64,000 bases of DNA from an uncultured Gammaproteobacteria bacterium (GTDB taxonomy: Bacteria > Pseudomonadota > Gammaproteobacteria > Pseudomonadales > UBA5518). Below are positions 1 through 64,000 of the stretch, in pieces. The first letter of the stretch is position 1, and every line of letters begins with the position of its first letter. Below the pieces are notes generated by a model that did not search any database, was not told the DNA's origin, and saw nothing but the letters and a program-made list of their open reading frames with translations. The position numbers and the translations under genes are program-made. Location of the stretch: the NCBI GenBank assembly GCA_903928015.1, contig CAIYPF010000116.1, forward strand, positions 27,084 to 91,083. The letters are read 5' to 3'.

Positions 1-658
1 CGGGCAACACCTTTCCCACTGCACGCGCAGCGCCCGTGGTGGTGGGGATGATGTTCTCGGCGGCCGCGCGGCTGCGGCGCCAGTCGGTGTGCGGGACGTC
101 CGCCAGGCGCTGGTCGTTGGTGTAGGCATGCACCGTGTTGATGAGCCCCTCAACGATCCCGAATCGCTCGTGCAGCACCTTGGCCACCGGTGCCAGGCAG
201 TTGGTGGTGCAGCTCGCGTTGGAGACGATGCGGTGCTCCGGCAGCAATCCCGCGTCATTTACCCCCAGCACGACGGTGTAATCGATCTCGTCCTTCGCGG
301 GCACCGTGAGCAGTACGCGCCGGGCTCCGGCGGCAAGGTGCTGGGCAGCCTGCTCGCGGCGGGTGAACTTGCCAGTGGCCTCGATCACCACATCCACCCC
401 GAGATCACCCCAAGGCAGCGTGGAAGGCTCCTTGGCGGCGAGGATGCGGGTGCGTCCGTGCTGCGTCACAACCTGACCGTCCTCGAGCGCAAGCGGTCCA
501 CCAAAGCCGCCCATCACCGTGTCGTAGCGCAGCAGGTACACAAGCGCCGCCGGATCGAAGATGTCGTTGATCGCAACCACCTCGACATCGGGGCGGCGAT
601 CGAGGATGCGGAACACGGAGCGTCCGATGCGGCCGAAACCGTTGATGGCGACTTTCAT
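1..658 (-). CDS. gap: Type I glyceraldehyde-3-phosphate dehydrogenase, N-terminal ~219 codons (C-terminus lies outside the window)
   Basis: Hand translation of the minus strand from the ATG at 658..656 gives [19 protein letters not shown]...[19 protein letters not shown]...TVHAYTNDQ...[18 protein letters not shown]. It has the canonical NAD-binding GxGxxG and the SCTTNC active site (Cys codon 209..211). It is absent from the ORF track because it has no stop in the window. Its ATG overlaps the stop of the upstream gene (ATGA). Confidence 0.9.
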
Positions 659-1674
659 GCGCGGTCTCCGTTGTCGATCGCTGCATAGGCGCGGACCACG
701 TCGAGCACGCGGCAGGCATGTCCCAATGTCTCGTACCAGCCAAGGGCCTTCAGCAGGCGCCGCCCCGCACGCTGCGTTGCCTGCGTGTCGAAGAGCAGCG
801 ACTGCGTGCAGCCGATGACGTCAGACGAGACGATGGGATCGATGGCAATGCCTATCAGTTGCGGCCGCTGGGCAGCAGCGGCAACAAGCGCGGCATTCAC
901 CGCATCGATGCCCACTTCATCGCGGGACAGCACGAAATCGACATCGAGCAGGGAGCCGCGCTGGACCGGCACGTTCAGGGCGAGCCCCGATAGTCGGCCC
1001 GCGAAACGCGGCATGAGGTGCTCGACCCAGGCCGGGGAGTGATTGGCGTTGGGAATGATGTTCTGGGCTGCAGAACGGCTGCGACGCTCGTCGCCCTGCG
1101 CATAATCCTGCAAGGGCTGGTCGCTGGTGTACGCATGGATACTCGTCATGCTCGCGTAGTCGACGCCGAAAGCGCGATCGACGACATCGACCAGCAGGGC
1201 GAGCGCGTTGGTGGTTGGAGAGCCTGCGCAGACAACGCGGTCGGCGGCTGAGGCTTCGGCATCGTTGATGCCGGGAACCAGAAGCCGGTCCGGCGCGTCC
1301 TCGCACAGCGTCGCGTAGAGCAATCGGCCGGCACCCGCAGCCAGTTGCTTCCCGGCGTGATCGCGCGTGCGCAAGCGTCCCGTCGCATCGATGACGCAAT
1401 CGACGCCGAAGGCATCCCACGGCACATCACCCGGAGCACCGGGCTGGAGCATGCGCGCGGAAAAACCCGGCCCGCGCAGGTAATTGCCTTCGAGACGGCA
1501 GTTGAAGTCATCGCCCGTCGTTTCGAGCAGATAACGCAGCACTTCCGGTTTTCCGACGTCGGCGACGGCCACGATCTCGATATCCGGCATCGCGGCAGCC
1601 AGACGGAAAATCTGTCGCCCGATCTGGCCGAGCCCCATCAGGCCGATGCGACAACTGCTCGCGGATGAAGACAT
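655..1674 (-). CDS. GAPDH-family paralog lacking the catalytic cysteine (probable pseudoenzyme or regulatory subunit)
   Basis: The 339-aa ORF keeps a GAPDH-like N-terminus ([16 protein letters not shown]) and SIHAYTSDQ / [12 protein letters not shown] blocks. The active-site block reads AGSPTTNAL instead of SCTTNCL (Pro codon 1216..1218), and the TTGAAKAV block is replaced by ANHSPAWV. There is a GAGG-type RBS upstream and a 4-nt ATGA overlap with gap. Confidence 0.8.
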
Positions 1675-1688
1675 GCGCTTCGCCTCGT

Positions 1689-2198
1689 CTAGCTTATGGC
1701 GATGGTGCGACCGGAGGGTTTGTCCGTCTTGGGCATCACCACTTCAAGGACACCGTCGCGGAAACTCGCCCGGGCCTTGTCTGCCAGGACATCTGCAGGC
1801 AGGGCTACCGCTCTCTCGAAACTGCCGCTGCTGATCTCCCGTCGATGATAGTCGCCGGTGTCATCGGATGTCTCGCTGCGCGTCTGGCCACGTATCGTGA
1901 CGACGCCCTCGTGCAGGGATACTTCAAGGTCTTCCTTCGTCACGCCGGGAATCGCGGCTTTCAGCACCAGTTCCTTGCCGCGATCGAGCAGGTCGATTTT
2001 CGGCGCCTGCTCCATGTGCGGCCAGCCCGACCCTGCGAGCGCGGGGAAGCCGAGCCGTGACAGGAGGCCGTGCGAGAGCCGGTCGAAGAAGAGATCCATA
2101 TCGGCCAGTGGCGACGAAGGATGTTCAGTCGGCTGGGGCACAGCGGATTTCGTATGACGACGTTTGCTCACGGCTGTTTTTGCGACTCTGGTATCCAT
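1689..2198 (-). CDS. Hsp20/alpha-crystallin family small heat-shock protein
   Basis: The 169-aa ORF has an alpha-crystallin domain (PKIDLLDRGKELVLKAAIPGVTKEDLEVSLHEGVVTIRGQ...FERAVALPADV...ASFRDGVLEVVMPK). It ends 14 nt upstream of the next gene. Confidence 0.9.
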   Translation of the reverse strand: MDTRVAKTAVSKRRHTKSAVPQPTEHPSSPLADMDLFFDRLSHGLLSRLGFPALAGSGWPHMEQAPKIDLLDRGKELVLKAAIPGVTKEDLEVSLHEGVVTIRGQTRSETSDDTGDYHRREISSGSFERAVALPADVLADKARASFRDGVLEVVMPKTDKPSGRTIAIS

Positions 2199-2200
2199 GC

Positions 2201-2650
2201 CTATATCTCCATTGAGGTGGATGATTTGGAAGCCGGGGCTGTACGCAGGGCAGGCCCGCCGGCATTTGCAAGCGCTCCGCCTTCATCGAGCAGTTGCCGC
2301 AACAGCGCCCGCATCGAGGGAACGACCATGCTGTCGCGGTCATCGACCTCAAGCGCCATGCCGCCTTCTTCGCAGCGGCGCACATGGGCACGCACGCGAC
2401 GCATCACACAGTCGCCGGATTCGCTGACGGGAAACTCGACCTCGAGTTGCTGGTTGGGCCGCAACTCCCCGTAACCGGTGTCGACGAAAATGCCACCGCG
2501 GCTCGCATCGCGGATGCGCCCGGTGGCCACCGGGATGCCGCAGCGGTAAATCAACATCGGGATGTCCGCGTCCATCCGTGCGTGATACCTGTGTTCCATA
2601 GCGTCCTGCTCCTGCTGCATCTGCGATTGCAGTGTCCGCGAGGCAGGCAC
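2201..2650 (-). CDS. PilZ-domain protein (putative c-di-GMP receptor)
   Basis: It has an RxxxR motif (RYHAR) followed about 25 aa later by D-x-S-x-x-G (RDASRGGIFVDT). Its stop is 2 nt before the hsp20 start. The start is uncertain; ATGs at 2650 and further in are both possible. Confidence 0.7.
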   Translation of the reverse strand: MPASRTLQSQMQQEQDAMEHRYHARMDADIPMLIYRCGIPVATGRIRDASRGGIFVDTGYGELRPNQQLEVEFPVSESGDCVMRRVRAHVRRCEEGGMALEVDDRDSMVVPSMRALLRQLLDEGGALANAGGPALRTAPASKSSTSMEI

Positions 2651-2708
2651 GGCGAACGATGACGCACGTCAAACAGAGAGAGACACGGGGCTACGGGCGA
2701 ATACGTAC

Positions 2709-4184
2709 TCAGCCGCCGAGGCGGGCATAGCGCGCAAGCATGTCGCGCAGTCTGCGCGCGAGAGCGGCATCCAGCACGCTGCCCTCGCGCAGCTGCCAGG
2801 CCCAGTTTCCGCGCGCAACACCTGGCACGTTCATGCGCGCCTCGCTGCCCAGCGCGAGTACATCCTGCAGCGTGAGCACGGCTACCCGCGCGACCGAGGC
2901 AAGCGCGGCCCGCATCAGTGTCCATGGCATGTCGCCAGCGTGCTGCCCGAAGTAGCCGAGCACCTGTTCGCGGACATTCGCATCCAGAGAGCCAAACCAA
3001 CCCAGCGTGGTGTCGTTGTCGTGCGTGCCGCTGTAGGCAACGGACATTTCGGTGTGGTTGTGCGGAAGATAGGGATTGCCCGGGTTGCCGTCGAAGGCAA
3101 ACTGCAGCACCAGCATGCCCGGGAGTGCGTTCGCGCGGCGCAATGCATCGACGGCGGGTGTGATGGTGCCGAGATCCTCCGCGACCAGCGTGCCTGGGCC
3201 CGCCGTCGCAACGAGCGCCAAGAGCAATTCGCGTCCTGGCGCCTGCACCCAACGGCCATCTGCAGCTGTGAGCGCCTCGCGCGGGACCTCCCAGCAGGAC
3301 TCGAATCCGCGGAAGTGATCGATGCGCAGCATCGCGAAGCGCTCGCGCTGCAAGGCGATGCGCCGTCGCCACCACGCGAAGTCCTCGCGCGCCATAGCCT
3401 CCCAGTCGTAGTGCGGATTTCCCCAGCGCTGGCCATCGGCGCTGAAATAATCGGGCGGAACGCCGGTTTCCACCGCGAGCGAGCCGTCATCGCCGATGCG
3501 GAAAAGATGCCGAGAGGCCCAGACATCGGCACTGTCGCGCGCCACGAAAATGGGCACGTCACCGAAAAATTTCACGCCGAGTCCCAGCGCGTAGGCCTGC
3601 AGCTCACGCCACTGGATGTCGAACACGTATTGCTCGAAGCAGAGCGCCTCGACGCGCGAGGCGTGCATCACGCGCGCCTCGCAGAGCGACTTCGGCTCCC
3701 GATCCCGCAAGGCTTCAGGCCACAGGTACCAGGGCACGTCACCCAGGGACTCGCGCAGAGCCGTGAACAGCGCGTAGTCCTCGAGCCAGTGCGCATTGCG
3801 GGCGCGGAAATCCCCGAAGCCTGCGTGCAATGCGTCTCCGGCACGGGAACTGAAGCGGGAAGCCGCGAGAATCAGCAACCCGGCGCGTGTGCCGGGTACG
3901 GCACGCGCACGGGCCAGATCCGAGGCGTCCAGCAGATCGCGGTCGTGGAGCCAGTCAAGGCTGATCAGCGCGGGGTTGCCGGCGAAGGCCGACAGGGCAT
4001 CGTAGGGAGAGAGGTCCCGGTGCGGCGGCACGACAGGCAACATCTGCCAGAGGCCGAAACCAGCAGCAGCAAGAAACTCCACGAACCGATAGGCGGAGTG
4101 CCCGAGATCGCCCGCCCCGTAGGGCGATGGCAGTGAGGTGGGATGAAGCAGCAAGCCGGCACGGCGGCGACTCTCCTCAGCCAT
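2709..4184 (-). CDS. malQ: 4-alpha-glucanotransferase (amylomaltase)
   Basis: The 491-aa ORF has the typical GH77 N-terminus [22 protein letters not shown] and is full length. Its start overlaps the glgC stop by 8 nt. Confidence 0.9.
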
Positions 4185-5433
4185 GGGGGCCCAGCATGTC
4201 TCTGGTCACCAGCACGATGCCTTTAGGGGACACATGGAAGCGACGCGCGTCCTCGGCGTGGTCGTAGCCGATCACGGTACCGGGCGGGATCACGCAGCGC
4301 TTGTCGATCACGGCACGGCGTATGCGGCAGTGTCGCCCCACCTTTACCAGGGGAAACACCACGCTGTCCTCGATGCGGGCAAAGGAATGCACGCGCACAT
4401 TCGAGAACAGCAGCGAACGACGGATGCTCGCACCCGAGACGATGCAGCCACCGGAGACCATGGAGTCCACGGCCATGCCGCGACGCCCTTCCTCGTCGTG
4501 CACGAACTTGGCGGGCGCAACCTGTTCCTGCCAGGTCCAGATGGGCCACTCGGCGTCGTAGAGATCGAGATCAGGGGACTTGCCGATCAGCTCCATGTTG
4601 GACTCCCAGAAGGAGTCCACGGTGCCCACGTCGCGCCAGTAGCCCTGCCCGCCGTTGTGCGGATCACGGAAAGGGTAGGCCTGCACTTTCATGCGGCGGA
4701 TGAGAGCGGGGATGATATCGCGGCCGAAATCGTGCGCGGACGCGGGATTGGCGTGGTCGCGCCCGAGTTCCTCGAAGAGCACGCGGGTGCTGAAGACGTA
4801 GATGCCCATCGATGCAAGGGCGCGATCGGGCTTTCCGGGCACGGGGCGGGGATGCTCGGGCTTTTCCTCGAACTCCGTGATGCGGTAGTCGTCGTCGACG
4901 GCCATCACCCCGAAGGCGCTCGCCTCGCCTATCGGGACCTCGATGCAGCCTACCGTCACGTCGGCGTCGTTCTCGACGTGCGCCGCGAGCATGGTGCCGT
5001 AATCCATCTTGTAGACATGGTCCCCGGCGAGAATCAGCACCCATTGCGGGTCGTGGTGACGGATGATGTCGAAGTTCTGCAGTACGGCGTTGGCCGTGCC
5101 TTCGTACCACGAGGTCTCGATACGCTGCTGCGCGGGGAGAAGTTCGACGAATTCGCCGAGCTCCGCACGCAGGAAGCTCCAGCCGTGCTGGATGTGCCGC
5201 AGCAGCGAGTGGGACTTGTACTGGGTGAGCACGGCAACGCGGCGGATGCCGGAGTTGACGCAATTGGATAGCGGAAAATCGATGATGCGGAATTTGCCGC
5301 CGAAGGGCACTGCCGGCTTGGCGCGCCAGTCGGTGAGCTGCTTCAGACGGGAGCCGCGGCCTCCGGCCAGTACCAGCGCGAGAGTCTCGCGGGTGAGCCG
5401 GCTGACGAAGCGGCCCGAGTGCGGGTTCGTCAT
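4177..5433 (-). CDS. glgC: Glucose-1-phosphate adenylyltransferase
   Basis: ORF 4177..5682 is trimmed to the ATG at 5433 ([30 protein letters not shown]), which is preceded by GAGAGGGA. The sequence is GlgC-like throughout. The 83-codon extension upstream is Arg/Ala-rich with no homology signal. Confidence 0.9.
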
Positions 5434-5584
5434 GAGAAATCCCTCTCTGCGTTGGCCGGCGAGCTGCCTTGCCCGTGTGGAATGCCAATTTTCAGGGAAG
5501 ATCATGACACCCTTGCGCTTGCCAACCCAGACCATCTTTTGTTCGCATGACGCAACCGCCCCACCAAGGGCCGAGTAGACACGT

Positions 5585-7057
5585 ATGCGCATCCTGTTCG
5601 TGAGTTCAGAGGTTTTTCCCTTCGCCAAGACGGGCGGTCTTGCCGACGTCTCGGCCAGCCTGCCGCGGGCCCTGCAGGCCATCGGCCACCAGGTGAACGT
5701 GCTGATGCCGGCCTACCGCGGGGTGCTCGCTGCCGCACAGCCACTCGGCGTGCGCTTGCGCCACGCCACCGAAATCGACGGCCACGGGTTGCGGCTCTTC
5801 GAATCGCGCCTGCCAGGCAGCCGTAACAAGTTATGGCTCCTCGACTGCCCGGCGCTCTTTGATCGAGCCGGCAATCCCTACCACAACGAAAGCGGGCACG
5901 ACTGGCCGGACAATCCGGTCCGGTTCGCACTGCTCTGCCGCGTGGCGGCGCTGCTCGCCTGCGATGCCTTCGGGCTGGGCTGGCAGGCCGATGTGCTCCA
6001 CTGCAACGACTGGCAGACCGGGCTGGTGCCGCTGCTTCTGCACGAGCAGGCGGCGCGCCCCGCCGTGGTGTTCACGATCCACAACCTCGCCTACCAGGGG
6101 CTGTTCCCGGAGAGCGCTTTTCACGCGCTGCGCCTGCCCGCGCGCCACTGGCACCCTGACGCGCTCGAGTTCCACGGGCAGATGAGTTTCATCAAGGGCG
6201 GAATCGTCTTCGCGGACCGGGTGACAACGGTGAGTCCCACCTATGCCGCCGAGATCCGCACAGCGGCTTTCGGCTGCGGGCTGGAGGGTTTGCTGCAGCA
6301 CCGGTCAGCGGTGCTCTCCGGCATCCTGAACGGCATCGACACCAGCGTCTGGAACCCGCTGCGCGATCCCGCGCTGGCGCAGGGATTCGGCGCCACCAGC
6401 CTCACCGAAAAGCGCGTGAACAAACGGGCAATCCAGTCAGAACTGGGGTTGGCCGAAGATGCAGACAGTGTGCTGCTGGGCTCCATCGGACGCCTGGCGG
6501 AGCAGAAAGGCGTCGACCTGATCGCCGGCGCCTTGCCGGCGCTGCTGCGGGGGGGCGCGCAGTTCGTGCTGCTGGGCAGCGGGGATTCGCGCTACGAGCA
6601 GGCGCTCGCGGAACTTTCGCTGGCCTTCCCCGGACGCGTGGCGCTGCGTCTGGGCTATGACGAGGGCCTGGCGCATCGTATCGAGGCGGGCGCGGATATC
6701 TTCCTGATGCCCTCGCGCTTCGAGCCCTGCGGCCTGAACCAGATGTACAGCCTGCGCTACGGCACGCTGCCGGTGGTGCATGGCGTAGGCGGACTTGCCG
6801 ACACGGTTGTCGATGCCTGCGAGGCCAGCATGAAAGACGGCAGCGCGACGGGCTTCGTGTTCCACGAGCCCAGCGCAGCGGCACTGGGCGAGTGTGCGCT
6901 GCGGGCGATCACGCTGTGGCGCGAGAACCCGGAGGCCTGGGCCCGGATGCAGGTGCGGGGCATGCGTACCGACTTCTCGTGGCGCGCCAGCGCGCGTGCC
7001 TATGAAGATCTCTACGCCGCGGCGCTCGCGCAACTGCACGCCGCCCGCTGCGCCTAG
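5585..7057 (+). CDS. glgA: Glycogen synthase (ADP-glucose type)
   Basis: The N-terminus [22 protein letters not shown] is typical, and the 490-aa protein is GT5-like. It is divergent from glgC. Confidence 0.9.
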
Positions 7058-7116
7058 CTTTTGCGAGGTCAGCCGCGGCTATACTCGGGCCGACAGCCTC
7101 CAGGACGAGCCATACC

Positions 7117-9663
7117 ATGCCCGGACGCAGACTCCTCATCGAAGTGCAGCCCCGCATCCCGCCCGCGCTCGCGCGGCTGGAGGATCTCGCCAGCAATCTC
7201 GTCTACAGCTGGGACCGACGGGTGCGAGCGCTATTCGCACGCCTCGATCGCAAGCTGTGGTCGGCCTGTGGCGCGAGCCCCAGACTGTTTCTTCGCCGCG
7301 TCTCGCAGGCGGTGCTGGAAGAGGCGGCAAGCGACCGCAACTACCTCGAGGAGTACCGTCGCGTACTCGGCAGCTTCGATGCCTACATGGACCGCGGCAT
7401 CCGCCCCGAGTGCTCCCCCTACCTCGACCCGGAGCAGGACCTCGTCGCCTATTTCTGCGCCGAATTCGGGCTCCACGAGAGTTTCCCCATCTACTCCGGC
7501 GGCCTCGGCATCCTCGCCGGGGACCACTGCAAGGCCGCGAGCGACCTCGGGATCCCCTTCGTTGCGGTGGGCCTGCTTTACCACAACGGTTACTTCACCC
7601 AGAAAATCGACGGCCACGGGAACCAGCTCTCCGAGATCGTGGCCATGGATTTCCGCGACCTGCCCATACAGCCCGTGCGGCTGGCGGACGGCGAGCGGCT
7701 CCGCGTGGAACTCGAACTCCCCGGCCGCCAACTGATCATCCATGTCTGGGAAGCGAAGATCGGCCATATCCGGCTGTTCCTGCTCGACACTGATCTGGCC
7801 GAAAACGCCGAGGCCGACCGCCGCATAACGCGGCAACTCTACGGTGGCGGCCGCGAGACACGCCTCGAACAGGAAATGGTGCTCGGCATCGGTGGTGTGC
7901 GCGTGCTGCGCCGCCTGGGGCTCGCGCCCACCGCATGGCACATCAACGAGGGGCACGCGGCATTTCTGGTGCTGGAGCGCGCGCGAGAACATGTGGCCGC
8001 CGGTCACAGCCTGGCCGCGGCGCTGGAACTGGTGGCGTCGGGCACGGTCTTCACGACGCACACGCCTGTTGCCGCAGGGCACGACATCTTCGACGGCAGC
8101 CTGATACACACCTACCTCGGCCCCCTCGCCCGCTCCCTCGGCGTGGGCCTGCCGGAACTCCTCTCGATCGGCGGAGCCTCGGAAGCCGCACCCGCCTTCA
8201 ACATGACCACGCTCGCGCTGAACGGCTCGCGCTTCCACAACGGCGTGAGTCGCATCCACGGCAGCGTGGCCTCGGTGATGGAGCGCAGCGCCTGGCCCGA
8301 GATTCCTCCCGAGGAAAACCCCATCACCTACGTCACCAATGGCGTGCACGTGCCCACGTTCCTGGCGGGTGAGTGGTACAACCTCTTCGACATGCGGTTC
8401 GACGAGTGGCACGCGGAGCTCGCGGACGTTGCCTACTGGGAGCGCATCGACGAGATCCCCGACTACCAGTTCTGGAGCGTGCGCAAGCAGCTCAAGTCGG
8501 CAGCGCTTGCCGAGATCTGCCGGCGCGTCGAGGCGCAGTGCCACCGCAATGGCGAGAGCGCCGCGACCACAGCGAGGATCACGCGCCTCATCCGCGACCC
8601 GGACGCCGACACGCTGGTGATGGGCTTCGCGCGGCGATTCGCGACCTACAAGCGCGCAACGCTGCTGTTCGCGGACTCCGCACGGCTCGCACGCATACTG
8701 AACGACCCCGAGCGCCCCGCGGTGATCGTCTTCGCCGGCAAGGCCCACCCCTCGGACGGCCCCGGGCAGCACCTGATCCGCGTCATCCACGAATTCTCCC
8801 GCCGCCCCGAGTTCGAAGGCAGGATCATCCTGCTGGAGGGCTATGACATCCGGCTCGCGCGGCAACTCGTCTCCGGCGTCGACCTCTGGCTGAACACACC
8901 CGAGTACCCGCTGGAAGCGAGCGGCACATCCGGCCAGAAGGCCGCCATCAACGGCGTGATCAACCTGAGCGTGCTCGACGGCTGGTGGGGCGAGGGCTTC
9001 GACGGCACGAACGGCTGGGGCATCGTGCCCAGGGATCCTCTACTCGATGCCGAAATCCGCAACCGCGACGAGGCGAAAGACCTGCTCGACACCCTCGAGC
9101 ACGAGGTGCTGCCGCTGTACTTCGCACGCGATCGGCGCGGCTTCTCGCCGGGCTGGGTGAAGATGGCCAAGTCCTCGATGAAATCGATCATGCCGCGGTT
9201 CAACTCGCGCCGCATGGTCATGGACTACCTCTGCCAGCTCTACCACCCGGCGCGCGAGCAGCATCGGCGCCTCGGCGCCGACGGGGGCAAGGGAGCGAAC
9301 GAACTCGCGACGTGGAAAACCCGGGTGAGAGCACAATGGGCTGGCGTGAGCATCGCGCTGGCAGCGGAGTTGCCCACCGCCGTGCCGCACGGCCAGCAGG
9401 TGCCGGTGGAAGTCGTGCTGAACCTGAACGGCCTCGCCCCGCAAGACGTGGCCGTTGAATGTCTGGTGGATCCGGACGCCGACATGGCGGGCGAGGTACA
9501 GCGTGTGCTGCTCTCACCCGCGGGCGGCGAGAACCACTCCTTCCGTTTCGCGATTGCGCTGGAACCGGTCAACGCGGGGCTCCAGTCGATGCGGCTCAGG
9601 GTCTATCCCTGGCACCCGCTGCTCGCGCACCGCTTCGAGGTGGGCCTGATGCGCTGGCTCTGA
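7117..9663 (+). CDS. glgP: Alpha-glucan (glycogen/maltodextrin) phosphorylase, GT35 'alpha-glucan family' type
   Basis: The 848-aa ORF has an N-terminal LASNLVYSWD-type region, GGLGILAGDH, and the FAGKAHPSDGPGQ pyridoxal-phosphate lysine block. Confidence 0.9.
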   Translation: MPGRRLLIEVQPRIPPALARLEDLASNLVYSWDRRVRALFARLDRKLWSACGASPRLFLRRVSQAVLEEAASDRNYLEEYRRVLGSFDAYMDRGIRPECSPYLDPEQDLVAYFCAEFGLHESFPIYSGGLGILAGDHCKAASDLGIPFVAVGLLYHNGYFTQKIDGHGNQLSEIVAMDFRDLPIQPVRLADGERLRVELELPGRQLIIHVWEAKIGHIRLFLLDTDLAENAEADRRITRQLYGGGRETRLEQEMVLGIGGVRVLRRLGLAPTAWHINEGHAAFLVLERAREHVAAGHSLAAALELVASGTVFTTHTPVAAGHDIFDGSLIHTYLGPLARSLGVGLPELLSIGGASEAAPAFNMTTLALNGSRFHNGVSRIHGSVASVMERSAWPEIPPEENPITYVTNGVHVPTFLAGEWYNLFDMRFDEWHAELADVAYWERIDEIPDYQFWSVRKQLKSAALAEICRRVEAQCHRNGESAATTARITRLIRDPDADTLVMGFARRFATYKRATLLFADSARLARILNDPERPAVIVFAGKAHPSDGPGQHLIRVIHEFSRRPEFEGRIILLEGYDIRLARQLVSGVDLWLNTPEYPLEASGTSGQKAAINGVINLSVLDGWWGEGFDGTNGWGIVPRDPLLDAEIRNRDEAKDLLDTLEHEVLPLYFARDRRGFSPGWVKMAKSSMKSIMPRFNSRRMVMDYLCQLYHPAREQHRRLGADGGKGANELATWKTRVRAQWAGVSIALAAELPTAVPHGQQVPVEVVLNLNGLAPQDVAVECLVDPDADMAGEVQRVLLSPAGGENHSFRFAIALEPVNAGLQSMRLRVYPWHPLLAHRFEVGLMRWL

Positions 9664-9678
9664 GGCCGATCGCCCCGA

Positions 9679-11496
9679 TCAACGGATCGAGGCGATGTGC
9701 TGCAGGAATTCCTGTGCATCCTTGAAGCCCACCAGACGCAGGCCTGCGTGCTCTGCGCCGCCTGCTTCGAAGAAGGCGATACCGGGCGGGCCGAACAGGC
9801 CGAACCGCTTGAGCAGCGCCTGGTCCTCGGGATCGTTCTCGGTAACATCCGCCTTCAGCAGACGGAAGCCCGCAAGACGCGCACGCACCGCCGGATCACC
9901 GAAGGTGAGGTGTTCCATCTCTTTGCAGGCAGCGCACCACTCGGCGTAGACGTCGAGCATCACCGGCATCGGAGAGGCTGCGATACGAGCATCCAGTTCC
10001 GCCACCGTGGCCACCGGCTCGAAGGCCAGCGCGGGGCCCGCCTTGCCGGTGCCAGAGGCGCGGGCCGTGAGCATCAGCGGCTGCAGCGGGTCGCGATTGC
10101 CGGCGAGCACACCGAGGAGCATGGCCGCGCCGGTGATGAGCATCACGATTCCGAGGCCCTTCCAGAGCTTGCTCCACCCGCTGGCCGCAGCCGGCAGCGG
10201 ATCGATGGCATGCATGTAGATGGCGGGCACGATCAGCAGCAAGGACCAGGCGATCATGCGAGCGGCGGGCGGAATCACCGGCGAGACCAGATACACCGCC
10301 GTCGCCAGCAGGATCACGCCGAAGACCTTCTTCACGCTTTCCATCCACGCACCTGCACGCGGCAGCAGCGAGCCGGCGGAGAGACCGACCAGCAGCAAGG
10401 GCACACCCATGCCGAGCGCCATCACGAAAAGTGCACCGCCACCGAGAAGCGCATTGCCCGTCTTCCCGATGTAGAGCAAGGCACCGGCGAGGGGCGCTGC
10501 CACGCAGGGCCCCACGATCAGGGCCGAGACTGCACCCATCACGAACACGCCGAACAAGCTGCCACCCTTCATGGAATCGGCGCTGCTGGAAAGCCGGGTC
10601 TGCAGCGCGGAGGGCATCTGCAACTCGTAAAAGCCGAACATCGAGAACGACAGCACCACGAAGACGGCGGCGAAACTGCCGAGCACCCAGGGATTCTGCA
10701 GCGAACTCGAAATCAGTGTGCCACCGAGGCCGGCCCCAACGCCTGCGAGCGAGTAGGTGATCGCCATGCCGCCCACATAGGCCGCGGCAAGTGCAAATCC
10801 ACGCCCCCGAGAGACCTTGCCGCCCTGCCCCACGATGATCCCGGAGAGGATGGGGATCATCGGCAGTACACAGGGCGTGAGGGAGAGCCCAAGCCCTGCC
10901 ACAAAGAAAAACAGCAGATTCGCGAGCAAGCCCGAGTTGCTCAAGGCACGGGCGATCACGCTGCTCTCGTCGCTGCCTTCGGCTGGAACGCTTGCCGCTG
11001 CAGTCGATGCAACCGGCAGCGCTGCAGTCACGGGAACCGGAGCCGGAGCAGCAGCGGCTGCGGGCAGCCCGTCCAGCGCCACGGTGAAGCGGTGCGTTTG
11101 CGGCGGGTAGCAGAAGCCTTTGACGGCGCAGCCCTGCACAACGGCCTTCAGGTGCACCGAGGAGGCCCCTGCAGGCACTGCCGTCACAGGCAAGCGCACC
11201 GCGACATGGCGGAAATACACCTCATCCTTGCCGAGGTACTCGTCCTCGTGCGGTTCACCCGCGGGGAACTGCGCCTGCCCCAGACTTGCACCGGCATCCT
11301 CCAGCGCGAAGCGGAACCGCCCGCGGTAGAGGTAATAGCCCTCTGCCACGTCGACCGACAACTCCAGCGTGCGAGCATCAATCGCACGCACCGAGGGCCG
11401 GAAGGCCTCGGCCGGGTCGAGAAAATCCCCGGCCCGGACGAGAGTGGCGGCAAACAGCAGCAACCAGGCTACGCAGCGCATGCGCGAGGTCCTCAT
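9679..11496 (-). CDS. dsbD: Thiol:disulfide interchange protein DsbD
   Basis: The 605-aa ORF has a signal peptide, an N-terminal periplasmic domain, a membrane core with CVLPMIPILSG, and a C-terminal thioredoxin fold (YAEWCAACKEME). Its ATG shares nt 11496 with the upstream stop (TGATG). Confidence 0.9.
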   Translation of the reverse strand: MRTSRMRCVAWLLLFAATLVRAGDFLDPAEAFRPSVRAIDARTLELSVDVAEGYYLYRGRFRFALEDAGASLGQAQFPAGEPHEDEYLGKDEVYFRHVAVRLPVTAVPAGASSVHLKAVVQGCAVKGFCYPPQTHRFTVALDGLPAAAAAPAPVPVTAALPVASTAAASVPAEGSDESSVIARALSNSGLLANLLFFFVAGLGLSLTPCVLPMIPILSGIIVGQGGKVSRGRGFALAAAYVGGMAITYSLAGVGAGLGGTLISSSLQNPWVLGSFAAVFVVLSFSMFGFYELQMPSALQTRLSSSADSMKGGSLFGVFVMGAVSALIVGPCVAAPLAGALLYIGKTGNALLGGGALFVMALGMGVPLLLVGLSAGSLLPRAGAWMESVKKVFGVILLATAVYLVSPVIPPAARMIAWSLLLIVPAIYMHAIDPLPAAASGWSKLWKGLGIVMLITGAAMLLGVLAGNRDPLQPLMLTARASGTGKAGPALAFEPVATVAELDARIAASPMPVMLDVYAEWCAACKEMEHLTFGDPAVRARLAGFRLLKADVTENDPEDQALLKRFGLFGPPGIAFFEAGGAEHAGLRLVGFKDAQEFLQHIASIR

Positions 11497-13445
11497 CAGA
11501 TGACCACCAGGAAATCGCCCGCCGTGAGACCGGCGCCGGGGTGGGTCGTGGCATTGCTGAAGATTGTGGCGAACTGCACCTGCGCCGCGCCGCCCACCCC
11601 ATCGGCGTCGTAATAGAGCGCGCCGCTGGTCTGGTCGTAGATGATGTGGTCATTGGCATCGAGCGCTGCCGTGCCCTTCACGAACATCGTGGCATCGAGC
11701 GCGGTGGTGACGGTGACAGGGCCAAGCGCAAGGAAGATGTCGTCGTCCAGCTGGATCCTGTCCGCCGCGCCGTTGGCATCCCAGTCCTTGATGATGTCAA
11801 CGTTGGTAGTGGCGTCGAGCGCGGTGTTGAACACGAAGGAGTCGATGCCAGCACCACCCGTGAGGATGTCGTTGCCGAGCCCGGCCTTGATGATGTCCGC
11901 GCCCAGCCCGCCATTGATGGCGTTACTGCCGTTGTTGCCAGTGATGAGGTTGGCCTTGTCGTTGCCGGTGCCGCCGATGTTGCCCGTACCGCCCAGCACG
12001 AGGTTCTCGACGAAATTGGCGAGCGTGTAGACGGGCGCCAGGCTGCGCACCATGTCCACGCCGCCGGCATCCGTCACACCGTCGGTGGTCTCGTCGACCA
12101 CATCGAAGCGGCTGTTCACGACATAGGTGTCGTTGCCGGCACCGCCGCGCATCGTATCGGTCAGCAGGCCACCGTCGAGGGTGTCATTGCCGGCACCGCC
12201 GATCAGCGTGTCGCTGCCATCAAGGCCGAAGAACTTGTTGGCACCATCGTTACCCGTCATGAGGTTGGCCGAGGCATTGCCGGTGCCGATAAGGGCCGCG
12301 CTGCCGCCGAGCGTGAGGTTCTCGATGAAGGTGCCCAGCGTGAAGCTCGCGGTGGCCAGCACGGTATCGGTACCGCCTGCGTCGACGCTGCCGCCGGACA
12401 CGGTGAACTCCTGCACCACGTCGAGCGAACTGTCGACGATGTAGGTGTCGTTGCCTGCTCCGCCCAGCATGGAGTCGTTGCCGGCGCCACCGTCCAGGGT
12501 GTTGGCGCCGTCGTTGCCGGTGATCTGGTTGGCAAGCGCGTTGCCCGTGCCAGACAAGGCCGTGCCCGTGAGCGTCAGGTTCTCGAGGAAGGCGCCGAGC
12601 GTGTAATCCACGCTGGCCTGCACGGTATCGTTTCCGCCGGCATCCACGCTGCCGCCCGCAACCGTTGCTTCCTGCACCACGTCGAGGGCGCTGTCGACGA
12701 TGTAGGTGTCGTTGCCTGCACCGCCGGCAAGCGTGTCGTTGCCGAGCCCGCCGTCCAGAGTGTCGTTGCCGGCATCACCCGAGAGCAGGTTCGCCGATGC
12801 GTTACCCGTGATCGCGTTGTTCAGCGTGTTGCCGGTGCCGTTCGCGGCGGTGCCGGTGAGCGTCAGGTTTTCGAGGAAGGCTCCAAGCGTGAAGTTGACG
12901 GCAGATTGCACGGTGTCGATGCCGCCGGCATCCACGGTGGTAGCGGTGCGCGTGGCGGTATCGAAATGCACGCTGCTGTTCGACTCGATCACCTGGTCAG
13001 CGGCGTTATCGACCACATAGGTGTCGTTGCCGGCGCCACCGTACATCGAATCCGCGCCTGCGGAGCCGTCGAGGGTATCGTTGCCTGCAAGGCCGAGCAG
13101 CAGGTCGGGAACTGACGTGGATGTGGATCCGGTCAGGGCGTCGTCGCCCGTGGTTCCGACAGCGATGACGAGGTTCGTGTACTTGATCTGCTCGAAATTC
13201 CTGAACGTGGCCGAGCCGCTCGAGGTGGTCAGCGTGATCACGCCCGTCCCGTCCACGGTCAGCTTGAAGTGCGAATCAGGGAAGGCGTAGCCCTGCTTGG
13301 TGGTATCCACCGTGTCCTTGCCCGCGAGACCGTCAATGGTGGCACCCTTGATGTTTGATGCGGACGCGGCGGATGCGCCCCCCAGAAAGCCATCGAAAAT
13401 GAAAAAGTTGTTGTTGCCCGTATCAAGCGAAATCGTCGTTGCCAT
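11496..13445 (-). CDS. RTX / hemolysin-type calcium-binding repeat protein (probable type I secretion substrate)
   Basis: The 649-aa ORF has many GGAGNDTL/GGxGxD nonapeptides and a C-terminal block (ALYYDADGVGGAAQVQFATI...LTAGDFLVVI) typical of T1SS-secreted Ca-binding proteins. It has no N-terminal signal peptide. Confidence 0.85.
   Translation of the reverse strand: MATTISLDTGNNNFFIFDGFLGGASAASASNIKGATIDGLAGKDTVDTTKQGYAFPDSHFKLTVDGTGVITLTTSSGSATFRNFEQIKYTNLVIAVGTTGDDALTGSTSTSVPDLLLGLAGNDTLDGSAGADSMYGGAGNDTYVVDNAADQVIESNSSVHFDTATRTATTVDAGGIDTVQSAVNFTLGAFLENLTLTGTAANGTGNTLNNAITGNASANLLSGDAGNDTLDGGLGNDTLAGGAGNDTYIVDSALDVVQEATVAGGSVDAGGNDTVQASVDYTLGAFLENLTLTGTALSGTGNALANQITGNDGANTLDGGAGNDSMLGGAGNDTYIVDSSLDVVQEFTVSGGSVDAGGTDTVLATASFTLGTFIENLTLGGSAALIGTGNASANLMTGNDGANKFFGLDGSDTLIGGAGNDTLDGGLLTDTMRGGAGNDTYVVNSRFDVVDETTDGVTDAGGVDMVRSLAPVYTLANFVENLVLGGTGNIGGTGNDKANLITGNNGSNAINGGLGADIIKAGLGNDILTGGAGIDSFVFNTALDATTNVDIIKDWDANGAADRIQLDDDIFLALGPVTVTTALDATMFVKGTAALDANDHIIYDQTSGALYYDADGVGGAAQVQFATIFSNATTHPGAGLTAGDFLVVI
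11829..12935 (-). repeat. Four tandem ~87-105-aa super-repeats inside the RTX gene
   Basis: The repeated unit is VDAGGxDTVxxxxxxTLGxFxENLTLxGTxxxxGTGNxxxNxxTGNxGxNxL.GGxGNDxxxGGAGNDTYxVDSxxDVVxE. Copies start at about aa 171, 267, 354 and 459. Confidence 0.8.
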
Positions 13446-13457
13446 TCCGGCCGGCCC

Positions 13458-14357
13458 TCAGGTTTGAAATGAATTGGAGAAAATCGCTCCGTCGGCGTCC
13501 ACGCAGAGGTGGGTCATGCCGGCGGCGCGCAGGAAATCAAGGCCATCGTGCTGCTTCAGCATCGCGATCGTGGCGTAGCTGCCCGCCACCACGGCAAGTG
13601 GCGCGAGCACGCTCACCGAGGACCAGTGCGACACGGGCCAGCCCGTGCGCGGGTCGAGAACGTGGCAGTAACGCTTCCCTTCATGCTCGAAGTAACGTTC
13701 GTAATCACCGCTGGTAGCCAGAGCGCCCTGGCTCACGGGAATGGTGGCGATCACCTCACCGGGGCGGCGCGGGTTCTGCACGCCGATCAGCCAGGGGCTG
13801 CCATCTGCCTGCGGCCCCACGGCGCGGATGTCACCGCCCAGATTCACATAGCCGTGCGCGAAGCCTCGCTCGGTGAGCAATGTGGCCGCACGGTCGGCAG
13901 CGTATTCCTTGCCGAAGCCGCCGAAATCGATCTCCATGCCGGCCTCGGGCAAGCGGATGGCCGCCTCCTGGCGTTCGACCCGCTGCCAGCCTATGTGCGC
14001 CAGCAGCCTGTCGAGCTCGGCCTGCTCGGGCAGCTTGCGTTCGCGGAAGTTCCAGGCCTGCCGCAGGATGCCGGAGGTGATGTCGAAGAGGCCGTCGCTC
14101 TGGCGGTTGAGCGCGTCGGCGAAATCGAGAAGCGTGCGCATTTCCGCATCGATCCCGATCCACTCGCCCGAACCGGCCGCCGCGTTTATGCGCGACACGA
14201 CAGAATCCGCGCGGTAGCGTGAATAGCGCTCCTCGATGCGCTGCACTTCACGCACAGCCACTTCCAGCGCGGCAGAGGCCTCGGCCTGGCCGGGCGCTGC
14301 CAACATGATTTCGTTGGCGCCGCCCATAGCGCGGAATTCGGTACGGAAAATCTCCAT
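13458..14357 (-). CDS. apbE: FAD:protein FMN transferase (ApbE family), no recognisable signal peptide
   Basis: ORF 13458..14402 is trimmed to the ATG at 14357 (MEIFRTEFRAMGGANEIMLA...), 1 nt after the upstream stop. The sequence is ApbE-like throughout (DITSGILRQAW, GGFGKEYAADRA, NLGGDIRAVG, ATSGDYERYF...HVLDPRTG). Confidence 0.85.
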   Translation of the reverse strand: MEIFRTEFRAMGGANEIMLAAPGQAEASAALEVAVREVQRIEERYSRYRADSVVSRINAAAGSGEWIGIDAEMRTLLDFADALNRQSDGLFDITSGILRQAWNFRERKLPEQAELDRLLAHIGWQRVERQEAAIRLPEAGMEIDFGGFGKEYAADRAATLLTERGFAHGYVNLGGDIRAVGPQADGSPWLIGVQNPRRPGEVIATIPVSQGALATSGDYERYFEHEGKRYCHVLDPRTGWPVSHWSSVSVLAPLAVVAGSYATIAMLKQHDGLDFLRAAGMTHLCVDADGAIFSNSFQT

Positions 14358-14358
14358 G

Positions 14359-15498
14359 TCAGTCGAAGGACCAGCTGACACCGAACTGCAGGAAGTTCGC
14401 ACGGAAGGGTTTGATGCCCTTGCTGCCGTCGCCCCAGGGGTACCAGTCGGAGCGTTGCTCGTAGTTCTGGTACTCCACGTCGACTACCCAGTCGGGGCCG
14501 ATCTGCTTCTCTGCCTTCAGGCCGAAGGTCGTGGCACCGAAGGTGGAAAGACGCTGATCCTGTGACTGGATCTGGCTGCGTGGACGGAAATTCGGCACAC
14601 CCGGGAAGCGCGGAGCCACATAGAAATCGGCGTCTTCCTGTGCGTAGAGGCGCACTTCCGGCGTGAGCGTCCAGCCGTGCGGCAGCTGCTGCACGTACTC
14701 GATGTCCACCATGTGGGCCACGACGCCGAAGGTGTCTTCGTAGTAGCGATAGCTGAGACGCGAGGTGCCATCCAGCGACGGGAAGTGGTGGTTCCAGCGC
14801 ACCATGGCCACGTCTTGCTGGCGATGGCCCGGACGGTTGTCGCGGAATTTGTAGGGGTCGCTGAAGAAACCCTTGCCTTCGGCGCGACTGAGGTTGAACT
14901 GCACGATATCGAGCGGGGAGAGCACCTGCGAGATGCCCACCATCGCGGTGTCCGTGTCCTTGGATTCCTGCGTCGCACCGATGGTGGAAACGTCGATGCG
15001 ATCGTGCACCGTCGAGACACCAGTCGAGAGGGTCGTGTTGTTCGATTCCGTGCTCCAGGAGCCCGTCAGCGAGTACCCGCGGGAGGTGTAGTCGCTTTCT
15101 TGCGAGTCGACCCAGCCTGCCGTCAGCGTGCCGCGGTGGAAATAACGCGAGACCGAGATGTCACGGCCTACGCGGCGCTCCTCTATTTGTCCGGCCAGCA
15201 GTTGCTCGCTGTGGAAATAGGGCGAGGCGCCCGACACGATGTCACGCGTGTAGGAGCCACCGACCGACCACTCGCCTGCGACCGGCAGCACCACCGACAT
15301 GGCATTGGCCTTGACGCCGATGCGGTCCCAGCCGGGCTGCATGTCCTGATAGTCGAGGTGACGGTACGACACAGTGCCACGCTCGGGCGGATTGTCGGCC
15401 TGCACGGCCTGTATGCCCGGAATCGCGAGTGCGGCAAGGAGAATGCCCTGACCGAGCCCGTGCGCCTGCGCCCTTGAACGTTGACCGTGTTCGCTCAT
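14359..15498 (-). CDS. DUF3570-like outer-membrane protein (predicted beta-barrel), uncharacterised
   Basis: ORF 14359..15534 is trimmed to the ATG at 15498 (MSEHGQRSRAQAHGLGQGILLAALAIPGIQAVQA|D signal peptide). It is rich in alternating aromatic/polar strands and ends in FGVSWSFD. It contains DIVSGAS at 15223..15243. The family assignment is from memory of DUF3570 proteins, not a search. Confidence 0.75.
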   Translation of the reverse strand: MSEHGQRSRAQAHGLGQGILLAALAIPGIQAVQADNPPERGTVSYRHLDYQDMQPGWDRIGVKANAMSVVLPVAGEWSVGGSYTRDIVSGASPYFHSEQLLAGQIEERRVGRDISVSRYFHRGTLTAGWVDSQESDYTSRGYSLTGSWSTESNNTTLSTGVSTVHDRIDVSTIGATQESKDTDTAMVGISQVLSPLDIVQFNLSRAEGKGFFSDPYKFRDNRPGHRQQDVAMVRWNHHFPSLDGTSRLSYRYYEDTFGVVAHMVDIEYVQQLPHGWTLTPEVRLYAQEDADFYVAPRFPGVPNFRPRSQIQSQDQRLSTFGATTFGLKAEKQIGPDWVVDVEYQNYEQRSDWYPWGDGSKGIKPFRANFLQFGVSWSFD

Positions 15499-15499
15499 G

Positions 15500-15718
15500 T
15501 CAATTGCACCCGCAACCGCCGCCGCCCACGCCACCGCCGCCCGATGCGGCCTCCTTGCTGAAATAGGTGTGCTCGCGATAGGCCTCGTCGAGCTTGTCCG
15601 CTGCGAATGTCATCTCTTTCTTGGCCAGATAACCTTTTTCCCAGGGTTGCACGGGCTTGATCGCGGAACAGCCCGCCAACCCGACAACGGCAATCAGTGC
15701 AACGATGGCTTTGCTCAC
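15500..15718 (-). CDS. DUF4266-like small lipoprotein with a Gly-rich C-terminal CGCN tail
   Basis: The 72-aa ORF has a canonical lipobox (VGLAGC|S) and ends in SGGGGVGGGGCGCN. It overlaps the upstream tlpA-like gene by 4 nt and ends 1 nt before the next ATG. Confidence 0.7.
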   Translation of the reverse strand: MSKAIVALIAVVGLAGCSAIKPVQPWEKGYLAKKEMTFAADKLDEAYREHTYFSKEAASGGGGVGGGGCGCN

Positions 15719-16221
15719 GGTGCTGCTCCCAGATGGCGTTGGATCATCTCTTCCAACGTGGCAGCGTCCTTTTCGTTGAACCCCGCGTGGACTTCCAGCA
15801 CCTTGCCGTCGGCGCCGACCAGAAAGCTGGTGGGCATGCCCTTCACGCCGTAGCGCGTGGGAGCCTCACCGGAGGGATCGAATGCGATGGGGAATTCCGC
15901 GGGGATCTTCGCCAGAAAGCCGTCCGCGTCGGAGCGTTCCTGATCCAGATTGACCGCTACAACCGCAAGCCCCTTGCTGGCGTACTTGCGGTGCATCTCG
16001 TTCATCCACGGGAAGGATTTGCGGCAGGGACCACACCACGAGGCCCAGAAATCGACGTAGGTGAGCTTGCCCGCGACCGGCACCGGCTGGGGTCCACTGA
16101 CACCTGCGAGAGGCAGCACCGGAGCGACTTCGCCCGGTTCGAGCGCGATGGCAGCACTGCCGACGCAACTGAGCAGGCAGAGAGCTGCCACGCGAAGACT
16201 CTGGATGAACTGGGGACGCAT
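15715..16221 (-). CDS. TlpA/ResA-family periplasmic thiol-disulfide oxidoreductase (probable lipoprotein)
   Basis: It has the thioredoxin motif WASWCGPC. The start is set to the second ATG (16221), which follows AAGGAG, giving MRPQFIQSLRVAALCLLSC. The ATG at 16236 is also possible. Confidence 0.8.
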   Translation of the reverse strand: MRPQFIQSLRVAALCLLSCVGSAAIALEPGEVAPVLPLAGVSGPQPVPVAGKLTYVDFWASWCGPCRKSFPWMNEMHRKYASKGLAVVAVNLDQERSDADGFLAKIPAEFPIAFDPSGEAPTRYGVKGMPTSFLVGADGKVLEVHAGFNEKDAATLEEMIQRHLGAAP

Positions 16222-16485
16222 GAACTCTCCTTGCATGAACGCCGCATTGATACGGCAGGTTTTCGGGTGGAGCGCGGCTGAGACGCAGCGAGCTTTCCGT
16301 TTCCTTCGCCTCCAAGGCTAAACCAGTATTGCAGTGGGCGATTTGACGCCGGTCACAGTCTGACCGAGGGCTACGTCCCATAACGGAACATCAGGCAGCG
16401 GGCAGGGTTGCCCCGTGTAGCAGACGCAGTTGGGCATTCGCATCACCGGGATCTCCTGCGCCCCGGCCAAACCGTACTTTCCTCC

Positions 16486-18120
16486 TCAGGAGCGCTGGAT
16501 CGCAGCCCACTGCCCGACCAGCGCCGCAGCAGCGGCATCGAGTGCGCCAACAGACGCTGCATCACCGCACATTGCCCTGTGCACCGTCTCGCCGATCTGC
16601 TTGCCGAGTTCGACACCGAACTGATCGAAAGAGTTCAGGTTCCAGAGAATGCCCTCCACCGCGGTGCGGTGTTCGTAGAGCGCAAGCAGGGCGCCCAGCG
16701 TCGCGGGATCCAGCCGATGCATGCTGATGGTGTTGCTCGGACGGTTTCCCGGCATGACCAGATGCGGAGCGAGACGCTCTGTCTCGACGGCGCTCATGCC
16801 CCGGGCCGCAAGCTCCGCTCGCGCATCCTCCAGCGTCCTGCCCTGCATCAGCGCCTGCGCCTGCGCGATGCCATTGGCCACAAGGTAAGCGTGCTGCGCG
16901 CGGCGGGAGGCGTGGGTCTCCAGCGGCAGCACGAAATCCACCGGCACCATGGAGGAGCCCTGATGCAGCATCTGGTGGAAGGAATGCTGTCCGTTGGTGC
17001 CGGCCGTTCCCCAGAGGACACCGGAGGAATGCCGAGGCAAGGGCAGGCCCTGGCGATCGACCGACTTGCCGTTGCTCTCCATTACGAGTTGCTGGAGGAA
17101 CTCCGGCAGGCGGGCCAGGCGCTGGTCGTAAGGCAGCACTGCATGCGTGGCTGCGTCCCAGAAATTGCGGTACCAGACCGAGAGCAGCGCGAGCAGCACG
17201 GGCATGTTGGCGTGGAGCGGAGCCTCCAGCGCGTGAGTGTCCATGCGGTGCGCGCCCGAGAGCAGTGCCTCGAAGGCATCCATGCCGAGACCGATGGCGA
17301 GGGGCAAGCCGATCGAGGACCAGAGCGAGTAACGCCCGCCCACCCAGTCCCACATCGGGAGCACGTTGTCGGCGGCGATGCCGAAATCCACCGCTCGGGG
17401 GACATTCGCGGACACTCCCGCGAGATGACGCGACAACGCGTCGGGAGGACAACCGGCGGCGAGCAGCCACTCGCGGGCTGCGGTGGCGTTCTGCAGTGTC
17501 TCGAGCGTGCCGAAGGTCTTGGATGCAATGACAAAAAAAGTGCTTGCGGGATCAAGCGCACGCAAGGTGTCCTCGAGATCGCGCGGGTCGACGTTGGACA
17601 CGAAGTGCAACGAAAGCCCGGCAGGCTGCAGATGCGCGAGCGCGTCCGCCACGAAGCAGGGGCCGAGGTGTGAGCCGCCAATGCCGATGTTCACCACCGC
17701 ACGGATACGGCCTCCACGCCAACCGACCCATTCCCCGCTGCGGATGCGGCCCGCAATGCCAGCCATGCGCTCGCGCATCGCTCGCACGTCGGCAGACTGC
17801 GGCAACGCCTGCCCTGCATCGCTGCCACGCAAAGCCGTGTGCAGGGCCGCCCTGCCTTCGGTAAGGTTGACGTGCGCACCGCCGAACTGCGCGCGCAGGC
17901 GACCCTGCGTGTCGCTGGCCGTCGCCAGAGCAAGCAATGCGGCGAGCGCCGCATCGTCGAGGCGGTTGCGGGAATAGTCGAGCGAGAGTCCGGCAGCCTC
18001 GAGCCGGTAGCGCGCAATGCGTCCGGGATCCGTCGCAGCCGCGGAGCGCATATCGAAGGTCTCCAGCCGCTCGCGCTCACGCGCAAGATCCAGCCAGGCT
18101 GTGGCAGCCGCCGACTCCAT
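16486..18120 (-). CDS. pgi: Glucose-6-phosphate isomerase
   Basis: ORF 16486..18486 is trimmed to the ATG at 18120 (MESAAATAWLDLARE...). The sequence is PGI-like throughout (IGIGGSHLGP, GGRYSLWSSIG, ESNGKSVDRQG). Confidence 0.9.
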   Translation of the reverse strand: MESAAATAWLDLARERERLETFDMRSAAATDPGRIARYRLEAAGLSLDYSRNRLDDAALAALLALATASDTQGRLRAQFGGAHVNLTEGRAALHTALRGSDAGQALPQSADVRAMRERMAGIAGRIRSGEWVGWRGGRIRAVVNIGIGGSHLGPCFVADALAHLQPAGLSLHFVSNVDPRDLEDTLRALDPASTFFVIASKTFGTLETLQNATAAREWLLAAGCPPDALSRHLAGVSANVPRAVDFGIAADNVLPMWDWVGGRYSLWSSIGLPLAIGLGMDAFEALLSGAHRMDTHALEAPLHANMPVLLALLSVWYRNFWDAATHAVLPYDQRLARLPEFLQQLVMESNGKSVDRQGLPLPRHSSGVLWGTAGTNGQHSFHQMLHQGSSMVPVDFVLPLETHASRRAQHAYLVANGIAQAQALMQGRTLEDARAELAARGMSAVETERLAPHLVMPGNRPSNTISMHRLDPATLGALLALYEHRTAVEGILWNLNSFDQFGVELGKQIGETVHRAMCGDAASVGALDAAAAALVGQWAAIQRS

Positions 18121-18207
18121 GATGAGCGTACCTCCGGATGACGGGTTGCCGCCGCACGCGGCAATCCGCAGAATCCGGGAAGTGTAGTCAAAGAAGTCGT
18201 CTGTCCC

Positions 18208-18735
18208 ATGAGCACATCGCGCGAAGGCGTCACCCTGATAGGCATGCCCGGAGCGGGCAAGAGCACCGTGGGCGTGCTGCTCTCCAAGCGTCTTGCTCTG
18301 GGTTTCATCGATTCGGACCTGCTGATCCAGGTGCGCGAGGACAAGCCCTTGCAGAAGGTGCTGGACGACGAGGGATACCTCGGACTGCGCGCCATCGAAG
18401 AGGCCGTGCTGCTCACGGTGGAACCCCGCGGCAATGTGATCGCCACCGGCGGGAGCGCGGTCTACAGCGATGCCGCCATGCGACACCTCGCCTCGGGGAG
18501 TTGCGTGGTGTGGCTCGATGTGCCGCTCACGGAACTGCGCACGCGCATCCGCGATTACGAGACCCGCGGCATATCACGGCGGCCGGATCAGGACTTCAGC
18601 GAACTCTTCGCCGAGAGGCAGGCTCTTTACTCTCGCCACAGCGATCTTCGCATCGACTGTTCGGACGGCAATCAGGAGGATGCGCTCGAGCGACTGCTCG
18701 CTGCGCTGGAAGTACGGCGTGGAGGAGCATCCTGA
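18208..18735 (+). CDS. Shikimate kinase family protein
   Basis: The 175-aa ORF has the P-loop LIGMPGAGKSTVG followed by DSDLLI, the shikimate-kinase signature. It is not in the usual aroK-aroB context. Confidence 0.75.
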   Translation: MSTSREGVTLIGMPGAGKSTVGVLLSKRLALGFIDSDLLIQVREDKPLQKVLDDEGYLGLRAIEEAVLLTVEPRGNVIATGGSAVYSDAAMRHLASGSCVVWLDVPLTELRTRIRDYETRGISRRPDQDFSELFAERQALYSRHSDLRIDCSDGNQEDALERLLAALEVRRGGAS

Positions 18736-19202
18736 TGGGCACGCCGACGGCAAAACCCATAGACCCGCGTCTCAATGGCCTCATCCGGGCCCTGATGAAG
18801 CTCTACACACGGCTGAACGTTTTTGTATACCGCACCAGCAGCGGTCGGCTGATGAACCGCTTCCCCAACGGATCCCCGATCTGTCTGGTCACCATGACGG
18901 GCGCACGCACCGGACGCAGACGCACCATTCCTCTCATCTACATTCCTCACGGAGACGAGGTGATCCTTGTGGCATCGCAGGGCGGCATGAGCACGCATCC
19001 GCTGTGGTTCCACAACATCCGCACGAATCCGGAGGTAAGCATTACAGCGCAGGGCCGCACACGGCGAATGCATGCGCAACTGGCAGACGATGCCGGCAAG
19101 GCTGCGGTTTGGCCGGTAGCGGTAGCGGCGTATCCGGACTTCGTGGATTACCAGGCGCGCACGGAGCGCAACATTCCGGTATTCATCTGCACTCCGGTGT
19201 AA
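18735..19202 (+). CDS. Deazaflavin-dependent-nitroreductase-like (DDN / PNPOx-like split-barrel) family protein
   Basis: An internal ATG at 18735 lies in the frame of ORF 18138..19202. The product is MGTPTAKPID...VYRTSSGRLMNRF...ICLVTMTGARTGRRRTIPLIY...VASQGGMSTHPLWFHNI...NIPVFICTPV. Its start overlaps the upstream stop (TGATG). Confidence 0.65.
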   Translation: MGTPTAKPIDPRLNGLIRALMKLYTRLNVFVYRTSSGRLMNRFPNGSPICLVTMTGARTGRRRTIPLIYIPHGDEVILVASQGGMSTHPLWFHNIRTNPEVSITAQGRTRRMHAQLADDAGKAAVWPVAVAAYPDFVDYQARTERNIPVFICTPV

Positions 19203-19205
19203 CGA

Positions 19206-20384
19206 TCAGGCAGCGCGCTGCACCAGCCAGAAGATGCCCGTGGCGCACAGAAGCCCCGCCAGCATTTTTTCTCCCTGCTCCATCCGCCGCGCGCCAACAA
19301 CGCGTGCCAGCAACGCGAGCATGGTCGCGAAGAGTCCGAGCAGGACCAACTGTCCGAGCTCCACACCGATATTGAATCCGGCGAGCGCCCACGCTCGCCT
19401 CCCCTCGGGCAGGCCGATGCTGCGCAGAGCGGAAGCGAAACCGAGCCCGTGCACCAGCCCGAAGACCGCCATCATTCCAAGGTGCAACAACTGCACTGCG
19501 GAGCTACGCGCAGCGAGCATCAGATAGGCAGGCACGAGAATCAGCAGGGCAGCCGCGGCAGTCGGTGGAAGCGCCACCCCGGCAACTGCCATCCCCCCCA
19601 GCAACAAGCCGCCCGTCACGGCAGACAACAACACGGTGGCCGTGCGCCCCCCGTTGCTGCGTTGCCAGACCTCGGCCGCAAGCAAGGCCACCGTGAAACC
19701 GATGAGAGCCTCGACACCTGCGGTCTGGACCCGCAGAAACCCCAACGCCGAAAGAGAAAGCGTGATGCTGTGACCAAGCGTGAAGCCCGTGACCATCCAG
19801 GCGCGCCTGGCGAGACCGGAAGCTGCAAGTAGCAGGCAAAGCAGGAAGGCGATGTGATCCAAACCCTCGAGGATATGTGCGAAACCCAGCGCCACATACT
19901 CGCGAACGACCGGCGCAATCCCGGGCACCCCGGACGTACCCTCGGGCTCGACGGTGTCGTCGCCTTGTGTGAGCAAGGCATCGACAGATCGACCACTGTA
20001 AAGGACGGTCGCGTAATGGAGAGGCTGTGAAGCGACATCTCCGAGCAAGCGCACCCGTATGGACGGCGCGGTCACCTGCTGCCCGCAACTGAAGTGCAAT
20101 CGCACCACCCGCAACTCCTGCGGTGATGCCCGGGGCTCGGCTGCATCAAGCGGGCAGTCGGCGCCAGCACTGCGGAATCCCACCGTGCGCGCCAACTCGG
20201 CAGACAACCACTGCGCATCGTCGGGCAGGCCAAGGCGCTGGAGTTCGATGGCTTCGATTCCCACCACCGCCTCTGCGCCCGCCGAGCCGATCTCCCAGCG
20301 AGACCATGAGCGCGTCTGCCAATCTGCCAGAGCCTCGGGCGCGATCGTCGCCAGCGCCAGAAGCACGAGAAGAGTCCGGATCAC
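19206..20384 (-). CDS. HupE/UreJ-family membrane protein with an N-terminal periplasmic domain
   Basis: The 392-aa ORF has a signal peptide, a soluble region of about 170 aa, then FAHILEGLDHIAFLLCLL and multiple TM helices typical of HupE/UreJ_2. Confidence 0.7.
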   Translation of the reverse strand: MIRTLLVLLALATIAPEALADWQTRSWSRWEIGSAGAEAVVGIEAIELQRLGLPDDAQWLSAELARTVGFRSAGADCPLDAAEPRASPQELRVVRLHFSCGQQVTAPSIRVRLLGDVASQPLHYATVLYSGRSVDALLTQGDDTVEPEGTSGVPGIAPVVREYVALGFAHILEGLDHIAFLLCLLLAASGLARRAWMVTGFTLGHSITLSLSALGFLRVQTAGVEALIGFTVALLAAEVWQRSNGGRTATVLLSAVTGGLLLGGMAVAGVALPPTAAAALLILVPAYLMLAARSSAVQLLHLGMMAVFGLVHGLGFASALRSIGLPEGRRAWALAGFNIGVELGQLVLLGLFATMLALLARVVGARRMEQGEKMLAGLLCATGIFWLVQRAA

Positions 20385-21232
20385 CGCGAGGACGTCCCGC
20401 TTTCAGTGATCACGCGCGCGTCCTTGCGGAGACGTGCAACATACCGGGCGAGGGTTTCCTCGTCGCGCCTGCGGCGGAACTCCGCCTCGACCTGCGGCCT
20501 GATCTCGGCGAGTGCAGGAAAACCGCCCGAATCGCGTGCCAACAGACGCAGCACACTGACGCCACCGGACGCTGTGGGCTCACCAATGCTGCCGCCCACG
20601 GGCAGCGCTACCGCGCGTGCCGCCAGGGAAGAGCCGAGATAGTCACGCCACCTCGCCTCGGCAAGGGGCGTTGCCGGCAGCGCAGGATCGCGTTGTCCAC
20701 GCGCGAATGCCGCGTCATCTCCGGCTGCGGCACGATCTGCCTCGCGCTGATCGGTGAATACGCGTCGCTCGATGCGGAAGGTATCGGGCCGCCGGAAGTA
20801 ACCGGCGTTACGTTCGACGAAATCCGCAAGCTCGGATTCTTCCACGGGTGCCGCTGATCCAGCTGCAACGGCCTGACGGATGACCTCTTGCACGAGTTGC
20901 GAGCGTAACCGCGCGTCCGCGCGCGCCAGACCCAGGGCGAGGCCCTGCTGCAGAAGCAGTTCTTCATCTACAAGCCGGGCGATCACCTCTTCCCGTTCGG
21001 AAGGGTCGGGTGCATGCCCGAGCTGATCGCCGAGACGTCGCAAAAGCGGATCGAGTTCCGCGCGGGAGAGGGTTTGTCCGTTCACGCTGGCAAAGGCATT
21101 TTCAGGCAGGCTGCCAGCATCATCGACCACACCTCCGATCGCCAGCGCCACCGCAACCGCCACGACAGCGCAGAGCAGGACATCGGCCCGACGGGAGCGG
21201 CTAGCTGGATTGGTGGAGTTGTCGGATGTCAT
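20381..21232 (-). CDS. Membrane-anchored SurA-N/parvulin-like (PpiC-type) chaperone-like protein
   Basis: ORF 20381..21652 is trimmed to the ATG at 21232 (MTSDNS...VLLCAVVAVAVALAIGG TM anchor). It shows SurA-N-like helices and a degenerate parvulin-like C-terminal region. It overlaps the HupE-like gene by 4 nt. Confidence 0.55.
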   Translation of the reverse strand: MTSDNSTNPASRSRRADVLLCAVVAVAVALAIGGVVDDAGSLPENAFASVNGQTLSRAELDPLLRRLGDQLGHAPDPSEREEVIARLVDEELLLQQGLALGLARADARLRSQLVQEVIRQAVAAGSAAPVEESELADFVERNAGYFRRPDTFRIERRVFTDQREADRAAAGDDAAFARGQRDPALPATPLAEARWRDYLGSSLAARAVALPVGGSIGEPTASGGVSVLRLLARDSGGFPALAEIRPQVEAEFRRRRDEETLARYVARLRKDARVITESGTSSR

Positions 21233-21302
21233 GACGGAAGTATGCATTGATCCAGGTGCGGACCGCATCCAGAATGCGGCAAAGCCGAGGCTGCTCATCA
21301 CC

Positions 21303-21968
21303 ATGTCAGACAGCAATACCGATCCATTTGCGAGCGAGGAGATCACACCTGCCATCAGTGCGGAGTGGGAGGCCAAGCGTCGCGTGGCCGCAGCCTTGCG
21401 CGGGCTCACCGGACTGCTGGTGAGCACTTCGCCTGAACTGTCCGACTTGCATGCACTGGCTGCACGGCTCGAGGACTCCATGCACGGGTTCGACACGCTG
21501 CCGCGCCTCGCCGGGAGATCCGCCTTCGCCGACGCCGGCGGACATGGCAATTTCCGCCAGCTCGCGCACGAACTGAACCCGCTGTCAGGCATGAGCAATC
21601 CGCTGGCGCCACCGCTGAACGTCTGGCTTGAAGACGGCTGCGCACGCGGCAAGGCGACACTGGGCTGGGCCTATGAGGGCCCGCCTGGTTCCGTGCACGG
21701 TGGCGTAGTAGCGGCATTGTTCGACCAGTTCATGGGTATCGCCCAGGCGTTGGGCGGACAACCCGGCATGACGGGGACGCTGTCCGTGCGCTACCACCGC
21801 CGCACGCCGCTGCACGTCGAACTTCACTTCAGCGGAAAGCTCCGCCGCACCGAAGGGCGCAAAACCGTGGTTCATGCCGAACTGCATGCCGGAGGTGTTC
21901 TGACTGCGGAATGCGAAGCGCTGTTCGTGCGGCCGGTGTCGGGCATGCCGCTGCGGCCCTCATCCTGA
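21303..21968 (+). CDS. PaaI-family (hotdog-fold) thioesterase
   Basis: ORF 21210..21968 is trimmed to the ATG at 21303. It has the GSVHGGVVAALFDQFMG motif and is about 220 aa. Confidence 0.7.
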   Translation: MSDSNTDPFASEEITPAISAEWEAKRRVAAALRGLTGLLVSTSPELSDLHALAARLEDSMHGFDTLPRLAGRSAFADAGGHGNFRQLAHELNPLSGMSNPLAPPLNVWLEDGCARGKATLGWAYEGPPGSVHGGVVAALFDQFMGIAQALGGQPGMTGTLSVRYHRRTPLHVELHFSGKLRRTEGRKTVVHAELHAGGVLTAECEALFVRPVSGMPLRPSS

Positions 21969-21976
21969 TCAGGCCG

Positions 21977-22777
21977 CTAGAGGAAATCGGGCCAGTCTTC
22001 CGCACGCAGATCGCGCCAGTGCGGAGTGCGCTTACCGGCCCACGCCGCTCCGCCTTCGTGCGCATCCGGCGCGCGCATGCTGAAGTCAAGCGCGCGGGTC
22101 TCGAGATCAACAAGTTCGGAGCGCGAGGCATCCAGCCCTCGCCAGAGCAGGCGCTTGTGCATGCCCATCACCAGCGGCGAGCAGTTCAGCGCCATGTCCG
22201 CGGCAATTTCGAGGGCAGCGGGTAGTACATCGGCAGCGGACACCGCGCGCGAGCACAGACCCCACTCCAGCGCCTGCGCACCATCCAGACGGCTGCCTCT
22301 TGCCAGGATCTCGAACGCCCGTTCGAAACCGGTGAGCCTCGGCAGCAGGTACTCGATGCCGAAATCCGCCACCACACCACGGCGATTCTGCAGTGCCCCG
22401 TACTTGCCCTCGAGCGCGAATACCCGCAGATCGCACTGCAGCGCGATGCCGAGCCCGATCCCGATTGCGTGACCGTTGCAGGCCGCGATCACGGGCTTGC
22501 GCACGTCCCAGGCCTGGAACGACAAGGGGCAGGAGGACACCAGCGGCATGTCATCGCCGGCAACAAACACCTCGGGGTCGGCCATGTCGGCACCTGCACA
22601 GAAAGCATTTCTGCTGCCGGTGATAACCACGACACGGACTGCGGGATCGGCGTCGCACTCCCGGTAGTGCCCACCTAGCTCCTCAATCATTCCTGCAGAA
22701 AAGGCGTTCAGCTTCTCGGGACGGCAGAACCGGATGAGCGCGATGCCGTCCTGGATGTCGATGCTGGTATCAGCCAT
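21977..22777 (-). CDS. Enoyl-CoA hydratase/isomerase (crotonase) family protein
   Basis: The 266-aa ORF has crotonase-fold motifs (RPEKLNAF, VVVITGSRNAFCAGADM, PVIAACNGHAIGIG). Confidence 0.85.
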   Translation of the reverse strand: MADTSIDIQDGIALIRFCRPEKLNAFSAGMIEELGGHYRECDADPAVRVVVITGSRNAFCAGADMADPEVFVAGDDMPLVSSCPLSFQAWDVRKPVIAACNGHAIGIGLGIALQCDLRVFALEGKYGALQNRRGVVADFGIEYLLPRLTGFERAFEILARGSRLDGAQALEWGLCSRAVSAADVLPAALEIAADMALNCSPLVMGMHKRLLWRGLDASRSELVDLETRALDFSMRAPDAHEGGAAWAGKRTPHWRDLRAEDWPDFL

Positions 22778-22814
22778 GGAAACATGCTCCCCGAAAGTTG
22801 TGTCTCATGTGCGC

Positions 22815-23321
22815 TCAGTCATCGCGCGGCCACTGCAACGCTGCAATCATCGCATTGGTCGCGTGCCATGCGAGCAGGAGTGCGGCCGCGACTACGCACT
22901 GCGAAAAATCCACGGGCACCGCTGACGAGCGCGCGATGACAATCGACGCCAGAAGGATGAACAGATTCCGTGCAAGGACTCCGGCACCCGGACGCAAGTT
23001 GTGGGCTCCGTCGCAACCGCAATCGAAGTCTGTGGTGCCGCGCACCACGTTCACCGCAATCGCGAACCCGAAACCGGCGAGGAGCACCGAGGCAGCAATG
23101 GCGCCTGCGATTCGCGTCGACGGCAGTAGCAACAGCAAGCCTGTGGCGAGTTCGACCAAAGCAAGAAGCGGGGCGAGATATCTGCCTGCCCCAGTGCGCA
23201 AGACGTCATAGGCATCGATCGCAGATGCCAAGGCGGGAAGGTTCCTGAATCCGGACGCGGCAGCGCGGAAGAAGATCGCTGACAGTGCGAGGGCCGCCGA
23301 AGGAAGCCACAACGACTCCAT
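22815..23321 (-). CDS. MauE/DoxX-like redox-associated membrane protein
   Basis: The 168-aa ORF has four predicted TM helices and a DFDCGCDG motif resembling the MauE family. Confidence 0.6.
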   Translation of the reverse strand: MESLWLPSAALALSAIFFRAAASGFRNLPALASAIDAYDVLRTGAGRYLAPLLALVELATGLLLLLPSTRIAGAIAASVLLAGFGFAIAVNVVRGTTDFDCGCDGAHNLRPGAGVLARNLFILLASIVIARSSAVPVDFSQCVVAAALLLAWHATNAMIAALQWPRDD

Positions 23322-23577
23322 TGCTCAGGCCACCTTGCCCGAGTGCGTCACAGCAAGCGACTGCACCGGCACATAACAGGCAGCACTGGTGAGCGGGAGA
23401 TGAAAAAAGGGTTTTCTGCGAGGAAAAACGCGAAATATGGATCTGCGAGGACGCATCGGCACACGAGTGGTCCGGTCGCGGGAATTGATGTCTTTGTTAA
23501 GGATGGTCGGAGCGTAGAGGATGCGCGCTGGGCGCCGGGTGACTTGGGCACGTCCTTGTGCCCTCTGTACGAGAAGC

Positions 23578-23880
23578 TTACTTCTTCGCTGCGGCTTTCT
23601 TCGCAGCAGGCTTCTTCGCAGCAGCTTTCTTCGCAGCAGGCTTCTTCGCTGCGGGCTTCGCAGCAGCAGCCTTCTTCGGAGCAGCTTTCTTCGCTGCGGG
23701 CTTCGCAGCAGCTGCCTTCTTCGCTGCGGGCTTCGCAGCAGCAGCTTTCTTCGGAGCCGCTTTCTTCGCTGCGGGCTTCGCAGCAGCAGCTTTCTTCGGA
23801 GCAGCAGCTTTCTTCGCTGCAGGCTTCTTGGCTGCGGCCTTCTTGGCTGCAGGCTTCTTCGCCGGTTTCGTCTCTGCCAT
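23578..23880 (-). CDS. Histone H1-like Lys/Ala-repeat nucleoid-associated protein
   Basis: ORF 23578..23931 is trimmed to the ATG at 23880, after GGGGAGA. The product MAETKPAKKPAAKKAAAKKPAAKK...AAKK (100 aa) is almost entirely AAKKP/KPAAKKA repeats, like the AlgP/PhaF C-terminus or BpH1-type proteins. Confidence 0.75.
   Translation of the reverse strand: MAETKPAKKPAAKKAAAKKPAAKKAAAPKKAAAAKPAAKKAAPKKAAAAKPAAKKAAAAKPAAKKAAPKKAAAAKPAAKKPAAKKAAAKKPAAKKAAAKK
23578..23880. repeat. Degenerate tandem DNA repeats (GCAGC/CTTCTTCGC units) encoding the KA repeats
   Basis: Iterations of cttcttcgc(a/t)gc(a/g)ggcttcgcagcagc are visible. All six frames produce low-complexity ORFs. Confidence 0.8.
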
Positions 23881-24290
23881 TTCTAGTCTCCCCGTTGCAT
23901 TGGATTGGTGAAGCGCGCGTGCGCGATTCACTGATACTTAATAGCACATTTCAAACCAGTGCGTAGGGGAATTTTTGGCAGGCCACGACACGTCCGAAGG
24001 CTGCGGTTGAGCGACTCGATTTCTCTGTCGTGCGATGGGACTGAAGCCGCAAACACACGCGTGCATGCCCGGATGATCAGGGCCGAATCTGGAAGAGCGC
24101 TCTGCGCAGGAAAAATGGAGACTCGAAAAATCATGCGTTTTACGCAGGGAAAACACACTTTTCCGATTCCACCAAGACCATCGGGCAGTGCCGCCTCCGA
24201 ACGAAGACGCCTGCCGGGCAGCATGCGGTGCCGATGGGTCTGCACGCTTGCTCTGCGAGCGCGCGCCATCGCGCGGCCGCGACAGATAAG

Positions 24291-26498
24291 TCAGACACGC
24301 AACGGCAAATCACGGAAGCGCTTACCGGTTGCAGCAAAAAACGCTGCAGCCAAAGCAGGCGCGATGGTGGGTGTAGGCGGCTCGCCCGCGCCACCAGGCT
24401 CTGCGTCGGATCGCATGATGTGTGCCTCGATCACGGGCGGACATTCACTGAGCCGCAAAATCCGGTAATCGCCGAAGTTGCTCTGCATCGCGCGCCCGCC
24501 CTGCGCAGTGATCTCGCCGAACAGCGCGGCACCCAGTCCGAAGATCGCTGCACCCTCCACCTGCTTGCGGATGCCTTCCGGATTCACCACCAGCCCGCAA
24601 TCTATCGCGGTGTCGATGCGCGTCACGCGCGGAGCACCGCGGCCGTCGTATTCGACTTCCACCACAGTGGCCACATAGCTGTAGAAACTGTTGTGCGCTG
24701 CGAAGCCCCGGAAACGTCCGGTTGGCAGCGCCTCGCTCCAATGCGTCCGCTCTGCAAGGTGCTCGATGACACGACGGTACCGGCCCGTATCGACCCTGGT
24801 GCCGTTGAAGTTGACCAGAGGATCGGGTTCCTCGTTCGGCGCCGCAAAAACACGGTCTTTGCCGAGCATCCGGAGTCGGTAGGAAACCGGATCGATTCCA
24901 GCGGCAGCAGCCATCTCGTCGATGAATCCGTTAAGCGCGAAGGCGTGCCACAGGTTGCACACGGAACGCAGCCAGCCGATACGGATGGGCACACGCGCGC
25001 GGCACGCCTCGATCGACACGGCCGGCACATCGAAAGGCATATTGGTGAGACCCATTCCGGTCTCCCAGGGCATGGGGTAGTCGAGCCCCTTCACGTCCAT
25101 CCAGTCGATGGATGGATAGGCCGCGCGCATGCGCCAGGCAGAGGGCAGGCCATCGGCACCCAGTCGCGCCTCCATCCTGTGCACGGACTCGGCGTGGAAA
25201 TAGCAGTTGCGTATATCGTCTTCACGGGTCCAGAAGAGCTTGACCGGGACACCCGCCTGCCGAGAAACCTCCACCGCCTCGAACACGAAATCGATCTGCG
25301 ATTTGCGCCCGAATGCGCCACCGAGGAAGGTGATCGTCACCTTGACCTTGTCCGGCGCGATGCCCAGCCAGTCCGCCACACGGCGGCGGACATCCTGCGG
25401 GTCCTGAACGGGAGCCCAGATTTCGCAGCGCCCATCGCGCACCCATGCCACAGCGACCGGCGGCTCCATGGGGGCGTGGGCAAGCATCGCAGTTTCATAA
25501 TCCGCTTCGACGCGCACACCCTCGGCCGCAAGTCCGGCAGTTATGTCACCGCGCTGCAAACGCAGCTTCCCCGCCTGGCTCACGCTCTCGCGCAACTCGG
25601 CGCGAAAACTCCCCGTCTCGTATGTGGCATTCGCACCCTCGTTCCAGTCGATCGACAACGCATCGCGACCGCGCATCGCCGACCAGCTGTCATCAGCGAG
25701 CACCGCAATCCCCTCCTCCGGGCGGAAACTTCGGGGATGGGCAGAGAACGGAATCCGATAGGTGCCACGAACACCCGGCACCGCTCGGGCGGCCACGTCG
25801 TCCAGCGAGCGGATGCGTGCATCGAAGACCGGAGCCCGCGCTACGCAGGCGTATTTCATGCCGGGGATCCGTACGTCATATCCGTAGATGGCGGAACCGG
25901 TCACTACTGCCCGTGCGTCGCGCATCGGTGCCGCGACGCCGATGAACCTGAAGTCCGCGGAATCCTTCAGCACGGGCGTCTCCGGCACCGGCAGCTTCGC
26001 GGCGCGTGCCACGAGTTGCGCGTAATCGAGGCGACGACCGGTCGCAGGATGTTCCACTGCGTGATCGCGCGCACGACACTCGGCTGCAGGCAGATTCCAG
26101 TGCTCCGCAGCCGCGCGCACCAGCATCTCGCGGGCGAGGGCGCCGGCCCGCCGCAAGGGCGACCACAACATCCGGACACTGCGGGAACCGTCCGTGTTCT
26201 GGTCGCCATAACGCTGGTCTGCGAGCCCCTGCACCACCTCCACGCGTGCGAGATCCGCTTCAAGCTCATCGGCAAGGATCCTCGGCAGCGAGGTACGCAC
26301 CCCCTGCCCCATCTCGCCGCGACTTACCGTGACCAGGACGAGGCCCGCGGCATCAATGGAGACGAATACATCCGGTGAAAAGAGCGATGTTGCGGATTCC
26401 GAACGCACAGGAGCGGCACGCAGGCCGAGCACCAGCACAGCACCGGCGCGACCACCGGCGCGGACAAATTCGCGTCGCGAAAGTTTCAGCGTATCCAT
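24291..26498 (-). CDS. Molybdopterin-dependent oxidoreductase large subunit (IorB / aldehyde-oxidase beta-like), Tat-exported
   Basis: The 735-aa ORF has a twin-arginine signal (LSRREFVRAGGRAGAVLVLG) and looks like the xanthine dehydrogenase / isoquinoline oxidoreductase beta family throughout. Confidence 0.85.
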   Translation of the reverse strand: MDTLKLSRREFVRAGGRAGAVLVLGLRAAPVRSESATSLFSPDVFVSIDAAGLVLVTVSRGEMGQGVRTSLPRILADELEADLARVEVVQGLADQRYGDQNTDGSRSVRMLWSPLRRAGALAREMLVRAAAEHWNLPAAECRARDHAVEHPATGRRLDYAQLVARAAKLPVPETPVLKDSADFRFIGVAAPMRDARAVVTGSAIYGYDVRIPGMKYACVARAPVFDARIRSLDDVAARAVPGVRGTYRIPFSAHPRSFRPEEGIAVLADDSWSAMRGRDALSIDWNEGANATYETGSFRAELRESVSQAGKLRLQRGDITAGLAAEGVRVEADYETAMLAHAPMEPPVAVAWVRDGRCEIWAPVQDPQDVRRRVADWLGIAPDKVKVTITFLGGAFGRKSQIDFVFEAVEVSRQAGVPVKLFWTREDDIRNCYFHAESVHRMEARLGADGLPSAWRMRAAYPSIDWMDVKGLDYPMPWETGMGLTNMPFDVPAVSIEACRARVPIRIGWLRSVCNLWHAFALNGFIDEMAAAAGIDPVSYRLRMLGKDRVFAAPNEEPDPLVNFNGTRVDTGRYRRVIEHLAERTHWSEALPTGRFRGFAAHNSFYSYVATVVEVEYDGRGAPRVTRIDTAIDCGLVVNPEGIRKQVEGAAIFGLGAALFGEITAQGGRAMQSNFGDYRILRLSECPPVIEAHIMRSDAEPGGAGEPPTPTIAPALAAAFFAATGKRFRDLPLRV

Positions 26499-26980
26499 CA
26501 GGCTTCTCCTGCTGCGACAGCGCGCAAGGCTGCACGGATCCGCGGATAGGTTCCGCAGCGGCAGAGATTGCCCGCCATGGCGGCATCAATCGCTGCTTCG
26601 TCCGGGCGCGGATTCGCTGAAAGCAGCGCCGCAGCGCTCATGATCTGCCCGGCCTGACAGTAGCCGCACTGTGCGACGTCATGATCCATCCATGCCCGTT
26701 GTACAACGTGCAGCGCCGTCGCGGCCGGCGTGCCGGCAACCGCGCCATGCGCAAGCCCTTCGATGGTGATCACCTTGCGCCCCTCGAGGCTGCCCAGCGA
26801 CGAGAGGCAGGCACGCCCGGGCTCGCCGTCGATATGAACGGTGCATGCTCCGCAGGCACCGATGCCGCAACCGTACTTGGTGCCGGTGAGCCCGTGTATG
26901 TCGCGGAGCCACCAGAGCAACGGCATGCTCGCATCGGCGTCTGTGGATACGGCCCGTCCGTTCAATTCGAATTCGATCAT
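26498..26980 (-). CDS. (2Fe-2S)-binding small subunit of the molybdo-oxidoreductase (IorA-like)
   Basis: ORF 26498..27214 is trimmed to the ATG at 26980, after GGGAGA. The product MIEFELNGR...[16 protein letters not shown]...[11 protein letters not shown]...NLCRCGTY has both [2Fe-2S] cysteine clusters. There is a TGATG overlap with the large subunit. Confidence 0.85.
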
Positions 26981-27057
26981 GACGATCTCCCGGCGTTCTT
27001 TGCCTCGAAGCATAGGCGCTGATCGTCGGGTCGTGGAGAAGGGGCGGACCGGGGTGC

Positions 27058-28005
27058 TCAGGTGAGGAGAAAAAGAAGCACGAGGTTGCAGACGAAAAGC
27101 GGCAAGGCAGTGAACGCCTGCGCCTTGAGAACCGCATGCTGGTCGCGCAGGCCGAGCAACGCGACCGGCACAACGTTGAAGTTGGCAGCCATGGGTGTGA
27201 GTAGCGTCCCGCAATAGCCTGCAAGCATGCCCAGCGCCGCAAGCGGCGCTGCATCAGCGTGATGCTGCGTAACCAGCACCGGCAAGCCGAGACCGATCGC
27301 GATGACGGGAAATGCTGCAAAGGCATTACCCATCACCATCGTGAGCAGGGTCATGCCGAAGGCGTAGGCCGTAAGAGCAACCGCGTGGTTTTCCAGCGGC
27401 AGACTCGCTGTGAGCGCGCTGCTCAGCAATTCACCGATTCCCGCGCGTGCGAAGACGCTTCCCAGCACTGCGAGCAGCAAAGGCAGAAGCGCCGCCCAAC
27501 CGATCGCCTCGAGCAAATGACGTCCGCCCTCCAGCGCTTCGCGGGGCGAGGCACGCGTTATGCGCAAGGCCACGAGCAGGGAGATCGTGCAGGCGATGCC
27601 AAGCGCGACCACCGTAGTCTGAACAGGAGACACCAACGGGGTTCCGGATATCTGCAGGCGGCTCACACCCAGCGCAACGGCGAGTGTCAGCAGCGAGACG
27701 AGCAGCACTGGCACGAGCAGCAGATGCCCGAGTCGCTTCGCGCGCTCGCGCAGGAGTGGCTGCGCGACGGGAACATGCTGGCCCGCGCGCAGCCCTCCGC
27801 ATCCCGCTACAAGAGCGAGGAGTATCACCATCGCACCGAGCGCTTCGGCGGGAAGGCTATCCCCCGCAAGGAAACCCGTTGCCAGCAAACCCCAGAACAA
27901 TCCGCTGGAAAAGCGCCGCGGGTTGCTGCGGTCGCCGAAAGAGAGCAGCGCGACAGCAGCAAGGAAAATCCCTGCCAGCGTGTAGACATGCGCAAGCCCG
28001 ATCAT
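27058..28005 (-). CDS. DUF979-like integral membrane protein (putative transporter subunit)
   Basis: This is the C-terminal 315 codons of ORF 27058..28797, starting at the ATG at 28005 ([21 protein letters not shown]...). It is polytopic and hydrophobic. There is an ATGA overlap with the upstream gene, which is in another frame. Confidence 0.7.
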
Positions 28006-28664
28006 TGCTGAACGCGTCGACTGAAACGTTTCAGACGGAAAGCGTGGATCACGAAGGCGCACAACGCCGTGGGCAGGCCCCAGAGAGCGATTTCCAGGGG
28101 CTCGAGGACGATGCCGTGGCTCGCGTAGACGCCCTGCATCAGCAGCACCGCACCGAATGCAACGAACAGATCCTCGCCGAAGAACAATCCGATGTTGTCG
28201 GTGGCAGCGGACATCGCGCGCAGGTCTTCGCGCGCCTCTTCCGAAAGCACGCCACTCCCGGGCCTCGCCGCGGCCTCTGCCATCGGCGCAAGCAAGGGCC
28301 GCACGGTTTGCGCCTGTCCGCCGAGGCTGACCAACCCCATAGCGGCGGTGAGTTGCCGGAGCGCGAGATATGAAAGAAGCACGCGGAACAAGCCCACACG
28401 GCGACGGCGTGCAATCCATGCGGCTGCATGTTCGCGAAGACCGTAGCGCTCGAGCAGCCCCAGCACGGGCAACATGAGAAGAAAAAGCCCGAGAAAGCGG
28501 TTGTTGCGGAAACCCTCCCCGAACGCGACGAGGATCTCCCGTGGCGACATCCCGGCGGCGAGGCCCGTCACCACGCCGGCCAAAACCACCACCATCGCCG
28601 CGTTCAATCGCAGCGCGAAGCCGAACACGACGACGCCGATCCCCGCGAGCGGCAGCCAGCTCAC
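28002..28664 (-). CDS. DUF969-like integral membrane protein (putative transporter subunit)
   Basis: It lies in the frame of ORF 28002..28760. The proposed GTG start at 28664 (VSWLPLAGIGVVVFGFALRLN...) overlaps the pxpA stop (GTGA). The ATG at 28760 would add an Arg-rich, non-membrane extension. Confidence 0.6.
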   Translation of the reverse strand: MSWLPLAGIGVVVFGFALRLNAAMVVVLAGVVTGLAAGMSPREILVAFGEGFRNNRFLGLFLLMLPVLGLLERYGLREHAAAWIARRRRVGLFRVLLSYLALRQLTAAMGLVSLGGQAQTVRPLLAPMAEAAARPGSGVLSEEAREDLRAMSAATDNIGLFFGEDLFVAFGAVLLMQGVYASHGIVLEPLEIALWGLPTALCAFVIHAFRLKRFSRRVQQ

Positions 28665-29410
28665 GACGACACCGCACTGATTTGCACGCCTGCGTCCGCG
28701 AGCACTTCGCGCACCAGATGCGCGAACTCCACGGCGTGCGGACCATCGCCATGCAGGCAAACGGTATCGATATCGAGCGGGACGGGGATTCCGTCACGGG
28801 ACTGCACCCGGTGATGCAGCACCATGGATATCAGCTGCGCACGCAGATCTTCGGGGGCCACGATCACGGCATCCGCCTCGCTCCGGGAAACCAACAGGCC
28901 TTGCCGGGTGTAGCGACGATCGGCAAAACCCTCGCACAGCACGCGCAGCCCTGCTCTACGCCCAGCCTCGGGAAGCCGCGACCCGGCAAGTCCGACCAAT
29001 GCCAATGATGGATCCACGTCTCGCACAGCCACTGCGATCGCAGTAGCCAGAGCCGGATCCACTGCGGCACGGTTGTAGAGCGCGCCGTGCGGCTTCACGT
29101 GCGTAAGCACTGCGCCCGCAGCGGCGGCAATGGCGGCGAGTGCCTCTATCTGGGCGGAGACTGCCGAGCGGATCTCGCACTCGGCGAGTTTCATGTCGCG
29201 CCGGCCAAAACCCTCGCGATCCGGATACGAAGGGTGCGCACCTATGGCCACACCGTGGGCAATGCAGAGCGCCACGCATGCTGCCATCGTGCCGGCATCA
29301 CCAGCGTGGCCGCCGCAGGCGATGTTCGCTGAAGAGAGCATGGGTACAAGCGCTGCGTCGACCGCCGCAAAACCCTCCCCCACGTCCGCGTTCACGTCGA
29401 TGCGTTTCAT
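28661..29410 (-). CDS. pxpA: 5-oxoprolinase subunit A (LamB/YcsF family)
   Basis: It has the MKRIDVNADVGEGF N-terminus, is 249 aa, and looks LamB/YcsF-like throughout. Confidence 0.9.
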   Translation of the reverse strand: MKRIDVNADVGEGFAAVDAALVPMLSSANIACGGHAGDAGTMAACVALCIAHGVAIGAHPSYPDREGFGRRDMKLAECEIRSAVSAQIEALAAIAAAAGAVLTHVKPHGALYNRAAVDPALATAIAVAVRDVDPSLALVGLAGSRLPEAGRRAGLRVLCEGFADRRYTRQGLLVSRSEADAVIVAPEDLRAQLISMVLHHRVQSRDGIPVPLDIDTVCLHGDGPHAVEFAHLVREVLADAGVQISAVSS

Positions 29411-30369
29411 CGCTCATCCTTCCACCAGGCGCCCGCGACGATCGCCAGCTGGGCGATCTGCTTCTCGCGCGCCTGCCATGCACGATGCGCCTCATCGAAT
29501 CCGGTCACGCGAAAGCGCAGCGTCTCGCCCGGACGCAACTGCGCGAGCCGGCCATGATCGACGGACGCCACAACGCCTGCCACAGGATAGCCACCCGTGG
29601 TCTGGCGATCCGCGCCAAGGACGATGCACTTGCCGTCGGGTGGAAGCTGCACGGTGCCGAAGGCGACGGGTTCGGAAAGCGCCTGCGGCAAGCGCGCAGC
29701 AGAGGCCAGAGCCTGTTCCAGACGCAAGCCCATGCGATCCGAGGCACGGCTCACCGTGAAACTCTCGTGAAGAAAACGCTCACGATCTTCTGCAGATAGC
29801 AGGGCAAGCGCGGGCCCGGGGAGAAGCGCAAGAGGCTCCTGCGAAACAAGGGCGGGATGCGCCAGCGAGGTGAACACTCGCGAAGGCAAGCGTGCCGGCT
29901 CGCACAGCCCGCGCGAGAACAGCCGGTCGCCGCGCGTGAGCCCACGTCCGAGCAGACCTCCGAACCCGCAACGCAGATCCGTGGACGCACTGCCGAACAC
30001 CACATCGGCTACGAAACCTCCGGAGATCGCCAGGCAGGCGCGCTGCCCACGCCGCGCCGCCGGCAAGCGCAACCTCTGCCCGGCCGTCATGCGAAAGGGA
30101 GCGCAGAGCGGGACTTCCGTGCCATCGAGCGTCGCGCCCAGATCAGCACCGCAGAGCGCATACCACGCAGTCTCCAGCGCGATGAACTCCGCCCCTCCAA
30201 GGGTTATCTCGAGAGCCGGTGCGGTACGGGGATTTCCCAGCAGCGCGTTCGCCACGCGCAACGCGAAGACATCCATCGCCCCTGCCGTGCCGATACCCTG
30301 CGACTGCATCCCGTAACGGCCGGTGTCCTGGATGGTCGCGAGCAGACCGGGAGCGATGCACTCGAGCAC
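29407..30369 (-). CDS. pxpC: 5-oxoprolinase subunit C (KipA / allophanate hydrolase subunit 2-like)
   Basis: The 320-aa ORF has LATIQDTGRYGMQSQGI and GADRQTTGGYP motifs. It overlaps pxpA by 4 nt. Confidence 0.85.
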   Translation of the reverse strand: MLECIAPGLLATIQDTGRYGMQSQGIGTAGAMDVFALRVANALLGNPRTAPALEITLGGAEFIALETAWYALCGADLGATLDGTEVPLCAPFRMTAGQRLRLPAARRGQRACLAISGGFVADVVFGSASTDLRCGFGGLLGRGLTRGDRLFSRGLCEPARLPSRVFTSLAHPALVSQEPLALLPGPALALLSAEDRERFLHESFTVSRASDRMGLRLEQALASAARLPQALSEPVAFGTVQLPPDGKCIVLGADRQTTGGYPVAGVVASVDHGRLAQLRPGETLRFRVTGFDEAHRAWQAREKQIAQLAIVAGAWWKDER

Positions 30370-30372
30370 GAC

Positions 30373-31065
30373 TCAGACTCCGCTCGATTGCCGGCTGAAT
30401 TCGGTGGCAGACACTGGCACGAATCGCAGGGTGTCGCCCGGCGCAAGCAGGCAGCAGGGATACCTGCCGTGATCGAAAAGAGACAAGGGCGTGCGCCCGA
30501 TGATCCGCCAGCCGCCAGGGCTTGCCGCCGGATAGATGCCGGTCTGCGCGCCGCCAATGGCAACGGAGCCAGCTTCAACGCGGGCGCGGGGGGTCTCGCG
30601 TCGCGGCATGGAAAGCGCGGGATCGAGTCCGCCCAGGTACGGAAAACCTGGCGTGAAACCCAGGAAAAACACGCGATAGTCAGCACCGCTGTGGCGCGCC
30701 ACCACCTCTGCGGCAGAGAGCCCCGTATGGGCACACAGCTCCTCCATATCGGGCGCGAAGGAGGGCTCGTAACACACGGGCACTTCGATGCAACGCTGCT
30801 CAGGCACAGCAGGCAACAGGGCGCTGCAGACCGCCAGCAAGCGGCGGGATAGCGGTTCGTATTCGAGCAGGGCCGGATCCATGTGCACCGCCACGCTCGC
30901 ATAGGCGGGCACCACGTCCAGCACACCCGGCAAACGCAGCGCCTCGATGGCTCGCCACGCAGCGAGCACACGCGCATTGATGGAAGGATCGATGACGGTA
31001 CCGAATTCGACCAGAAGCGCTGCGTCCCCAAGGGGTTTCACGGTGGGAGCGACGCACGGAGCCAT
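30373..31065 (-). CDS. pxpB: 5-oxoprolinase subunit B (KipI / allophanate hydrolase subunit 1-like)
   Basis: ORF 30373..31191 is trimmed to the ATG at 31065 (MAPCVAPTVKPLGDAALLVEFG...). It has the FLGFTPGFPYLGGL motif. Confidence 0.85.
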   Translation of the reverse strand: MAPCVAPTVKPLGDAALLVEFGTVIDPSINARVLAAWRAIEALRLPGVLDVVPAYASVAVHMDPALLEYEPLSRRLLAVCSALLPAVPEQRCIEVPVCYEPSFAPDMEELCAHTGLSAAEVVARHSGADYRVFFLGFTPGFPYLGGLDPALSMPRRETPRARVEAGSVAIGGAQTGIYPAASPGGWRIIGRTPLSLFDHGRYPCCLLAPGDTLRFVPVSATEFSRQSSGV

Positions 31066-31069
31066 CGGT

Positions 31070-31573
31070 TCAGGTCTGGTCCAGGGCCGGCGTTGTGGAC
31101 ACGCGGCGGCCATCGATGAAGCGGGGAAACTCTTCCCGGTAGTCGTGCAGAAGGCGCAGGCGACTGATGCGCCAGACGCCATCGGCACCACGACGGAACT
31201 GCATCCGGTACTGGCCGAAGCCCTTCATGATCGTGACGCCATTCAGCGTCACCCAGTCTTCGAGCTTGAAGATGGCGCTGGCGGCTCCGGGGTCCGACGG
31301 CGAGACGGTCACCTCGGCATTGTGGCCGAAATGGCTCAAGCGCAAACCGTCCTGACTCTCGTTGCCGTGCAGGAAAGCGCGGATCTGCTCCCGCCCAACG
31401 GCCTGCCAGTTGCCCGTGCCCCAGTCGGCATCGGCGTCCTCGGTAAAGCAGTCGTCCAACTCGTCCCAGACCTTGTAATCGAGCACCCGCCAATAGCGGC
31501 ACATGGCTTCGCGAACGGCCTCGCGGGATTCGAGTATCTCGATGCGGGAACGAAGCGCGGCGATCTCGTCCAT
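31070..31573 (-). CDS. NTF2-like / SnoaL-like domain protein
   Basis: ORF 31070..31660 is trimmed to the ATG at 31573, after GAGGAG. The product MDEIAALRSRIEILESREAVREAMCRYWRVLD... has the typical SnoaL_4 N-terminus. It ends 4 nt before pxpB. Confidence 0.6.
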   Translation of the reverse strand: MDEIAALRSRIEILESREAVREAMCRYWRVLDYKVWDELDDCFTEDADADWGTGNWQAVGREQIRAFLHGNESQDGLRLSHFGHNAEVTVSPSDPGAASAIFKLEDWVTLNGVTIMKGFGQYRMQFRRGADGVWRISRLRLLHDYREEFPRFIDGRRVSTTPALDQT

Positions 31574-31719
31574 CAGCGTCTCCTCGGGGCGGGCGGAACG
31601 GGTCCGGACACCATAGCCACGGAAAAGGCATGGAGCCAGCCAAAGATGGCTCTGACGCATTGCGCCACGGGCCGCGATACTCTACCGTTTCGAAAATAAG
31701 ACAGATGGATTTCCATTCA

Positions 31720-32520
31720 ATGAAAGTGATCATCCTGAGCGCAGGTCAGGGCCGCAGGCTGCTGCCTCTCACCGAGTCCCGGCCCAAGTGCTCGCTGCCG
31801 ATCAACGGCCGCTCCCTTCTCGAATGGCAACTGCGGGAAATCAGCCTCTGCAGCGTCGACGAAGTCGTGATCGCCACCGGCTACGCGGCACATGTGGTGG
31901 AAGACATCGTTGCAGACCTCGATCTCGGCGGACTGCAGGTGCGCACCGAGTTCAATCCCTTTTTCGAGCACTGCGACAACCTCGGCACCTGCTGGCTCAT
32001 GCGCCACGAGATGCGCGGGGAGTTCGTCGTGCTGAACGGCGACACCCTTTTCGAGGCGGCCGTACTGCAGCGCCTGCTCGCGCAGCGCGGCGCATGCCCG
32101 ATCACACTCGCTGCGGATCGCAAGGGTCACTACGACGACGACGACATGCTCATCGTGGCAAATGGCCGGCGCCTCGAGCGCGTTGGCAAGCGTCTCGGCA
32201 TCCCGGAAGTGAACGGAGAGTCCATCGGCATGCTGGCCTTCGACGCCGGCGGCGGCGCGGCATTTGCCGCGATGCTCGACTCGGTGATGCGCAGGCGTGA
32301 AGGACTGGGTTCCTGGTATCTCTCCGCCATAGACGCATTGGCCCGTACCGGAGCGGTGGGCGTCTGCTCCATACACGGGCTGGGATGGTGCGAGGTGGAC
32401 ACCCGCCTCGACCTCGCCCGTGCCGAGGAACTGCAGCGCCACTGGCCGCTGCAACCGGTGGAGGGCGGCGAGCTCAGCGCGGGGGAGAGCTTTCAGTGGA
32501 GTGCCGCTGCCCAGGAGTGA
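31720..32520 (+). CDS. Nucleotidyltransferase (NTP_transferase fold; cytidylyl/sugar-phosphate nucleotidyltransferase-like)
   Basis: ORF 31630..32520 is trimmed to the ATG at 31720. The product starts MKVIILSAGQGRRLLPLTESRPKCSLPI, the G-x-G-x-R-L signature. Confidence 0.75.
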   Translation: MKVIILSAGQGRRLLPLTESRPKCSLPINGRSLLEWQLREISLCSVDEVVIATGYAAHVVEDIVADLDLGGLQVRTEFNPFFEHCDNLGTCWLMRHEMRGEFVVLNGDTLFEAAVLQRLLAQRGACPITLAADRKGHYDDDDMLIVANGRRLERVGKRLGIPEVNGESIGMLAFDAGGGAAFAAMLDSVMRRREGLGSWYLSAIDALARTGAVGVCSIHGLGWCEVDTRLDLARAEELQRHWPLQPVEGGELSAGESFQWSAAAQE

Positions 32521-33052
32521 TGGTGGTCCGGACGCCACCGGCACCTCCGGCCTTGAAAAGGTCATTCGTGCGGCGGTACTCGATGTCCTCGCTGCCGAGT
32601 ACATCGGCATCGCGGCGCAGACTTGCATCGCCCAGCAGATGCAGGATGTCTTCGTGGCGACGATAGTCGATCTCCCGGGCGCGTCCCTCGACTTCGTTTA
32701 TCCCGGCCGCCGGATCGGAGTTGCGGAAGAGTATCCGCGCCGGCGCACCCTGTGCCTGCAGCTGTTCGGCGTCTTCCAGCGTGCCCTTCAGCGTCGCGCG
32801 CTCTGCCGTGAACTCCCAGTCCGTGCCGCTCACACGCACGTTTCCCTGGACGAGCAAGGAACCCGACTCCCGGTCTTCGGATGCGTAGTCCGCGCTGACC
32901 GAAATGCTGTCACCGCCGAGGCCCTGCACAGGGGGTTGCGCCGCCTGCAGGCGCGCGCCGAACATTCCCGACATGCAAAGGCATGTGAGGATTCGGGCGA
33001 GGTGTGTGGAAGCGGTGTTGCGCATATGGGGATGGATCATAGTGCCTGCCAA
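32474..33052 (-). CDS. LptA/OstA-like periplasmic protein
   Basis: It has a signal peptide and an OstA-like pattern (ISVSADYASEDRESGSLLVQGNVRVSG...AQGAPARILF...GRAREIDYRRHEDILHLLGDASL...GSEDIEY). The start could be 33025 instead. Its 3' end overlaps the convergent nucleotidyltransferase gene by 47 nt. Confidence 0.6.
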   Translation of the reverse strand: MAGTMIHPHMRNTASTHLARILTCLCMSGMFGARLQAAQPPVQGLGGDSISVSADYASEDRESGSLLVQGNVRVSGTDWEFTAERATLKGTLEDAEQLQAQGAPARILFRNSDPAAGINEVEGRAREIDYRRHEDILHLLGDASLRRDADVLGSEDIEYRRTNDLFKAGGAGGVRTTITPGQRHSTESSPPR

Positions 33053-33069
33053 GAGCCGGGATCAAAGCA

Positions 33070-34143
33070 GTGATCCTTGACCGCTACGTTCTCCGCGAAC
33101 TGGGCTTCAATTTCGTGGGTACCGCGGCGGTGCTGCTAGCGGTGTTCGTGACCTTCACACTGACGCGTCTTCTGGCCGAGGCGGGCTCGGGGCTGCTCAC
33201 GCCGGCAGAGGTCCGCGAACTCGCACGGTTGAAGGCGCTGATTGCTCTCGAGGTTCTGCTCCCGGTGGCGCTCTACGTGGCTGTGCTGCTTTGCGTCGGC
33301 CGTCTGCACCAGGACGCGGAGCTTCACGCTCTGGGTGCTGCGGGCATTCCGGAATCACGCCTGCTCCGGCCGGTGCTGTTGTTCGCGCTGCCTTTGGCGG
33401 TGGTGGTGGCACTGCTCTCTACGCAGCTTCGACCCTGGGCCTGGGCAGGGATCTACGCGCTGCGCAACGACGCGGAAAACAGCGCGGACATCGACCGTGT
33501 GGAGGCCGGGAGCTTCAACAGCTTTGGCGAATCCGGGCGTACGCTGTACATCGCGGGTCTTTCGGATGACCGCAGCGGACTGGAGGGCGTGTTCATCCAC
33601 GACAACGAGGACGGCGTGCTGCAGATCATCACGGCACCGCGCGGGTCTTTCCATGCGTATGCGGCACCCGACAGCCACGAGCTGCTGCTGCAGGATGCCA
33701 CGGTGTTCCGTCGCAACAGCGAAGGCCAGAGCCTGCGGGCACGTTTCGGAAACTTCAGGCTGTGGTTGAAGGCATCGGGCCGGCACCGCGCGACCTACAA
33801 GGAAAAAGCCCAGAGCACACCCTCGCTCGCCACCACCAGCAACCCCAGTGGCCGCGCGGAGTGGCAATGGCGCTATTCCACGCCGGTATCCACCGTGCTG
33901 CTTGCGCTGCTTGCGGTGCCGCTCGCGCGTTCAGCCCCGCGGCGCAGCCGTTACCTCAAACTCCTGATCGCACTGCTCGTGTACGCGGCCTATTACAACC
34001 TGCTCGGCATCGCCCGGAGCGCCGTGGAACAGCAACACCTCGTCTGGCTCTGGTGGGTACCGGCGCTGCTCGGGGTAGCGGTTGCCGTGGTACACGCCTG
34101 GGACTCGATACATGCCGCCTGGATGCGGAGAGCGCGAGCGTGA
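33070..34143 (+). CDS. lptF: LPS export ABC transporter permease LptF
   Basis: The N-terminus MILDRYVLRELGFNFVGT is typical. The 357-aa product has the YjgP/YjgQ topology. Confidence 0.8.
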   Translation: MILDRYVLRELGFNFVGTAAVLLAVFVTFTLTRLLAEAGSGLLTPAEVRELARLKALIALEVLLPVALYVAVLLCVGRLHQDAELHALGAAGIPESRLLRPVLLFALPLAVVVALLSTQLRPWAWAGIYALRNDAENSADIDRVEAGSFNSFGESGRTLYIAGLSDDRSGLEGVFIHDNEDGVLQIITAPRGSFHAYAAPDSHELLLQDATVFRRNSEGQSLRARFGNFRLWLKASGRHRATYKEKAQSTPSLATTSNPSGRAEWQWRYSTPVSTVLLALLAVPLARSAPRRSRYLKLLIALLVYAAYYNLLGIARSAVEQQHLVWLWWVPALLGVAVAVVHAWDSIHAAWMRRARA

Positions 34144-34148
34144 GGGGC

Positions 34149-35282
34149 ATGCGAATCGACCGCCATCTCGCCGGCAGCTTCCTCGCCGGTGCAACACCAG
34201 CGCTGCTGGTGCTGCTTGGCCTCTTCAGCTTCATCGGGCTCACAGAGGAACTCGAGGACGTGGGGCAGGGCAGCTTCGTGGCCAGCGATGCAATCGTGAT
34301 CGTGCTGATGTCATTGCCGGTGCGGATCATAGAGCTCGCGCCCGTGAGCGCACTCATGGGCACGCTGATCGGACTGGGTACGCTCGCGAACCATCAGGAA
34401 ATCATCGCCTTGCGGGCTGCAGGGCTCTCGCCCTGGCGGCTGGCTGCGCCGCTGGCGGCGGCTGCGGTGAGTCTGGCACTCGCCATCCTGCTGATGCAGG
34501 GACTGCTCGTGCCCGGCATAGAGCGCGAGACGGCAAGGCTGCATGCGAAGACCGCGCAAGGCGGAGATGCGATCTGGCTGCACGGGGAGCACAGCTTCGT
34601 GAGGATCGCCGGCGGCGTTAGCGCTCGCACCCTCTGGAATGTGGAAATCCACGAACTCGATCAGCAGCATGCGCTTGCCCGCACGCTGCAGGCACAGCGG
34701 GCCGAGGTGCTGGCCGATGGCCGCTGGCTGCTGCAGGACGTGCACGACACCAGGCTGTCCGACGGCCCGCCCGCGGAAACCACCAGCGCCGGCAGCTACT
34801 GGCAAAGCCCCTTCTCGCCCGAGCAGACGGAAACACTGGTAGTGCCGGTCGAAGCGCTCTCGCTGGGAGAGTTGCGCCAACTGATCGGCGTACTGGCAGC
34901 AAACGGCCTCGACACGCATCGCTGTCGCGTGCTGTTCTGGCAACAGCTGGGCGTTCCGGTTGGCTTGCTCGGGATGGCGATGCTCGGGCTGCCACTTCTG
35001 CTGGGCCCCGTGCGCGCCACGCCCATCGCGCAGCGCGTGGCACTCGGGGCGGTCGCCGGACTGCTCTTCTACCTGCTGGAGCAACTGAGCGGCCACGGTG
35101 CGGTGATCTATCGCCTGAATCCGGTAATCAGCACCGTGGGGCCTGATGTACTGCTTCTGGCCGCAGCGCTCTTCCTGGTGAGTCGCGCCGAACACCATCA
35201 GACGCTGACGCTTGCCTGGCAGCGCCTTCGCTTTGCCGGCGCACGAGCCCCAACCTATACTCCGGGCAAAAGCCGCCACTGA
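34149..35282 (+). CDS. lptG: LPS export ABC transporter permease LptG
   Basis: An internal ATG at 34149 in ORF 33762..35282 gives MRIDRHLAGSFLAGATPALLVLLGLFSFIGLTEELEDVG. It lies 5 nt after the lptF stop. Confidence 0.8.
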   Translation: MRIDRHLAGSFLAGATPALLVLLGLFSFIGLTEELEDVGQGSFVASDAIVIVLMSLPVRIIELAPVSALMGTLIGLGTLANHQEIIALRAAGLSPWRLAAPLAAAAVSLALAILLMQGLLVPGIERETARLHAKTAQGGDAIWLHGEHSFVRIAGGVSARTLWNVEIHELDQQHALARTLQAQRAEVLADGRWLLQDVHDTRLSDGPPAETTSAGSYWQSPFSPEQTETLVVPVEALSLGELRQLIGVLAANGLDTHRCRVLFWQQLGVPVGLLGMAMLGLPLLLGPVRATPIAQRVALGAVAGLLFYLLEQLSGHGAVIYRLNPVISTVGPDVLLLAAALFLVSRAEHHQTLTLAWQRLRFAGARAPTYTPGKSRH

Positions 35283-35318
35283 GACGGGCGGTCCGTACAA
35301 AACTCCGGAATCTCCAGC

Positions 35319-36497
35319 ATGACCGTAGCTGCCCGCATCGTTGGCGAATCACCGGTCAGGCTCTGGGGGCTCGGTTCCTCTGACCGTTTGCGGCGCCAAC
35401 TGCGCTCCCTTCGCGTCGGGATCGCTCAAGACGCTGAACAGATTCTCCTGCTGCGGGCAGACTATCTTTTCGAGACCCGCACCATCTCTTCCCTGCTCGC
35501 ACAACCCGGCACTGTACTGCGCTGCACGCGCGACGGCGGGCGAGCCGCCGCACTGGTGAAAGCGGATGATGCCGCGGCGGCAGGAGCCGCACTTCTGGAC
35601 GCAGCCACGCCTCTGCCGGGGCATCTGCGCGAGATCTCCGCAGCGGAGCTCGCGAGCTTCGACGTCAACCTGCGCCGCGCCGAAGCCCCGCTCCTCGAGC
35701 CCGTCACAGAACAACGCCGCGCCGCACTTGAAGACCAACTCTACGGCAACGCCTACAAGGGGATCACGGACCTCGTCACCAAATGGATGTGGCCCAAGCC
35801 TGCCAAGCGCATCGTGCGCTGGTGCGCCGCGCTGGGCGTCACGCCGAACGCCGTCACGGCCGCAAGTTTCGTTCTTACCTGCTTGGCCGCCTGGCTCTTT
35901 GTCCACGGCCACTTCGGCAGCGGCCTGGCCGCGGGCTGGGTGATGACCTTGCTCGACACAGTGGACGGCAAACTTGCGCGCGTGACCGTGCAGTCGAGCC
36001 GCTTCGGCCATTACTTCGACCACGGCATCGACCTTCTGCACCCGCCCTTCTGGTATCTCTGCTGGGGAGAGGCCTTCGGGGAACTCGACATCCTGGGCGT
36101 CATGGCCGAGGCCGAGATTTACGGGCTCATCCTTGCCGGCTACATCGGCGGCAGGGTGGTAGAAGGCGCGTTCCATCTGTTCGCGGATTGCTCTGTGTTC
36201 AGCTGGCGCCCCTTCGATGCCTGGTTCCGACTGGTCACGGCCCGGCGCAACCCCTGCCTGATACTGCTCACCGTGGCGCTTGTTGTCGGGCGGCCGGAAT
36301 GGGGACTCTTCGCCGTAGCGCTCTGGACGGGACTCACCACCCTGGTGCTCCTGTTGAGGCTGCTGCAGGCCGGCGTGCTCCGCGTGCTGCGCGGACAGCG
36401 GCTGGGGTCCTGGATGAGCGAGCCCGACGCTGCAGCGCGCCACGCCTTCAGTTATCGCACCTTCTCGAGCACGCTTGGCGCCTATGCCCCGGGCTGA
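35319..36497 (+). CDS. CDP-alcohol phosphatidyltransferase family protein with an N-terminal extension of about 150 aa
   Basis: The signature D-G-x2-A-R-x8-G-x3-D-x3-D is present as DTVDGKLARVTVQSSRFGHYFDHGIDLLH. It lies 36 nt downstream of lptG. Confidence 0.8.
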   Translation: MTVAARIVGESPVRLWGLGSSDRLRRQLRSLRVGIAQDAEQILLLRADYLFETRTISSLLAQPGTVLRCTRDGGRAAALVKADDAAAAGAALLDAATPLPGHLREISAAELASFDVNLRRAEAPLLEPVTEQRRAALEDQLYGNAYKGITDLVTKWMWPKPAKRIVRWCAALGVTPNAVTAASFVLTCLAAWLFVHGHFGSGLAAGWVMTLLDTVDGKLARVTVQSSRFGHYFDHGIDLLHPPFWYLCWGEAFGELDILGVMAEAEIYGLILAGYIGGRVVEGAFHLFADCSVFSWRPFDAWFRLVTARRNPCLILLTVALVVGRPEWGLFAVALWTGLTTLVLLLRLLQAGVLRVLRGQRLGSWMSEPDAAARHAFSYRTFSSTLGAYAPG

Positions 36498-37827
36498 GCC
36501 CTCGGCGCCGCCAGACGGCGGCAACGGGGCGCTCGCCAACATCCTCCGCAACCTCGGTCAGCTTCTGGCCGGACGCGCTGTATCGGCAGTGTTGGCGCTC
36601 GCCTCGACGGCCTTGATGGCGAGAGCCCTGCCCCCTGCCGAGTTCGGCATCGTGATCCTGCTCCACACCTATGCACTGGTGTGGAACGGGCTCTTCAACT
36701 GCAAACCCTTCGAGGCCGTGATCCGCTACGGCGTACCGGCACTGGAGCGAGGGGACGAGGCATCGCTCGCACGCCTGGTGTCGATCTGCCTGCGTGTAGA
36801 CATTGCCACCACGCTGGGCGCGACCGTGGCCGCCTGCTTGCTGGCCGGTATCGCGGGTGGCTGGCTGGGCTGGAGTGCCGAGGTCGTGCAACTCGCGCAG
36901 ATCTACGGCCTCGTTTTGCTCACTGGCGTCACCGGCACAGCGAAAGGTGTCCTGCGACTCTACAACCGCTTTGACCTGCTGAGCAGGCAACTGGCGATAG
37001 GCCCCCTCATCCGCTTCTCCGGTGCAGTGCTCGTCTGGATCACCGGGGGCGGCATCGCGGAGTTCGCAATGGCCTGGGGAGCAGCGCTCTTTCTCGAGCA
37101 GGGATACATGATGCAGCGCGGATGGCGTGAGTGGCACCGCCAGACAGGTGCCGGCTCACTCACCGGGCTGAAGCTCGAGGGCTGGCGCGAGGAGTTCCCC
37201 GGCCTCGCCCGTTTTCTCGGCGTGGTGTACTGGCAGAGCAACCTGGACCTCGTGCCCAAGCATCTCTCGACTCTTCTGGTAGGTGCCGTACTGGGGTCGG
37301 CGGAAGCGGGACTGTTCCGGCTCGCTCGGGAGTTTTCGTCGGTGCTGGCAACCCCGGCGCTCCTGTTACGGCAAGTCCTGTTCCCGGATTTCGCGCGGCT
37401 CTGGCACCGCGGCGGTGCCGGCATGCGCTGGATTCTGGCCCGCGCACTGGGCGGCGCCGGGCTGGCCGGCGTGCTGATCGTGGGGGTGGCGGTGACGGCG
37501 GGCGCGCCTCTACTGGGGCTCGTGGCTGGCGCAGAGTACCGCGGCGCCGCGGCGGTGCTCAGCTGGCTGTTGGTGGCTGCCTCGCTGGATCTGGGCGCCT
37601 CCGTGCTACGGGCCGCGTCCTATGCCATGGGCCAGGCCGGTGCGGTGCTGCGCCTCAACCTGATCGCACTGGCCGCCTACGCCGCAACCTTCCTGCCGCT
37701 CACGCAATTGATGGGACTGACGGGGCCCGGCGCGGCCGCCTGCGTGTCTTCAGCGCTGATGCTGGGGGGAATGGTATCGCTGGTGGCGCGAGGGCGGCCG
37801 CCGGTGGCGCTGGCCGCCGGGAGTTGA
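36475..37827 (+). CDS. MOP/Wzx-type oligosaccharide or lipid flippase family protein
   Basis: The 450-aa polytopic membrane protein has the LLAGRAVSAVLALASTALMARALPPAEFG motif typical of polysaccharide-biosynthesis flippases. It overlaps the upstream gene by 23 nt. Confidence 0.7.
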   Translation: MAPMPRAEPSAPPDGGNGALANILRNLGQLLAGRAVSAVLALASTALMARALPPAEFGIVILLHTYALVWNGLFNCKPFEAVIRYGVPALERGDEASLARLVSICLRVDIATTLGATVAACLLAGIAGGWLGWSAEVVQLAQIYGLVLLTGVTGTAKGVLRLYNRFDLLSRQLAIGPLIRFSGAVLVWITGGGIAEFAMAWGAALFLEQGYMMQRGWREWHRQTGAGSLTGLKLEGWREEFPGLARFLGVVYWQSNLDLVPKHLSTLLVGAVLGSAEAGLFRLAREFSSVLATPALLLRQVLFPDFARLWHRGGAGMRWILARALGGAGLAGVLIVGVAVTAGAPLLGLVAGAEYRGAAAVLSWLLVAASLDLGASVLRAASYAMGQAGAVLRLNLIALAAYAATFLPLTQLMGLTGPGAAACVSSALMLGGMVSLVARGRPPVALAAGS

Positions 37828-37835
37828 TTCAACCG

Positions 37836-37922
37836 TGGTGCCCGGAGCCGGGATCGAACCGGCATGGCCGTGAGGCCGAGGGATTTTAAGTCCCTTGCGT
37901 CTACCAGTTTCGCCATCCGGGC
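37836..37922 (-). tRNA. tRNA-Leu (anticodon UAA)
   Basis: The reverse complement is GCCCGGATGGCGAAACTGGTAGACGCAAGGGACTTAAAATCCCTCGGCCTCACGGCCATGCCGGTTCGATCCCGGCTCCGGGCACCA. It has a 7-bp acceptor stem, a long variable arm, anticodon loop CTTAAAA and an encoded CCA. Confidence 0.95.
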
Positions 37923-38000
37923 AGTAAGCGCACAGCACACGAGACGCCGCTGGGCGGCTCGCGCATGCTAGCAAATGGGCCTCGAAGGCACATGAAAGAT

Positions 38001-38074
38001 TGGAGGCGCGGGTCGGAATCGAACCGGCATACACGGAGTTGCAGTCCGCTGCATAACCACTCTGCCACCGCGCC
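38001..38074 (-). tRNA. tRNA-Cys (anticodon GCA)
   Basis: The reverse complement is GGCGCGGTGGCAGAGTGGTTATGCAGCGGACTGCAACTCCGTGTATGCCGGTTCGATTCCGACCCGCGCCTCCA. It has anticodon loop CTGCAAC, discriminator U and CCA. Confidence 0.95.
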
Positions 38075-38125
38075 GGAGAGAGATTCGAGCAATACCGCCG
38101 GTGACCGACGGCAAGACGAGGAATC

Positions 38126-38201
38126 TGGAGCGGGAAACCGGGTTCGAACCGGCGACCTCAACCTTGGCAAGGTTGCGCTCTACCAACTGAGCTATTCCCG
38201 C
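38126..38201 (-). tRNA. tRNA-Gly (anticodon GCC)
   Basis: The reverse complement is GCGGGAATAGCTCAGTTGGTAGAGCGCAACCTTGCCAAGGTTGAGGTCGCCGGTTCGAACCCGGTTTCCCGCTCCA. It has anticodon loop TTGCCAA and CCA. Confidence 0.95.
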
Positions 38202-38238
38202 GAAAGTCCCAGCGGATCTGGCCCGCTGAGGCCTCGGC

Positions 38239-38266
38239 ATTCTAGCGACCGAGCCCATGCTGTCAA
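38239..38266 (-). promoter_or_regulatory. Sigma70-type promoter for the tRNA Gly-Cys-Leu cluster
   Basis: The minus strand reads TTGACA (38266..38261), a 16-nt spacer, then TAGAAT (38244..38239). This is about 38 nt upstream of the tRNA-Gly 5' end. Confidence 0.6.
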
Positions 38267-38285
38267 GGCAAGCAGCGGATGTTTT

Positions 38286-38852
38286 TCAGGCGCCCGGCTG
38301 CGAGGCTGCTTCGGTGAGGTCTTGCCAGGCGGCGCGGATGTACAGCCCAGCCGACCAGATCGTGAGCAGCACTGCCACGTAGAGCAGCAGATATCCGAGG
38401 TAGAAGAGCGGGCCAGGTTCGGGCTCCACGGCCAGCAGCACGGTGATGGCGATCATCTGGACGGTGGTCTTCACCTTGCCGACGAACGAGACCTTCACGC
38501 TGCCGCGCTTGCCGATATCGGCCATCCACTCGCGCAGGGCGGAGACGAGTATTTCCCGCGCCACCACCACGAGTGCCGGCAGGGTGAACCACACCGAATC
38601 CTGCTGGCCCACCATCAGCACCAGAGCAATTGCCACCATCAGCTTGTCCGCGACAGGGTCGAGGAAGGCGCCAAAGGACGTGGACTGGTTCAGCTTGCGG
38701 GCCAGATAGCCGTCAAGCCAGTCTGTGACGGCGGCCAGCACGAAAATGCCGGACGAGACCACCGCGCTGGAACTGAAGGGGAGCAGGAACACCAGCACCA
38801 TGACCGGTATCAGGGCCATGCGGAACAGGGTGAGAGCGTTGGGGATATTCAT
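38286..38852 (-). CDS. pgsA: CDP-diacylglycerol--glycerol-3-phosphate 3-phosphatidyltransferase
   Basis: ORF 38286..38900 is trimmed to the ATG at 38852 (MNIPNALTLFRMALIPV...). It has the DWLDGYLARK...G.FLDPVADK motif and sits in the conserved uvrC-pgsA-tRNA context. Confidence 0.9.
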   Translation of the reverse strand: MNIPNALTLFRMALIPVMVLVFLLPFSSSAVVSSGIFVLAAVTDWLDGYLARKLNQSTSFGAFLDPVADKLMVAIALVLMVGQQDSVWFTLPALVVVAREILVSALREWMADIGKRGSVKVSFVGKVKTTVQMIAITVLLAVEPEPGPLFYLGYLLLYVAVLLTIWSAGLYIRAAWQDLTEAASQPGA

Positions 38853-38906
38853 GGGGCCATTATTACGGCAGCACCGCGAACATTCCATGACCCCGGACAC
38901 TCCCGA

Positions 38907-40748
38907 TCAGGCATCGTGGAGCGCTGCATAGACGTCCTCGGCTATCTTGCGGCTGATGGCGGGGACTCGCATCAGTTCCTCCAGACTCGCCCTGCTGATG
39001 CCCTGCAAACCGCCGAAATACCGCAGCAATTCGCGCCGGCGCCGCGGCCCCACGCCGGGAATGCCCTCGAGTGGAGAACCCGCGCTTTTTTTGGCACGGC
39101 GTTTCTGGAGCGCGCTGATTGCAAAGCGGTGCGCTTCGTCCCGCACCTGCTGGACAAGGTGCAAGGCCACTGAATCCGGCGGCAGCACCAGTTCGCGCCG
39201 CTCACGCCCGAGGATGATGGTCTCGAAGCCCGCCTTGCGCGTGGTGCCCTTCGCCACCGAAGCCACCGTGACACCTTCGATCTGGAGTTCCTCCATCACC
39301 TCGAGCGCCTGGGCCAACTGGCCCTTGCCGCCGTCGATCAGCAGAAGGTCCGGCAGCTTGCCCTCCCCGGATTTAAGCCGCGTGTAGCGGCGCTCCAGCG
39401 CCTGGCGGATGGCAGCGTAGTCATCGCCCGGGCGGATGCCCTCGATATTGAAACGGCGGTAGTCGGCCTTGAGCGGGCCACCGCCGTCGAATACCACGCA
39501 GGAGGCCACGGCAAGTTCTCCGCCACTGTGGCTGATGTCGAAGCACTCGATGCGTTCGGGCGCGGCATCAAGGCCCAGCGCCTCCTGAAGCTCGGCGAGT
39601 TGGTCGTGCATGCGCGCACGGCTGGCAAGGAAACTCCCCAGATTTTGCTGCGCCGTCTCCTGCGCAAGCCTGAGCCACTGCGCACGGGCACTGCGCACGC
39701 GCGACGTCAGTACCACGCGCCGGCCGGAGGCTTGCGACAGTGCCTCGGCCAGCACTGCCATGTCTTCGGGTTCTTCGCCGAGCAGTATCTCGCGCGGGAT
39801 GTCGCGGTCATCACGCGCCCCCAGATAGAACTGCGGCACGAAGGCGGCGAGAACCTCGGCGGGGCCTTCGTCGAGCTTGCAACGCGGGAAATAGCTCCGG
39901 CTTCCGAGGATGCGTCCGTCGCGCACGAACAGGACCTGGACGCAGGCGGCACCGGGCCCCGCTGCCGCCACGACCACGTCCAGCGTGCCGTCACCACTTT
40001 CGATCGACTGGCGCTCCCGCACAGCCTGCAGGTGGCGGATCTGGTCGCGCAACACCGCGGCGCGCTCGAAGGCGAGACGCTCCGCTGCCCGCTCCATCTC
40101 GTCGGCAAGTTCTGTCTGCAATACGGTGCTCTTGCCCTCCAGGAACAGCACCGTCCGGCGAACCGAGTCCGCATACTCCTCCTCGCTCACAAGGCCCACG
40201 CAAGGACCTGAGCAGCGCTGGATCTGGTACTGCAGGCACGGCCGCGAGCGGTTGCGGAAAAAGCTGTCCTCGCACTGGCGCACGCGAAAGACTTTCTGCA
40301 TCAGGTTCAGGCTCTCGCGCACTGCGGATGCACCCGGGAAAGGTCCGAAATAACGGCCTTTGGCACGCTTGGCGCCGCGATGGAAGCCCAGCCTGGGGAA
40401 GGACTCTCCCTGCGACAGGAATATGTACGGGTAGGACTTGTCGTCGCGCAGCAGGATGTTGAAAGGCGGGTGCTGGCTCTTGATCAGGTTCTGCTCGAGC
40501 AGCAGCGCCTCGGTGTCGCTGCCGGTAATCGTGACCTGTATCTCGGCGATACGCGCGACCAGCGCCTCGGTCTTGGGTCCGAGCCCGGTCTTCTGGAAAT
40601 AACTCGATACCCGCTTGCGCAGATTGCTCGCCTTGCCCACGTAAAGCAGCGCGCCGACGACGTCGTACATCTGGTAGACGCCGGGACGCTCGCTCAGGTT
40701 GCGGACGAATGCCGCGGCATCGAATGCTGGTGGGGGGGATTCGCTCAT
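38907..40748 (-). CDS. uvrC: Excinuclease ABC subunit C
   Basis: ORF 38907..41030 is trimmed to the ATG at 40748 (MSESPPPAFDAAAFVRNLSERPGVYQMYD..., GIY-YIG domain). It has a C-terminal (HhH)2 motif. There is an ATGA overlap with the upstream regulator gene. Confidence 0.9.
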   Translation of the reverse strand: MSESPPPAFDAAAFVRNLSERPGVYQMYDVVGALLYVGKASNLRKRVSSYFQKTGLGPKTEALVARIAEIQVTITGSDTEALLLEQNLIKSQHPPFNILLRDDKSYPYIFLSQGESFPRLGFHRGAKRAKGRYFGPFPGASAVRESLNLMQKVFRVRQCEDSFFRNRSRPCLQYQIQRCSGPCVGLVSEEEYADSVRRTVLFLEGKSTVLQTELADEMERAAERLAFERAAVLRDQIRHLQAVRERQSIESGDGTLDVVVAAAGPGAACVQVLFVRDGRILGSRSYFPRCKLDEGPAEVLAAFVPQFYLGARDDRDIPREILLGEEPEDMAVLAEALSQASGRRVVLTSRVRSARAQWLRLAQETAQQNLGSFLASRARMHDQLAELQEALGLDAAPERIECFDISHSGGELAVASCVVFDGGGPLKADYRRFNIEGIRPGDDYAAIRQALERRYTRLKSGEGKLPDLLLIDGGKGQLAQALEVMEELQIEGVTVASVAKGTTRKAGFETIILGRERRELVLPPDSVALHLVQQVRDEAHRFAISALQKRRAKKSAGSPLEGIPGVGPRRRRELLRYFGGLQGISRASLEELMRVPAISRKIAEDVYAALHDA

Positions 40749-41416
40749 GCCCCGATTATAGGGCTGTGCCGCTCCGGCGCGGCGCTGCCCATCAGGCCGT
40801 GTTGCGTGGCGAGTCTCGCCAACTCTATGTCCGTGGCGACGCGGAGTTTCTCCAGGATGCGGTAACGGAACGTGTGCACGGTCTTCACCGAGATGAAGAG
40901 TCGCGTGGCGATGTCGGCGGGCCTGGCGCCGGCGAGCAACAGCAGGCAGACCTGCATCTCGCGACCGGTGAGTTGGTCGAAGGGGTTGGAGCGCACGATC
41001 GCGGGCTGCGGCTCGGCAACACGGCTGCAATCGCCACCCATCACGCGCTCGATCACCGAGGCAAGTTCCTCGCGGCTAACGCTCTTGCCCACGCAAGCCG
41101 CGAATCCGTGGCGGAAAAGCCGCTGCAGGGGCTCGTCCTCCCATGCCGTGACACCCACTATACGCACCCGTGGCAGCGCGATGCGGATGCGCCGAGCCGC
41201 CTCCAGTCCGCCGATGCCGGGCATGCGCAGGTCCATCATCACCAGATCAGGCTCGAGTGCGCGGGCAAGGCGCAGGGCCTCTTCACCGCTGCCAGCCTCG
41301 CCACAAACGTGCAGTCCGCCGATTTCGGAAAGAACCCCGATGAGGCCGCGACGCAGCAAGTGGTGGTCGTCCACAACCAGAACGGAGAGGGAATCAGGGA
41401 CCGAAGACAGCTTCAT
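40745..41416 (-). CDS. gacA: GacA/UvrY-type response regulator (REC + LuxR-type HTH)
   Basis: ORF 40745..41497 is trimmed to the ATG at 41416. It has a REC domain (VLVVDDHHLLRRGL...DLVMMDLRMPGIGG) and an HTH (LTGREMQVCLLLLAGARPADIATRLFISVKTVHTFRYRILEKL). It occupies the classical position upstream of uvrC. Confidence 0.85.
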   Translation of the reverse strand: MKLSSVPDSLSVLVVDDHHLLRRGLIGVLSEIGGLHVCGEAGSGEEALRLARALEPDLVMMDLRMPGIGGLEAARRIRIALPRVRIVGVTAWEDEPLQRLFRHGFAACVGKSVSREELASVIERVMGGDCSRVAEPQPAIVRSNPFDQLTGREMQVCLLLLAGARPADIATRLFISVKTVHTFRYRILEKLRVATDIELARLATQHGLMGSAAPERHSPIIGA

Positions 41417-41530
41417 GCCGGGCTCCTCCGCAAGGTGCAGGATTCGCCGCAGTACTGCCCGGCTCCGAGGCGCGCACGTGGACACGTGGGAGGGCAAAAG
41501 TAGATGAATCCCGCGGTGCCTGTAAAGACT

Positions 41531-42133
41531 TCAGCGCGGTTCTGGCCGCACGAAGCGCCAGGTGAGGTTGAGACGCGGCCCGGAGCAGCGGCGGGCCTTG
41601 GGCAGAGCATGCTGCCAGGCGGCCTGCAGAGGTGGCTCCATGAGGAGCAAGGAACCATTTCCGAGCAGGCACTCGTGACGTCGCCGCGGCTCTGCACGGG
41701 AGCGCAGCACGAAGCGCCGAGCCTCCCCCAGACTGACCGAAGCGATGAACGGCTCCGGGCCCAGTTCGGGCTCGTCGTCGCTATGCCAGCCCATGCTGTC
41801 CTCACCGCTGCGGTAGAGGTTGAGCAACACGCTGTTGAAGCTCTGCCCGCACAGTGCCTCGACGCGTCCGCGCAAGCGCAGCATGGCGGGGCCGAGCGGC
41901 TGGGGCTCGTGTCGCACCCCGGAGTAGCGGTAGCTGCAGCCGTGTTCTCCATGCCATGCGCTCAGACGCGGCGCAGGCAATTCACGTCCGAACAGCCGCA
42001 CGCGGTGCTGCGAGAAACACGCCTCGGCGCATAGCTCCCGCAGGAGTTCCGCGGCGTCTTCCGCGAAGGCATCGGGCCAGAAGCAGATACGTCCGGGCTC
42101 GAGCAATGTGCGCTCGCACTGCGGCAGCTGCAT
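41531..42133 (-). CDS. alkB: Fe(II)/2-oxoglutarate-dependent DNA repair dioxygenase AlkB
   Basis: The 200-aa ORF has the WHSDDEPELG (HxD) motif and LLLMEPPLQAAWQHALPK. Its start overlaps the murB stop (TGATG). Confidence 0.85.
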   Translation of the reverse strand: MQLPQCERTLLEPGRICFWPDAFAEDAAELLRELCAEACFSQHRVRLFGRELPAPRLSAWHGEHGCSYRYSGVRHEPQPLGPAMLRLRGRVEALCGQSFNSVLLNLYRSGEDSMGWHSDDEPELGPEPFIASVSLGEARRFVLRSRAEPRRRHECLLGNGSLLLMEPPLQAAWQHALPKARRCSGPRLNLTWRFVRPEPR

Positions 42134-43149
42134 CAGAGCGGCACGGGCTCGAGTTCGAGCGTGACGCCAAAGCGTTCATGCACCGAATCACGTATGCGGG
42201 CAGCGAGATCAAGGAGGGCCCCGGCCGTAGCACCGCCATGGTTGACCAGCACCAGGGCCTGCGCCTCGTGCACGCCAGCACCGGCGTCGCGCCGGCCCTT
42301 CCATCCACAACGCTCCACAAGCCAGGCCGCCGCGAGTTTCACGCGACCATCGGACTGGCGCCAGTGCGCCACCTCCGGCTCAGCAAGCAGCAAGCGCTCG
42401 AATTCCTCTGCCGCGATCACCGGATTCTTGAAGAAACTGCCTGCATTCGGCAGGACCGCCGGATCGGGCAGGCGGCGACGGCGGATCGACATGACGGCAG
42501 ACAACACATCGGCGTGGCCGGGATCCGGGCAGTGCGCAAGTTCAGCCGCGAGCGCTGCATATCCCGTGCAAGGGACGGGATCCGCGGGCACGGCAAAGAG
42601 CACCTCGGTGATGAGGAAGGCACCGGCCAACCCGCCCTTGAAGATGCTGTCACGGTAGGAAAAGGCGCAGGCCGCCGCGTCCAGCACTCGGGGTAGTCCG
42701 GTGTGCAGGTCCATGCCGCGCACCTCGAGCACGAAGCGCTCGAGTTCCACACCGTAGGCGCCGATGTTCTGTATGGGCGCGGCGCCCACCGTGCCCGGGA
42801 TGAGGGCGAGGTTCTCGAACCCGTACCAGCCCCGTGCGTGGCAATGCAGGACGAAGGGATGCCAGGGCTCGCCCGCGGCTGCACGGATGACGCGGCGTGT
42901 TGCGCTGTCTTCGAGCAGCGCGATGCCGCGATTGCGCATCCGTAGCACCAACCCGTGGAGATGTTCCGGCAACAGCACGTTGCTGCCACCACCCAGCACG
43001 TGGAGTGGAAGGCTGCGCTCTCGGGCAAAAGAAAGGAGTGCCGGCAGGTCTGAGGGATCCTCCACATCGGCGCACCAGTCTGCGATGCAGGGAAGCCGCA
43101 GGCTGTTGCTGCCAAGCAGATCGGCACCCGCCTCGGGCAGTGTGCTCAC
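42133..43149 (-). CDS. murB: UDP-N-acetylenolpyruvoylglucosamine reductase
   Basis: The 338-aa ORF has an FAD-binding PCMH domain (LHVLGGGSNVLL) and GSFFKNP and GGATAGALL motifs. Confidence 0.9.
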   Translation of the reverse strand: MSTLPEAGADLLGSNSLRLPCIADWCADVEDPSDLPALLSFARERSLPLHVLGGGSNVLLPEHLHGLVLRMRNRGIALLEDSATRRVIRAAAGEPWHPFVLHCHARGWYGFENLALIPGTVGAAPIQNIGAYGVELERFVLEVRGMDLHTGLPRVLDAAACAFSYRDSIFKGGLAGAFLITEVLFAVPADPVPCTGYAALAAELAHCPDPGHADVLSAVMSIRRRRLPDPAVLPNAGSFFKNPVIAAEEFERLLLAEPEVAHWRQSDGRVKLAAAWLVERCGWKGRRDAGAGVHEAQALVLVNHGGATAGALLDLAARIRDSVHERFGVTLELEPVPL

Positions 43150-43616
43150 GCAGGCAGACCGATCCGCGCGATCAGGCCTTCGGCCGCATCTTCCACCAGG
43201 TCGAGCACCTCTTCGAAACCCTGCGCACCACCGTAGTACGGGTCGGGCACCTCAAGCAGCCCACGCGAGCCGTAGCTGAGGAAAAGCGCCAGTTCACCGC
43301 TGAAATCAGCCGGACGCATCTGCTCCAGATCCGCGAGGTTGGCGCGGTCCATGGCGAGGATATGGGTGAACCGGCGGAAATCCGCAGACTCGACCTGTCG
43401 GGCGCCCAGACCCGAAAGATCATAGCCGCGGGTAGCGGCGTGGCGTTGCGCGCGACGGTCCGGCGGCTCACCGGCATGCCAAGCGCCGGTGCCTGCAGAA
43501 TCGACTTGCACACGCTGACCCAGACCTCGCTCGGAGAGTTTGCGCAGAAGCACGCCGTGAGCAGTGGGCGAGCGGCAGATATTGCCGAGACAGACGAACA
43601 GGACAGAGATGCTCAT
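43146..43616 (-). CDS. Low-molecular-weight protein-tyrosine phosphatase
   Basis: It has the CLGNICRSP active-site P-loop near the N-terminus and is 156 aa. Confidence 0.9.
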   Translation of the reverse strand: MSISVLFVCLGNICRSPTAHGVLLRKLSERGLGQRVQVDSAGTGAWHAGEPPDRRAQRHAATRGYDLSGLGARQVESADFRRFTHILAMDRANLADLEQMRPADFSGELALFLSYGSRGLLEVPDPYYGGAQGFEEVLDLVEDAAEGLIARIGLPA

Positions 43617-43618
43617 GC

Positions 43619-44380
43619 TCAGGCAGTGGCGAGCAGCGCGTTCACGCGCGCGAGGTCGGCGGGCGTATCCACACCGCCCGGAATCGGCGCACAGGCGTGG
43701 TCGGCGTGAATGCCCACGCCATGCTCAAGCGCGCGCAATTGTTCCAGCGATTCGAGGCCTTCCAGCGTGCCCAGCGGCCAGCCCACGAAGCGGTGCAGGA
43801 AATCCACCCGGTACGCGTAAATCCCGATGTGCCGAAGCGGCCGGAAGCCCTCGGGAAGACGGCTTCGGTCTGCGGCAAAAGCATCGCGGGGCCAGGGGAT
43901 GGGTGCGCGGCTGAAGTAGATGGCGCGGGATCGGTCGTCCCGGACCAGTTTCACGATGTTCGGATCGAGGAATGCCTCGGTGCTCTCCAGGGGTTCGCAG
44001 AGAGTCGCGATGCCGCAATCGGCCTCTCGTGCGAGGTTTGCGGCAACCTGATCGATCACCTCCGGAGGAATGAGCGGTTCGTCACCCTGAACGTTCACCA
44101 CGATCGCATCAGCCTGAAGCCCAAGGACGGCCACAGCCTCCTGCAGACGATCTGTGCCGGAGGGGTGCACCGGCGCCGTCATGCACACCTCGGCACCAAA
44201 ACCCGCGGCGACAGCGCGGATGCGCTCGTCGTCGGTGGCGATCACCACGCGCGCAGCGGAACTCAGCGAGGCGCGCTCCCAGACGTGGCGGATCATGGGC
44301 CGGCCGGCGATGTCCAGCAGGGGCTTGCCAGGCAGACGGGTGGATGCGAATCGGGCGGGAATCACGACAGTGAAGCTCAT
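43619..44380 (-). CDS. kdsB: 3-deoxy-manno-octulosonate cytidylyltransferase (CMP-Kdo synthetase)
   Basis: It has the [22 protein letters not shown]-terminus and [11 protein letters not shown] motif, and is 253 aa. Confidence 0.9.
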
Positions 44381-44823
44381 TGCGCCTCCGGTGCTGCTGC
44401 CGGGGCCGTGCCCGCGGGTTCGCGCGTGGTGATGCTCAGGCGTGAGAAGCCGCCGCGACCGGCTGCATCCATGGCGCGCACCACGAGTTCATGGGGTGTC
44501 TTGCCATCAGCGGTGATGACAAGCGGGCGGTCGCTGTCGCCGCCGGAGGCATCGCGCAGAGCGGCGACGATGGTCTGGACGCGGTCATCGACCAGGGTAC
44601 GTCCGGCAACAGCATAGATTCCGCTTGCCGAGACCAGCAGCTCGATGCGCTCAGGCCGCTGTTCGGGAGCTTGCGCGACAGCCTCTGGCAGGGTGACCTG
44701 CAGTTTGCCCTCGCGGGCGAATGTGGTGGCGAGCATGAAGAAGATGAGCGTGACAAAAACGACGTCGATCAGGTTGGTCACGTCGATCCGCGCCGTGCGG
44801 CGCGGGCTGCGGCGGAACCTCAC
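44377..44823 (-). CDS. exbD: ExbD/TolR-family biopolymer transport protein
   Basis: The 148-aa ORF has [18 protein letters not shown] (TM helix) followed by a periplasmic domain. It overlaps kdsB and exbB by 4 nt each. Confidence 0.85.
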
Positions 44824-45455
44824 GGTCGCACGCCCTCACGGATTTCCACCGGCCGCCCGCCGGAGACCGCCTCCACGAGACGCGTCGACTCCTGCTCCAG
44901 CGCGAGCACGATGCCGTCAACGCGGCGCAGGAAATGCCGGTGCAGGATCAGTGAGGGGATGGCGACGATCAGGCCGCCCGCAGTAGCCACGAGTGCGGTG
45001 GAGATGCCACCGGCAAGCAGCGCGGCATCACCCGAGCCGTGCTCAAGCACCTGCGTGAACATCTCGATCATGCCGACCACGGTACCCAGCAGGCCGATCA
45101 GCGGCGTCACCTCGGCGATCACGCCGAGCGTGTTCAGGTAACGCTCGAGGTCGTGCACAACCTGCGCGGCAGCGTCCTGGATGCTTTCCTTCATGACCTC
45201 ACGGCCATGCTGCGCGTTGGCGAGGCCCGCCGCGAGAATGCGGCCAAGGGGCGATGAACGCTGGAGCTTTCGCAACCGTTCAGCGCTCAACTCGTTGCGG
45301 CGGATCCACTCCCAGACCTCGGCAACGGTGCTGGGCGGCACTACCTTCCGGAAGTCGAGGGTCCACCAGCGCTCGATGGAGATGGCCAGCGCCACGACCG
45401 AGCACAGGATGATTGGCAGCATGAGGATGCCGCCGGATTTCACGATCTCGAACAC
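44820..45455 (-). CDS. exbB: MotA/TolQ/ExbB-family proton channel protein
   Basis: It is the C-terminal part of ORF 44820..46322. The proposed GTG start at 45455 follows AGGAG, giving VFEIVKSGGILMLPIILCSVVALAISIERW... It has the TAPLLGLLGTV-like block (VTPLIGLLGTVVGMI). Confidence 0.8.
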   Translation of the reverse strand: MFEIVKSGGILMLPIILCSVVALAISIERWWTLDFRKVVPPSTVAEVWEWIRRNELSAERLRKLQRSSPLGRILAAGLANAQHGREVMKESIQDAAAQVVHDLERYLNTLGVIAEVTPLIGLLGTVVGMIEMFTQVLEHGSGDAALLAGGISTALVATAGGLIVAIPSLILHRHFLRRVDGIVLALEQESTRLVEAVSGGRPVEIREGVRP

Positions 45456-45602
45456 GTGGCTGCTCCTGAGACGTGCGTCGCTGCATTGTAGAGGAGCGGC
45501 AGCGCTGGCGTGTAGGCGTGATGCAGCGATCCGTGCAGGCAGCGGGTGCGCTGCAGACCCGTGTTCCGCAATAATGCCCGCCCCTTTCGCGGACGCCCGG
45601 CC

Positions 45603-46511
45603 ATGTGGTTCAAGACACTTCGCATCTATCGCCTCACGGCCCCGCTCGGCTGCAGCGCCGAGGAACTCCCCGGCTTGCTGGAAACCCGCGCCTTCGCGCC
45701 CTGCGGCGGGCTGGACGTCTCTCGCACCGGTTGGGTGCCGGCGCTGGACAGCGCGGCAAGCGGTTTCGTGCACTCGCATTCGGACCATCACCTGCTCTGC
45801 GCGCGGACGCAGACGCGCCTGCTCCCGGCCTCGGCAGTGCGCGAGGCGCTGGACGACCGGGTCGCAGAGCAGGAAACGAAAGATGGCCGAAAGCTCGGCC
45901 GGCGCGAGCGGAATGAGCTGAAGGACGAGATCGTGCAGACGCTTCTGCCCCGGGCGCTCACCCGCTCGCAACTCACACGCGCGGTGCTGATCGAGTCCAA
46001 GGGCCTGCTCCTGATCGACGCCAAGGCCGCCGCTCGGGCCGAGGATCTGCTGAACCTTTTGCGCGAAACGCTTGGCGCACTGGCGGTGAAGCCACTGGTG
46101 CCGGCACGCAACCCCGTGGAAATCATGACCGCATGGCTGGCCGGCACCCGCCTGCCGCAGCGCCTGGCACTGGGTCAGCATTGCGACCTGCGCGACCCGC
46201 TCCACCAGGCGAACGTGGTCCGGTGCCGCGCCCAGGAGCTCGCCACCCGTGAAGTGCGCAACCACCTGGAGGCTGGCAAGACGGTCGCAAGCCTGGGCTT
46301 GCAGTGGAACGACCGCATGCAATTCGTGCTCGCGGAGGATCTCTCGGCGAGCGCAGTCAAATACCTGGATGTGCGCGAACGCGATGCGGGTTACGAGGGT
46401 GAGGACGAAGCCGCTGAACTCGCCCGGCTCGACGGGGACTTCGTACTGATGTCGATGGAACTGGACAAGCTGGTGGCAGACCTGATCGAGGTCTTCGGCA
46501 GCGCCGAGTGA
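45603..46511 (+). CDS. rdgC: Recombination-associated protein RdgC
   Basis: ORF 45546..46511 is trimmed to the ATG at 45603, giving the MWFKTLRIYRL N-terminus characteristic of RdgC. Confidence 0.85.
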   Translation: MWFKTLRIYRLTAPLGCSAEELPGLLETRAFAPCGGLDVSRTGWVPALDSAASGFVHSHSDHHLLCARTQTRLLPASAVREALDDRVAEQETKDGRKLGRRERNELKDEIVQTLLPRALTRSQLTRAVLIESKGLLLIDAKAAARAEDLLNLLRETLGALAVKPLVPARNPVEIMTAWLAGTRLPQRLALGQHCDLRDPLHQANVVRCRAQELATREVRNHLEAGKTVASLGLQWNDRMQFVLAEDLSASAVKYLDVRERDAGYEGEDEAAELARLDGDFVLMSMELDKLVADLIEVFGSAE

Positions 46512-46515
46512 GGCC

Positions 46516-46659
46516 TCAGTAGAAGAGTCGCAACAGCGCTACCAGGGCGCCGACCAGGGCAAATGCCGAGACGCCGAGCATGAAGCGCTCGGCCGAGCTG
46601 AAGGGCTCGCCGCGGAGTGCACCCGGGAGCCGGAATGAGACCATCTTGCGCGAGGACAT
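46516..46659 (-). CDS. Possible 47-aa small membrane protein
   Basis: The product would be MSSRKMVSFRLPGALRGEPFSSAERFMLGVSAFALVGALVALLRLFY, with one C-terminal TM helix. It shows strong G/C third-position bias and lies 53 nt downstream of a TGcTATAGT element. There is no clear RBS and no family was recognised. Confidence 0.35.
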   Translation of the reverse strand: MSSRKMVSFRLPGALRGEPFSSAERFMLGVSAFALVGALVALLRLFY

Positions 46660-46711
46660 GGGGACTGCTTCAACCACCGGAGGAGCGAACGCGGCATGCG
46701 GACGCGGCGCG

Positions 46712-46720
46712 ACTATAGCA
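46712..46720 (-). promoter_or_regulatory. Extended -10-like element TGCTATAGT (copy 1)
   Basis: The minus strand reads TGCTATAGT within an 18-mer (46704..46721) that recurs at 47470..47487 with one mismatch. Confidence 0.35.
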
Positions 46721-46769
46721 CCGCATACCCGGCGCTCCGGTGCCGGCCCGCCGTGAAAACTGGCGCGTT

Positions 46770-47420
46770 TCAGTAACTGGTGGGCAGCTTGCCGTTGATG
46801 ATGATGTTCTTGCCTTCGAAGGCGATGTAATCGCCGATGGCGAGGTCCTTGAGGATGCGCGCCACCATCTCGCGGGATGCACCTACGCGGTCGGCGATAT
46901 CCTGCTGGGTGAGCCGCTCCTCGATGTACATCTTCTCGCCGCGCTGGTCGGCCAGGCTCATCAACACCTTGGTCACGCGCCCGTAGACGTCCTGCAGAGC
47001 CAGGCTCTTCACGTTCTCGGTGAGCTTGCGCACGCGCCGGGTAAGGTTGCGGATCAGCGTCTGGGCCATGTTCGGGTGGCGCGTCATCACGCCGTTGAAC
47101 TCGTCCTTGAAGATGATCGTGAAGGTGCACTTCTCGAGGGTGCGCACCGAGGCCGAACGGCGATCGTCGTCGAGCAAGGCGAGCTCGCCGAAATAGTCCC
47201 CCGGCCCGAGGGTGTTCATGATGTATTCCTTGCCGTTCTTGTCGCTGCAATACACCTTCACGCGGCCGCTCTCGATCACATAGAGCGAATCTGCGAAGTC
47301 ATTCTCGTTGATGACGACGGTATTGCGGGGGTAGTTGCGCGCTACGCAGGAACCCTCCAGTTCGGCGAGTTCGTCAGCGCCCAGGCCTGCGAAAATTTCT
47401 ACCTTGGACAGCATCGACAT
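46770..47420 (-). CDS. Crp/Fnr-family cyclic-nucleotide-binding transcriptional regulator
   Basis: ORF 46770..47489 is trimmed to the ATG at 47420, after GGAGGA. It has a cNMP cassette (GDYFGELALLDDDRRSASV) and a C-terminal HTH (LTQQDIADRVGASREMVARILKDL) that keeps the CRP-like R-E-x3-R residues. Confidence 0.85.
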   Translation of the reverse strand: MSMLSKVEIFAGLGADELAELEGSCVARNYPRNTVVINENDFADSLYVIESGRVKVYCSDKNGKEYIMNTLGPGDYFGELALLDDDRRSASVRTLEKCTFTIIFKDEFNGVMTRHPNMAQTLIRNLTRRVRKLTENVKSLALQDVYGRVTKVLMSLADQRGEKMYIEERLTQQDIADRVGASREMVARILKDLAIGDYIAFEGKNIIINGKLPTSY

Positions 47421-47477
47421 GCGTTTTTGTCCTCCGTGCGGCTGGCCGCTCAAGGAGTCGGGTTGCGATGCGGCGGG

Positions 47478-47486
47478 ACTATAGCA
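47478..47486 (-). promoter_or_regulatory. Extended -10-like element TGCTATAGT (copy 2), candidate promoter of the crp-like gene
   Basis: The minus strand reads TGCTATAGT 58 nt upstream of the ATG at 47420. Confidence 0.4.
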
Positions 47487-47561
47487 CAAGGTTTCGTCAC
47501 GCCTTGCATACGGTCCCGCAACAGAACGCTGCTTTCCCGCGCGACCCGGTTGCGGGTATAA

Positions 47562-49088
47562 ATGCTTCTCCTCACATCATGGACCTCGGGCGTGCCCCTC
47601 AACCCGTCCGGCCAGGCCGCCATAGACCCCGGCGCCACCCTGGCCATCGAGCGCCAGGTCGCTGACGCGATAGCGCTCGCCGAGGACCTGCGCGTCACGA
47701 CCATCCTGCCCGATCTCGAGAAGTGCAGCCTCGCGGCCGCGCGCGCGGCCGACTGCCTCGTGCGCCAACCCGCAGGAGCAGACCTGTCACTGCTGCGCCA
47801 TGACCTGCGCAATCACCTGGGATCGATCTCCGGTTACGTCGAACTGATTCTCGAGGAACAGGGCCCTGCCCTGCCTCCTGTGCTGGTAACGGCGCTGGCC
47901 GAGCTTCGGGAAAGCGCCGGCAGCGCGCTCGAGGGCGGGCCCGGGTCCGCCGGAGCGCTCCTCGGCACGCCGCGCCAGTTGCCGCAGGCGGCACCCGGCA
48001 CGCTTCTGGTCATCGACGACAGCGAGCAGAGCCGGGAATTGCTGGAGCGTCACCTCGCACGGCAGGGGCACCGGGTGCTCTCGGCTGCCTCGGGCGATGA
48101 AGGGCTCGAGATCCTGAGGAGGGAGAAGGTCGACCTGGTCTTCCTCGACCTCATGATGCCGCGGATGAGCGGGCTGGAGCTGCTCGGCATCCTCAAGGCC
48201 GATCCGGTGCTGCGGGCGGTGCCCGTGATCGTGGTCTCCGGCATCAGCGAGACCTCGGGCGTGATCCGCTGCATCGAGGCGGGCGCCGAGGACTACCTGA
48301 ACAAGCCCTTCAACCCCACGCTGCTGCAGGCGCGCCTGGCGGCGGGGTTGGAGCGCAAGCGCTGGCACGACCGCGAGGAGGCCTACCGTCGCGAACTCGA
48401 GCGCAACGAGCGCTTCATCCGCAACACCTTCGGGCGCTACCTCTCGGACGAGATCGTCGACGCACTTCTGGAATCCCCGCAGGGGCTGCGCCTGGGAGGG
48501 TCGGCCTGCACCGTCACCATCCTCATGGCCGATATCCGGAACTTCAGCTGGATCTGCGAAAACCACGAGCCCGAGCAGGTGGTGCAGTTGCTGAACAACT
48601 ACCTGGGCGCGATGTCATCGATCATCATGGCCCACAACGGTACCGTGGACGAATTCATCGGAGACGCGATCCTCGCGATCTTCGGCGCGCCTGTGGGCCG
48701 GGACGACGATGCGCTGCGCGCCATCGCCTGCGCCCTCGACATGCAGGATGCCGTGGCCGGCATCAACGCACGCAACCGCGCACTCGGCCTGCCGGAGATA
48801 GGCATAGGCATCGGCCTGAACACCGGGAAGGTAGTGGCGGGCAACATCGGTTCCGAGCGACGCAGCAAGTACGGCGTGGTCGGACACACCGTGAACCTCA
48901 CGGCACGGATCGAGGCCTTCACGGCGGGCGGCGAAATCCTTGCCGCCGAAAGCACCATCGCCGAGGTGGGCGCTGCCGTGGAAACGGGCCGGCACTTCAC
49001 CGCGCAACCCAAGGGCATGGCAGGCGAGGTCACGATTTTCGCAATCACAGGCATGCATCCGGATGCCGCGGGCGGAACGACGCCGTGA
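47562..49088 (+). CDS. Response-regulator-coupled class III nucleotidyl cyclase (H-box-like N-terminal region + REC + cyclase)
   Basis: The REC domain reads LLVIDDSEQSRELL...DLVFLDLMMPRMSG...NKPF. The cyclase domain reads VTILMADIRNFS...NGTVDEFIGDAILAIFGAP...YGVVGHTVNLTARIE. The N-terminal region contains LRHDLRNHLGSISGYVELI. The start codon is uncertain. Confidence 0.85.
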   Translation: MLLLTSWTSGVPLNPSGQAAIDPGATLAIERQVADAIALAEDLRVTTILPDLEKCSLAAARAADCLVRQPAGADLSLLRHDLRNHLGSISGYVELILEEQGPALPPVLVTALAELRESAGSALEGGPGSAGALLGTPRQLPQAAPGTLLVIDDSEQSRELLERHLARQGHRVLSAASGDEGLEILRREKVDLVFLDLMMPRMSGLELLGILKADPVLRAVPVIVVSGISETSGVIRCIEAGAEDYLNKPFNPTLLQARLAAGLERKRWHDREEAYRRELERNERFIRNTFGRYLSDEIVDALLESPQGLRLGGSACTVTILMADIRNFSWICENHEPEQVVQLLNNYLGAMSSIIMAHNGTVDEFIGDAILAIFGAPVGRDDDALRAIACALDMQDAVAGINARNRALGLPEIGIGIGLNTGKVVAGNIGSERRSKYGVVGHTVNLTARIEAFTAGGEILAAESTIAEVGAAVETGRHFTAQPKGMAGEVTIFAITGMHPDAAGGTTP

Positions 49089-49459
49089 CGCGCATCCTGC
49101 TGGTGGAAGACAACGAGATGAACCGCGACATGCTGTCGCGGCGCCTGGCGCGGCGCGGTTACGAGATGCTGCTGGCCGAGGACGGTGAGCAGGCAGTGCG
49201 GATAGCGCTGACCGAACAGCCCGACATCGTCCTGATGGACATGAACCTGCCTCTCAAAGATGGCTGGAATGCCGCGCGGGAGATCCGCGCATCTCCCGCA
49301 GGCGCCGGCATTCGCATCATCGCCCTGACAGCGCACGCCATGTCCGATGACCGCGTCCGCGCGCTCGAGGCAGGCTGCGACGACTACGAAACCAAACCCC
49401 TCGACTTCCCCCGCCTGCTCGAGCGGATCGCCGCGCTCACGGGAGGAGCGCCCGCGTGA
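49085..49459 (+). CDS. Single-domain (CheY-like) response regulator
   Basis: A GTG start overlaps the upstream stop (GTGA). The product reads ILLVEDNEMNRDML...DIVLMDMNLPLKDG...LTAHAM...YETKP. Confidence 0.85.
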   Translation: MTRILLVEDNEMNRDMLSRRLARRGYEMLLAEDGEQAVRIALTEQPDIVLMDMNLPLKDGWNAAREIRASPAGAGIRIIALTAHAMSDDRVRALEAGCDDYETKPLDFPRLLERIAALTGGAPA

Positions 49460-51786
49460 CGCTGGCCAGGCGTCTGACGATCTCCATCTTCGGCGTTCTC
49501 GCGCTCTTCGCGGTGAATGTGGTCACCTTCGCCATAGGCAACCACGCCATACGCGAATCCCTCGACGCGGTGAGCGACTCGGTGCGCGGACAAGTGAACG
49601 CGGGCGAGCTTCGCCAGCGCATGGACACCCTTCACACGCAGTTGCTGGTACTGCTCACGCTTCGCGAGTCTGCGGGCCAGGGCGCATCCGAGGCCGAGGC
49701 CGACCGGGCACGCGCGGATATTGCCGACCTCGCGAGCATGGTTGTGCGGATGAGCCGCAACACCACCGATGCCTCGCGCCCCTCGCACTCTGCGCTGCAG
49801 GCAGCAACAAATGCCCTGTTCGCCGACTGGAATCGCCTGCTCGACGAACTGCGCTCCGGCAGTGCGCCCGTGCTCTCGGCAGAGCAACTGAAAGAACGCC
49901 ATGCACGCGCCGCGCTGGCACTGGAAAAATTCGACAACGCCGTCACCGAGGTCTCGCGGCAGGAGAGCAGCGCGGTGGAACAGACCGGGCGGATCACCGG
50001 TCGCGTGGTGACGGCGGTGTTCCTCAGTTCCATCGCCCTCACTGCGATGCTCGGTTTCCTGCTGATGCGACACACCAACGAGTCGCTGTTCCGGCTGCGC
50101 CGCGGCACTGTGCGCATAGGCCGCGGCGATCTGGAGTACCGGATTCCGGTGCTTGCCGACGACGAGTTCGGCCAGTTGGCCACGGCCTTCAACGATATGG
50201 CCGCCCGTCTGAAAGAGGCGGTACACGAGGTGAATACGGCCCGCGAGCAGGCCGACCGCGCCAACGCCGCGAAAAGCGGTTTCCTCGCCAACATGAGCCA
50301 CGAATTGCGCACGCCCTTGAACGCGATCATCGGCTACAGCGAGATGCTGGTGGAAATGGCGGAGGATGAGCCCGAGCTGCGCGCCACCAGCCTCACGGGA
50401 GATATGCAGCGCATCCTCACCGCAGGGAGGCACCTGCTCTCGCTCATCAACAACGTGCTCGACCTGGCCAAGATCGAGACCGGCAAGATGACGCTGCACC
50501 GCGAGCGCTTCGATGCACTGGCAGTGCTGCGCGAACTTGCCGAGACACTGCACGCGCTCGCCGCCCGCAACCGCAACAGCATCAGCGTGGAATCAACCCT
50601 TCCCGAGGTACCGATCCACACCGACGAGATCCGCTTCCGCCAGATTTTTGCGAACCTGCTGAGCAACGCCTGCAAATTCACCGAGAGCGGGAGCATCCGG
50701 GTGGACGCACGCGAGTTCTCTCGCGAGGGAGTGGCCTGGCTGCGTTTCGATGTCACGGACACCGGCATCGGCATGACACCGGAGCAGAGCGAGGCCGTGT
50801 TCGAGCCCTTCGTTCAGGCCGACTCCTCCACCACGAAGAAATACGGTGGCACGGGCCTCGGGCTGTCACTGTGTCGCGAATTCTGCACGCTGCTCGGTGG
50901 CAGTATCGGTGTGGAGAGCGAACCGGGGCGCGGGAGCTGTTTCTTCGTGGAATTGCCTGTGGATGCCATCGCTGCGACCGGGCCGGACGCGCAATCCACC
51001 CTCAGCGCAGAGGGAGACAGCGCCGATCCGCCCGTCAGGGAGGGAGGGCAACGCATACTGGTGATTGACGACGATGCCGACGCACGCTCGCTCACGGCGC
51101 GGGCGCTGCGCCAGGAAGGTTGCACCGTGCTGGAAGCCGCCTCGGGCAACGAGGGGCTGCGACTCGCGGGCGAGGAGCATCCGGACATGATCGTGCTCGA
51201 TCTCGTGATGCCCGAGGTAGACGGCTGGACCGTGCTATCGGTGCTGAAGGACAACCCCGGCACGCGCGACATACCCGTGGTACTGCAATCCATGCTCGAT
51301 GCGCGCGAGGCAGGCCTCGAGCAAGGTGCCGCCGAGGTACTGGAGAAGCCGGTAAACCGTCAGCGCCTGGCCGAGGCGCTGCAGCGCCTCGCACCCACCG
51401 ATCGCAGCGGACACGTGCTGCTTGTGGAGAGCGCCTCCGCCCTGCGTCGCGAATTGGTCGAAGGCCTGGAACACCAGGGCTGGTTCGTGAGCAGCACCGA
51501 ACAGCCGGGAGAAGCCCTTGCCATTGCGCGACAGCACCCTCCGGACATGATCCTGCTGTCGCTGGCACTGCCCGGAGAGGATGTGTTTGCCATTGCCGAG
51601 GAGCTTGGCCGCTCTGCACTGCTGCGCCGCACACCTGTCTATGTGATGGAGGGCACAGAGCTGGGTGGGGACGCCAGGGCACGACTGGAGGCACATCTGG
51701 ACCAATTGGTGTTCACGGAAGGCGGCGCCGGTGCCGTGCTCGCCCGCACTGCACGAAAGCCCGCCCCTACTGCTGCTCCACACTGA
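49456..51786 (+). CDS. Hybrid sensor histidine kinase (2 TM + periplasmic helical sensor, HAMP, HisKA, HATPase_c, two REC domains)
   Basis: A GTG start overlaps the upstream stop. It has HAMP (DDEFGQLATAFNDMAARL), an H-box (FLANMSHELRTPLNAIIGYSEML), N/G boxes (LLSNACKFT, DTGIGM, GGTGLGLSL), and REC domains (ILVIDDDADAR...MIVLDLVMPEVDG and VLLVESASALR...MILLSLALPGED). Confidence 0.85.
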   Translation: MTLARRLTISIFGVLALFAVNVVTFAIGNHAIRESLDAVSDSVRGQVNAGELRQRMDTLHTQLLVLLTLRESAGQGASEAEADRARADIADLASMVVRMSRNTTDASRPSHSALQAATNALFADWNRLLDELRSGSAPVLSAEQLKERHARAALALEKFDNAVTEVSRQESSAVEQTGRITGRVVTAVFLSSIALTAMLGFLLMRHTNESLFRLRRGTVRIGRGDLEYRIPVLADDEFGQLATAFNDMAARLKEAVHEVNTAREQADRANAAKSGFLANMSHELRTPLNAIIGYSEMLVEMAEDEPELRATSLTGDMQRILTAGRHLLSLINNVLDLAKIETGKMTLHRERFDALAVLRELAETLHALAARNRNSISVESTLPEVPIHTDEIRFRQIFANLLSNACKFTESGSIRVDAREFSREGVAWLRFDVTDTGIGMTPEQSEAVFEPFVQADSSTTKKYGGTGLGLSLCREFCTLLGGSIGVESEPGRGSCFFVELPVDAIAATGPDAQSTLSAEGDSADPPVREGGQRILVIDDDADARSLTARALRQEGCTVLEAASGNEGLRLAGEEHPDMIVLDLVMPEVDGWTVLSVLKDNPGTRDIPVVLQSMLDAREAGLEQGAAEVLEKPVNRQRLAEALQRLAPTDRSGHVLLVESASALRRELVEGLEHQGWFVSSTEQPGEALAIARQHPPDMILLSLALPGEDVFAIAEELGRSALLRRTPVYVMEGTELGGDARARLEAHLDQLVFTEGGAGAVLARTARKPAPTAAPH

Positions 51787-52276
51787 GCGCGCGCAACTGC
51801 CGGATGACTTCGTCACGCTGCTTGAGCTCGTTCTTCTGCGCGCGATTGCCGGCACGCAGTGTTTTCAGTTCGCGGTCCTGGGCCGCCACGAGGCGCAGCA
51901 GCTCCAGATCGCCGAAAAACTCCTGCTCCAGACCATAGAGTTTCACCCGGCGGTCGAGCTCCTGCATCGCGAGCTCCGCGGCCTCGGCATCGTGGACCGC
52001 CGACGAGGGCATCAACCGCGCCATGGCGATCACGATCAGCGCGCGAACCTGCATCCGCGAATCGTCCGCTCGCGCCAGCACTTTTTCGTAGGCGAGCATC
52101 GCGCGCTCGTCGTCCCCGGCGCGAAGCGCCCACCAGCCGGCCCGGAGCAGCGAATCGAAATCCTCGGGCAGGGGCTCGGCGGCGGCCGCTTTGCCGTGCG
52201 TGGCGGGCGCGGCCGCGTGCGTGGGAACACCCACGCAGGCAAGGCACAGCAGAAGTATCAGGGGCGTCCGGCGCAT
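51767..52276 (-). CDS. Secreted or lipoprotein-like hypothetical protein (TPR-like region + C-terminal coiled coil)
   Basis: It has a signal sequence (MRRTPLILLLCLACVGVPTHAAAP) and a heptad-like C-terminus (ELKTLRAGNRAQKNELKQRDEVIRQLRAL). It lies 29 nt downstream of lysS. Its 3' end overlaps the convergent kinase gene by 20 nt. Confidence 0.5.
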   Translation of the reverse strand: MRRTPLILLLCLACVGVPTHAAAPATHGKAAAAEPLPEDFDSLLRAGWWALRAGDDERAMLAYEKVLARADDSRMQVRALIVIAMARLMPSSAVHDAEAAELAMQELDRRVKLYGLEQEFFGDLELLRLVAAQDRELKTLRAGNRAQKNELKQRDEVIRQLRALSVEQQ

Positions 52277-52305
52277 GGGTCCTTCCCTCCTGTCTTCCCC
52301 GTGAA

Positions 52306-53799
<1,494 letters not shown>

Positions 53800-53823
53800 G
53801 CGCGCGCCGCTCCTGGCGTGGTG

Positions 53824-54919
53824 TCAGAGGCCGGCCTTCAGCGAGGCCTCGATGAATCGGTCGAGGTCGCCATCCAGCACGCGCTGCGTATCGCTGGTCT
53901 CGACCCCGGTGCGAAGGTCCTTGATGCGCGACTGGTCGAGCACGTAGGACCGGATCTGGCTGCCCCAGCCGATGTCGGATTTGCTGTCTTCCAGCGCCTG
54001 CATCGCAGCGCTGCGCTTCTGCATCTCCTGTTCGTAGAGCTTGGCGCGCAGTTGCTTCATGGCGAAGTCGCGGTTCTGGTGCTGCGAGCGCTGCGACTGG
54101 CACTGCACCACGATGCCGCTCGGCATGTGCGTGATGCGGATGGCCGAATCGGTACGGTTCACGTGCTGTCCGCCGGCGCCGCTCGCGCGGTAGGTGTCGA
54201 CGCGCAGGTCGGCGGGGTTTATGTCGATCTGGATGGTGTCGTCCAGTTCGGGAGACACGAACACCGAGGCAAAGGACGTATGGCGCCGGTTGCCGCTGTC
54301 GAAGGGACTCTTGCGCACCAGACGATGCACGCCGGTCTCGGTGCGCAGCCAGCCGAAGGCGTTGTCGCCCCGGAAATGTATGGTCGCGCTCTTGATGCCC
54401 GCGACCTCGCCGGCGCTGCACTCGACCAGTTCGCAATCGAATCCGTGGGCTTCGCCCCAGCGCAGGTACATCCGCAGGAGCATCTCGCCCCAGTCCTGCG
54501 CCTCGGTGCCACCGGAGCCCGCCTGGACATCGAGGAATGCGTGGGCGCCGTCGTGCTCGCCGGAGAACATGCGCCGGAACTCGAGGTTCTCGACCTGCTT
54601 CTGCAAGCCGTTCACGTCGTTGCACAGGGACTCGAAGGCCGCCGTGTCGTCCTCCATCTCGATAAGTTCGAGCAGGTCGCCTGCGTCAGCGAGACCGCTG
54701 TCCAGGTTCTCGATGGTATTCACGACCAGTTCGAGGGCGGCTCGCTCGCGGCCGAGCTCCTGCGCCCGTTCGGGCTTGTCCCAGACGCTGGGCTCGCTCA
54801 GCTCCAGTTCGACTTCCGTCAGGCGGTCTTTCTTCGTGGCGTAGTCAAAGATACCCCCTGAGATCGGCGGTACGGGACCGCAGATCAGTCAGCTGGTTCT
54901 GGAGAGGGTTGGTTTCCAT
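53824..54919 (-). CDS. prfB: Peptide chain release factor 2 (requires a programmed +1 frameshift)
   Basis: Frame 0 runs 54919..54848 ([24 protein letters not shown]) and ends at an in-frame TGA (54847..54845). The +1 frame runs 54846..53824 and continues [19 protein letters not shown]...[19 protein letters not shown] (GGQ motif). The track shows only the 3' ORF, 53824..54723. Confidence 0.9.
54844..54859 (-). promoter_or_regulatory. RF2 autoregulatory +1 frameshift site
   Basis: The minus strand reads AGGGGGTATCTTTGAC: an SD-like AGGGGG, the slippery CTT, a TGA stop, then C. This matches the classical prfB site. Confidence 0.9.
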
Positions 54920-55000
54920 GCGGGAGGTGCTGGCCGATTCCGGGAGAAGGCCGCGAGTTTAACCGAGGGTCGGCCAAATTGCTGCCGCGGACCCCGTTGC

Positions 55001-56728
55001 TCAGTCCGCCCGTTCGATCTGGACTACCAGCAACTGCAGCGAACTCCTGCCACGGTACTCGTTCACGTCGAGCCTGTAGGCCAGACGCGCGCGCTGCACG
55101 GTCGTATCGGGCCAGAGCCCGGTGTCGGCGTTGAAGGCGATGCCCTCCAGACGCAGTGCAGGATCACTCTCCGGGGAAACGGCGAGACGCAGGTGCTTCT
55201 CGCCGACGATGCGCTGCTCCAGCAGGCGGAAAACGCCGTCGAACAGCGGCTCCGGGAAGTGCTGCCCCCAGGGCGCGGCCTCGCGCAGCAGCTGCGCGTT
55301 GGGGAGTGTGAACTCGGCGGGAGGCAGTTCTCCGTCGGTCTCCAGCACGCCCTGCAGGGCCGCGGGATCGAGCACGCGCCGCACTTCCTCGTCGAAGGCC
55401 TCGGCAAAGCGCGGATACTTCGCCTCGGCAAGCGTCAGGCCCGCCGCCATGGCATGGCCCCCGAAGCGACCGATGAGCTCCGGCTCGCGCGCATGGATCG
55501 AGGCGAGCACATCGCGCATGTGCAGGCCGCGAATGGAGCGCGCCGAGCCCTTCAACTCCCCCTCCGCGGACGGCGCGAAAGCGATCACGGGGCGATGCAG
55601 GCGCTCCTTCAGGCGCGAAGCCACAAGCCCGACCACACCCTGATGCCACTCGGGCCGGTAGAGGCAGAAGCCCCAGCGCGCGTCGGTGTCGGGGATCTCG
55701 CGGTCGAGCAATTCCACTGCATCGCGCTGCATGCCGTCCTCGATCTGACGGCGCTGGCGGTTGAGCGTGTCGAGTTCCGCGGCCATCGCCCGTGCCTTGA
55801 GCGGGTCATCCTCCATCAGGCACCGGATGCCGAGCGCCATGTCGACCAGCCTGCCGGCCGCGTTCAGCCGCGGCCCGGCATAGAAACCGAGATCGGCGCT
55901 GGTGACGCGTGCCGGCTCGCGGCCTGCGGCCTGCAACAAGGCCCGCACGCCGGGACGCCCGCGACCCTTGCGCAGTTGCAGCAGGCCCTGATGCACGAGG
56001 ATGCGATTGTTCGCATCCAGCGGAACCACATCGGCAACCGTGCCCAGCGCGACCAGGTCGAGCAGTTCAGCAAGCCGCGGCTCCGCAAGGCCGCGCGCAC
56101 TGAACCAGCCCCGCTGGCGCAACTCCGCACGCAGACCGCAGAGCAGATAGAACACAACGCCCACGCCAGCGAGATACTTGCTGGGAAAGGCGCAGCCTGG
56201 CTGATTGGGATTGAGGATGGCGCACGCCGCCGGGATCAGGTCCCCGGGAAGGTGGTGATCCGTGACCAGCACGTCCATGTCGAGGCGCCTCGCCTCGTCC
56301 ACGCCCTCGACGCTGCTGATGCCGTTGTCGACGGTGATGAGCAACGTGGGTCGCGGCTCGCGGGTGGCAGCGACGCGGACGATCTCGGGCGTGAGCCCGT
56401 AACCGAACTCGAAACGGTTGGGTACGAGGAAGTCAGCACCACCGAAGCCCAGCGCGCGCAGCCCGAGCAACAGCAGGGCCGTACTGGTGGCGCCGTCAGC
56501 ATCGTAGTCACCGATGACCAGTACTGACTCGTCGGCGGCCATGGCATCGGCGAGTCGCGAGGTCGCTTCTACGAGACCGAGAAGGCTCACGGGCGGGATC
56601 AGATCGCCGCTCTGGAGTTTCAGGCCTTCCGATGGATCCACGCCGCGTGCGGCGAGGAGCCTGGGCAGGAGGTCAAGAGAGGCCGCTGCAAGTGGCTGGG
56701 CCCGGCGCTGCAGTCGCTCAAGCGCCAC
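55001..56728 (-). CDS. recJ: Single-stranded-DNA-specific exonuclease RecJ
   Basis: The 575-aa ORF has DHH motifs (VIGDYDADGATS, VDNGISS, LVTDHH) and a DHHA1 domain (GGHAMAAG). Confidence 0.9.
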   Translation of the reverse strand: MALERLQRRAQPLAAASLDLLPRLLAARGVDPSEGLKLQSGDLIPPVSLLGLVEATSRLADAMAADESVLVIGDYDADGATSTALLLLGLRALGFGGADFLVPNRFEFGYGLTPEIVRVAATREPRPTLLITVDNGISSVEGVDEARRLDMDVLVTDHHLPGDLIPAACAILNPNQPGCAFPSKYLAGVGVVFYLLCGLRAELRQRGWFSARGLAEPRLAELLDLVALGTVADVVPLDANNRILVHQGLLQLRKGRGRPGVRALLQAAGREPARVTSADLGFYAGPRLNAAGRLVDMALGIRCLMEDDPLKARAMAAELDTLNRQRRQIEDGMQRDAVELLDREIPDTDARWGFCLYRPEWHQGVVGLVASRLKERLHRPVIAFAPSAEGELKGSARSIRGLHMRDVLASIHAREPELIGRFGGHAMAAGLTLAEAKYPRFAEAFDEEVRRVLDPAALQGVLETDGELPPAEFTLPNAQLLREAAPWGQHFPEPLFDGVFRLLEQRIVGEKHLRLAVSPESDPALRLEGIAFNADTGLWPDTTVQRARLAYRLDVNEYRGRSSLQLLVVQIERAD

Positions 56729-58126
56729 CTATGCCCTCACCCGCTCGCGCACGAAAGCCCCCAGGAGCGCGAGATCGCGCGGCAGGCGGGCGCAACGCTC
56801 GGGCCGCTGCATGAGGTCTGACATGTAGTGCGGGAGTTGCGGCTCGACCGCCAGACCAGCGCGCCGGATGGCATCGGGAAACTTGGCCGGATGCGCGGTG
56901 CCGAGCGTCACCAGCGGGGTTGCGGCGTCGCGGCGGCAATCGCGAGCGGCACGCACGCCGATCGCGGTGTGCGGGTCGAGCAGATAGCCCGACTCGGCAA
57001 AGACCGTGGCAATGGTCTCGCAGGTACGGGCATCGTCGACGACCGCGCTGGAAAACTCGGCACGCGCCCGCTCGAGCACGGAGGCCGGCACCTGCACCGA
57101 GCCATTGCGGAAACGCGACATCAGCGCTGCCATCGCGGCGGCATCGCCGTCGTGGAAATCGAAAAGCGCACGCTCGAAGTTGCTGGAGACAACGATGTCC
57201 ATGCTGGGGGCGAGCGTCTGCAGCAAGGCTCCGCGGGCATAGCCCTCGCCCTGCAGGAACCGGTGCAGGATGTCGTTTGCATTGGTGGCGATCACCAGTT
57301 GCGAGACGGGCAGCCCCATGCGCCGCGCGAGGTAACCCGCGTAGATGTCCCCGAAATTTCCCGTGGGCACCGAGAATCCGACCGCGCGCCGCGGCGCACC
57401 CAGGGCAAGGGCTGCAGCAACGTAGTAGACGATCTGGGCCATGATCCGGGCCCAGTTGATGGAATTGACTGCCACCAGCCGCAGGCCCGCAGGCAGGAAC
57501 GACTGGTCCGCGAAACTCGCCTTCACCAGCTCCTGGCAATCGTCGAAGTCACCGTCGAGCGCGATGTTGTGGATGTTCGGCCCGATCACCGTGGTCATCT
57601 GCCGTCTCTGCACCTCGGAGACGCGGCCGTGCGGATGCATGATGAAGATGTCGACACGCGAGGAGCGACGGCAGCCTTCGATGGCGGCCGAACCCGTGTC
57701 GCCAGAAGTGGCGCCGAGAATCACGGCACGCTCGCCGCGACGCTCCAGCGACAGTTCGAGCAGCCGCCCGAGCAACTGCAGCGCGAAATCCTTGAAAGCC
57801 AGCGTGGGCCCGTGGAAGAGTTCCAGCACCCATTCGTTCGGCCCGAGCTGCAGCAGTGGTGCAACCGCCGGGTGGCGGAAATCACGGTAGGTGTCGGCGC
57901 AGACCGCGCGGAGTTCATCCGGCTCGAGGAAACCCTTCACGAAAGGCTGCATGACTTCGGCGGCGAGATCCGCATAGCCGAGCCCGGCCCAACGCTCCAG
58001 GGTGGCCGCATCGAAGCGGGGCAACTCGCGCGGAAGGTACAGGCCGCCGTCAGGCGCGAGGCCGGTCAGCAGGACGTCTTCGAAACCGAGCGCAGGCGAG
58101 CCGCCGCGGGTGCTGATGTATTCCAC
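56729..58126 (-). CDS. thrC: Threonine synthase
   Basis: It has the MEYISTRGGSP N-terminus and the PTLAFKDFALQ PLP-lysine block, and is 465 aa. Confidence 0.9.
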   Translation of the reverse strand: MEYISTRGGSPALGFEDVLLTGLAPDGGLYLPRELPRFDAATLERWAGLGYADLAAEVMQPFVKGFLEPDELRAVCADTYRDFRHPAVAPLLQLGPNEWVLELFHGPTLAFKDFALQLLGRLLELSLERRGERAVILGATSGDTGSAAIEGCRRSSRVDIFIMHPHGRVSEVQRRQMTTVIGPNIHNIALDGDFDDCQELVKASFADQSFLPAGLRLVAVNSINWARIMAQIVYYVAAALALGAPRRAVGFSVPTGNFGDIYAGYLARRMGLPVSQLVIATNANDILHRFLQGEGYARGALLQTLAPSMDIVVSSNFERALFDFHDGDAAAMAALMSRFRNGSVQVPASVLERARAEFSSAVVDDARTCETIATVFAESGYLLDPHTAIGVRAARDCRRDAATPLVTLGTAHPAKFPDAIRRAGLAVEPQLPHYMSDLMQRPERCARLPRDLALLGAFVRERVRA

Positions 58127-58138
58127 GCGGATAAGCCC

Positions 58139-59467
58139 TCAGCCGTCGAGTTTTTCCATGCGGATCCGGCGCACCGGTCCGCGGGTTGCGTCCTGCGCCT
58201 CGATGGCGCGGATGGCGTCGATCATGCGCCGCTCTTCCGTGACGCTGGTGAGCAGGATCATGGTGGCGGTGTCCTGGTCTTCCGGAGCTTCCTTCTGGAT
58301 AAGGGCCTCGATGCTGATGCCCGCATCGCTCAGGATCTGGGCGATGCGCCAGAGTACGCCGGGCTGGTCGAGCACCGTGACGCGGAGGTAGTAACTGGTG
58401 CGCACCGACTCGATGGGCAGAACGGGCTCGGAGGAGAGACGGTCTGCCTGGAAGGCAAGGTGTGGCACGCGGTGCTCGGGATCGGCGGTGAGCGTGCGTG
58501 CGACGTCAACGATATCTGCCACCACGGCGGAGGCCGTGGGCTCGGAACCTGCGCCCGGCCCGTAGTACAGCGTGGGCCCCACGGCATCGCCGCGCACGAG
58601 AATGGCGTTCATCACGCCGTTCACGTTGGCGATGAGGCGATCATCGGGGATCAGGGTGGGATGCACGCGCAACTCGATGCCCGTCGGGGTGCGACGGCAG
58701 ATGCCGAGGTGTTTGATGCGGTAGCCGAGCTCCTCGGCGTAGGCGATGTCCTCGCTGGAGAGCCCGGAGATGCCTTCGCAATAAATGCGGTCGAACTGCA
58801 GCGGGATGCCGAAAGCCAGCGAGGCGAGGATCGCGAGCTTGTGCGCGGCATCGATGCCTTCGACGTCGAAGGTGGGATCGGCTTCGGCATAGCCGAGCGC
58901 CTGCGCCTCGGCAAGGGCCGCGGCAAAACTGCGACCGCGCTCGCGCATCTCGGAGAGGATGTAGTTGCCCGTACCGTTGATGATGCCGGCAACCCATTCG
59001 ATGTGGTTTGCGGCCAGGCCTTCGCGAATGGCCTTGATGATAGGGATACCGCCACCGACCGCGGCTTCGAACGCCACCGAGACCCCGCGAGCGCTCGCCG
59101 CCGCGAAAATCTCGTTGCCGTGCTGCGCTATCAGGGCCTTGTTGGCTGTGATGACGTGCTTGCCTGCCGCGATGGCCTCGAGCACCAGGCTTCTGGCGGT
59201 GTCGCAGCCGCCGATCAGCTCGACCACGATGTCGACATCGGGATCGCGCACCACCTCGAACAAATCACGGCTGACACGCGTGTCACCGGTGCTGCAACGC
59301 GGGTTGTCCCGGCGCGCACCGATGTGCGTGACGATGACGTCGCGCCCCACGCGGGCCGCGATGTCGGCGCGGTTGCGCTCCAGCACGCGGAACGTGCCGG
59401 AACCGACCGTACCGAAACCACAGATACCCACCCTTATCGGATCCAAGGCAGCTCCCCCGGGAGTCAT
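58139..59467 (-). CDS. hom: Homoserine dehydrogenase
   Basis: ORF 58139..59509 is trimmed to the ATG at 59467. It has IRVGICGFGTVGSG NAD binding and a C-terminal ACT domain. Confidence 0.9.
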   Translation of the reverse strand: MTPGGAALDPIRVGICGFGTVGSGTFRVLERNRADIAARVGRDVIVTHIGARRDNPRCSTGDTRVSRDLFEVVRDPDVDIVVELIGGCDTARSLVLEAIAAGKHVITANKALIAQHGNEIFAAASARGVSVAFEAAVGGGIPIIKAIREGLAANHIEWVAGIINGTGNYILSEMRERGRSFAAALAEAQALGYAEADPTFDVEGIDAAHKLAILASLAFGIPLQFDRIYCEGISGLSSEDIAYAEELGYRIKHLGICRRTPTGIELRVHPTLIPDDRLIANVNGVMNAILVRGDAVGPTLYYGPGAGSEPTASAVVADIVDVARTLTADPEHRVPHLAFQADRLSSEPVLPIESVRTSYYLRVTVLDQPGVLWRIAQILSDAGISIEALIQKEAPEDQDTATMILLTSVTEERRMIDAIRAIEAQDATRGPVRRIRMEKLDG

Positions 59468-59483
59468 GTGAGGCGCGCGATTT

Positions 59484-60230
59484 TCATTTGACACCGAGCA
59501 GGCGCGCAAGCTCGGCCGCGGGCTGGTAACCGGGTATCAGAGTGCCGTCTTCCAGCATCAGCGCCGGCGTGCCCGTGACGCCGAGTTGCTCGCCGAGCGC
59601 GTACTGCGCGGCGACAGGATTTCCGTCGCAGACGTTGTCGGGAATGTTCTCTCCGTTTTTCATGCGCGTGAGGGTCGCGCCCCGGTCGGCAGAGCACCAG
59701 GCGGTCGCGATCTTGCGAAACGAGGCGGAGCCGAGCCCGGCGCGCGGGAAGGCGAGGTAATGCACCGCTATGCCCATAGCGTTCAGCTGCGGGACTTCCT
59801 GATGGAATTTGCGGCAGAAACCGCAATCGACATCAGTGAAGACGGTGATGGTGGCCTTGGGGTTCGGTGGCGCAAAAACGATCATGTCGGCGGGATTCAG
59901 GCTCGCAATCGCCTGCCGGCGATCGGCATCGCGCTTCTGCTCGGCAAGGTTTACGAAACCTCCGGGACCAATGGCAAAGAGATCACCGGCAACAAAAAAG
60001 GCTCCGTCCGAGCTCACATACAGGGTTGGGCCGCCCTTGACGTTTACCTCATAGAAGCCGGGCATGGAGCTCTGGTGCGGCATCGAATACTCGAGATCCG
60101 CCCGTGCGGCCTTCAGTTTCGCGAGCAGCGCGACGGCGGCGGGGTCGTCGGCGGCAGCAACAGGCAGCGCTGCGGAGCAGCAGATCGATAGGAGCATCAA
60201 ACGGCAGAGCAGCATTGCGGGTGTTTTCAT
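59484..60230 (-). CDS. dsbC: Thiol:disulfide interchange protein DsbC
   Basis: It has a signal peptide, a dimerisation domain and the FTDVDCGFCRKFH active site. Confidence 0.85.
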   Translation of the reverse strand: MKTPAMLLCRLMLLSICCSAALPVAAADDPAAVALLAKLKAARADLEYSMPHQSSMPGFYEVNVKGGPTLYVSSDGAFFVAGDLFAIGPGGFVNLAEQKRDADRRQAIASLNPADMIVFAPPNPKATITVFTDVDCGFCRKFHQEVPQLNAMGIAVHYLAFPRAGLGSASFRKIATAWCSADRGATLTRMKNGENIPDNVCDGNPVAAQYALGEQLGVTGTPALMLEDGTLIPGYQPAAELARLLGVK

Positions 60231-60296
60231 GGCGTCTGTCTCTCTGGGTGGCGCGCAGCGCTGCGGCGATCGGGCGGATTATGCCTGTGCTTTGTG

Positions 60297-61199
60297 TCAT
60301 CCGCGCGGATGGTGTGCGGCGTGGAGTTGTTTGAGGCGCTCACGCGCCACATGCGTGTAGATCTGGGTCGTGGAGAGATCACTGTGCCCCAGGAGCATCT
60401 GCACCACTCGCAAATCGGCCCCGTGATTCAGCAGGTGCGTCGCGAAGGCGTGCCGCAAGGTGTGGGGCGAGAGCGGTTTGTGGATACCCGCCTCGAGCGC
60501 ATGGTGCTTGAGGCGATACCAGAAAGCCTGCCGTGTGAGCCCCGCCCCGTCGCGCCCGGGAAACAACGCTGCGCTGGCGCCGTCTGCCACGAGTTGCGGC
60601 CTGGCTTCACGCAGATAACGGCCCAGCCAGGTCATGGCCTCGTCCCCCATGGGGACCAGACGCTCACGTGAACCTTTGCCCATGACCCTGACCACGCCCT
60701 GGCCGAGGTTGATCGCGGCGATCTCGAGGTTCACGAGTTCGCTGACGCGGAGGCCGCAGGCGTAGAGGAGTTCGAGCATCGCCCTGTCGCGCAATCCCAG
60801 CGCAGTTGCGACGTCCGGCGCCTGCAGCAGGGCGTCAACGTCTTCCTCGGCCAGGCTTTTGGGCAGCGGGCGACCGAGTCGGGGGCTTTCGACCGTCAGG
60901 GTGGGATCGACGCTGATGCGACCAATCCGCAACTGGTAGCGGTAAAAGCTGCGCAGGCAGGAAAGAAGACGTGCCGCGCTTCGGCCGGAGCGGCCGGCTC
61001 GCAGACCATCAGCGAGGAAATCCAGAAGGCCCGGACGGTCGCAGGCCAGGGGATCAAGGCCTCTGCCGGCGCACCAGCGGGCGAAGGATTCGAGATCGCT
61101 GCGGTAGGCGGCGAGTGTGTTGGAGCTCAGGCCTTTCTCGAGCCAGGCGGCGTCGAGGAAAGACTCTATCTCTGCGCCTGCGGGGAGCACGGGCTTCAT
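60297..61199 (-). CDS. xerD: Site-specific tyrosine recombinase XerD
   Basis: ORF 60297..61241 is trimmed to the ATG at 61199. The product IESFLDAAWLEKGLSSNTLAAYRSDL aligns with the E. coli XerD N-terminus. The C-terminal catalytic block reads HTLRHAFATHLL...LLGHSDLSTTQIYTHV. Confidence 0.9.
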   Translation of the reverse strand: MKPVLPAGAEIESFLDAAWLEKGLSSNTLAAYRSDLESFARWCAGRGLDPLACDRPGLLDFLADGLRAGRSGRSAARLLSCLRSFYRYQLRIGRISVDPTLTVESPRLGRPLPKSLAEEDVDALLQAPDVATALGLRDRAMLELLYACGLRVSELVNLEIAAINLGQGVVRVMGKGSRERLVPMGDEAMTWLGRYLREARPQLVADGASAALFPGRDGAGLTRQAFWYRLKHHALEAGIHKPLSPHTLRHAFATHLLNHGADLRVVQMLLGHSDLSTTQIYTHVARERLKQLHAAHHPRG

Positions 61200-61200
61200 G

Positions 61201-61231
61201 GAAAAAGAAAAAGGTGGCTCGTGGCCACCCT
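61201..61231 (-). terminator. Rho-independent terminator downstream of rplS
   Basis: The minus strand reads AAAAGGGTGGC-CACGA-GCCACC followed by TTTTTCTTTTTC. The stem is 61224..61229 / 61213..61218 and the U-tract is 61212..61201. Confidence 0.8.
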
Positions 61232-61254
61232 TTTCTTCCACTCGGGAAGCGCTG

Positions 61255-61620
61255 TCAGTCAGCGGACTGCTTGGTCAGCTTTTCCTTGATGCGTGCTGCC
61301 TTGCCGCTCAGTTCACGGAGGTAGTACAGCTTGGCCTGACGGACATCGCCGCGACGCTTCACCTGAATGCTCGCAACGGTGGTGCTGTAGGTCTGGAACG
61401 TGCGCTCCACGCCCACACCGTGAGAGATCTTGCGCACCGTGAACGCGGAGTTCAGCCCGCGGTTGCGCTTGGCGATGACCACGCCCTCGAAGGCCTGGAG
61501 ACGCTCGCGCTCACCTTCGACCACGCGCACATCGACGACAATCGTGTCGCCCGGCGCGAAATCGGGCACGTTCTTTCCCATCTGCTCGGTTTCGAGCTGG
61601 GCAATGATACCGTTCTGCAT
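61255..61620 (-). CDS. rplS: 50S ribosomal protein L19
   Basis: An internal ATG at 61620 follows GAGGAGGAAGG. The product is [14 protein letters not shown]...[48 protein letters not shown]. Confidence 0.95.
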
Positions 61621-61708
61621 GAGCCTTCCTCCTCGTTCCGCCCCGGAGGCCTGCATGCCGCCGGTGGCGTTGATCATTGTGAGGGCAACCGCGCCGCTCA
61701 CCCCATAG

Positions 61709-62395
61709 TCAATCTGCGCCTGACACCAAGTCCGGACGCCGTTCCTGCGTTCGCAGCCGCGACTGCTCCAGACGCCAGCGGCGGATCCGCTCGTGGTCTC
61801 CCGACAGCAGGACTTCCGGCACTGCACGACCCTCGAACACCTCGGGGCGCGTGTAGTGCGGACAGTCCAACAGGCCCTCGGAAAAGGAGTCCTGCGCTGC
61901 CGATTCGCCATGCCCAAGCGCACCGGGCAACAGGCGGATCACCGCATCCATCAACACCATGGCGGGCAATTCACCGCCACTCAACACGTAATCCCCGATC
62001 GAGAGCTCTTCATCGACAACGGACTCTATTACCCGTTCATCGACGCCCTCGTAACGCCCTGCCACCAGCACCAGTGGACCTCCAGCGGCGAGCGCCTCTG
62101 CGCGGGCCTGCGTCAGCCTCTCGCCCTGAGGCGAAAGGTAAACAACCCTCGCTCCGGGCCCGACAGAGGCCGATGCCTCGCGTATCGCTGCCACCAGCGG
62201 GGGTGCGGACATCACCATGCCCGGTCCACCACCATAAGGCCTGTCGTCCACCGAGCGGTGTCTGTCCTGCGCGAAGTCGCGCGGATTCCAGAACCCCACT
62301 TCAGCGAGGCCTTCCCTTATGGCCCGGCCTGTCACGCCGAAATCGATCAGCGCGTCGAACATCTCCGGGAAAATGGTCACCACCCCGAAACGCAA
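61709..62395 (-). CDS. trmD: tRNA (guanine37-N1)-methyltransferase
   Basis: It has the [14 protein letters not shown]-terminus and RYEGVDERV and [17 protein letters not shown] motifs. Confidence 0.9.
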
Positions 62396-62416
62396 CGCGC
62401 TCTCCTCTTGCCGGCT

Positions 62417-62974
62417 TCAGAACGAGGGGTCCCAATCGACCCTTATCTCGCCGGCAGAAAGGTCGACTCCAAGAATGACCTTGCCATCTACCCATGGGAG
62501 CATCCGCTCCCGGCCATCGACACTGCCCTCGCAGGGCTGTATCACCAAAACATCGTTCGCGCCGGTCTCCAGGAGGTGCGACACCTCGCCTAACAAGACT
62601 TCGGCGCCAGCCGAAACCGCCACAACCCGCAGCCCTTCGAGCTGGTACCAGTAGTACTCACCCGCGGGAAGCGAAGGCAGCAAGGCCTCCGGTACTGCGA
62701 TATCTGCCTGAACAAAACGCCGGGCGATATCCCTGTCATCACAGCCGGCAATATGCGCCACCAAGCCCTTGCCCTGGCGCTGTCCGGCATCGACCTCGAA
62801 ATCCTGCCAACCTGAGCCCGGCACGTTGAGAGACCAGACCGCATGCTCAAGCAACCGGTCGATGGGATCAGTGAATGACCAGATCTTCAACCATCCCTTC
62901 ACACCGAACACACCGCTAACGCGGCCCAGAATGACTCTGTTCTCTTGTGCAGCCGGCTCGCGCACGGCAGCCAC
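62417..62974 (-). CDS. rimM: Ribosome maturation factor RimM
   Basis: It has GRVSGVFGVKGWLKI (RimM N-terminal beta-barrel) and a PRC-barrel C-terminus, and sits in the conserved rpsP-rimM-trmD-rplS order. Confidence 0.85.
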   Translation of the reverse strand: MAAVREPAAQENRVILGRVSGVFGVKGWLKIWSFTDPIDRLLEHAVWSLNVPGSGWQDFEVDAGQRQGKGLVAHIAGCDDRDIARRFVQADIAVPEALLPSLPAGEYYWYQLEGLRVVAVSAGAEVLLGEVSHLLETGANDVLVIQPCEGSVDGRERMLPWVDGKVILGVDLSAGEIRVDWDPSF

Positions 62975-62982
62975 CGGACTGT

Positions 62983-63240
62983 TCAGGCCGCGACGGGCGC
63001 CTTGCGGCTATCGCTGACCAGCTTGGCCACGCGGTCCGACAGTTGCGCACCGTGACCAACCCAGTAGTCAATACGGGAGAGATCAAGACGCAGACGCTCT
63101 TCCTTGCCGGAGGCGATCGGGTTGAAGAACCCGACACGCTCGATGAAACGGCCGTCGCGCGCGCTGCGGCTGTCGGTCACGGTGACCTGGTAGAACGGAC
63201 GCTTCTTCGCGCCAACACGGGAGAGTCTGATCGTCAGCAT
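62983..63240 (-). CDS. rpsP: 30S ribosomal protein S16
   Basis: The product [41 protein letters not shown] is 85 aa. Confidence 0.95.
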
Positions 63241-63381
63241 GCCTGGAAGTCCTGAGGTTCAACGGCCCGGCTTGTATCCGGGTACATCCCGGCGCAGTCC
63301 TGCCGGACCTGCAAAGGGGCCGTAGTGTAAGGGAAAGCCCAAGGAGCCGAAACCCTCGGGCTCATAGTGCTTGTGGAATTT

Positions 63382-64000
63382 TCACCGCCTCGGCGGCAAG
63401 CCTGCGCCAGGGGGCATCATCCCCCCGAGGCCGCGCATCATGTTCTGCATGGCGCCCTTGTTGCCCATCTTCTTCATCATTTTCTGCATCTGCTTGAACT
63501 GCTTCAGCAGTCGATTGAGATCCTGGATGGAGGTGCCAGATCCCTGGATGATCCTGCGCTTGCGCGACCCGTTAAGCATGTCGGGATCCTGCCGTTCGCG
63601 CGGCGTCATCGAATTGATGATGGCCTCCATGCGCACAAACATCTTGGTGTCGACGCGTGCTTGGGCTGCCTGCGCAAGCCCGCCCATGCCCGGCAGCTTG
63701 TCGAGCATCGCTGAAATGCCACCCATGCTCCGCATCTGCTGCAACTGGTCCCGAAAATCCTCGAGATCGAAGCCCTTGCCGCCCTTGCGGATTTTCTTGG
63801 CCAGTTTCTCGGCTTTGTCGCGATCGAGTTTGCGCTCGGCTTCCTCTATGAGCGACAGGATGTCGCCCATCCCGAGGATCCGGGATGCAACGCGGTCGGG
63901 ATGGAAAGGCTCGAGGGCGTCGGTTTTCTCACCGACGCCGAGAAACTTGATGGGCTTGCCCGTAACCGCGCGAACCGAAAGCGCCGCACCACCACGGGAG
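63382..64000 (-). CDS. ffh: Signal recognition particle protein Ffh, C-terminal part (N-terminus lies outside the window)
   Basis: The frame of ORF 63382..63870 stays open to the window edge. It reads ...TGKPIKFLGVGEKTDALEPFHPDRVASRILGMGDILSLIEE... and has a Met-rich M-domain tail. Confidence 0.9.
   Translation of the reverse strand, partial: SRGGAALSVRAVTGKPIKFLGVGEKTDALEPFHPDRVASRILGMGDILSLIEEAERKLDRDKAEKLAKKIRKGGKGFDLEDFRDQLQQMRSMGGISAMLDKLPGMGGLAQAAQARVDTKMFVRMEAIINSMTPRERQDPDMLNGSRKRRIIQGSGTSIQDLNRLLKQFKQMQKMMKKMGNKGAMQNMMRGLGGMMPPGAGLPPRR

Follow-up and report, generated by a model that had tools for sequence, protein, structure and literature searches.

A GAPDH paralog lacking the catalytic cysteine and its pairing with a dedicated canonical GAPDH in several bacterial phyla

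Few enzymes have been studied as thoroughly as GAPDH, for which the usual description is that of a homotetramer. The window analysed here, a stretch of 64,000 nucleotides from an uncultured gammaproteobacterium, raises the question of what role a GAPDH homologue can have when it has lost the catalytic cysteine and is encoded immediately ahead of an intact gap gene.

Sequence and context of the Cys-less gene

The gene at 655..1674 on the minus strand encodes a Cys-less GAPDH paralog (psi-GAPDH) of 339 aa, which was matched by the Pfam domains Gp_dh_N and Gp_dh_C (E-values for the two domains, 2.5e-14 and 2.2e-33), as was its downstream partner. AGSPTTNAL was found in place of the canonical SCTTNCL: the catalytic Cys has given way to Pro153, encoded by a CCA codon (1216..1218, minus strand) read from the sequence, and the second Cys is replaced by Ala. 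The protein also carries Asn234 for Arg231 and Thr316 for Asn313, and the block ANHSPAWV, described in the initial annotation, was confirmed. His180 and Asp39 (the equivalents of the catalytic base His176 and of Asp32), Arg198, Ser152, Thr154 and Asp185 were retained. After the ORF, the motifs and the junction with the downstream gene were re-read, that annotation's description of 655..1674(-) proved right in every detail.

The Cys-less protein was 38% identical to the product of the neighbouring gap gene. It scored 206.8 bits against the NCBIfam model TIGR01534, below the equivalog threshold (cut-off 367.2), and all 9 NCBIfam GAPDH/E4PDH models that matched it gave scores under their cut-offs. 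Assignment to Epd (TIGR01532) was rejected at 157.1 bits against a cut-off of 530.55 and with the Cys missing, and assignment to the ArsJ-associated GAPDHs (NF033735) at 157.9 bits against 450, the sole conserved neighbour being gap. Sequence records name the protein either "glyceraldehyde-3-phosphate dehydrogenase" or "NAD-binding domain-containing protein", and a protein atlas returned generic GAPDH cluster names only. Metabolic reconstructions thus count an enzyme that is unable to work as annotated.

The downstream partner gene, which encodes a canonical GAPDH, begins within the window with 219 visible codons (2..658, minus strand). It runs past the window edge and is complete in the contig (332 aa, G000:C116:26743-27741(-)). 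Its catalytic Cys150 is encoded by the TGC codon at 209..211 (minus strand, read from the sequence), and the catalytic and binding motifs, including SCTTNCL and YDNEWGY, are all intact; the visible 219 aa already score 288 against TIGR01534. The source genome has a separate housekeeping gap-pgk copy on another contig, and the partner is a member of a dedicated type I GAPDH clade rather than an arbitrary gap. The two genes overlap in an ATGA (655..658, minus strand; TGA 657..655, ATG 658..656). Seven nt ahead of the partner ATG, the final codons of the Cys-less gene contain a GGAG Shine-Dalgarno-like motif (666..669, minus strand), and GGTG or GGAG was seen just ahead of this ATG at many (uncounted) orthologous junctions.

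On the other side, also on the minus strand, an Hsp20-family gene (1689..2198) ends 14 nt upstream of the Cys-less gene and probably shares an operon with it. It is followed by genes for a PilZ-domain protein (2201..2650), the 4-alpha-glucanotransferase MalQ of glycogen metabolism (2709..4184) and a glucose-1-phosphate adenylyltransferase-like protein, GlgC (4177..5682), for which the ORF start as listed probably lies too far upstream. A DNA run that belongs to another study also contains the Cys-less gene, split over three contig pieces that each show 0-1 mismatch. Because the gene recurs in this run and the arrangement in 77 of 80 loci, assembly error and chance were ruled out. When the metatranscriptome run X20 was compared with positions 1..2700 of the window, two 151-nt contigs matched the Hsp20 gene and short pieces matched generic GAPDH motifs; no contig fell on the Cys-less gene.

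Distribution, linkage and selection

A collection with one genome per species yielded at least 549 matching stretches, and the 80 best of them were examined for locus context. By their titles, these 80 loci come from Gammaproteobacteria, Binatia, Deltaproteobacteria, Chloroflexota, Verrucomicrobia, Neomarinimicrobiota and an Acidoferrum. A gap gene of the partner clade (65-92% identical to that of the window) directly followed the Cys-less gene in 77 of the 80, and the remaining 3 contigs ended at or inside the Cys-less gene. Among 75 junctions, 52 were 4-base overlaps, 8 were 1-base overlaps and one was a 10-base overlap; a spacing of 1-15 nt was found in 13, and in one the two genes formed a fused ORF. 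The latter (L026) encodes a single protein of 672 aa because, compared with L027, a TT run has gained 1 nt, which may be an indel introduced during assembly. A search of proteins 595-2000 aa long gave no fusion at E<=1e-40, a result that carries little weight. Three multi-GAPDH proteins (P0131, P0167 and P0139) were set aside as irrelevant since the Cys was kept in every nucleophile block found in them.

Co-occurrence held in both directions. In a class sample of 400 genomes, the Cys-less protein (E<=1e-60) was present in 4, and partner-clade GAPDHs (66-100% identity) were found in exactly the same 4, the next best match being 57% identical. In the genus of the window, 13 of 15 other genomes carried the Cys-less gene, with the partner adjoining it wherever the contig allowed, and the 100%-complete genome G416 of this genus had neither gene. 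A second, divergent Cys-less subclade (Cys->Ser, 43-44% identical) also overlapped a partner-clade gap by ATGA (L090). The linkage to gap, which the initial annotation had proposed to test, held at every examinable locus, and the co-occurrence held in the sampled genomes. A tblastn search for plasmid carriage, against 72,556 plasmids, gave only ordinary gaps of <40% identity. The carriers include at least one organism in culture, Exilibacterium tricleocarpae R142 (locus L039).

Partner gap was the only universal neighbour of the Cys-less gene. Among the 80 loci, Hsp20 was found in 10, PilZ in 9 and MalQ in 9, and genes of glycogen or central carbon metabolism (MalQ, GlgC, GlgA, GlgB, GH57, glucan phosphorylase, glucokinase, Zwf, Pgl, PEPC) lay within 6 kb in 37. 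The gene pair serves the catabolism of sugars and glycogen. Of 6 Neomarinimicrobiota genomes, 4 had no Gp_dh_C matches above the cut-off other than the pair; being the sole GAPDH there, the mixed system must carry central glycolysis in these organisms.

In phylogenetic trees, each of the two genes formed one clade with SH-aLRT 100, and the internal groupings of both trees matched. The Cys-less clade was set apart from canonical GAPDHs by starred branches. The lineage of the window clustered with Binatia and delta lineages, and not with other Gammaproteobacteria, in both trees. Pairwise distances of the Cys-less gene and of the partner were correlated (r=0.94), as is equally expected from shared ancestry and structural constraint alone. 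The pair has been inherited as a unit.

None of 72 genomic orthologues had Cys at the nucleophile position, which was occupied by Ala in 63 and Pro in 9. Among the 120 best database relatives (58-100% identity), 87 had Ala, 32 Pro, 1 Gly and none Cys, and Ser, Asn or Val also occurred in wider relatives. A relocated nucleophile was sought across the 72 orthologues, and no conserved Cys was found, the commonest being present in 44. The earlier claim that the protein cannot run the thiohemiacetal mechanism therefore holds, since the nucleophile is missing throughout and no other Cys is conserved. The Cys loss is ancestral and universal.

The GxGxxG motif, Asp32, His176, Ser148, Thr150, Asp181 and Arg195 were invariant in 72/72. 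The anion (phosphate) sites of GAPDH are Arg195, Thr179, Arg231, Thr208 and Gly209. Besides the retained Arg195, the Arg231 position was Asn in all 72, the Thr208 position was Asn, His, Ser or Ile, the Gly209 position was variable, and Thr179 was Thr or Ser. The Asn313 position, conserved in the WYDN block of canonical GAPDHs, was Ser in 54, Thr in 13, Asn in 4 and Ala in 1, and the Arg10 position was mostly Gln or Glu. New invariant residues, Asn209 and Asn234, were found in the pocket region of the Cys-less orthologues, and 68 columns were invariant over 31 orthologues from the sampled lineages.

Internal stops were absent from all 72 gene pairs. Of 16 close pairs, 15 had a dN/dS of 0.032-0.140 for the Cys-less gene; the remaining pair, with a dS of only 0.046, gave 0.258. 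The partner gene had a dN/dS of 0.022-0.102 in 14 of 16. These values answer the check on purifying selection proposed earlier, and such selection on the Cys-less gene is evidently strong.

Possible roles of the Cys-less protein

On balance, with confidence a little above even, we consider the Cys-less protein to be the non-catalytic and probably ligand-binding member of a glycolytic GAPDH heteromer. The downstream gene, from the dedicated type I GAPDH clade, would provide the active subunit, and the Cys-less paralog would be made in step with it by translational coupling via ATGA or close stop and start codons. For assembly, the two proteins would use the usual P-axis-type interface of GAPDH dimers, giving a mixed oligomer whose simplest form is alpha2beta2. 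The dead subunit would probably still bind a dinucleotide and perhaps a phosphorylated ligand, and would have a regulatory or stabilising role instead of acting as a dehydrogenase. If this is true, it would be a new quaternary and regulatory arrangement for a core glycolytic step, widespread in bacteria.

The AlphaFold2 model of the Cys-less protein had a pLDDT of 87.2 and, by Foldseek, a TM of about 0.88 (0.86-0.89) to solved GAPDH chains, and a PDB search gave nothing closer than ordinary GAPDHs (best E-value 2.7e-52). The low pLDDT (<50) of S-loop residues 184-204 was rejected as a sign of oligomerisation because the partner drops likewise at 180-207. The pass of the Cys-less protein and its partner in complex modelling (ipSAE 0.79; runs 0.79, 0.80 and 0.79; best of 3 controls 0.38) is consistent with a hetero-oligomer, but GAPDH dimers are textbook structures, and the pass may reflect likeness to well-represented solved GAPDH homodimers. 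Of 157 solved complexes, 116 attained the mark used, as did 2 of 215 mismatched pairs. The runs agreed in at least 99% of contacts, the partner chain had a pLDDT of at least 89, and one control that retained the Cys-less protein but had the GAPDH swapped out nevertheless gave an ipSAE of 0.38. Models of this kind would look alike for a heteromer and for separate homomers. Interface columns of the Cys-less protein were more conserved than other columns of the catalytic domain (0.82 vs 0.71) and were more often identical to the partner consensus (55% vs 39%), as is also expected from shared ancestry and structural constraint alone.

It is less probable, and in our view rather unlikely, that the Cys-less protein is an independent homo-oligomeric enzyme with a new Cys-independent activity in the pathway of the partner, for example, His-assisted NAD-dependent oxidation or reduction of a phosphorylated alcohol, the gene pair then being a metabolic operon. 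The invariant His176, Arg195, Ser148, Thr150 and Asp181 would also fit a protein with its own chemistry, and the conserved GxGxxG and Asp32, the new pocket residues, a dN/dS as low as that of a working enzyme and the central carbon metabolism context agree with this explanation. However, the residue at the nucleophile position varies and is therefore without a chemical role, the phosphate sites Arg231 and Thr208/Gly209 are changed, and Asn313 is lost in 68/72. Moreover, the exclusive one-to-one link with one dedicated GAPDH clade, which spans phyla and mostly involves overlapping stop and start codons, is, in our judgement, tighter than expected for pathway neighbours. A related and improbable variant is that His176, Arg195 and the dinucleotide site serve Cys-independent chemistry on a phosphorylated intermediate by a protein that is docked on the dedicated GAPDH or channels to it. 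If a new enzyme is indeed involved, central carbon metabolism in several bacterial phyla would include a step or bypass that has so far escaped description.

We give an equally low chance to a free ligand-binding or moonlighting regulator that influences the partner or other proteins transiently, with no stable hetero-oligomer, and that might serve as a sensor of NAD(H) or of a triose phosphate, or interact with some other macromolecule. Retention of the dinucleotide-binding motifs after loss of the catalytic residue, as well as linkage to PilZ and Hsp20 genes in the lineage of the window, would be in line with this, but these two neighbours occur in only 9-10 of 80 loci, whereas the partner gap alone is universal. 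The dimer-interface positions are, in addition, the best conserved part of the catalytic domain, and the predicted complex passes. Finally, a decaying gap duplicate, suggested by the loss of the catalytic Cys and several binding residues, and strain-specific decay, raised earlier as a possibility, can practically be dismissed: Cys is absent and the frame intact in 72/72 orthologues, dN/dS is about 0.03-0.14, 68 columns are invariant, and the gene recurs in the one-genome-per-species collection.

Likeness to known enzymes

The Cys-less protein has the two-domain fold of type I GAPDH (GapA; TIGR01534, PF00044 + PF02800), of which it keeps the Rossmann GxGxxG, Asp32, His176, Arg195 and the S-loop. 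Unlike type I GAPDH, it has no catalytic Cys, Arg231 is replaced by Asn, Thr208/Gly209 are changed, and Asn313 has become Ser or Thr in 67/72. The N313T mutation of E. coli GAPDH reportedly affects NAD binding and cooperativity. This mutant (PDB 1gae/1gad) resembles the natural state of those 67 orthologues at this position; unlike them, it was made by a single engineered change to an active enzyme.

Heteromers of paralogous subunits have been described in several systems. The chloroplast A2B2 GAPDH (GapA/GapB) consists of two paralogous subunits, one of which has a regulatory function; both keep the catalytic Cys, and regulation is exerted via a C-terminal extension. The proposed bacterial assembly would be alike in being a heteromer of paralogs, whereas only the bacterial pair includes a dead subunit. 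In the PRPS complex, some subunits are non-catalytic. The mammalian PRPS complex is a heteromeric metabolic enzyme of specialised duplicated paralogs (PMC12238573); it differs from the bacterial pair in being eukaryotic and of another fold, with genes that are not in an operon. The paradigm for our proposal is the trypanosomatid AdoMetDC prozyme, a dead paralog that forms a functional heteromer with the active enzyme, activation being experimentally established (PMC6221367). The prozyme is of a different fold and eukaryotic, and the bacterial pair is known from genes and models.

A full-text literature search, the scope of which lay outside subscription journals, returned no bacterial Cys-less GAPDH paralog paired with gap and one related item, the flagellar GAPDH-like protein TbGAPDHL of Trypanosoma brucei. 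In the sections of PMC4106842 that were available, TbGAPDHL has Pro in place of its nucleophilic Cys152, is predicted to be inactive, may retain the adenosine part of the cofactor site, is poorly conserved between species and is described as a relic of a lost pathway; no mention of its pairing with an active GAPDH was found in them. The protein of the window is likewise a GAPDH homologue with Pro for the nucleophilic Cys, but, in contrast to TbGAPDHL as described in those sections (PMC4106842), the bacterial protein shows strong conservation and invariably comes with an active GAPDH.

The Cys-less gene and its family

The GAPDH paralog that lacks the catalytic cysteine was read on the minus strand as an ORF of 339 aa (655..1674), and all of the sequence features listed for it in the initial annotation were confirmed. 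The Rossmann start is MGLGQIGR, the SCTTNCL position is occupied by AGSPTTNAL (Pro153 in the protein's own numbering, codon 1218..1216), ANHSPAWV substitutes for TTGAAKAV, and a further 18-residue segment was likewise seen. The TGA shares bases with the next ATG (ATGA, 658..655), and GGAG is located seven bases 5' of this ATG, which belongs to the partner gap. The partner runs past the window end and is complete in the contig (C116 of the window's genome, 26743-27741, minus strand, 332 aa); at full length, it has all canonical GAPDH motifs.

Family searches agreed with this reading. Both GAPDH domains were matched in each of the two proteins (Pfam). The Cys-less protein reached 206.8 bits on TIGR01534 against a cut-off of 367.2, and for every NCBIfam model matched its score was below the cut-off. 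Its AlphaFold2 model had a pLDDT of 87.2 and a TM of approximately 0.88 on superposition with solved GAPDHs; no solved structure nearer to it than ordinary GAPDH was found. The low-confidence S-loop of this monomer model was rejected as a sign of oligomerization since the partner, used as a control, showed the same feature.

Relatives were searched for among 5.8 billion proteins, and 1527 of the 8000 candidates scored had E<=1e-20. In the best 120 of these, which were 58-100% identical to the Cys-less protein, the nucleophile position was occupied by Ala (87), Pro (32) or Gly (1) and never by Cys. The names given to relatives in the sources were GAPDH or 'NAD-binding domain-containing protein'. 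A genomic scan with one genome per species yielded at least 599 pattern matches, at least 549 of which were confirmed by tblastn, and the best 80 loci were retained. The titles of these loci included Gammaproteobacteria (among them Pseudomonadales, Cellvibrionales, Halieaceae and the cultured Exilibacterium tricleocarpae R142), Candidatus Binatia, Deltaproteobacteria/Syntrophobacter, Chloroflexota, Verrucomicrobia, Candidatus Neomarinimicrobiota and Candidatus Acidoferrum.

Clean gene pairs were obtained from the window and 71 loci (n=72) after exclusion of a fused ORF (L026), of loci in which a contig end cuts the partner (L013, L033, L038) and of loci with one gene truncated or absent at a contig end (L025, L066, L068, L073, L080). 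No internal stops were found in the 72 pairs. Of the Cys-less orthologues, 63 had Ala and 9 had Pro at the nucleophile position, and no alternative conserved Cys was present across them. All 72 retained His176, Arg195, Ser148, Thr150, Asp181 and Asp32 and had Asn at the Arg231 position, while the Asn313 position was Ser or Thr in 67; the residue numbers, and the roles presumed for these residues, follow Bacillus stearothermophilus GAPDH. The dN/dS check proposed in the initial annotation (Nei-Gojobori, 16 close pairs) bore out purifying selection: the values for the Cys-less gene were 0.032-0.140 in 15 pairs, the lone exception being 0.258 in a pair with a dS of 0.046. Those for the partner were 0.022-0.102 with two exceptions, namely, 0.357 in a pair including a shortened partner (309 aa, locus L010) and another pair in which dS was saturated.

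Several wider GAPDH-like cluster representatives (P0124, P0126, P0129, P0134, P0135, P0137, P0140, P0142, P0143, P0166 and P0169) also lacked the Cys, with Ser, Asn, Val, Pro, Ala or Gly in its place. IIPN was common in most of this set, together with Asn at the Arg231 position; a few had Lys, His or Ser there.

Linkage and co-inheritance with gap

Linkage to gap was observed in 77 of the best 80 loci (of at least 549), where the Cys-less gene was followed at once by a same-strand gap with 65-92% identity to the window's partner. In the other three (L025, L073, L080), the contig ended inside the Cys-less gene or no more than 70 nt past it. No second universal neighbour was found in the 80 loci. 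Among 75 classified junctions, the ATGA overlap predominated (52), followed by a 1-base overlap (8), spacing of 14-15 nt (8) or 1-3 nt (5), a 10-base overlap (1) and a single fused ORF (1). The NASCTTNCL nucleophile block and the GxGxxG block were identical in all 72 partners, and the remaining canonical blocks were near-constant, with a gap at the WYDN block in one sequence.

The fused ORF, of 672 aa, comes from a delta-proteobacterial MAG (L026, 6940..7060) and is due to a 1-nt insertion just before the stop (TT versus T in locus L027); the two genes are either truly fused or joined by an indel error in the assembly. No fusion proteins turned up among proteins of 595-2000 aa at E<=1e-40. A genome from the window's genus (L089, G417:C11, 477..1480, minus strand) has a partner that is frameshifted after approximately residue 251 beside an intact Cys-less gene, so that either the assembly is wrong or the partner is broken.

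A quick phylogeny (LG+G4) was computed from 85 rows, made up of 24 pairs, 13 representatives of the wider Cys-less set, 23 canonical representatives and the C37 gap of the window's genome. The Cys-less proteins, including P0121 and P0122, formed a single clade, as the initial annotation had suggested examining, and the partners, including P0132, formed another (SH-aLRT 100 for both). The Cys-less clade was nested in a broader assemblage of GAPDH-like proteins without the Cys, which starred branches part from canonical GAPDHs. Internal groupings matched between the two clades. Because the window's lineage clustered in both with Binatia, delta and Chloroflexota sequences and not with other Gammaproteobacteria, it may be concluded that the two genes moved together. 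Pairwise distances of the two proteins were correlated (r=0.94), as shared history alone would produce, and the Cys-less protein evolved approximately 1.55 times as fast as its partner.

A sample of 400 genomes from the window's class contained four with the Cys-less protein (E<=1e-60): the window's own and three of one other genus (two genera in total). The partner-clade GAPDH (66-100% identity) was confined to the same four, the next best match being 57%. The other three carriers had a divergent Cys-less relative (43-44% identity) with Ser for Cys and the WYDN block kept. One such paralog (L090, G042:C18, 4624..6644) has IPNWTWSP instead of IIPTSTGA. Its gene (4624..5646) overlaps a partner-clade gap (5643..6644) by ATGA; therefore, the pairing is older than the split of the Cys-less subclades. 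Fifteen further genomes of the window's genus were compared; the Cys-less gene was present in 13 of them, with the partner adjacent in 12 and a contig end in 1. A 100% complete genome (G416) had neither gene, and neither was seen in a 75% complete one (G422). The pair, carried by 13 of 15 congeners and absent as a whole from G416, is gained or lost as a unit.

Predicted association and possible role

The initial annotation had proposed hetero-oligomers of the two proteins. A complex of the partner and the Cys-less protein, modelled with a 31-row alignment for each, had an ipSAE of 0.79 (runs 0.79, 0.80 and 0.79), compared with 0.38 for the best of three controls; the mark applied was attained by 116 of 157 solved complexes and by 2 of 215 mismatched pairs. 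Agreement in contacts between runs was 99% or higher, and the pLDDT of the partner chain was at least 89. The modelled interface, a symmetric surface of the catalytic domain with the S-loop, is presumably the P-axis dimer interface of GAPDH. Since the GAPDH dimer is a textbook structure, the model shows a predicted surface that is still GAPDH-like and does not thereby demonstrate heteromer formation or preference over homomers. In the Cys-less family, conservation was 0.82 in predicted interface columns versus 0.71 in the rest of the catalytic domain, and 55% of interface columns matched the partner consensus versus 39% elsewhere in that domain. This is suggestive of association, but it is not independent of structural constraint.

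On balance, the two genes probably encode an alpha/beta GAPDH. Catalysis would be performed by the partner, and translational coupling would provide the Cys-less subunit in step with it to fill positions in the oligomer. Since this subunit would hold a place there and retain a predicted dinucleotide site as well as one half of the site for the substrate phosphate, its proposed role is regulation, ligand sensing or stabilisation. Known systems offer two analogues: the 'prozyme' subunits, which are dead paralogs, and the non-catalytic paralogs present in other heteromeric enzymes of metabolism. It is rather unlikely that the Cys-less protein is an independent enzyme of the same pathway with a new, Cys-independent chemistry, and a free regulator or moonlighting binder is improbable. 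A decaying copy is hardly credible: given the universal loss of Cys, intact frames and low dN/dS, the strain-specific decay considered in the initial annotation was not found.

A full-text literature search, with most subscription journals outside its scope, found no description of a bacterial Cys-less GAPDH paired with gap. The nearest published case is a GAPDH-like protein of the trypanosome flagellum in which Pro takes the place of Cys152; its authors term it poorly conserved and a relic (PMC4106842). The Cys-less protein would be a pseudoenzyme that accompanies an active paralog, in this case GAPDH; in bacteria this pairing is widespread and apparently obligate.

Gene neighbourhood

The pair is the last in a minus-strand run of glgC (4177..5682), malQ (2709..4184), a PilZ-domain gene (2201..2650) and hsp20 (1689..2198), with glgA (5585..7057, plus strand) divergent from it. 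The PilZ and Hsp20 genes between the glycogen genes and the GAPDH module are an unusual arrangement kept in the window's relatives (9-10 of 80 loci). Of the 80 loci, 37 carried one or more genes of glycogen or central-carbon metabolism within 6 kb: MalQ and GlgC in the window's relatives; TrmB, GH57 and glucan phosphorylase in Neomarinimicrobiota; and PEP carboxylase, Zwf and Pgl, or glucokinase, or GlgA and GlgB in other Gammaproteobacteria.

The window's genome also contains a separate gap-pgk cluster (C37:10383-12611) and a long GAPDH-type gene (C215:5159-5941, best match the PRK08289 model), giving three canonical GAPDHs and the dead paralog; therefore, the pair is an additional system there. 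In four of six Neomarinimicrobiota genomes searched, no Gp_dh_C matches other than those of the pair exceeded the cut-off, and the other two had extra fragments at contig ends. Judging from gene content, the glycolytic GAPDH in those four can only be the partner, which is still accompanied by the dead paralog. In Exilibacterium tricleocarpae (L039, 1..4501, minus strand), a large toxin-complex-like gene (RHS-repeat, SpvB, TcdB-mid/N) lies approximately 1.5 kb upstream of the pair and is probably unrelated to it.
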